9,363 nt of DNA from Thermaceae bacterium (GTDB taxonomy: Bacteria > Deinococcota > Deinococci > Deinococcales > Marinithermaceae). Below the pieces are notes generated by a model. It was not told where the DNA came from and did not search any database. It saw only the letters and a program-made list of their open reading frames with translations. The stretch spans positions 1 through 9,363 of the forward strand of contig WFXV01000033.1 in NCBI GenBank assembly GCA_015490435.1, written 5' to 3'. Below are positions 1-9,363 of this stretch, piece after piece (positions within the stretch are counted from its first letter, which is position 1; every line of letters starts with the position of its first letter). The position numbers and the translations under genes were made by a program.

Positions 1-60
1 ACGGAACACAAGGATGCGCCTTCCTTGGTAGGTGAGCCGCGCGTTCTTGTGGCTGTTCAC
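1..60 (-). CDS. IS481-family transposase, N-terminal fragment (gene continues beyond the left edge of the window)
   Basis: The reverse complement of 1-60 reads GTG AAC AGC CAC AAG AAC GCG CGG CTC ACC TAC CAA GGA AGG CGC ATC CTT GTG TTC CGT = (M)NSHKNARLTYQGRRILVFR. An MNxHK(N/H)ARLT opening is the typical N-terminus of IS481-family DDE transposases (e.g. Bordetella IS481, recalled from memory). GGAGG at 70-74 lies 7 nt upstream of the GTG. An in-frame ATG at 88-90 would add 10 aa but lacks a well-spaced SD. The ORF is too short to appear in the ORF track. Confidence 0.5.
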   Translation of the reverse strand, partial: MNSHKNARLTYQGRRILVFR

Positions 61-128
61 TGGAGCCCCTCCTCTCGTGCTGAAAGCCATGCCTTCACAG
101 GCACCAGGGTATGGGGCTCCAGTGAACA
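54..128. repeat. Perfect 16-bp inverted repeat (54-69 tgttcactggagcccc / 113-128 ggggctccagtgaaca) with a 43-nt spacer, enclosing the transposase start codon
   Basis: Read directly from the sequence: 113-128 is the exact reverse complement of 54-69. The left arm contains the putative GTG start (58-60) and abuts the SD (70-74). Confidence 0.85.
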
Positions 129-169
129 ACGTGTTGAGAGGTTACACCTAGCCCACGGCCAGAAATAGG

Positions 170-421
170 CTACCATTTACGGCGTTTATACGGACATGTA
201 GGCCTCTCGCACTTACGCCGACCTTCACGGATTGCAGCTATCTCCAGACCTGTGAGCAACTCACCGCAGACAGGGCAACGAGTGCGGGTGTAAGTAAAGC
301 TACGCCTGGCGACAAACAAATCTGAAGCCCGTGTTGCGGGGGCAAAGAAGACACTAAGCAGACGCCACAACCACCAGAGCACAGCGACCACCACCAGGGC
401 GGCCAGGAGGTAGCCGAGCAT
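170..421 (-). CDS. 83-aa hypothetical protein: N-terminal transmembrane helix plus a C-terminal Cys4 (zinc-ribbon-like) basic tail
   Basis: The ATG at 419-421 lies 4 nt after the Zot-like stop (TGA TGCC ATG). Residues 3-27 (GYLLAALVVVAVLWWLWRLLSVFFA) are hydrophobic. Cysteines are arranged C49-x2-C52 ... C71-x4-C76. Codon usage switches from GC3-rich to mixed after about codon 19 (near nt 365), so the C-terminal part may be a chimeric read-through. Confidence 0.45.
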   Translation of the reverse strand: MLGYLLAALVVVAVLWWLWRLLSVFFAPATRASDLFVARRSFTYTRTRCPVCGELLTGLEIAAIREGRRKCERPTCPYKRRKW

Positions 422-425
422 GGCA

Positions 426-1295
426 TCAGGCTACCGCAGGGATGGGGGTGGGTTGCGGTTGGAGTTTTTGTTTGAGGAGTTCGTGCGGGGGGACTTTCTT
501 GCGATAGGCCTCGGCGAGCTCGGCGAGGGTGAGGGCGGGGAGCCCGTCAGCGGGACCCGGGCCGGTTTTGCGCTGGGCGAGCTTTGACTCGTCCCAGGCC
601 AGGCCCAGGGCCTCGACCGCCGCCCGGCGCTTGGGATCGAGCTCCTTTTGCAGCTCGATGATCGGGGGCGGGAAGATCGCCCGGGTGTCGTAGCAGGCGG
701 CAGCCAGGGGGTCAAGCACCACCACATCGTTGCGGGCGATCCCCTCGAAGATCGAAGCGCTTTTTTTCTGCATCATGCCCAGGGACTCGTCCATGATGTG
801 GGTGTAGCGGATCACGGGTAGACGCCAACGGTGCTTCGGCCAGAGGAAGAGCTTGAGCCAGAAGGGGGCAGGCCGAGCCCACCAGACATGAGCCACCAGG
901 TCGCGGATCATGGTGTCGACGGAGGCATAGCGCTGGGTCGCCAAGAGCACGTCCACCCCCACCTTGCGGTGCTGGGACCAGAAGCCCAGGACCTCGGTGG
1001 GAAAGAGGCGATACTCCCGGGCGTTGAACCACATGTGGGCCTCGTCGAAGAGGAGAAGGCCCTCGTAGACGTTCAAGAGGCCCTTGTAGTCACGGATCTC
1101 CTCGATGCTGTCGGCGCGAAGGACGGCCTCGCGGTGGGACAGGCGGAAGCGGCGGCGCAGGTAGTGGTAGACGTTCTCCCGGATGAAGCCGAAGTTGGCG
1201 TAGACACGCCTGCCCTTGGCTAAGGCTTCGAGCCCCCGCTTGACCAGCATGTAGCTCTTGCCCGAGCCCGGAACACCCACGTAAGCCTCGATCAT
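426..1295 (-). CDS. Zot / gene-I-like filamentous-phage assembly ATPase (P-loop NTPase), 289 aa
   Basis: This is the true start inside the 595-aa track ORF: ATG at 1293-1295, preceded by GGAGGG (6-nt spacer) and 2 nt after the upstream gene's TAG. The N-terminus MIEAYVGVPGSGKSYMLV carries Walker A (1254-1277). LLLFDEAH is Walker B (1035-1058). This matches the usual Zot-family layout (PF05707). No hydrophobic TM segment is visible in the C-terminal half. Confidence 0.85.
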   Translation of the reverse strand: MIEAYVGVPGSGKSYMLVKRGLEALAKGRRVYANFGFIRENVYHYLRRRFRLSHREAVLRADSIEEIRDYKGLLNVYEGLLLFDEAHMWFNAREYRLFPTEVLGFWSQHRKVGVDVLLATQRYASVDTMIRDLVAHVWWARPAPFWLKLFLWPKHRWRLPVIRYTHIMDESLGMMQKKSASIFEGIARNDVVVLDPLAAACYDTRAIFPPPIIELQKELDPKRRAAVEALGLAWDESKLAQRKTGPGPADGLPALTLAELAEAYRKKVPPHELLKQKLQPQPTPIPAVA

Positions 1296-1297
1296 GG

Positions 1298-1702
1298 CTA
1301 CCCTCCGCCCCGAAGGAACTTGACGCCCTTGTAGAGGAAGATCGCGCCGTAGACCGCCGCCCAGACCGAAGCAGCAGTTAAAACCTCGGAGACCGGGAAG
1401 AAGGTGTTCAGGATCCCGAGGTAAGGGGCAAGCGCGTCGGTGTACCAGGTGGGCGGATCCGGCACCGGGGGCAGGAGGTGGGCAAGAAACCCGAGCAGCA
1501 CGAAGAAGAGGTCCACCGCGAGGTTCACGAGCAGAACGAGCAGGTCCAGGACCCAACCCAGGACAGCCCCGACCAGGGAGCCCAACGCCTGCCAGAGGGC
1601 GCCGAAGAGGCTCGAAAACCAGCCCAGGACGTGGCCGGCGGCCTGGGCGATCAGGTTCGCGATCATCTGCAGGAACGATGCGAGGGCACTCAAGGCAACC
1701 AC
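1298..1702 (-). CDS. gVI-like polytopic small membrane protein (putative minor coat / virion-cap protein), up to 134 aa
   Basis: The protein is very hydrophobic with several predicted TM helices (e.g. LGSLVGAVLGWVLDLLVLLVNLAVDLFFVLLGFLAHLL). It sits between the gIII-like and Zot-like genes, as gVI does in Ff. The start is uncertain: the GTG at 1702 overlaps the GGAGG, so TTG at 1693 or ATG at 1666 may be used instead. Confidence 0.65.
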   Translation of the reverse strand: MVALSALASFLQMIANLIAQAAGHVLGWFSSLFGALWQALGSLVGAVLGWVLDLLVLLVNLAVDLFFVLLGFLAHLLPPVPDPPTWYTDALAPYLGILNTFFPVSEVLTAASVWAAVYGAIFLYKGVKFLRGGG

Positions 1703-1917
1703 CTCCGGGAGAAAGAAGCCAAGGAAAGAGGAAAGCTCTTCTCAAGGCCGCCGGGCGCAAGGGTGAACCCCTTCGGGAACCATCCCCTCCGCGCGGCGCG
1801 TCGCCGGGAGGCGGGGGTCCTCCTGGCGTCCGGCCGTCCCACCCCAGGACCGCGCCGCGCTCCGGGGACGCTTCGCGCCCTTGCGCCCGTCGGCCCGAAG
1901 ACGAAAGGGAGAACTGA

Positions 1918-1938
1918 GGGCTTTCCGGGGGAAAGCCC
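1918..1938 (-). terminator. 9-bp perfect GC-rich hairpin (gggctttcc ggg ggaaagccc) 29 nt downstream of the gIII-like stop; candidate terminator or attenuator
   Basis: Stem 1918-1926 pairs with 1930-1938; the loop is 1927-1929. On the minus-strand RNA it is followed by UCAGUUCUCCCUUUCGUCUUC, which is only moderately U-rich. Confidence 0.3.
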
Positions 1939-1966
1939 TTGTTCCAGGATGCACAAGGTGCAGGAG

Positions 1967-3403
1967 CTACGCATGGCTGGCCCTCCGGGCGATCGCGAAG
2001 AGGAAGCCGACCATGAGGGAGGCGAGGACAATGCGACGGCCGGTGGAGGCGGCCCACTGCATCACGGGGTTGTTGCAGATGTCTATGTTGGCGGGAGGCA
2101 GGTCGGGGATCTCGAGCTGGAACTGCATGTCGCAGGAGCCGCCGCTCACCGATGGCGGCGCGGGAATCCACCGGGCCATGCCCACGGGGAAGCGGTCCTG
2201 CAGGGTATCCCACAGGTTTTGCAGATTCTGCTCGAAGTTCGTGCGGATCTGATCGAAGCGCCCGGTGGGGTCGGGGAGCTCGGGCGGTTCGAGCTGGGGG
2301 AGGTCCACAGGGGTGAGCGTGGGCTCGGTAGGATCGGGAATCTCGTCAGGGTTTTCCTCCTCTTCCGGCTGGCACATGTTGTTGGGATCGTTGGGGCAGG
2401 GGTCCGCCGAGTCCTTGAGGCCGTCGCCGTCGGTGTCCTGGTCCTGATCCACCCCGGGGCGGCTACTGGGGTCGGTGGGGTCCGTACCCGCGTCCCGCTC
2501 CGCAGCGTTGTCGTAGCCGTCGCCGTCGGGGTCGCCGTTCGGTAAAGGTTGGCTCCCCGCGTTCGAAGGGTCCGAACCGGTATCCCACTCGAACCAGTCG
2601 GGCCAGCCGTCGCCGTCGGTGTCCTCGTAGGGGTTGAAGAAGGGGTTATCGTACCACTGGTTGCCGGTAGGTGCAGGATCAAGCGTAAGGCCGGGAAGAG
2701 GCTCGGCGAAGGTCTGGGGGATGTTGCCCTGGGCATCCTGATCGCCGATGTAATCAGTAACCACTTGCTTCACGCCGTCGGCGGCGTCGGGGTGGGACTG
2801 GATCCAGTCGGGGAGGGGTGCACGGTCCACCCCACAGCCAGGACCGTAAGCATTTTGTGCAAACCAAGCTTCGATCTGACTATCACCCCAGTTGCCGTTT
2901 ACCACAGCAAACCCGGGGAAATATACGGTATCGCCGTCGCGCCGCGTGTAGTAAACATAGGTGCTGTTACATACATCGTAATACTTCAACTCCCATTTCA
3001 AGTGTGCGACCCTTTTGCTAATGCCGCCTGCAACACAATCCATGTAGCCGCCTGTTACGTAGTAGCAATAATCCCAAGCCGGGCTGAAACGAAACCAATC
3101 ATCGAGCGACGTGCCAGTAGACTTCTGCGCCTCGTTATAAAACCAGTCCAGCGCGGTAAGCACCAGGGAGGCGCCGATGACCAGGGCGCCGCCGTAGCGG
3201 ACGTAGCGGCCCCAGCGGACGGACTTCGTAAGTCGGTCACTGGTAAGTTGAATAATCTCAGGCCCCGCCAGGTCCTGAACAACCTCTCTGATACCAGGAA
3301 CAAACGGAGAACTGGGGGGTACAGGCATAGGCCGGTGCGCCAGGGCCGGGGAGAGCAAGGCCCCGGCCACCGCCAGGGCAACCAGTAGCCGGGGCACTCG
3401 CAT
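1967..3403 (-). CDS. gIII-like adsorption / minor coat protein with thrombospondin-type-3-like Ca-binding repeats, 478 aa
   Basis: It has a signal peptide (MRVPRLLVALAVAGALLSPALA/HRP) and a Cys-containing N-terminal globular region. Three DxDxDGxxD repeats are present (DTDGDGWPDWFE, DPDGDGYDNAAE, DTDGDGLKDSAD; nt about 2381-2629), followed by a Pro/Glu-rich linker. The C-terminal hydrophobic anchor plus basic tail (RRIVLASLMVGFLFAIARRASHA) resembles Ff pIII. The gene lies directly after the major coat gene (4-nt gap). Confidence 0.7.
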   Translation of the reverse strand: MRVPRLLVALAVAGALLSPALAHRPMPVPPSSPFVPGIREVVQDLAGPEIIQLTSDRLTKSVRWGRYVRYGGALVIGASLVLTALDWFYNEAQKSTGTSLDDWFRFSPAWDYCYYVTGGYMDCVAGGISKRVAHLKWELKYYDVCNSTYVYYTRRDGDTVYFPGFAVVNGNWGDSQIEAWFAQNAYGPGCGVDRAPLPDWIQSHPDAADGVKQVVTDYIGDQDAQGNIPQTFAEPLPGLTLDPAPTGNQWYDNPFFNPYEDTDGDGWPDWFEWDTGSDPSNAGSQPLPNGDPDGDGYDNAAERDAGTDPTDPSSRPGVDQDQDTDGDGLKDSADPCPNDPNNMCQPEEEENPDEIPDPTEPTLTPVDLPQLEPPELPDPTGRFDQIRTNFEQNLQNLWDTLQDRFPVGMARWIPAPPSVSGGSCDMQFQLEIPDLPPANIDICNNPVMQWAASTGRRIVLASLMVGFLFAIARRASHA

Positions 3404-3407
3404 GGCC

Positions 3408-3629
3408 TTACCCCTTGAGGAAGCGCCGGGCGAACTTGAAGGCGGTCATCAGGCCGATGGAGAGGGCGAGGACGCCCACGCCGGCCGCCGCGATCGCAGT
3501 CAGGTTGGTGGTGACCTTGTCGGCGATGGGCGCGGGGTCGATGTCGGGGCCGGCGGTCTGAGCGAAGGCCAGCGCCCCCAGGACCAGAGAGGTGCCAAGG
3601 ACCGAGAGCTTCTTGAGGAACTTCTTCAT
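3408..3629 (-). CDS. Inovirus major coat protein precursor (gVIII-like), 73 aa; predicted 23-aa signal peptide and 50-aa mature protein
   Basis: The preferred start is ATG at 3627-3629, 9 nt after GGAGG; the track ORF starts further upstream at 3662. The signal peptide MKKFLKKLSVLGTSLVLGALAFA is followed by the mature QTAGPDIDPAPIADKVTTNLTAIAAAGVGVLALSIGLMTAFKFARRFLKG. That mature protein has the acidic N-terminus, hydrophobic core and basic C-terminus of inovirus coat proteins. The segment AIAAAGVGVLAL.IGL...RFLKG matches my recollection of the Thermus phage PH75 coat protein. Confidence 0.85.
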   Translation of the reverse strand: MKKFLKKLSVLGTSLVLGALAFAQTAGPDIDPAPIADKVTTNLTAIAAAGVGVLALSIGLMTAFKFARRFLKG

Positions 3630-3681
3630 CTGCATCAACCTCCTTTCCTTTCTTTGCTCCACGCGCGGCCCTGGACGCGCG

Positions 3682-3774
3682 TTAGAGCCGCTTGAGTACG
3701 GCCCGCAGGCTGGCGAGGATCACGCCGCCCGCAAGGCCCCAGAGGTAGGCTCCCCAGATCGGCTGCCACTCCAT
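3682..3774 (-). CDS. 30-aa hydrophobic mini-protein (gVII/gIX-like minor coat candidate)
   Basis: Hand translation gives MEWQPIWGAYLWGLAGGVILASLRAVLKRL*. Its ATG shares one nt with the upstream ORF's TGA (TGATG at 3772-3776). The hydrophobic core plus basic C-terminus is typical of pVII/pIX-type proteins. Confidence 0.5.
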   Translation of the reverse strand: MEWQPIWGAYLWGLAGGVILASLRAVLKRL

Positions 3775-3881
3775 CACAGCCCCCGGAAGAGCACCCAGAG
3801 ATAGCGGTACGCCGCGAGGAAGGCGTAGGGAATGCTGGCGATCGAGACCACGGTGACCCAGGCGGTGCTCGGCTCGAACAT
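3774..3881 (-). CDS. 35-aa hydrophobic mini-protein (gVII/gIX-like minor coat candidate)
   Basis: Hand translation gives MFEPSTAWVTVVSIASIPYAFLAAYRYLWVLFRGL*. It has TGATG overlaps at both ends (3879-3883 and 3772-3776). Confidence 0.5.
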   Translation of the reverse strand: MFEPSTAWVTVVSIASIPYAFLAAYRYLWVLFRGL

Positions 3882-3985
3882 CACCAGTCCCCCACGGCCA
3901 GCACGCCGGTGAGCACGCCGAGGGTGAAGGCGAAGACCTTCAGCACCTCGACGACCTGCTCCACCGGGACCTCGGCGAGGGTCAT
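3881..3985 (-). CDS. 34-aa hydrophobic mini-protein
   Basis: Hand translation gives MTLAEVPVEQVVEVLKVFAFTLGVLTGVLAVGDW*. Its ATG overlaps the ssDNA-binding gene's stop (ATGA at 3982-3985), and its TGA overlaps the next ATG. Confidence 0.45.
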   Translation of the reverse strand: MTLAEVPVEQVVEVLKVFAFTLGVLTGVLAVGDW

Positions 3986-4254
3986 TTGGCCTTCGCCTCC
4001 CCCACCCACTCGCGCACGTAGTGGACGGTTCCGAGGCGAGGGGTGTTCTCCCTGAGGTAGACGCGGGCCCGGAAGGTCACCGGGTCCATCGGCTTCAGCG
4101 CCATCACGTCGGGGACGCTCTCGGGATCGAGGTTCAAGCGCAGGATGGGGCTTTCGTCATCGATGATCAGCTCGACCGTGTGGTAGACCTTGCCGTTATC
4201 GGCCGTGCGAGAGGTGTAGCGGACAAAGTTGCCTTTTACATAGACTCCGTTCAT
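3982..4254 (-). CDS. gV-like single-stranded-DNA-binding protein candidate, 90 aa
   Basis: Its size, its position (after Rep, before the coat genes) and a beta-rich sequence with aromatic and basic residues (GNFVRYTSRTADNGKVYHTVELII...FRARVYLRE) fit the small OB-fold ssDNA-binding proteins of inoviruses. A strong SD (GGAGG) lies 8 nt upstream of the ATG. The assignment is by synteny, not by a recognised motif. Confidence 0.55.
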   Translation of the reverse strand: MNGVYVKGNFVRYTSRTADNGKVYHTVELIIDDESPILRLNLDPESVPDVMALKPMDPVTFRARVYLRENTPRLGTVHYVREWVGEAKAK

Positions 4255-4379
4255 CTTCCTAACCTCCTTCGGTAGTGCGGATCGCCTGTAAGCGCGGTGC
4301 CTATCACCACGCGCAAGGCCCAGAGAAGAGCGCTGCCGTTATCGGCAAAGACGCGCCAGAAGCGGAGGAGCCGAAGCAT
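4251..4379 (-). CDS. 42-aa hypothetical small protein bridging Rep and the ssDNA-binding gene
   Basis: Hand translation gives MLRLLRFWRVFADNGSALLWALRVVIGTALTGDPHYRRRLGR*. The ATG overlaps the Rep TGA (TGATG, 4377-4381) and the TGA overlaps the next ATG (ATGA, 4251-4254). The ORF therefore exactly fills the 'intergenic' gap. Confidence 0.4.
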   Translation of the reverse strand: MLRLLRFWRVFADNGSALLWALRVVIGTALTGDPHYRRRLGR

Positions 4380-5752
4380 CACGCGGCCACCCCCTGATAG
4401 AGCGCAAGGCGCTCCACGTAGCGGTGCTCGAAGACGCCGCCGGCCAGGGCCTCGGGGAGCGCACGGGGTGAGGCGCGGAAGAGGCGGGCGAGGGTGCGCT
4501 CGAGGTACTTGCGGGCATAGGCGACGCGCTCAAGTGCCACGCCCTGCACCGCAGCGGCGGAGAGGATCACGCCCACGGCCTGGGCCAGAAGACCCTCAGC
4601 AGCGGCACGAAGGGGCCGGCGGACGCGCTTTAGGGGAACGCGGATTTGAGCCCAGGCGAGGATGACCTCGGTCCAAAGCGGATCTTCCGGCCAGCGGGTC
4701 TTTTGCTGATTTGCAGTCGGCACCCGCAAGCTGAGCCAATGCTTGGTGAGGTAATACCAAAGGGCACCAAGGTTCTCCACCAGGGTGGGCCAGTCGTGAA
4801 GGTCGAGAAGGCCCTTCTCCGGGTGCAAGAAGGCGGTGAGCACGTCCTTCCGTAGCTGGAACTCGACGCGCCAGACGACCGTGTTCTCGAGGTCCAACCC
4901 GAAGCTCGCCGCGTAATCGCGAAGGAGCTCCTTCGTCTCCGGCTTCTTGCGGGCCTCGGCGGTCTTGCTGTAGATCCGGGCGAGCAGCTTCTTGCTGCCG
5001 AACCGGAACGAGGTCCAGCGCGGGCCGCTAAGGTGCACCTGGGCCTCGGCGAGAGCGGAAGGCGCGGCAAGAAGCGCCGCTTCGGGAGTGCACTTAGCGG
5101 CCCCCGTGCTACTCATGGGGGGGCCGCCCGCGCCCGGGGCGGCGCTCACGCGCTCGCCGCCGGGCGCTTCCGCGGCATCCTCCAGGTAGGCTTGACGATC
5201 GCGGGCACGGGAGACGAAGCGGTAGAGGTCGGGGAGCTCGAAGGGGTTCTCCGGTGAGGCGAAGTCGGCGTAGAGGTCCACCCGGGTCACGCCGATGCGG
5301 ACCGGCTCGGGGTCCTCAAGACCGGCTCGGGCCATGAGCGCGATCAGCCGGGCCGTGATCGCGTCGACGATCTCGCGGATGTTGCCCCCAAGGGCGCGGA
5401 TATAACGGCCGTGGAGCTCAACGCGGATCTGGGGGTAATCATCCCGCCGTACTGAGGACTTCTCGGGGTCTGAGATGCCCAGGAAAAGGGCCTCGTCGCC
5501 AAAGACGAGACCGTAGCGGTAGTGGCGCACGCGGCGGATCTGGGCCCGCTCGAAGTCGCGGGGCTCGAGAGTGGCAGGAATACCAAGGTCGGAAACGTCC
5601 AGAAAGACCGGGCGATCGAGATCGGTTTCGTTGCGCTTGGCGAGAGCTAACTCAAGGCGCTCGTGGAAATCCGCAGGCAAACGGTAGCGCGGGCCCCAGG
5701 AGTACCAGAGGACCAACGTGTCTACGCCGTGGGTAAGCGTGAGGGTTCTCAT
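4379..5752 (-). CDS. Rolling-circle replication initiation protein, Rep_trans family (RstA / gII functional analogue), 457 aa (466 aa if the ATG at 5779 is used)
   Basis: Motifs VTRVDLYADF (5273-5287 region) and LLARIYSKTAEARKK ... VVWRVEFQLRKD (Tyr codon at 4970-4972) match the R.D...D and R.Y.K..E ... WR.E signature of PF02486-type initiators, which are used by CTXphi-like filamentous phages and pT181-type plasmids. The ATG at 5750-5752 has GAGGA 5 nt upstream; the upstream ATG at 5777-5779 has no good SD. Confidence 0.8.
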   Translation of the reverse strand: MRTLTLTHGVDTLVLWYSWGPRYRLPADFHERLELALAKRNETDLDRPVFLDVSDLGIPATLEPRDFERAQIRRVRHYRYGLVFGDEALFLGISDPEKSSVRRDDYPQIRVELHGRYIRALGGNIREIVDAITARLIALMARAGLEDPEPVRIGVTRVDLYADFASPENPFELPDLYRFVSRARDRQAYLEDAAEAPGGERVSAAPGAGGPPMSSTGAAKCTPEAALLAAPSALAEAQVHLSGPRWTSFRFGSKKLLARIYSKTAEARKKPETKELLRDYAASFGLDLENTVVWRVEFQLRKDVLTAFLHPEKGLLDLHDWPTLVENLGALWYYLTKHWLSLRVPTANQQKTRWPEDPLWTEVILAWAQIRVPLKRVRRPLRAAAEGLLAQAVGVILSAAAVQGVALERVAYARKYLERTLARLFRASPRALPEALAGGVFEHRYVERLALYQGVAA

Positions 5753-5785
5753 GATTATCCTCGGGTGTAGGGTAAGCATGAAGGG

Positions 5786-6727
5786 GTGCGCCCCCTTTGG
5801 CTCCTTTTGCTCTTCTTGCTCGCGGCCTGCGGCGCCGACCAGGGCCTTCCGGCGGAGCCGCTTCGCTTCGTGGAGGCGAACCTACCGCCCGCCTACCTGG
5901 GCGAGCCCTACCGGGTCGAGCTCGTCGCCGCCGGGGGGGTGCGGCCCTACCGGTACGAGAGCAAGGGGAAGCTCCCCGAGGGGCTCGCCTTCAAGGACGG
6001 GGTGATCGCCGGCACCCCGAAGGCCAAGGGCGAGGCCCGCTTCGAGGTGACGGTGCGGGACGCGGGGCTCTCGGCGGTGACCCGCACCTTCACCCTCCGG
6101 GTCACCGACCCGCCGCCCCCCGCCTTTCGCTTCGCCCTGCCGCCGGTGGCGGTGGCCGACCCCTTCATCGTGGTGGCCAGGCTCGAGGGCCGGCGCACCC
6201 TGGGGTTCGAGGCCCGCTTCGAGCTGGGCGCGCTCCGCCCCGACCTCAAGACGCTGAAGGTGGCCGAGGGCGCCCTCTACCTGGTCCGCTACGACGAGAA
6301 GACCGGTGTGCTCGGACTCGACCTCGCCTACAAGAAGCCCGCCTCCGGCGGCGAGGTCTTCCGCCTCACCCTCGTCCCCGAGAAGAAGGCGCTCTATAAG
6401 CGAATCCCCTACCGGGCGCGCTTCCTCGACGAGAAGGGGAAGCCCTTCGCCGCCTCTGAGCGGGTCGCTTTTGCTGAGGAGGGCTCTGGGAAGTACGCTT
6501 TTTCCGACCTGGTCCGGCTCGCCCGGAACTGGGGGAAGCGGGCGAAGAAGGACGAAGCGCTCGAGGGCGACCTGAACAAGGACGGCCGGGTGGACGAGGC
6601 CGACCTCGCCCTCCTCAAAGCCGACTACCGCTGGGCCTGGCCGGAGAAGAAGGCGAAGCCCCCTCAGTCCCAGGGCACGCCCCGGAAGAGCTCGAGCACG
6701 CCCGAGGAGAGTTCCTCCTTGCCGTAG
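5786..6727 (+). CDS. Lipoprotein with a He_PIG-type putative Ig domain and a C-terminal dockerin/EF-hand-like Ca-binding motif, 313 aa
   Basis: A GTG start gives MRPLWLLLLFLLAAC, i.e. a signal peptide with lipobox L-A-A-C. LPPAYLGEPYRVELVAAGGVRPYRYESKGKLPEGLAFKDGVIAGTPKAKGEARFEVTVRD follows the LP.G..G..Y...L.A.GG..PY......G.LP.GL.....G.I.GTP pattern of PF05345. GDLNKDGRVDEADLALLKADY resembles a dockerin type-I repeat. Codon usage is GC3-rich and host-like. Confidence 0.75.
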   Translation: MRPLWLLLLFLLAACGADQGLPAEPLRFVEANLPPAYLGEPYRVELVAAGGVRPYRYESKGKLPEGLAFKDGVIAGTPKAKGEARFEVTVRDAGLSAVTRTFTLRVTDPPPPAFRFALPPVAVADPFIVVARLEGRRTLGFEARFELGALRPDLKTLKVAEGALYLVRYDEKTGVLGLDLAYKKPASGGEVFRLTLVPEKKALYKRIPYRARFLDEKGKPFAASERVAFAEEGSGKYAFSDLVRLARNWGKRAKKDEALEGDLNKDGRVDEADLALLKADYRWAWPEKKAKPPQSQGTPRKSSSTPEESSSLP

Positions 6728-7605
6728 TCGGCGGGCTCCATCACCTGGGGCGGGCAGCTTTCCACGCAGGCGTTGCAGCCGGTGCAGCGGGCGAGCTCGA
6801 GCTCGAGCACCCGCTCCTCCCCCTCCCGAAAGCGCCGGATCGCCGAGGTGGGGCAGACGTTCTGGCAGACCGGGCAGAGGGTGCAGCCCTCCTCGACCCG
6901 CACCCCCGGCCAGCGCACCTCGCTCGCCCGCTCGGCCGCGAGCCGGCGGAGGCGAAGCTCGGCGGGGAGGGTCTCCCCCTCCTCGGGGACGAGCTCGGGG
7001 GGCGGCTCGGGGAGGGCCTCGGCGGCCACCCGTCGGGCGCTTTGGAAAAGCCCCCGGAAAAGCTCGCGCCGCCCCACCGCGGGGCCTTCTAAGGGCTCGG
7101 TGGTGACCTCTACCTCGAGCTCCGGGTAGTACCGCCTTGCCTCCCGGATCGCGGCCTCGAGCCGCCTGGGCACCTCGGGGCCGCCGATCTTGCAGCCATC
7201 ACAGTCGCCCCGCGCCAGGGTGAGGGACCCGAGCCGGCTTCCCGCCCAGGCGAGGAGGCCGGGCGTGAGCCGTCCCAGGCAGAGCACCTCCTCCCCCTGC
7301 CCCGGGGCCCGGCTGCATGTGAGCCGCCCCCGGCCCTTGGCGAGCGCCTCCTGCAGGGGGCCGAGGGGGTACTCGAGGGCGACGCCGGGGCAGACCTGAA
7401 CGCAAAGCCCGCACCCGGTGCAGTGGGCGTCGTCGATCTCGACGGTGTAGCCGGAGAGGTCCACGGCCTGGTGGGGGCAGGCGTCGGCGCAGGCGGAGCA
7501 GCCCCCCACCGCGTGGCGCTCGAGCAGGCAGCGCTCGGGGGAAAAGCGCGGGGTGGGGTCGGTGAGCTTGAGGGCGAGTTCGAGGAGGTTGTCCCAAAGC
7601 CCCAT
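6664..7605 (-). CDS. 4Fe-4S dicluster-domain protein (two ferredoxin-like modules flanking a Cys-containing middle region), 313 aa
   Basis: There are four cluster motifs: CSACADACP, CTGCGLCVQVCP, CTLCPVCQNVCP and CTGCNACVESCP. The middle region carries extra Cys residues (LTCSRAP...VLCLG...GDCDGCKIGG). Confidence 0.8.
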   Translation of the reverse strand: MGLWDNLLELALKLTDPTPRFSPERCLLERHAVGGCSACADACPHQAVDLSGYTVEIDDAHCTGCGLCVQVCPGVALEYPLGPLQEALAKGRGRLTCSRAPGQGEEVLCLGRLTPGLLAWAGSRLGSLTLARGDCDGCKIGGPEVPRRLEAAIREARRYYPELEVEVTTEPLEGPAVGRRELFRGLFQSARRVAAEALPEPPPELVPEEGETLPAELRLRRLAAERASEVRWPGVRVEEGCTLCPVCQNVCPTSAIRRFREGEERVLELELARCTGCNACVESCPPQVMEPADYGKEELSSGVLELFRGVPWD

Positions 7606-7638
7606 GCCCTGCCAGCTTAGCGCAGCCCGGGTCCGGGC

Positions 7639-7667
7639 TTGACATAAGTAAGTATTTACTTATAAAC
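7639..7667 (+). promoter_or_regulatory. Sigma-A-type promoter: TTGACA (7639-7644), 16-nt spacer, TATAAA (7661-7666), upstream of the SPW-repeat/TetR genes
   Basis: The -35 is perfect and the -10 matches 5 of 6, within the only AT-rich patch of the host-like region. It lies about 25 nt upstream of the GGGAGGTG SD and the ATG at 7690. Confidence 0.6.
7644..7663. promoter_or_regulatory. 20-bp palindromic operator candidate ATAAGTAA-gtat-TTACTTAT, filling the promoter spacer
   Basis: The two 8-bp arms are perfect (7644-7651 and 7656-7663). The palindrome overlaps the -35/-10 interval of the promoter that drives an operon containing a TetR-family gene, which is the typical autoregulatory arrangement. 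Confidence 0.5.
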
Positions 7668-7689
7668 TGGAGGCGAAGGGAGGTGGGCC

Positions 7690-8028
7690 ATGAAGAGCAC
7701 GTTGGAATGGCTGAACGTCATTCTCGGCGCCTGGCTCTTCCTCTCGCCCTGGATCCTGGGGTTCACCGGCACCTCCGCAGCCGCGTGGAGCGCCTGGATC
7801 GTCGGCGCGCTCGTGGTGATCTTCGCCCTCTGGGCGCTTTCCGACCGGGCGAGCTGGGAGGACTGGGTCAACTTCGTGGTGGCCATCGTCGGCTTTCTGA
7901 CCCCGTGGCTCTTTGGCTTTGCCGGCGTGGCCGCGGCTGCCTGGAACCTCTGGATCGTGAGCCTCGCCATCGCCATCGTCGCCCTCTGGGCGGCCTACAC
8001 GCCGGCCGAGCCCAAGGCGACCTCGTAA
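7690..8028 (+). CDS. SPW-repeat small integral membrane protein, 112 aa
   Basis: It contains two copies of the W...LG.WLF.SPW.LGF-type repeat (WLNVILGAWLFLSPWILGF and WVNFVVAIVGFLTPWLFGF) and four predicted TM helices. The SD GGGAGGTG lies 4 nt upstream of the ATG. Confidence 0.8.
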   Translation: MKSTLEWLNVILGAWLFLSPWILGFTGTSAAAWSAWIVGALVVIFALWALSDRASWEDWVNFVVAIVGFLTPWLFGFAGVAAAAWNLWIVSLAIAIVALWAAYTPAEPKATS

Positions 8029-8044
8029 ACTTGGGAGCGGAGTG

Positions 8045-8069
8045 GGGGCGGGGGCAGGCCCCCCGCCCC
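8045..8069 (+). other. 10-bp all-G/C hairpin (ggggcggggg caggc cccccgcccc) between the SPW-repeat stop and the TetR ATG
   Basis: 8045-8054 pairs perfectly with 8060-8069. It begins 17 nt after the TAA at 8026-8028 and has no U-tract downstream. Confidence 0.4.
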
Positions 8070-8077
8070 GATGCCTA

Positions 8078-8665
8078 ATGGAGCTGGGAGTCGCGCGCAA
8101 ACGGCAAAGCGGCGCCGAGCGCCGCCGGCAGATCCTCGAGGCGGCCGAGCGGATCTGCCTCGAGGAGGGGATCGCCGCGCTCAGGACCGAGAAGATCGCC
8201 CGCCGGGTGGGGCTCTCCCCGGGGGGCATCTTCCGCCACTACCCCAGCAAGCGGGCGATCCTCACCGCCCTGACCCGGGCGCTCCTCGCCCGGCTCGAGG
8301 CCACCACCCCGGCGGAGGGGGCGCCGCTCGAGTGGCTTCGGGCCTTCGTGGTGAACCGGGTGCGGGCCTTTCAGGAAGACCCCGGGCTCAGGCTGCTCTT
8401 TTCCCCCGAGTTCGAGCACGCCCTGCCGAAGGCGGCCAAGGCCGAGCTGAAAAGGAGCTTGCGGGCCACCTGGGACCGGCTGGTGGCGGCGGTCGAGGAG
8501 GGGCAGCGCCGGGGCGAGATCCGGGCGGACCTCGCCGCCGAGGAGCTGGCGGCGGCGGTGGCCGCGCTGGTGCAGGCGGCGACCCAGCCCCTGCTCGCCG
8601 AGGTGATCCGGGAGAGCGACCCCGAGCGGGTCTGGCAGACCGTCCGGGACCTGCTCGCCCGCTAG
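8078..8665 (+). CDS. TetR/AcrR-family transcriptional regulator, 195 aa (207 aa if the GTG at 8042 is used)
   Basis: The N-terminal [51 protein letters not shown] matches the TetR_N signature (T...IA...G.S.G..Y.HF.SK..L). The start is ambiguous: the GTG at 8042 has GGGAG 4 nt upstream but places the GC hairpin inside the coding sequence, while the ATG at 8078 gives a typical N-terminal length. Confidence 0.8.
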
Positions 8666-9363
8666 AGCAGGTCCCGGATCGCCTCCAGGAAGCGCTCGAA
8701 GCCGGAGAAATCGAGCTGCTGCTGGTTGTCGGAGAGGGCCACCAGGGGATTGGGGTGCACCTCGACGTGGACGCCGTCCACACCGGCGGCGAGCGCCGCC
8801 CGGGCCATCGGGGCGAGGAGGTCGGTGCGCCCGGCGGCGTGGGTGACGTCCACGATCACCGGCAGGTGGGTCTCCTGCTTGGCCAGCACCGCCGCCTGGA
8901 GGTCGAGGGTGTTCCGGGTCCACTTCTCGAAGGTGCGGATCCCCCGCTCGATGAGGACAACCTGGTCGTTGCCCTGGGCGAGGATGTACTCGGCGGCGTA
9001 GAACCACTCCTCGACGGTGGCGCTCATGCCCCGCTTCAAAAAGACCGGCCGGCCCGAGCGCCCCACCTCCCGGAGTAGGGCGAAGTTCTGCATGTTGCGG
9101 GCGCCGATCTGGAGGATGTCGGCGTACTCGGCGACGAGCTCGACGTCGCGGGTGTCCATCACCTCGGTGACGAAGGCCATGCCGTGCCGGCGGGCGGCGG
9201 CGGCGCCGAGCTCGAGCCCCCGCTTCCCGAGCCCCTGGAAGGCGTAGGGGCTGGTCCGGGGCTTAAAGGCCCCGCCCCGGAGGATCTCGACCCCGCGCTC
9301 GGCCAGGAAGGCGGCGGCTTCCTCGATCTGGGCCTCGCTCTCGATCGAGCAGGGCCCGGCCAC
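8662..9363 (-). CDS. aroF: 3-deoxy-7-phosphoheptulonate (DAHP) synthase, class I-beta; 5' end cut by the window edge
   Basis: GPCSIES...[18 protein letters not shown]...VTEVMD...[10 protein letters not shown]...LKRG...[14 protein letters not shown]...[10 protein letters not shown] is the conserved core of class I-beta DAHP synthases (Thermotoga/Bacillus AroA(G) type). The ORF is open to nt 9363. KDO8P synthase is the closest paralogue, but the FKPRTSPY and GIRTFE motifs favour DAHPS. Confidence 0.85.

What the first reader, a model, noticed from the sequence alone, without database searches (positions are those of the whole stretch)
170..5779. Ff-type filamentous (inovirus-like) prophage module in a Thermus-like chromosome
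About eleven co-directional genes reproduce the classical inovirus order. They run: Rep_trans initiator, small ORF, gV-like ssDNA-binding protein, three ~30-aa hydrophobic ORFs, major coat protein, gIII-like adsorption protein, gVI-like membrane protein, Zot/gI-like ATPase, small TM protein. Almost every junction is a stop/start overlap. The right flank switches immediately to GC3-rich host-like genes. Filamentous phages of Deinococcota are very poorly characterised at the genome level; to my knowledge PH75 is known mainly through its coat-protein structure. A full gene set of a thermophilic inovirus, and how it integrates and is secreted, would therefore be valuable. No secretin, repressor, tyrosine/serine integrase or obvious origin/packaging region is present in the window.
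Basis: partly seen in the sequence, partly recalled or inferred. Interest (0 to 1): 0.85.

Follow-up and report, generated by a model that had tools for sequence, protein, structure and literature searches.

The report
Thermaceae filamentous prophage with RNA-guided integration
This is an integrated filamentous (M13-like) virus in a hot-spring Thermaceae bacterium, a divergent relative of the published Thermus phages phiOH3 and Zuza8; near-identical and related copies suggest that it inserts using an IS110-type recombinase steered by a small guide RNA, which I did not find reported for these viruses.

Summary
Window 147-5776 (minus strand) is a compact inovirus genome. In order it holds a rolling-circle Rep, an OB-fold ssDNA-binding protein, three ~30-aa membrane proteins, a PH75-like major coat, an adsorption protein, gVI, a Zot ATPase and a small TM/zinc-ribbon protein. 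It is truly integrated. Related genomes carry the empty site, a 38-bp gap between a CPBP gene and the He_PIG gene, and the insertion duplicates only 2 bp.

The novelty claim is outdated. phiOH3, phiOH16, Zuza8 and Zuza27 (genus Thomixvirus) have the same gene order, and such proviruses have been described. This one is a divergent lineage: Zot is 67% identical, most other proteins 30-47%, and gV has no match.

The missing integrase lies just beyond the window. An IS481-like element is inserted at position 146/147. An almost identical contig without it continues into an IS110-family transposase gene.

Between orf83 and that gene lies a ~100-nt scaffold that is 84-99% conserved in nine relatives. 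Two hypervariable patches in it match each copy's host flanks (25/28 pairs, 2/5040 permutations; two later copies 4/4). Two constant patches match the element's ends. This is the signature of a bridge/seek RNA.

The window's own copy fits its site poorly. The gIII-gVI spacer holds a conserved long hairpin, a likely packaging or origin signal.

The parts
1..146 (-). End of an inserted IS, IS481-like. The terminus TGTAACC... lies at 146. An ORF starts with GTG at 60 (VNSHKNARLTYQGRRILV...) and runs off the window. A 16-nt perfect inverted repeat (54-69 / 113-128) covers the start codon.
   Evidence: This sequence is absent from L007, L008 and L009, which match the window only down to 147. Contig L006 breaks exactly there. 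The terminus abuts CCTAGC, which fits the NCTAGN target reported for IS481. The family assignment from the N-terminal HKNARLT motif rests on my memory. NCBIfam and the plasmid search gave nothing.
147..169 (-). Phage DNA between the orf83 stop and the IS insertion point. It holds the CCTAGC target hexamer (147-152) and the leader just upstream of the guide-RNA gene. The rest of that gene lies beyond the IS, outside the window.
   Evidence: The stretch is identical to L007 3273-3295. L007 then continues with the conserved non-coding RNA region and the transposase gene.
170..421 (-). orf83: a small protein with an N-terminal TM helix and a C-terminal CxxC...CxxxxC zinc-ribbon-like motif. Its function is unknown.
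   Evidence: The ORF is kept at the same position in all clade members (31-95% aa identity) and in a Zuza-like provirus, L017 (E 9e-8). It has no significant family hit.
426..1295 (-). Zot/pI-type morphogenesis ATPase. The homologous gene is annotated 'IV' in phiOH3.
   Evidence: Pfam Zot E 3.4e-19 and phrog_20922 E 3.5e-107. It is 66-67% identical to the phiOH3, phiOH16, Zuza8 and Zuza27 proteins.
1298..1702 (-). gVI-like minor coat / membrane protein.
   Evidence: phrog_37052 E 1.7e-9. It is 29-34% identical to gene VI of phiOH3 and the Zuza phages, at the same position.
1703..1966 (-). Non-coding gIII-gVI spacer. It has a 9-bp GC-rich hairpin (about 1918-1938), a likely terminator after gIII. 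It also has a long imperfect hairpin of ~150 nt (about 1746-1895), a candidate packaging signal and/or replication origin.
   Evidence: The DNA fold gives -82.9 kcal/mol, z -5.5, and 0 of 200 shuffles fold as well. A similar hairpin sits at the same position in phiOH3 and Zuza8. The consensus of eight clade members has 65 pairs, 11 of them with compensatory changes, and a nearly invariant core.
1967..3403 (-). gIII-like adsorption protein, with a signal peptide, calcium-binding TSP3 repeats and a C-terminal anchor.
   Evidence: phrog_36046 E 2e-61 and Pfam TSP3_bac E 3.3e-9. It is 35-37% identical to gene III of phiOH3 and the Zuza phages.
3408..3635 (-). Major coat protein precursor: a leader ending ...AFA, then a ~50-aa mature protein.
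   Evidence: PF05356 at 24.5 bits (cut-off 23.5). The match to the PH75 coat (1hgv) has E 2.9e-12; I count 28 of 45 residues identical. It is 48% identical to Zuza8 VIII, leader included.
3682..3774 (-). 30-aa hydrophobic ORF.
   Evidence: It is conserved across the clade. It is 47% identical to an unannotated ORF of Zuza8 (L003 2921-3010, E 1e-7).
3774..3881 (-). gIX-like 35-aa minor coat protein.
   Evidence: It is 42% identical to phiOH3 gene IX (E 2.6e-5) and is conserved in the clade.
3881..3985 (-). gVII-like 34-aa minor coat protein.
   Evidence: It is 45% identical to Zuza8 gene VII (E 2.9e-5) and is conserved in the clade.
3982..4254 (-). gV-position 90-aa OB-fold protein, a probable ssDNA-binding protein.
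   Evidence: It has no Pfam, PHROG or NCBIfam hit and no similarity to gV of phiOH3 or the Zuza phages. Only 14 homologues exist, all from this clade. The AF2 model has pLDDT 87.9 and a b1-b2-b3-helix-b4-b5 topology. The top Foldseek hits are bacterial and mitochondrial SSBs, with E about 1e-3 and TM 0.5-0.68.
4251..4382 (-). 43-codon ORF between Rep and gV; doubtful as a gene.
   Evidence: It has no family hits. Only its C-terminal ~20 codons are conserved in L023, L024 and L054, and public gene calls leave it out.
4379..5752 (-). Rolling-circle replication initiator (gII-like), a distant Rep_trans relative with a conserved ARIYSK motif.
   Evidence: phrog_33635 E 8e-47. It is 33-35% identical to gene II of phiOH3 and the Zuza phages. 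Pfam Rep_trans gives only 14.8 bits. A profile search finds 2359 relatives, and one of them (P0097) passes the Rep_trans threshold. The only significant Foldseek hits are to 4CIJ, with E 6e-5, but the model is poor (pLDDT 55).
5753..5776 (-). Phage end on the gII side. It holds TACCCT (5774-5769), read here as the -10 half of a split gII promoter, and the 2-bp crossover core CT (5776-5775). Host DNA starts at 5777.
   Evidence: Homology with L009, L024, L030, L054 and L055 ends here. Comparison with the empty site fixes the boundary. The promoter reading is an inference from the contiguous TTGACA-N17/18-TAnnnT upstream of gII in circular phiOH3, Zuza8 and Zuza27.
5786..6727 (+). Host He_PIG/Ig-domain lipoprotein gene, which marks the right flank. 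Its start codon is only 9 nt from the crossover core.
   Evidence: Pfam He_PIG is listed in the public gene calls. Homologues occur in Thermus, Meiothermus and Thermaceae genomes. In relatives without the prophage the gene sits 38 bp from a divergent CPBP gene.

Best explanation
Window 147-5776 is the body of a ~6.7-kb temperate filamentous phage. It belongs to order Tubulavirales and is a divergent relative of the Thomixvirus phages phiOH3, phiOH16, Zuza8 and Zuza27. It is integrated in the 38-bp gap between a CPBP-protease gene and the He_PIG gene of an uncultured Thermaceae bacterium.

Shown:
- The gene set and its order.
- The integrated state.
- The exact ends and a 2-bp duplicated core.
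- Empty-site alleles in related genomes.

The phage's integration module is not in the window, because an IS481-like element sits at 146/147. In a 99.97%-identical contig without that IS (L007), and in eight related prophages, orf83 is followed by a ~100-nt conserved non-coding region and then by a convergent gene for a 304-aa IS110-family (DEDD) transposase. That gene ends about 50 bp from the other phage end.

Inferred mechanism:
- The non-coding region encodes a bridge/seek-type guide RNA with two internal-loop modules.
- One module carries constant sequences that match the two phage ends, so it recognises the donor.
- The other module carries hypervariable sequences that match the host DNA on either side of each insertion, so it recognises the target.
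- The recombinase therefore inserts the circular replicative form at an RNA-specified site through a CT/AG core.
- Integration also splits the gII promoter. The -35 TTGACA lies at the transposase end and the -10 TACCCT at the gII end. This would keep replication off in the prophage without a repressor.
- After excision, the Rep protein starts rolling-circle replication. The OB-fold protein coats the ssDNA. The long gIII-gVI hairpin serves as packaging and/or origin signal. The Zot ATPase drives extrusion, presumably through a host secretin.

The window's own copy lies at a site that fits its guides poorly and has an IS next to its RNA gene. It may therefore be an off-target insertion that is now hard to mobilise.
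For: Identity as an inovirus:
- Zot, coat, Rep, gIII and gVI hits.
- The same gene order, including the ~250-bp III-VI gap, as four sequenced Thermus inoviruses.

Integration:
- Five independent assemblies span the gII/He_PIG junction.
- Relatives L013, L015 and L016 have the CPBP and He_PIG genes 38 bp apart. Joining the two junctions with one copy of AG restores exactly 38 bp.
- Nine related prophages lie in different host contexts with the same ends.

Transposase:
- It matches NF033542 'IS110 family RNA-guided transposase' at 183 bits (cut-off 140), and PF01548 plus PF02371.
- It is 40% identical to the transposases of phiOH16 and the Zuza phages.

Guide RNA:
- The scaffold is 94-99% identical in the seven closest relatives and 84-85% in L030 and L055, where the adjacent coding DNA is 66-94% identical overall. 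The two guide patches are only 29-57% identical in all relatives but one.
- The 4-nt patch next to the constant CUA/UAG pairs perfectly with the host 4-mer next to the transposase end in L008, L024, L025, L029 and L030. In total 25 of 28 positions pair, and 2 of 5040 permutations do as well.
- Two prophages found afterwards confirmed the rule. L054 gives 4/4 and 7/8, and L055 gives 4/4 and 8/8.
- The second patch matches the other flank in L030 (8/8), in L024 (7 of 8 with a 1-nt offset) and in L009 (6/8).
- The constant patches CUUACCC and AUAUACCCCAC match the two element ends.
- The consensus fold gives two modules, each with a 12x12-nt internal loop.
- Zuza-type proviruses show the same logic upstream of their transposase gene: five of six match their right flank 8/8, with three different guides.

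Other parts:
- The spacer hairpin.
- The OB fold of the gV-like protein.
Against: - The transposase gene and the RNA gene are not in the window. They are inferred from L007 (99.97% identical over 3295 nt) and from relatives.
- There are no expression or binding data.
- The RNA does not fold better than shuffled sequence (z 0.15 and 1.07).
- Stem covariation is minimal, because the scaffold hardly varies.
- No Rfam family matches.
- The transcribed strand is not settled. Guide polarity, module order and the exact parallel with the Zuza-type RNA favour the phage-sense strand, which is convergent with the transposase gene. One invariant G-U pair favours the other strand. The tool's terminator scan did not list the hairpin plus T-run that I see after the RNA.
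- The window lineage itself matches its own site poorly: 2/4 plus one wobble on one side and 5/8 on the other.
- No circular junction was found in any fetched contig, so activity is unproven.
- The split-promoter idea rests on hexamer inspection only.
Confidence: 0.8

Rival explanations
1. It is a defective, immobilised remnant of a filamentous phage that can no longer excise or produce virions.
For: An IS481-like element separates the phage body from its transposase and RNA module. The insertion site fits the copy's own guides poorly. The same junction is fixed in several samples. No circular junction was seen.
Against: Every phage ORF is intact and under visible constraint. For example, gV is 96% identical in protein to L009's, where the DNA of that region is ~86% identical. 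An allele without the IS exists (L007). A 6-bp target duplication would leave the RNA gene intact on the far side of the IS. Inovirus capsids tolerate longer genomes (established knowledge for Ff phages).
Confidence: 0.3
2. It integrates with the IS110-family transposase, but target choice is made by the protein alone, or by short homology between the phage and the host site, and no guide RNA is involved. This was the implicit view for Neisseria Nf and for Zuza8.
For: All sites share a T-AG (or C-AG) core region and are G+C-rich, so some of the match could reflect a general site preference. The RNA fold is not unusually stable.
Against: The four variable nucleotides differ between copies and track the flanks: GGGG, TTGC, CGAC, ACGT, CGGG, AGAG and CCGG. 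Permutation gives 2 of 5040, and two later loci were predicted correctly. The variable patches lie in a scaffold that is more conserved than the coding DNA. The protein matches the NCBIfam model for RNA-guided IS110 transposases. Bridge and seek RNAs are established for this family (PMC11208160, PMC11187229).
Confidence: 0.1
3. The block is an episomal replicative form wrongly joined to host DNA by metagenome assembly, and not a prophage.
For: The contigs are short metagenome assemblies, and several end at the IS.
Against: The same phage-host junction occurs in five assemblies from different samples. Relatives sit inside 28-34-kb host contigs with host genes on both sides. The empty site is restored to the nucleotide.
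Confidence: 0.02
4. It integrates by host XerC/XerD at a dif-like site, as CTXphi does, or by a tyrosine or serine integrase encoded elsewhere.
Against: All nine relatives carry the IS110-type gene at the same end. The insertion sites are scattered intergenic positions and not one dif locus. There is no tRNA. No repeat longer than the 2-bp core flanks the element.
Confidence: 0.02

Closest known systems
Thermus phages phiOH3, phiOH16, Zuza8 and Zuza27 (Tubulavirales, Paulinoviridae, Thomixvirus) and the Thermus proviruses described with them (PMC4763002, PMC11437467)
   Same: The gene order II-V-VII-IX-VIII-III-(~250-bp hairpin spacer)-VI-Zot is the same. Zot is 66-67% identical and the coat is PH75-like. 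Genome size is ~6.7 kb. There is no secretin gene. An IS110-family transposase gene lies at the end opposite gII. The att crossover falls between the -35 and -10 of the gII promoter.
   Different: DNA similarity is only 68.7% over 12% of the query. Rep, gIII and gVI are 29-37% identical, and the gV-position protein is unrelated in sequence. The transposase is only 40% identical and its gene is inverted, so it converges on the guide-RNA gene instead of following it. orf83 and the third 30-aa ORF are not annotated in the published genomes. The host is an uncultured Thermaceae lineage, and a relative is in Oceanithermus.
Thermus phage PH75 (coat protein structures 1HGV, 1HGZ, 1HH0)
   Same: The mature coat aligns end to end with the 46-aa PH75 coat, with E 2.9e-12 and 28 of 45 residues identical.
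   Different: Only the PH75 coat is available for comparison, because no PH75 genome is public (PMC4763002). The window's coat has a cleavable-looking leader.
IS110/IS1111-family insertion sequences with bridge RNA or seekRNA (IS621, ISEc11; PMC11208160, PMC11187229)
   Same: There is a DEDD transposase with a GL-P----SG motif. The ncRNA has two internal-loop modules, one matching the element ends and one matching the target. Each guide includes a 2-nt core, and the core is CT as in IS621. Insertion makes no longer target duplication. The ends carry short subterminal inverted repeats (TACCCCAC / TACCCTAC).
   Different: The cargo is a whole 5.6-kb virus instead of nothing. The transposase is short (304 aa). 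The RNA gene most likely lies on the strand opposite the transposase gene, at the tail of the phage operon. The guided stretch on one side is short, 4 variable plus 3 constant nt. No Rfam model recognises the RNA.
Neisseria filamentous prophages Nf/MDA (Kawai et al. 2005, as cited in PMC11437467 and PMC4763002)
   Same: It is a filamentous prophage with the replication gene at one end and an IS110-family (Piv/Irg-type) transposase gene at the other. The phage is thought to integrate by its own transposase.
   Different: The host phylum differs, and the structural genes showed no detectable similarity in my searches. I did not examine Nf sequences, so whether they carry a guide RNA was not tested here.
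Ff phages (M13, fd, f1)
   Same: The overall module order, the small overlapping genes, a pI/Zot ATPase, a helical major coat with a basic C-terminus, and an intergenic hairpin region are shared.
   Different: There is no pIV secretin gene. Rep is of the Rep_trans-like type and not the Ff gpII type. The ssDNA-binding protein does not match Ff gVp in sequence. The phage is temperate and uses a transposase. The Zot protein has no obvious membrane helix.

Membership tests
Inovirus genome (order Tubulavirales) | pI/Zot-type morphogenesis ATPase | tested here: met
   PF05707 at 69.5 bits against a cut-off of 20.3, E 3.4e-19; phrog_20922 E 3.5e-107.
Inovirus genome (order Tubulavirales) | Small helical major coat protein with a hydrophobic core and a basic C-terminus | tested here: met
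   PF05356 at 24.5 bits against a cut-off of 23.5; PH75 coat (1hgv) E 2.9e-12.
Inovirus genome (order Tubulavirales) | Compact co-directional order: replication, ssDNA binding, minor coats, major coat, adsorption, gVI, ATPase | tested here: met
   ORF map compared with four annotated Thermus inoviruses.
Inovirus genome (order Tubulavirales) | Filamentous virion with circular ssDNA, released by extrusion | not testable with these tools
   This needs EM and ssDNA isolation. It has been shown for the relatives phiOH3 and Zuza8/27 (PMC4763002, PMC11437467).
Genus Thomixvirus (phiOH3 group) | Homologues of the phiOH3 proteins in the same order | tested here: met
   Seven of the eight phiOH3 genes have a detectable homologue at the same position. 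The exception is gV.
Genus Thomixvirus (phiOH3 group) | Genome-wide nucleotide similarity at genus or species level. The 95% species and roughly 70% genus conventions are from my knowledge of ICTV practice. | tested here: not met
   blastn finds 68.7% identity over only 12% of the 6-kb query. The element is best treated as a new species and probably a new genus beside Thomixvirus.
Rep_trans rolling-circle initiators (PF02486) | Score above the Pfam gathering threshold | tested here: not met
   14.8-14.9 bits against a cut-off of 29.6, and only for three clade members.
Rep_trans rolling-circle initiators (PF02486) | Homology through intermediates, and the Rep_trans fold | tested here: inconclusive
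   The profile search gives 2359 hits. P0097 passes Rep_trans at 30.9 bits and P0119 reaches 23 bits, while seven other sampled hits show nothing. The only Foldseek hits with E<=1e-3 are 4CIJ chains (RepSTK1), but the model has pLDDT 55 and TM is 0.26-0.41.
Ff gVp-type ssDNA-binding protein | Sequence match to a phage ssDNA-binding family | tested here: not met
   No Pfam, PHROG or NCBIfam hit, and no similarity to gV of phiOH3 or the Zuza phages.
Ff gVp-type ssDNA-binding protein | Small OB-fold protein encoded directly after the Rep gene | tested here: met
   AF2 model with pLDDT 87.9 and a five-strand OB topology. The Foldseek list is dominated by SSBs, but E is only ~1e-3.
IS110/IS1111 RNA-guided recombination system | DEDD transposase (PF01548 plus PF02371) | tested here: met
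   In L007, not in the window: NF033542 at 183 bits against a cut-off of 140. The gene is present in all nine related prophages.
IS110/IS1111 RNA-guided recombination system | Adjacent non-coding region that folds into two internal-loop modules | tested here: inconclusive
   The consensus structure has two 12x12 loops and 93% of cells pair. Only one compensatory change is seen, and the folding energy equals that of shuffles.
IS110/IS1111 RNA-guided recombination system | Loop sequences complementary to the target flanks, and covarying with them | tested here: met
   25 of 28 positions pair, with 2 of 5040 permutations as good. L054 and L055 were predicted correctly. The second guide matches 6-8 of 8 in five loci. 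The window lineage itself matches poorly.
IS110/IS1111 RNA-guided recombination system | Loop sequences matching both element ends | tested here: met
   CUUACCC matches GGGTA+AG at one end. AUAUACCCCAC matches AG+ATACCCCAC at the other end, with one core mismatch.
IS110/IS1111 RNA-guided recombination system | Insertion through a 2-nt core without a longer target duplication | tested here: met
   The occupied and empty sites differ by the element plus one extra AG.
IS110/IS1111 RNA-guided recombination system | RNA gene co-directional with the transposase gene, and RNA bound by the protein | not testable with these tools
   The strand is inferred only. Guide polarity and the parallel with the Zuza-type RNA point to the opposite strand. 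Binding needs experiments.
IS481-family insertion sequence (window 1-146) | DDE (rve) transposase | not testable with these tools
   Only 20 codons lie in the window, and there is no NCBIfam hit.
IS481-family insertion sequence (window 1-146) | A terminus beginning TGT and insertion at NCTAGN | tested here: met
   The terminus TGTAACC abuts CCTAGC at 147-152. The NCTAGN consensus is quoted in PMC3053399. The other IS end, and so the duplication, was not seen.

The most novel reading that the evidence does not exclude
Filamentous phages of the Thermaceae are natural cargo of bridge-RNA recombination systems. The whole 5.6-kb viral genome sits between a ~100-nt guide-RNA gene and one end of an IS110-type element. 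Closely related phages retarget their integration site by changing a handful of guide nucleotides. Integration splits the replication-gene promoter, so lysogeny needs no repressor.

In this lineage the RNA gene would be transcribed with the phage operon and converge on the transposase gene, a layout not described for IS110 or IS1111 elements. The system would also be a compact, thermostable, programmable recombinase (304 aa) that is already proven in nature to move multi-kilobase DNA.
Probability: 0.7. Interest if true: 0.75.

Novelty: new variant of a known kind. Interest (0 to 1): 0.58.

Why it matters
As a prophage it adds a divergent lineage, probably a new genus, to a small sequenced group of thermophilic inoviruses, and it extends their hosts to uncultured Thermaceae and Oceanithermus.

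The more useful result is mechanistic.
- The phage integrates with an IS110-type recombinase whose target appears to be written in a short RNA.
- No repressor is seen, possibly because integration splits the gII promoter.
- The cis-acting packaging or origin signal is most likely the gIII-gVI hairpin.

I found no paper linking guide RNAs to inovirus integration in the searchable literature. If confirmed, this would be a natural case of a bridge-RNA system carrying a virus. It would also offer a small thermostable system of possible use for genome engineering.

Tried and rejected
- A tRNA as attachment site: none in the window.
- Flanking direct or inverted repeats as att ends: nothing useful, because the core is only 2 bp.
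- Rfam at E<=1 on the window, L007 and four phage genomes: only two chance-level hits.
- Exact-protein look-ups for an empty site: these returned only occupied alleles. Homologues had to be used instead.
- IMG/VR holds no member of this clade, only phiOH3/Zuza-like contigs.
- Rep profile against PDB sequences: no hit.
- The IS481-like piece against fetched loci, plasmids and NCBIfam: no hit.
- The copy's ideal programmed target (AGCC-T-AG-AATCGAGG) in the fetched DNA: none found.
- A circular phage junction in the fetched contigs: none found.
- I first read the RNA on the transposase-sense strand, an IS1111-like layout. I then moved to the phage-sense strand. Only there do the guides carry the core at their 3' ends as in IS621, and only there do the modules line up with the Zuza-type RNA. 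I hold this at about 75-80%.
- The promoter/terminator scan of L007 found no promoter and did not list the hairpin plus T-run after the RNA.
- I considered XerCD/dif integration, assembly chimerism and protein-only targeting, and rejected them (see rivals).

Full report
**1. What is in the window**

All candidate genes lie on the minus strand between 5779 and 170.
- The Zot ATPase (426-1295) passes Pfam (PF05707, 69.5 bits, cut-off 20.3).
- The major coat (3408-3635) also passes Pfam (PF05356, 24.5 bits, cut-off 23.5).
- PHROG families give much stronger matches: Zot E 3.5e-107, Rep E 8e-47, gIII E 2e-61, gVI E 1.7e-9.
- The mature coat aligns end to end with the PH75 coat of PDB 1HGV (E 2.9e-12).
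- G+C is 0.55-0.69 in the block and 0.70-0.76 in the right flank.

Small corrections are given in the observation check.

**2. It belongs to a known group**

A blastn search of phage genomes finds only Thermus phages OH3, phiOH16, Zuza8 and Zuza27, at 68.7% identity over 12% of the query. Their annotation shows the same order: II, V, VII, IX, VIII, III, a ~250-bp gap, VI, then 'IV', which is the Zot-like gene.

Protein comparison with these four phages:

| Window protein | Result |
|---|---|
| Zot | 66-67% identical |
| Coat | 40-48% |
| gIII | 35-37% |
| Rep | 33-35% |
| gVI | 29-34% |
| Two ~35-aa ORFs | match VII and IX |
| Third ~30-aa ORF | matches an unannotated ORF of Zuza8 |
| gV-position protein | no match |

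The literature already covers several of these points.
- It describes these phages.
- It notes that phiOH16, Zuza8 and Zuza27 carry an IS110-family transposase gene.
- It reports Thermus proviruses with the endonuclease gene at one end and the transposase gene at the other, as in Neisseria Nf (PMC11437467, PMC4763002).

**3. Individual proteins**

*gV-position protein.* Only 14 homologues exist among 5.8 billion proteins, and all belong to this clade. It models confidently (pLDDT 87.9) as a five-strand OB fold with a helix between strands 3 and 4. Its structural neighbours are almost all SSB proteins, although the E-values are only ~1e-3.

*Rep.*
- It reaches only 14.8 bits on Rep_trans.
- A profile search finds 2359 relatives. 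One of these passes the Rep_trans threshold.
- The structural model is poor (pLDDT 55). Its only significant fold matches are to the RepSTK1 rolling-circle initiator 4CIJ.
- I read it as a distant Rep_trans-type initiator.

*Small ORFs.* orf83 (a TM helix plus a zinc-ribbon-like motif) is conserved through the clade and in a Zuza-like provirus. The 43-codon ORF between Rep and gV is not conserved.

**4.

The 264-bp gIII-gVI spacer folds, as ssDNA of the packaged strand, into a small GC-rich hairpin and a ~150-nt hairpin (z -5.5). phiOH3 and Zuza8 have an equivalent hairpin at the same place. Across eight clade members the core is almost invariant, and 11 pairs show compensatory changes. It is the best candidate for the packaging signal and/or an origin.

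**5. Source, ends and empty site**

Exact-protein look-ups place the window in hot-spring metagenome contigs and in MAG GCA_027048655.1.
- Contig L007 is 99.97% identical to the window from 3441 down to 147 and then diverges.
- Two Thermaceae MAG prophages, L008 and L009, match the window exactly between 5780 and 147.
- Beyond 147, all three continue with a conserved spacer and a reverse-oriented gene for a 304-aa IS110-family transposase. It scores 183 bits on NF033542 (cut-off 140) and is 40% identical to the phiOH16 and Zuza enzymes.
- Homology among the three stops about 50 bp beyond that gene's start, after ...AAGTGGGGTATCT.

The window instead continues from 146 with TGTAACC... and an ORF beginning VNSHKNARLT. 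The terminus abuts CCTAGC, which fits the NCTAGN target of IS481. I read this as an IS481-like insertion; the family call is partly from memory. It explains why contigs break at this point and why no integrase is visible.

In L007 the transposase end is followed by a CPBP-protease gene. In relatives whose He_PIG protein is 71-88% identical (L013, L015, L016), the CPBP-protease gene and the He_PIG gene are divergent neighbours 38 bp apart. Joining the two junctions with a single AG rebuilds a 38-bp spacer that is collinear with theirs. The element is therefore integrated, its ends are known to the nucleotide, and the only duplication is a 2-bp core: AG in transposase orientation, CT in phage orientation. 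Without the IS the full length is about 6.7 kb.

**6. The guide RNA**

The ~100-nt stretch between the orf83 stop and the transposase stop is far more conserved than the genes around it.
- The scaffold is 98% identical to L009's, against 88% for the transposase coding DNA.
- It is 84-85% identical in L030 and L055, against 69-71% for the same coding DNA.
- Two patches are the exception, at only 29-57% identity in all relatives but one.

*The variable patches.* More clade members came from the metagenome scan, so the patches could be compared with each copy's flanks.

The 4-nt patch next to a constant CUA pairs with the four host bases next to T-AG at the transposase end. L024 has C-AG there instead of T-AG.

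| Locus | Guide patch | Host 4-mer | Pairs |
|---|---|---|---|
| L008 | CCCC | GGGG | 4/4 |
| L025 | GCAA | TTGC | 4/4 |
| L024 | GUCG | CGAC | 4/4 |
| L030 | ACGU | ACGT | 4/4 |
| L029 | CCCG | CGGG | 4/4 |
| L009 | ACCG | CGGG | 3/4 |
| L007 (window lineage) | GGCU | GGGC | 2/4 plus one wobble |

- In total 25 of 28 positions pair, and only 2 of 5040 permutations reach this.
- The second patch follows a constant AG and reads like the host DNA after the gII-side end.
- It matches 8/8 in L030, 7 of 8 with a 1-nt offset in L024, 6/8 in L009 and 5/8 in the window lineage.

Two complete prophages found afterwards through Rep homologues served as a blind test. L054 lies in a 34-kb contig and L055 in an Oceanithermus MAG. 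L054 gives 4/4 and 7/8, and L055 gives 4/4 and 8/8.

*The constant patches.* These match the element's own ends: CUUACCC against GGGTA-AG, and AUAUACCCCAC against AG-ATACCCCAC.

*The fold.* RNAalifold draws two modules, each with a 12x12-nt internal loop and a short apical stem. This is the architecture and logic of the bridge RNAs and seekRNAs of IS110/IS1111 elements (PMC11208160, PMC11187229).

*Weak points.*
- The folding energy is no better than that of shuffles.
- There is almost no stem covariation.
- No Rfam family matches.
- There are no expression data.

**7. Which strand, and comparison with Zuza-type phages**

In Zuza-type phages and proviruses, the 275-nt spacer upstream of the transposase gene contains the same kind of modules. 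Its first loop, GU[NNNN]UAAGCU, is the reverse complement of AG|CTTACC[NN] at the right flank. The match is 8/8 in five of six proviruses, with three different guides. The sixth, L046, sits at a site that fits a relative's guides instead.

Read on the phage-sense strand, the window-clade RNA has exactly that format.
- The target module comes first and the donor module second.
- The 5' loops end in CU (AU in the donor module).
- The 3' loops read G-N6-AG-N3.
- The core lies at the 3' end of each guide, as in IS621.

Read on the transposase-sense strand, the guide polarity is inverted. Pair variation also favours the phage-sense strand. Eight pair positions show A-C that becomes G-U on that strand, against two positions the other way; several of the eight come from the divergent, poorly aligned L027 and L029. 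One invariant G-U disagrees. A GGCCG-GCCCA-CGGCC hairpin followed by TTTTT comes after the donor module on the phage-sense strand (sequence), but the scan tool did not list it.

I therefore favour, at about 75-80%, an RNA transcribed at the tail of the phage operon and converging on the transposase gene. That layout differs from canonical IS110 and IS1111 elements and from the Zuza phages.

**8. Split promoter (inference)**

In circular phiOH3, Zuza8 and Zuza27, gII is preceded by TTGACA-N17/18-TAnnnT. In this clade the TTGACA lies at the transposase end and TACCCT at the gII end. They are 18 nt apart once the ends are joined, and integration separates them. No -35-like hexamer is apparent by eye in the host DNA upstream of 5774. 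This would silence replication in the prophage and could explain the absence of a repressor gene.

**9. State of the window's copy**

All ORFs are intact, yet the copy looks compromised in two ways.
- Its guides fit its own site badly. One of them is identical to the guide of L054, which fits L054's site. The copy is therefore either an off-target insertion or one whose guide has since changed.
- The IS481-like element lies between orf83 and the RNA gene.

No circular junction was found. Whether the copy is still mobile is open.

**10. Verdict**

The finding is real. Following it outward gave two further results.
- A precise integration site.
- Comparative evidence that these thermophilic inoviruses integrate by an RNA-guided IS110-type system, with a variant gene layout in this lineage.

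I did not find the second point reported in the searchable literature.

Noticed in passing
window 1-146: There is an IS481-like insertion. Its terminus TGTAACC abuts CCTAGC. An ORF starts at 60 (VNSHKNARLT...). A perfect 16-nt inverted repeat (54-69 / 113-128) would sequester the start codon. The weak Rfam 'mir-284' hit at 50-130 is just this hairpin.
   Followed up: partly
L023 1099-1620 (sister prophage, Zot 97% identical): A ~0.6-kb insert between gII and gV encodes a Mom-family protein (PF25680, 38.3 bits, cut-off 27.1). This would be a DNA-modification or anti-restriction type cargo gene carried by an inovirus.
   Followed up: partly
L003 (Zuza8), L004 (Zuza27), L002 (phiOH16); proviruses L033, L036, L038, L040, L045, L046: The 275-nt spacer upstream of the transposase gene of the published Thermus inoviruses contains bridge-RNA-like modules, and their variable nucleotides match the provirus flanks. 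L046 sits at a site that fits the guides of L033 and L040 and not its own.
   Followed up: partly
L003 2921-3010 and 6494-6607; L017 5509-5679: Published Thermus inovirus genomes seem to contain two unannotated small genes. One is a homologue of the window's 30-aa ORF, between IX and VIII. The other is a homologue of orf83, after the Zot-like gene; this match is clear in L017 and marginal in Zuza8.
   Followed up: partly
L024 505-1875: The Rep gene of this relative has a 33-residue in-frame tandem duplication in the low-complexity linker (…GLALLAAPSALAEAQVHLSGPR…). In all models this region is disordered.
   Followed up: no
window 5777-5788: The He_PIG gene's GTG start is only 9 nt from the crossover core. 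In L009, L054 and L055 the gII end likewise abuts the start of a divergent host gene. Insertions therefore sit in promoter regions and must replace the neighbour's upstream sequence.
   Followed up: no
window 426-1295 and 170-421: The Zot-like ATPase has no obvious membrane helix, unlike Ff pI. The conserved orf83 directly downstream has one, plus a zinc-ribbon-like motif. It may be the membrane partner of the ATPase, but this is speculation.
   Followed up: no
window 2400-2630: gIII contains three ~90-96-nt-spaced repeats that encode bacterial thrombospondin type 3 (calcium-binding) motifs (PF18884, E 3.3e-9).
   Followed up: no
window 6664-9363: The right flank holds ordinary host genes: a 4Fe-4S protein, an SPW-repeat membrane protein, a TetR regulator and a DAHP synthase. 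Relative L016 lacks the SPW and TetR pair between the Fe-S and DAHP synthase genes.
   Followed up: no

Follow-up and report, generated by a model that had tools for sequence, protein, structure and literature searches.

The zot gene of a Thermus inovirus prophage is followed by a small ORF that encodes a predicted single-pass membrane protein with a Cys4 zinc-ribbon-like domain. Judged by its conservation, this ORF is a genuine gene under selection, always located at the 3′ end of zot. The ATPase encoded by zot has no transmembrane (TM) helix of its own, and the reading we favor, with a probability of about 40%, is that the small protein may act as the inner-membrane anchor or recruiter of the soluble ATPase, as part of a translationally coupled assembly module. 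The whole stretch of DNA analyzed (9,363 nucleotides) is hereafter called the window, and all the prophage genes described below lie on its minus strand.

Gene order and boundary of the prophage

Gene content and order indicate an integrated Thermus inovirus from the phiOH3/Zuza8 group (Thomixvirus), of which the region forms the assembly module. A gene II-like rolling-circle replication initiator (4379..5779) matches the endonuclease family phrog_33635 (E 8e-47) and, weakly, Pfam Rep_trans. It is followed by three small TM ORFs (pVII/pIX-like) and a 90-aa putative ssDNA-binding protein (3682..4254), recognized by their reading frames, hydropathy, the gene calls of a public record (L005) and synteny with phiOH3 V, VII and IX. 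The pVIII-like major coat protein (3408..3662) scores 24.5 bits against Pfam Phage_Coat_B (cut-off, 23.5), and a 478-aa pIII-like adsorption protein (1967..3403) carries bacterial TSP3 repeats (Pfam TSP3_bac) and is syntenic with gene III of phiOH3 and Zuza8. Next to zot lies the gene for a pVI-like minor coat/assembly protein with multiple TM segments (1298..1702; best 19-residue Kyte-Doolittle window, KD19, 2.63; phrog_37052), whose counterpart is annotated as VI in phiOH3 and Zuza8. Its stop codon is found 2 nt before the zot ATG, and the RGGG-type C-terminal ending of its product is kept in distant relatives. The module is completed by zot (426..1295) and the small ORF (170..421), with a 4-nt spacer between the zot TGA and the small-ORF ATG (422..425; ...GTAGCCTGATGCCATG). 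The block shared with related phage contigs ends at position 147, 23 nt past the small-ORF stop: one relative (L006) ends at this point, and in three others (L007, L008 and L009) the sequence departs from that of the window there and continues with an oppositely oriented IS110 transposase gene. No tRNA gene was found at the prophage end. Long spurious ORFs are abundant in the window.

The same gene order (II, V, VII, IX, VIII, III, VI, zot) is found in the isolates phiOH3, phiOH16, Zuza8 and Zuza27 (Thomixvirus, Paulinoviridae), whose Zot proteins are 64–67% identical to that of the window over 96–97% of the length. In addition, the Rep, pVI-like and Zot proteins of the window match PHROGs built on Thomixvirus-like phages. 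Megablast with the window as query found no match in the phage collection, and relatives were found by protein search only; by this lack of a match at the nucleotide level, the prophage is a distinct species-level lineage. None of the prophage ORFs gives a match to a secretin family, in line with the absence of a gIV-type secretin gene noted in the preliminary description of this DNA, and a secretin gene is likewise absent from all four isolate genomes (in the GenBank record of phiOH3, it is zot that carries the label of gene ‘IV’). Thermus phages of this group, as a rule, encode no secretin.

A Zot/pI-family ATPase without a TM helix

By profile, motifs, fold and gene position, the 289-aa product of zot is a Zot/pI morphogenesis ATPase. 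The start reads MIEAYVGVPGSGKSYML, and a GGAGGG Shine-Dalgarno motif precedes it by 7 nt. Residues 2–136 match Pfam Zot (PF05707) with E 3.4e-19 (69.5 bits; cut-off, 20.3), and the protein matches phrog_20922 with E 3.5e-107 as well as phrog_197, phrog_1675 and phrog_1041. A Walker A motif (GVPGSGKS, residues 7–14; 1254..1277) and a Walker B motif (LLLFDEAH, residues 80–87; 1035..1058) can be read in the sequence. Among 19 relatives, G7, G12, K13 and E85 are invariant and D84 is nearly so, the motifs having the forms GxxGxGKS and hhhhDEA. The AF2 model is globular (pLDDT 87.8, pTM 0.83), and its top Foldseek match in the PDB is 2r2a, the N-terminal domain of a Neisseria Zot (E 1.4e-7).

In the architecture of Ff-type pI, the ATPase domain is followed by a TM helix; according to both hydropathy and AF2, this protein has none. 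The best KD19 value is 1.08 (threshold, 1.6), the longest run without D, E, K, R, H, N or Q spans 9 residues, and all the helices of the AF2 model have 14 residues or fewer. As a positive control, the known TM helix of phage IKe pI was recovered by the same method (KD19 1.75 at residue 255). Being devoid of a TM helix, the protein has no periplasmic part either. Its C-terminus, KQKLQPQPTPIPAVA, is hydrophilic, and a helical, soluble C-terminal region (residues about 210–280) is shared with only a small metagenomic clade. These results agree with the preliminary description, which had located both Walker motifs in this gene, had described the C-terminus as hydrophilic and Pro/Gln/Lys-rich, and had made its interpretation dependent beforehand on there being no confidently predicted TM helix in the ATPase. 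Zot proteins without a TM helix are also encoded by phiOH3, phiOH16, Zuza8, Zuza27 and eight further loci, and by more than half of the metagenomic homologues of at least 250 aa (39 out of 72). Hence, the trait is group-wide, common in metagenomes, and not peculiar to this prophage.

The small ORF encodes a predicted membrane protein with a Cys4 domain

The 83-aa protein represents an unannotated family. An N-terminal TM helix leads, through a basic linker, into a part with four invariant cysteines (CxxC...CxxxxC). The helix (residues 2–27, LGYLLAALVVVAVLWWLWRLLSVFFA; 341..418) reaches a KD19 of 2.24 and is modeled by AF2 with pLDDT 87–91, so that the strong TM segment which the preliminary description had placed in residues 1–27 of an ORF 4 nt after zot was indeed recovered. 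The C-terminal half, which did not figure in that description, contains a Cys4 zinc-ribbon-like domain with conserved cysteines (residues 48–78, RCPVCG...RKCERPTCPY; 188..280), and is basic (14 K/R vs. 5 D/E).

In an alignment of eight loci, R48, C49, C52, L59, R69, C71, C76, P77 and Y78 are invariant, and the four cysteines (C49, C52, C71 and C76) are invariant also in 10 database homologues. AF2 places short strands at residues 47–48 and 55–56, with pLDDT of only 60–73. Pfam and PHROG searches matched no family: comparison with zinc-ribbon families yielded scattered matches below threshold only (Zn_ribbon_NUD, 0.01; Zn_Ribbon_1, 0.049; RPB9, 0.15), and all the matches to PDB profiles had E ≥ 0.028. 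No similarity to any part of Zot was detected.

Positive charges are found solely on the C-terminal side of the TM helix, which predicts an N-out/C-in topology. Such insertion would place the basic Cys4 domain in the cytoplasm, on the same side as the ATPase. Because the helix begins at residue 2, the small protein is predicted to have no periplasmic domain. The small ORF is not preceded by a Shine-Dalgarno sequence, and this absence, combined with the 4-nt spacer, makes translational coupling to zot likely; neither promoter nor terminator consensus sequences were found nearby. Altogether, the three genes in a row, encoding the pVI-like protein, Zot and the small protein, are likely to be translationally coupled. 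Codon usage in the small ORF is atypical, with a GC3 of 0.59 compared with 0.86 in zot.

Conservation of the small ORF beside zot

In at least 13 distinct sequences, which show three gene arrangements, the small ORF adjoins zot at its 3′ end or overlaps with it, and every copy in a phage context lies directly 3′ of zot. A survey of related phages and prophages thus upheld the view that a small TM ORF is conserved at this location. The gap of 4 nt is found in the window and in four other loci (L008, L009, L020 and L022), while an overlap of 95–104 nt is found in Zuza8, Zuza27, L010, L012, L013 and L033. In those loci whose Zot ends in a DWSRFAWGG tail (Zuza8, Zuza27, L012, L013 and L033), the zot stop lies exactly at the first Cys motif. 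Zuza8 and Zuza27 share with the window a small ORF that encodes both the TM helix and the Cys4 domain, whereas in phiOH3 and phiOH16 the copy is cut to 39 aa and retains the TM helix only, with a stop after GVARC. Compared with its counterparts in the isolates, the Zot of the window is 27–29 aa shorter, lacks the DWSxFAWG tail and does not overlap with the small ORF; in the isolates, zot extends for approximately 30 codons across the stretch of the small ORF that encodes its TM helix.

Purifying selection on the encoded protein is shown by pN/pS values of 0.18–0.71 for the whole ORF and 0.03–0.35 for the zinc-ribbon part outside the zot overlap, computed on a codon alignment in which a 3-codon indel separates the window from L008 and L009. 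Values well below 1 are found while synonymous sites are near saturation. Furthermore, the four cysteines and the conserved R, L, R, P and Y persist between small proteins that are as little as 28% identical.

Homologues of the small protein make up only 9 clusters out of 5.8 billion, and Thermus or hot springs are the source of every one. A stand-alone chromosomal homologue without phage neighbors is found in T. thermophilus (P0009, L016). When the 83-aa protein was compared with phages by tblastn, only chance matches resulted, as copies of the Zuza type are too divergent to be detected in this manner; they were found by inspection of the reading frames around the zot stop. The small ORF is unannotated in all four GenBank phage genomes (phiOH3, phiOH16, Zuza8 and Zuza27), and gene finders missed it in three public records (L005–L007) and called it in some others. 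A literature search found no mention of the small ORF, or of a Zot without a TM helix in these phages.

Comparison with the Ff and CTXphi systems

The Zot of the window resembles pI of the Ff phages (M13, f1, IKe) in that an N-terminal Zot-type P-loop ATPase is encoded directly after gene VI, and an ATP-driven role in assembly at the inner membrane is presumed for both. In Ff pI, however, the ATPase is followed by a TM helix and by a periplasmic tail in contact with the pIV secretin; the Zot of the window has neither, and gene IV is absent from the prophage. Another difference concerns pXI, which is an in-frame restart product of gene I and equals the TM and periplasmic portion at the C-terminal end of pI; the 83-aa protein is instead encoded by a separate ORF, in another frame, 4 nt past the zot stop. 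Moreover, its predicted orientation is opposite to that of pI/pXI, and these proteins lack a zinc-ribbon-like domain.

The preliminary description had proposed that the small protein might supply a TM anchor in trans, as a split version of pI/pXI. Lack of a periplasmic domain, the opposite orientation, lack of similarity to Zot and the presence of an extra zinc-ribbon-like domain argue against a split pI/pXI arrangement, and, as far as the sequence can tell, the label ‘split pI/pXI-like’ is not accurate for the small protein. The idea of an anchor in trans has indirect support: tight gene coupling, the predicted cytoplasmic location of the Cys4 domain, and the N-terminal TM and Cys4 fusions found in relatives (see below) speak in its favor, while the dispensability of the zinc ribbon in phiOH3 and phiOH16 speaks against it.

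The Pfam Zot domain is also common to the Zot proteins of CTXphi and Neisseria, which differ from the window protein in having a TM helix and an extracytoplasmic C-terminal part in place of a soluble helical region. CTXphi and Neisseria phages do not have a secretin of their own and use that of the host. For the prophage described here, the proposal of export through host PilQ is pure conjecture.

Zot relatives beyond Thermus

In the inovirus survey of Roux et al. (2019), pI-like families were accepted with one or two TMDs, ‘either N-terminal or C-terminal’ (PMC6813254). The closest non-Thermus relatives of the window Zot include six clusters comparable to the N-terminal-TMD proteins of that survey: an N-terminal TM helix is fused to the ATPase, with the same topology as that predicted for the small protein. 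The Zot of the window, which has no TMD, fails the TMD criterion in the survey's methods (PMC6813254); an N-terminal-type anchor, if present, would reside on a separate polypeptide. At L024, the one N-terminal-TM locus examined, the Rep gene lies directly after zot with no ORF in between. A search of viral contigs for this subgroup found nothing.

Four close-relative clusters carry a different fusion, a C-terminal finger with two CxxCxGxG motifs attached to the ATPase. At both Cys4-finger loci examined, a small hydrophobic ORF comes next and overlaps the zot stop by 4 nt. Homology between this DnaJ-like finger and the zinc ribbon of the small protein is not demonstrable. In the nearest non-Thermus relative without a TM helix (L079), the zot stop is overlapped by 1 nt by the gene for a DUF418 multipass membrane protein, and no membrane protein is encoded downstream in two other relatives of this kind (L078 and L081). 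A rough count over 43 loci, metagenomic and viral, gives a TM ORF downstream of zot in about half, whether Zot has a TM helix or not. The notion that a Zot without a TM helix predicts a downstream membrane ORF was rejected because of this similarity in frequency.

A candidate membrane partner for Zot

The reading that we favor, an anchor or recruiter of Zot, can be outlined as follows. The small protein would insert N-out/C-in, with its zinc-ribbon-like domain toward the cytoplasm, and termination-reinitiation would tie its synthesis to that of Zot. Where virions are assembled at the inner membrane, its most likely task would be to hold or recruit the ATPase, or an ATPase–ssDNA complex, in place of the TM anchor that Ff pI carries within its own chain. 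The small protein could not stand in for the secretin-contacting periplasmic part of pI/pXI, and passage across the outer envelope would require a host channel or some other route. Because phiOH3 and phiOH16 form plaques with a 39-aa copy, the zinc ribbon is dispensable for virion production, at least where Zot keeps its DWSxFAWG tail. Two further considerations weigh against an anchor function: small TM ORFs are frequent in inovirus genomes, and the pVI-like multi-TM protein, always coupled upstream, could equally be the membrane partner.

The latter consideration leads to an alternative that we regard as rather unlikely. The membrane partner of Zot might be the pVI-like protein, or other small coat/assembly proteins; otherwise, Zot might bind the membrane peripherally through a conserved aromatic loop (WARPAPFWLKLFLWP, residues 139–153). 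The small protein would then have another task at the assembly site, such as binding of the ssDNA packaging signal by its basic zinc ribbon, a role with which the ratio of 14 K/R to 5 D/E is compatible. Coupling of the pVI-like gene to the zot start is indeed found in every relative, near and far. However, Ff pVI is a virion-tip protein and is not known to act as an anchor for pI. As for the loop, it is the most hydrophobic segment of Zot in the Thermus phages (KD19 1.24–1.46), and one relative (P0027) is TM-like at this position (2.25), but in RecA-like and FtsK-HerA-type ATPases such loops may line the central pore instead.

Less likely still, the small protein might be an accessory or host-interaction factor outside assembly, involved for example in superinfection block or modulation of type IV pili and placed after zot only because the operon ends there. 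In Pseudomonas Pf phages, small proteins of the inner membrane are known to block superinfection or to modulate type IV pili; the pilus-blocking peptides known, however, lack a cytoplasmic zinc ribbon. The location of the small ORF, with no further gene between it and the IS110 transposase or the end of the prophage, is typical of accessory genes, and its codon usage unlike that of zot, the viability of phiOH3 and phiOH16 with a truncated copy and the stand-alone homologue of T. thermophilus fit as well. On the other hand, accessory genes of inoviruses are usually variable, whereas the small ORF is found in all the group members examined, and its 4-nt spacing from zot or overlap with it is kept in every lineage, distant ones included. 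Finally, it is very improbable that the small ORF is a non-functional chance frame in GC-rich DNA or a decaying remnant: gene finders and GenBank annotators overlooked it, its GC3 is low, it lacks a Shine-Dalgarno sequence and long spurious ORFs abound around it, but its cysteines and other invariant residues survive divergence down to 28% identity, its pN/pS is low at near-saturated synonymous sites, and the frame is open in at least 13 distinct sequences with three gene arrangements and is called by some gene finders.

Implications for filamentous phages of Thermus

Thermus phages offer culturable, plaque-forming examples, in a host amenable to genetic work, of filamentous phages that are assembled and exit the cell with neither a pI-type anchor nor a secretin of their own. 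A conserved gene has been overlooked by annotation in every published genome of the group, and its product, the putative anchor or recruiter of Zot, is a concrete and testable candidate for the missing membrane component. A methodological consequence may also be considered: the presence of a TMD, one of several criteria used to identify pI in the 2019 inovirus survey (PMC6813254), would not by itself fit the morphogenesis ATPase of the Thermus phages, which are real filamentous phages.

A broader proposal, which we consider doubtful, is that Thermus-type inoviruses might possess a two-piece motor in which soluble Zot docks on a dedicated single-pass membrane protein via the cytoplasmic zinc ribbon of the latter. 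Within the same clade, the anchor would take three forms: fused to the N-terminus of Zot, divided between a Cys4 finger fused to the Zot C-terminus and a TM peptide encoded separately, or, as in the window, a protein of its own with both a TM helix and a zinc ribbon. In one lineage, zot would overprint the TM-coding part of the anchor gene. If true, this would represent a new architecture for the export of filamentous phages, and genomes now annotated with eight or nine genes would gain a tenth, essential one.

A Zot-family ATPase without a transmembrane helix

Sequence, fold and position in the genome all identify the 289-aa protein encoded at 426-1295 (minus strand) as a Zot/pI-family ATPase. 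It matches the Pfam Zot profile with 69.5 bits (cut-off 20.3), carries the Walker A (GVPGSGKS) and Walker B (LLLFDEAH) motifs noticed in the preliminary description, and gives a confident AF2 model (pLDDT 87.8, pTM 0.83) whose best PDB match is 2r2a, the N-terminal domain of Neisseria Zot. The same description had seen no transmembrane (TM) helix in this protein, and closer analysis agrees: the best 19-residue Kyte-Doolittle window (KD19) reaches only 1.08 (TM threshold 1.6), stretches devoid of charged or strongly polar residues do not exceed 9 residues, and all helices of the AF2 model have 14 residues or fewer. As a positive control, the hydropathy scan recovered the known helix of IKe pI (residue 255, KD19 1.75). 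Zot residues 139-153 (845-877, minus strand) form a conserved loop of aromatic and basic character, WARPAPFWLKLFLWP. No other part of the Zot proteins of Thermus phages is as hydrophobic as this loop, and the relative P0027 shows TM-like hydrophobicity at its position; the loop may bind the membrane peripherally or act as a pore loop.

The zot gene is part of an integrated filamentous phage that occupies approximately 147-5779 of the window, on the minus strand. Transcription order begins with a rolling-circle Rep (4379-5779), followed by a putative ssDNA-binding protein of 90 aa (3982-4254), three tiny TM ORFs (3682-4009), the major coat protein (3408-3662; Pfam Phage_Coat_B), a pIII-like protein of 478 aa (1967-3403), a multi-TM pVI-like protein (1298-1702), Zot and, in last place, a small ORF of 83 aa (170-421). 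The pIII-like adsorption protein has an Asp-rich central region with bacterial thrombospondin type-3 (TSP3, calcium-binding) repeats. The right flank, from 5786, contains cellular-type genes for a He_PIG lipoprotein, a 4Fe-4S protein, a TetR regulator and DAHP synthase. Only 6-33 nt separate the Rep start at 5779 (5752 as called in the public record) from that of the divergent lipoprotein gene (5786-6727), and this side of the prophage (5752-5786) shows neither a phage intergenic region nor an origin. On the opposite side, a perfect 16-nt inverted repeat (54-69 and 113-128, spacer 43 nt) is located just outside the conserved phage block. At junction 147, L008, L009 and the metagenome contig L007, which is 99.97% identical to the window, depart from the window and continue into an oppositely oriented IS110 transposase gene, while the window and L005 lack the transposase beyond the junction. 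The difference points to population variants that either carry the IS110 gene or lack it, as in phiOH16 versus phiOH3.

Relationship with Thermus filamentous phages

Protein searches group the prophage with the Thermus phages phiOH3, phiOH16, Zuza8 and Zuza27 (Thomixvirus, Paulinoviridae), whose gene order is identical and whose Zot proteins (316-318 aa) are 64-67% identical to that of the window. None of the four Zot proteins shows a TM helix (KD19 maximum 1.24-1.46), and no secretin gene is found in the four genomes. Lack of an anchor and of a secretin is thus a trait of the whole group, plaque-forming phages included. The paper on phiOH3 reported for ORF8 just the presence of a Zot domain and described a gene I homologue as absent, and the GenBank records of phiOH3 (4705-5661) and phiOH16 label the Zot-domain gene 'IV, morphogenesis related protein'; the paper on the Zuza phages is silent on the matter. 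Judged from its sequence, the Zot-domain gene of phiOH3 and phiOH16 is a homologue of gene I (pI/Zot), and it is gene IV (the secretin gene) that is absent.

The window has no gIV-type secretin gene among its prophage ORFs either, as noted in the preliminary description. Absence of an own secretin gene is ordinary for many inoviruses, and export through the Thermus PilQ channel is a plausible conjecture.

A conserved gene downstream of zot

A spacer of 4 nt separates the zot stop from the small ORF, whose product opens with a strong TM helix (KD19 2.24; AF2 pLDDT 87-91), in accordance with the initial reading. The second half of the protein, which that reading missed, is basic (14 K/R versus 5 D/E) and contains a zinc-ribbon-like CxxC...CxxxxC motif (Cys4). 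Because positive charges are found solely after the helix, the predicted topology is N-out/C-in, with a cytoplasmic Cys4 domain.

When the frames around the zot stop were read in isolates, IMG/VR contigs, two Thermaceae MAGs and metagenome contigs, an ORF with TM helix and Cys4 domain was found in every intact group member, so that conservation of a small TM ORF after zot extends to related prophages. Residues R48, C49, C52, L59, R69, C71, C76, P77 and Y78 never vary, even where overall identity falls to 28%. In the non-overlapping clade, pN/pS was 0.18-0.71 for the whole ORF, and 0.03-0.35 for the zinc-ribbon part outside any overlap; as synonymous sites are near saturation in most comparisons, the true ratios would be lower still. 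Among 5.8 billion protein clusters, a profile search retrieved only 9 members, all from Thermus or hot springs and all 'hypothetical', and comparison with Pfam and PHROG gave no family, just sub-threshold generic zinc-ribbon matches. The ORF is uncalled in public records identical to the window, probably because of its GC3 of 0.59 (0.86 in zot) and its lack of a Shine-Dalgarno sequence. It is likewise unannotated in the published genomes of Zuza8 (PP554188; 6404-6628) and Zuza27 (PQ109074; 6308-6532), where it is intact (74 aa), and of phiOH3 (NC_045425; 5558-5677) and phiOH16, where a stop right after GVARC cuts it to 39 aa; the zinc-ribbon coding part is absent and only the TM helix is left. 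Altogether, sequence comparison solidly indicates a conserved, selected and previously unannotated gene for a predicted single-pass membrane zinc-ribbon protein.

A stand-alone zinc-ribbon homologue of 65 aa (P0009, 21 member sequences) is encoded in the T. thermophilus chromosome AP031328.1 (L016, 8001-8198), where genes for an epimerase and an AhpC-type protein flank it and phage genes are absent from the neighbourhood. Its N-terminus is only weakly hydrophobic. The homologue may represent a leftover of the phage gene or a domesticated form of the domain.

Three zot/small-ORF arrangements were seen across the loci read. In the first, Zot is short, at about 287-290 aa, and a gap of 4-9 nt follows (window, L008, L009, L018, L020; L022 has a 4-nt gap after a partial zot). 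The second is an overlap of 95-104 nt with a longer Zot that ends in DWSRFAWGG (Zuza8, Zuza27, L012, L013, L033) or in ...EWPWALPAT (L010). The third, seen in the T. scotoductus prophage L017, has a gap of 147 nt. In the loci with a DWSRFAWGG tail, the last 30 or so zot codons, of low complexity, overlap, in a different frame, the part of the small ORF that encodes TM helix and linker (Zuza8 6404-6498, with equivalents in Zuza27, L012, L013 and L033), and zot stops exactly at the first Cys motif, so only TM helix and linker are dual-coded. In the window lineage, zot stops exactly where the small ORF begins. The overlap looks like a stop-loss extension (overprinting) or its reversal.

The small protein as a candidate membrane anchor

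The best single hypothesis, to which we assign a probability of roughly 0.4, is that the small protein would tether the anchorless ATPase to the membrane. Its coupling with zot is invariably tight, and the predicted topology would set the Cys4 domain beside the cytoplasmic ATPase. The fusions present among the closest relatives also count in its favor. An exhaustive HMMER search yielded 1328 Zot homologues: distant, long ones have a classical TM helix at residues ~205-250, while the closest share a soluble C-terminal region to about residue 280 and occur in three forms, namely TM-less, with an N-terminal TM helix and basic linker fused to the ATPase (six metagenomic clusters: P0017, P0021, P0022, P0024, P0026 and P0030), or with a C-terminal DnaJ-like 2x CxxCxGxG zinc finger (four: P0019, P0020, P0023 and P0029). 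At one locus of the N-terminal-TM type (L024), no ORF lies between zot and the next Rep gene; at both finger-fused loci examined (L025, L026), a small hydrophobic ORF follows with a 4-nt overlap with the zot stop. In the nearest TM-less relative outside Thermus (L079), a DUF418 multipass membrane protein follows with a 1-nt overlap.

Other observations count against a tether. The TM-less relatives L078 and L081 have nothing membrane-like downstream of zot; a rough tally over 43 loci found TM ORFs downstream of zot about equally often whether Zot has its own TM helix or none; and homology between the DnaJ-like fused fingers and the zinc ribbon is not demonstrable. In addition, phiOH3 and phiOH16 are viable with the 39-aa TM-only copy, so the zinc ribbon is non-essential there. 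The earlier proposal that an anchor is supplied in trans is partly supported: the coupled TM protein stands, and its anchoring role is tentative.

As membrane partner of Zot, the multi-TM pVI-like protein is an equally good candidate, and in every relative its gene is coupled to the start of zot. These upstream-encoded proteins share a conserved C-terminus, ...(F/I)(L/K)(F/L)(L/I)RGGG or RGAG (compared in the window, 1298-1702, minus strand; L025, 2697-2933; L024, 6207-6605; L079, 4612-5004; and L082, 2360-2635), and this ending is kept even where the Zot proteins are only ~30-45% identical. An accessory function of the small protein or DNA binding by it are also realistic.

The split pI/pXI-like arrangement suggested at first does not describe the pair accurately. 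The window ATPase lacks the architecture of Ff pI, as both a TM helix and a periplasmic domain were sought and neither was found. Unlike pXI, the small protein is encoded by a separate ORF in a different frame, is unrelated to Zot and has a predicted cytoplasmic Cys4 domain; with its TM helix at the extreme N-terminus, it would expose nothing to the periplasm. If it acts as a tether, the small protein could replace the anchoring function of pI, though not its secretin-contacting function. Roux et al. 2019 (PMC6813254) used several criteria to recognize genuine clusters of pI-like proteins, one of them being 'one or two TMD, N- or C-terminal'; the Thermus-phage ATPases depart from this one, although they belong to real filamentous phages.

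Follow-up and report, generated by a model that had tools for sequence, protein, structure and literature searches.

The window, i.e., the whole stretch of 9,363 nucleotides of Thermaceae DNA that was analyzed, carries an inovirus prophage in which the ORF at the gene III position probably encodes a pIII-type adsorption or tip protein with a module of thrombospondin type 3 (TSP3) repeats acting as a putative Ca2+-stiffened stalk, extended by a tether. This 478-residue protein is identified by its homologues and its gene position. Its repeats belong to a bacterial TSP3 family, are conserved, are predicted to be ordered, and occupy a centre that is exchanged as a module among relatives.

Prophage context and protein layout

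On the basis of its sequence, the prophage is a Thomixvirus-like (Paulinoviridae) inovirus in a Thermaceae genome. Its genes (coordinates refer to the window and, unless stated otherwise, to the minus strand) include those for a gene II-like replication endonuclease (4379..5779; phrog_33635, E = 8e-47; synteny with OH3 and Zuza8), which forms the prophage end adjoining host DNA; the gene VIII major coat protein (3408..3662; Phage_Coat_B, 24.5 bits for a cut-off of 23.5; PHROG head and major coat families); the 478-residue adsorption or minor coat protein at the gene III position (1967..3403; phrog_36046, E = 2e-61); a gene VI-like minor coat protein (1298..1702; phrog_37052, E = 1.7e-9; positioned as gene VI in OH3 and Zuza8); and a Zot/pI-type assembly ATPase (426..1295; Pfam Zot, 53.5 bits; phrog_20922, E = 7e-95; 289 residues in the gene call of an identical contig). 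The gene order, II-V-small ORFs-VIII-III-VI-Zot, is that of phages OH3, OH16, Zuza8, and Zuza27, and the 478-residue ORF has the location of pIII, with gene VIII on one side, gene VI on the other, and the Zot/pI gene downstream. Comparison of the whole window with phage records by megablast gave no match, and the window contained no tRNA or tmRNA gene and no Rfam family. A protein 100% identical to the 478-residue ORF was present in MAG GCA_027048655.1 and in two metagenome contigs. The closest named relatives of the window's clade are Oceanithermus and a Thermaceae MAG.

The proteins annotated as adsorption or attachment protein III in the Thermus phages OH3 (phiOH3), OH16 (phiOH16), Zuza8, and Zuza27 occupy the same gene position and are homologous to the 478-residue protein over its whole length, with 29 to 40% identity, or 39 to 41% in the alignment. 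tblastn searches against these phages gave E values of 1e-36 to 2e-32 (coverage of 86 to 92% for Zuza8 and Zuza27), and significant full-length similarity places the protein in phrog_36046, the Thomixvirus-type pIII family. The phiOH3 homologue, ORF6, was detected by mass spectrometry in purified virions as a 55-kDa band (nine peptides, 27% coverage; PMC4763002). The only domain reported in ORF6 by the authors of that study, FtsK PRK10263 (PMC4763002), probably stems from the Pro-rich tract. Kyte-Doolittle and AF2 analyses revealed the topology of pIII, with a signal peptide, a single C-terminal membrane anchor, and a short basic tail. Together, synteny, topology, the pIII-annotated homologues, and the phiOH3 virion data support the preliminary description of the product as an inovirus adsorption protein encoded at the gene III position. 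That description had named a nonvirion host surface protein as the contrary case, and the presence of the homologue in purified phiOH3 virions speaks against this. That the gene is invariably flanked by genes VIII and VI in complete circular phage genomes of 5.7 to 6.8 kb and that the same C-terminal domain occurs in other inovirus gene sets likewise make it extremely improbable that a host cell-surface protein lies by chance in a phage-like region, even though RefSeq names the relatives merely "thrombospondin type 3 repeat-containing protein," TSP3 repeats are frequent in bacterial surface proteins, and homology to Ff pIII was not detected. This reading is largely refuted.

The protein begins with a Sec-type signal peptide (residues 1 to 23, MRVPRLLVALAVAGALLSPALA/H; 3335..3403; hydropathy up to 1.87), for which the cleavage site was assigned by the AxA rule; the N-terminal hydrophobic stretch ending at A22 is also present in the phage homologues. 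The Kyte-Doolittle maxima were located at residues 3 to 21 and 454 to 476. The mature N-terminal part contains a conserved hydrophobic helix (residues 71 to 91; 3131..3193; hydropathy of 1.47; predicted helix with pLDDT up to 93) within residues 65 to 104, the second most conserved segment of the family (2.90 bits). The following head (residues 105 to 192; 2828..3091) is hypervariable, being the least conserved segment (0.99 bits), with low pLDDT and a length of 21 to 138 residues in the family. It contains Cys 113, 123, 145, and 190, probably engaged in disulfides, and is a candidate receptor-specificity region that probably sets the specificity of receptor recognition. The divergent part of the attachment proteins of the Zuza phages corresponds to this region (PMC11437467). 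A conserved helical subdomain with a PGxxLDPxPxxNQWxDNPF motif (residues 193 to 254; 2642..2827; 2.70 bits), which holds invariant and near-invariant columns, leads into the first TSP3 repeat. The repeats are followed by an acidic, Pro-rich, Gly-free tether (residues 346 to 378, PEEEENPDEIPDPTEPTLTPVDLPQLEPPELPD; 2270..2368) composed of 36% D+E, 30% P, 0% G, and 0% K+R. The tether varies in composition and in length (23 to 133) across the family, the residues P365, V366, L368, and P369 of its PVxLP motif being invariant among the phage homologues. According to AF2 secondary structure, the C-terminal domain (2069..2269) comprises a long helix (residues 379 to 404), an RFPFG motif, and a Cys424-Cys443 hairpin, whose two cysteines are invariant in the homologue alignment. 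The protein ends with a transmembrane anchor (core residues 454 to 476; 1970..2068; hydropathy of 1.5 to 1.7; predicted helix at residues 446 to 477) and a short basic tail.

Sequence and predicted structure of the TSP3-type repeats

The DNA motif GCCGTCGCCGTCGG occurs in exactly three copies on the plus strand, at positions 2420, 2516, and 2606, for 0.03 expected, and three copies were reached in 0 of 200 shuffles. At the protein level, DxDxDG occurs four times, with two overlapping occurrences; shuffling the whole protein 20,000 times never yielded three, and 20,000 shuffles restricted to the acidic region did so 3 times. The loops of repeats 1, 2, and 3 are DTDGDGWPDWFE (residues 261 to 272; 2588-2623), DPDGDGYDNAAE (residues 291 to 302; 2498-2533), and DTDGDGLKDSAD (residues 323 to 334; 2402-2437), respectively. 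All three fit the pattern D.[DN].[DN]G..[DNE]..[DE], with acidic loop positions 9 and 12. The complete repeats are DTDGDGWPDWFEWDTGSDPSNA (repeat 1, residues 261 to 282; 2558..2623), DPDGDGYDNAAERDAGTDPTDP (repeat 2, residues 291 to 312; 2468..2533), and DTDGDGLKDSADPCPNDPNNMC (repeat 3, residues 323 to 344; 2372..2437), the latter with a Cys336/Cys344 pair that is kept within the window's clade. All the peptides quoted in the preliminary description for the three DxDxDG units and the Gly-free acidic Pro-rich stretch were recovered in the translation.

The bacterial TSP3 repeat family PF18884 matched the protein in three stretches, including repeat 1, with 36.9 bits for a cut-off of 25 (E = 3.3e-9), repeat 2 providing the best stretch (model positions 1 to 22 of 22). 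The initial TSP3-type assignment thus holds for PF18884, but not for the family then suggested, eukaryotic TSP_3 (PF02412), which remained below its cut-off (14.8 versus 25 bits) with a single stretch at residues 321 to 342. Searches of NCBIfam returned only subthreshold matches to TSP3-containing families (Amuc_1099 pilus-like, CglD, and MtsC). The family profile matched the TSP3 repeats of OmpA from Capnocytophaga gingivalis (5wtl) with an E value of 8e-6, and repeat 3 aligned with all five repeats of that protein. Repeat 2 (DxDxDGxxDxxE...GTDP) and repeat 3, which has the OmpA- and thrombospondin-like form DxDxDGxxDxxDxCP, both resemble PF18884 and 5wtl. The likeness to eukaryotic thrombospondins and COMP (1yo8, 2rhp, and 3fby) is limited to the DxDxDG calcium-loop motif and a Cys following the loop, as the 478-residue protein has neither the wire-like array of at least 13 loops nor the lectin-like C-terminal domain. 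The bacterial TSP3 proteins differ in context, being periplasmic or surface proteins rather than phage tip proteins, and only three repeats are present here. The repeats of thrombospondins and of 5wtl bind Ca2+. An EF-hand or calmodulin-type reading of the loops was rejected, because the PROSITE pattern PS00018 was not matched and the Pfam family EF-hand_6 remained below its cut-off in the homologues; matches to calmodulin were weak (E values of 7e-4 to 0.1).

Alignment of 38 homologues revealed that D261, D263, D265, D269, E272, D291, D323, and D325 are invariant. In the family, no other segment is as conserved as the repeats (2.95 bits). Repeat 1 lies within W-P-D-W-x-E, which is invariant, and follows the near-invariant NQWxDNPF. 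PF18884 was also above its cut-off in all four phage homologues (37.6 to 60.8 bits), indicating that the repeats are a family trait. The TSP3 architecture is common to every isolated Thermus filamentous phage and is not peculiar to the window. DxDxDG is present in 2 to 8 copies in the family. A genome scan for the TSP3 pattern, which is very common, retrieved at least two full-length relatives among the matches listed. The preliminary description had regarded this architecture as undescribed. In the literature searched, no paper mentioned both thrombospondin and inoviruses, and the papers that mention thrombospondin type 3 together with bacteriophages concern unrelated subjects. The papers found are silent on the architecture, but both families, that of the repeats and that of the phages, as well as the domain match are already in public databases, the repeats being flagged by Pfam and RefSeq annotation.

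The AF2 model of residues 193 to 346 (mean pLDDT of 85.4, pTM of 0.64) predicted that the repeats are ordered (pLDDT of 85 to 95; 87 to 95 for repeat 1 and >90 for repeat 2) and continuous with the conserved helical subdomain, which displayed helices at model residues 5 to 11 and 13 to 32 (pLDDT of 66 to 91). The full-length model contained several domains (mean pLDDT of 62.7), with values below 50 at residues 347 to 377, so that only residues 346 to 378 look like a disordered tether. Foldseek comparison of the full-length model with the PDB gave no meaningful match (E > 3). With the repeat module as the query, the four PDB matches were all to TSP3 proteins (5wtl, COMP 3fby, TSP-1 2rhp, and TSP-2 1yo8), none of them significant (E > 1), and three weak matches to viral structures of BFVD were uninformative. 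We also considered that the repeats might be a low-complexity acidic spacer, unable to bind Ca2+ or to fold, with a Pfam match that reflects composition only. The region indeed contains 26% D+E, and the nonsignificant Foldseek matches and the negative PROSITE result for EF-hands fit such a spacer. This is nonetheless very unlikely, considering the rarity of three or more DxDxDG motifs in the shuffled acidic region, the invariance of all ligand positions in sequences that are only 27 to 40% identical overall, the pLDDT values of the repeats, and the scores above the curated PF18884 cut-off in all five phage proteins. Together, the highest conservation in the family and the confident AF2 model indicate that the repeats are likely to form a structured module rather than a floppy linker.

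Comparison with other pIII proteins and exchange of the centre

The attachment and entry of filamentous phages are known almost wholly from Ff and CTXphi, in which flexible linkers, Gly-rich or similar, connect the domains of pIII. The 478-residue protein resembles pIII of Ff (M13/fd/f1) by its gene position (VIII-III-VI), by its plan, consisting of a signal peptide, an N-terminal receptor part, one or more spacers, and a C-terminal domain, and by a Cys-x17-19-Cys hairpin followed by a basic residue and the transmembrane anchor, which hhalign placed in register (suggestive only). Unlike the 478-residue protein, Ff pIII contains two Gly/Ser-rich linkers with 63 to 67% Gly and without DxDxDG (M13 sequence), as well as the N1 and N2 beta domains; counterparts of the latter were not detected in the 478-residue protein. 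Homology to M13 pIII was not detectable by hhalign (probabilities of 0.2% for the whole protein and 0.65% for the C-domain) or BLASTP (E = 0.36), and Pfam Phage_Coat_A did not match the protein. "gIII-like" therefore refers to an analogy of position, topology, and role, and this analogy is based on position, topology, and the phiOH3 virion data.

The pIII proteins of the Thermus phages share with the 478-residue protein the signal peptide, the hydrophobic helix, three DTDGDG loops, the Pro-rich tether, the Cys hairpin, and the C-terminal anchor. They differ from the window's clade in the head region, in the third repeat (GTDP type versus the Cys-containing DxxDPCP type), and in the tether, which is WPGGPPPG-like in the Thermus phages versus strongly acidic and Gly-free in the window's clade.

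A profile of the C-terminal domain matched 113 cluster representatives, always at the C terminus. At least one DxDxDG was present in 52 of the 90 full-length proteins carrying this domain and none in the remaining 38. Members devoid of DxDxDG include P0118, with a Gly-rich spacer, and P0119, with a TTGTGGG spacer; P0107 combines a long Gly/Ser-rich spacer with one DxDxDG, and P0084 has a Thr-rich spacer in place of the repeats. P0097 (L054) and P0047 (L008) are located within clear inovirus gene sets, and P0118 (L053) is located in a small-gene contig without matches to marker families. Since the same C-terminal anchor is combined with 0 to 9 repeats or else with spacers that are Gly-rich, Thr-rich, or of the coiled-coil type, the centre behaves like a cassette that can be swapped. 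The relative with nine repeats belongs to an inovirus with a different replication protein and a GC content of 39.5%. The reading of the repeats as a thermoadaptation is unsupported. The proposal that the repeats sit where Ff pIII has Gly-rich linkers is supported, and some of the relatives sharing the C-terminal domain do have such linkers there. The designation of the repeats as a linker was incomplete, since no segment of the family is more conserved and the model predicts order.

The TSP3 module could also be a functional domain of its own rather than a spacer, which we consider possible but on balance unlikely. It could act as a Ca2+-dependent switch, as the place where a secondary receptor or an entry factor that is conserved would bind, like N1 of Ff, or as a Ca2+-triggered unit that is unfolded in the envelope and folds once extruded, as RTX repeats do. 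N1 of Ff binds TolA. Such a function would fit a module that exceeds all other segments of the family in conservation, in contrast to the hypervariable head, that carries the invariant and near-invariant motifs in and before repeat 1, and that forms an ordered continuation of the helical subdomain in the model. The variation from 0 to 9 copies and the replacement of the module by Gly-rich or Thr-rich spacers beside the same C-terminal domain argue against it, and the phiOH3 and Zuza phage papers report no Ca2+-dependence experiment.

The putative stalk and its implications

In the favored stalk-plus-tether reading, we infer that the module binds Ca2+, is stiffened by it, and serves as a spacer. 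Each loop would bind Ca2+ via Asp and Glu side chains, in the manner of TSP3 repeats of known structure. Ca2+ would thereby turn a chain without regular secondary structure into a stiff stalk resistant to heat and proteases. The stalk and the extended, negatively charged tether would keep the receptor-binding head off the virion tip, a spacer function corresponding to that of the Gly-rich linkers of Ff pIII. The conservation of the repeats (see above) exceeds what a passive spacer would need, and this hints at an additional specific role.

A further possibility, which we regard as distinctly doubtful, is that the TSP3 loops provide the phage tip with a Ca2+-gated conformational switch or with a trigger of extracellular folding. 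The pIII chain would then remain unfolded in the envelope and stiffen into a stalk upon extrusion into spring water rich in Ca2+, and Ca2+ lost or gained at the cell surface would contribute to triggering entry. In Ff, the unlocking of N1-N2 of pIII is triggered by the pilus, and the TSP3 loops would provide its Ca2+-controlled counterpart, making infection Ca2+ dependent for a whole inovirus branch.

Irrespective of this trigger, a whole inovirus branch uses repeats of the bacterial TSP3 calcium-loop type for the middle of pIII. Among its members are all cultured filamentous phages of Thermus, numerous Thermaceae prophages, and at least one lineage of low GC content. The interchangeable centres offer a natural series for the requirements of pIII spacers in terms of length, stiffness, and calcium dependence, and they suggest a design of linkers for thermophilic phage display that would be heat stable and stiffened by calcium.

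Organization of the prophage and identity of the adsorption protein

Positions 426 to 5779 of the window carry, on the reverse strand, a complete set of inovirus structural and replication genes in the order found in the isolated Thermus filamentous phages phiOH3, phiOH16, Zuza8, and Zuza27 (Thomixvirus, Paulinoviridae). All on this strand, it encodes a replication endonuclease (4379-5779; phrog_33635, E = 8e-47), a 90-residue protein in the position of gene V (3982-4254), three consecutive small hydrophobic ORFs of 42, 36, and 31 residues in the gene V to gene VIII interval (3682-4009), the major coat protein of gene VIII (3408-3662; Pfam Phage_Coat_B, above the cut-off), the 478-residue pIII-type protein (1967-3403), a pVI-like protein (1298-1702; phrog_37052), and a Zot/pI ATPase (426-1295; Pfam Zot; phrog_20922, E = 7e-95). 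The three small ORFs are also called in the identical contig L005, whereas phiOH3 and Zuza8 have two annotated ORFs (VII and IX) followed by a non-coding gap. A mechanically called 595-residue ORF running from Zot through gene VI into gene III (426-2213, reverse strand) was rejected as a high-GC artefact, the real Zot (426-1295) having about 289 residues, in agreement with the gene call for the identical contig.

The 478-residue protein fits an adsorption protein in its position, its size, its signal peptide, and its C-terminal anchor, and the homologues in the four isolated phages carry the annotation pIII. One of these, ORF6 of phiOH3, was detected in purified virions by mass spectrometry (55-kDa band, nine peptides, 27% coverage; PMC4763002); that the protein is a surface protein of the host is unlikely. 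No sequence homology to M13 pIII was detectable. Comparison of a profile of the C-terminal domain with the M13 C terminus placed two cysteines, an arginine, and the transmembrane helix in register, at a probability of 0.65% and without significance. The term "gIII-like" used in the preliminary description therefore holds for role and layout but not for homology. An identical copy of the protein is present in the metagenome-assembled genome GCA_027048655.1 and in two metagenome contigs, and the closest named relatives among the matches listed are from Oceanithermus and a Thermaceae metagenome-assembled genome.

Several neighboring features were recorded. Directly downstream of Zot, an 83-residue ORF (170-421, reverse strand) combines an N-terminal transmembrane helix with a zinc-ribbon-like CxxC...CxxxxC motif, and no family match was found for it. 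An IS110 transposase, the enzyme used for integration by Thermus phages of this type, lies a little beyond the window's left end in L007, one of the two metagenome contigs with the identical protein. The right-hand 3.6 kb (He_PIG lipoprotein, ferredoxin, SPW protein, TetR, and an ORF running off the right end) looks like host DNA, with a GC content of 71.7% versus 64.9% for the phage part. The lipoprotein-like ORF within it (5786-6727, forward strand) directly adjoins the replication gene of the prophage; it carries a He_PIG Ig domain and, by sequence, a dockerin-type Ca2+ loop (DLNKDGRVDEAD), and recurs in L005, the other contig reaching this far. It may be either host DNA or phage cargo. A 4.4-kb contig binned as "Candidatus Iainarchaeum archaeon" (JAADDH010000015.1) encodes a pIII at 2982-4351 that is 46% identical to that of the window; the contig was probably mis-binned and would belong to a Thermaceae inovirus, not to an archaeal one.

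Thrombospondin type 3 repeats and the acidic tether

The peptides from which calcium-binding repeats and an acidic Pro/Glu linker had been proposed are all present in the 478-residue protein at the places described, and the DNA motif reported to recur three times, GCCGTCGCCGTCGG, occurs exactly three times (2420, 2516, and 2606; 0.03 expected). The protein contains four DxDxDG motifs. Three were reached in none of 20,000 shuffles of the whole protein and in 3 of 20,000 shuffles restricted to the acidic region; that the repeats are a non-binding low-complexity spacer is unlikely. The tether (residues 346 to 378) consists of 36% Asp plus Glu and 30% Pro, with no Gly, Lys, or Arg. Both linkers of M13 pIII are 63 to 67% Gly and devoid of DxDxDG. 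These results confirm the initial observation.

Assignment of the repeats to the thrombospondin type 3 (TSP3) class was borne out by the bacterial family PF18884 (36.9 bits versus a cut-off of 25, in three stretches), with repeat 2 (residues 291 to 312) spanning the entire 22-residue model; the eukaryotic family PF02412, initially suggested for this search, gave 14.8 bits versus a cut-off of 25. The loops fail the pattern PS00018, and canonical EF-hands were rejected. Searching solved structures with the family profile returned one significant match, the TSP3 repeats of Capnocytophaga gingivalis OmpA (5wtl; E = 8e-6). Repeat 3 of the window protein (residues 323 to 344; DTDGDGLKDSADPCP) aligns with each of the five DTDGDGIPDxxDxCP repeats of 5wtl; calmodulin loops were matched weakly. 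The TSP3 repeats of thrombospondins, COMP, and 5wtl bind Ca2+ through just these Asp positions.

The full-length AlphaFold2 model was mediocre overall (mean pLDDT, 62.7), confident at residues 80 to 105, 195 to 235, and 260 to 315 (87 to 95), and poor in the variable head (105 to 192) and the tether (347 to 377; pLDDT < 50). The repeat region was modeled with confidence, and residues 193 to 346 modeled alone reached a mean pLDDT of 85.4 (pTM, 0.64). Foldseek comparison of the latter model with the PDB returned four matches only, all to TSP3-containing proteins (5wtl, COMP 3fby, TSP-1 2rhp, and TSP-2 1yo8) and all with E > 1, which lend at best weak support to a TSP3 fold.

Conservation within the family

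The TSP3 repeats are a family trait rather than a peculiarity of the window. PF18884 matches all four phage proteins (37.6 to 60.8 bits), in whose alignment the three DTDGDG loops are invariant. Among 38 full-length homologues (27 to 74% identity), which contain 2 to 8 DxDxDG motifs each, residues D261, D263, D265, D269, E272, D291, D323, and D325 are invariant. Conservation per segment is highest in the TSP3 segment (2.95 bits), followed by the N-terminal hydrophobic-helix segment (2.90 bits), and lowest in the Cys-containing head (residues 105 to 192; 0.99 bits). In the most likely reading, the repeats are a stalk stiffened by calcium and the acidic, Pro-rich stretch is an extended tether; the two would together hold the variable, receptor-binding head away from the virion tip. 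The identity and layout of the protein, its conservation, and its modularity are shown by the present analysis, and Ca2+ binding and the mechanical role are inferred. A more specific role of the TSP3 module, for example as a Ca2+ switch or secondary-receptor site, would fit the finding that repeat 1 (residues 261 to 282) and the flanking NQWxDNPF motif are unusually strongly conserved, and we consider it less likely than the proposed stalk.

Tether length varies from 23 to 133 residues, and the tether is acidic and Gly-free in the window's clade only, whereas that of the Thermus phages is of the WPGGPPPG type. Within this otherwise variable Pro-rich region, a PVxLP motif (residues 365 to 369; 2297-2311, reverse strand) is invariant between the window protein and its counterparts in the four Thermus phages, so that some of the "linker" may be engaged in a specific contact. 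The mature N-terminal part contains a transmembrane-like hydrophobic helix (GGALVIGASLVLTALDWFYNE; residues 71 to 91; 3131-3193, reverse strand) preceded by a basic RWGRYVRYGG stretch. Similar helices are found in the distant members P0051, P0084, P0097, and P0119, whereas Ff pIII lacks any counterpart there; the helix could either be buried in the core or serve for membrane insertion.

Phage family, repeat family, and domain match can all be found in public databases already, and the window protein is one more member. For most members, PF18884 is among the precomputed Pfam assignments of the protein database, and the Oceanithermus relatives bear the RefSeq name "thrombospondin type 3 repeat-containing protein". 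The only domain noted for ORF6 in the phiOH3 paper is an FtsK PRK10263 "domain" (PMC4763002), and the Zuza paper contains no mention of thrombospondin or calcium (PMC11437467). We found no paper linking thrombospondin with inoviruses, and no discussion of the TSP3 feature of inovirus pIII in the literature searched.

A swappable central region

When only the C-terminal domain (residues 379 to 478) was used as a profile in a search of 1.84 billion representative proteins, 113 clusters were matched, always at the C terminus. Among the 90 relatives of at least 300 residues, 52 contain at least one DxDxDG motif, 42 at least two, and 38 none. The central regions of the members inspected differ widely: P0118 has Gly-rich runs without DxDxDG, P0107 one DxDxDG and a long Ff-like Gly/Ser-rich run (GGSGGSGGSGGDGSGG...), P0119 TTGTGGG and coiled-coil repeats, P0084 a Thr-rich NPDGS spacer without DxDxDG, and P0051, from the first homologue search, one DxDxDG loop and Thr-rich NPDGS repeats. 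The nine DxDxDG loops of P0097 represent both TSP3 types, and the protein has the same N-terminal helix and C-terminal anchor. It is encoded at 6001-7923 of a contig from ERZ25072999, a concatemeric assembly of an inovirus with 39.5% GC and a Rep_trans replication protein. The family thus reaches well outside the phages of Thermaceae, and since use of the repeats is not confined to Thermaceae, the argument for adaptation to high temperature is weakened. The P0047 gene precedes a pVI-like gene and a Zot gene, and the P0118 contig carries small genes with no marker-family matches. These comparisons support the location of the repeats in the linker position, as originally proposed. The center of the protein is a swappable cassette. 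The useful new point is comparative: the spacers of pIII are interchangeable cassettes, for which TSP3 repeats are one common solution.
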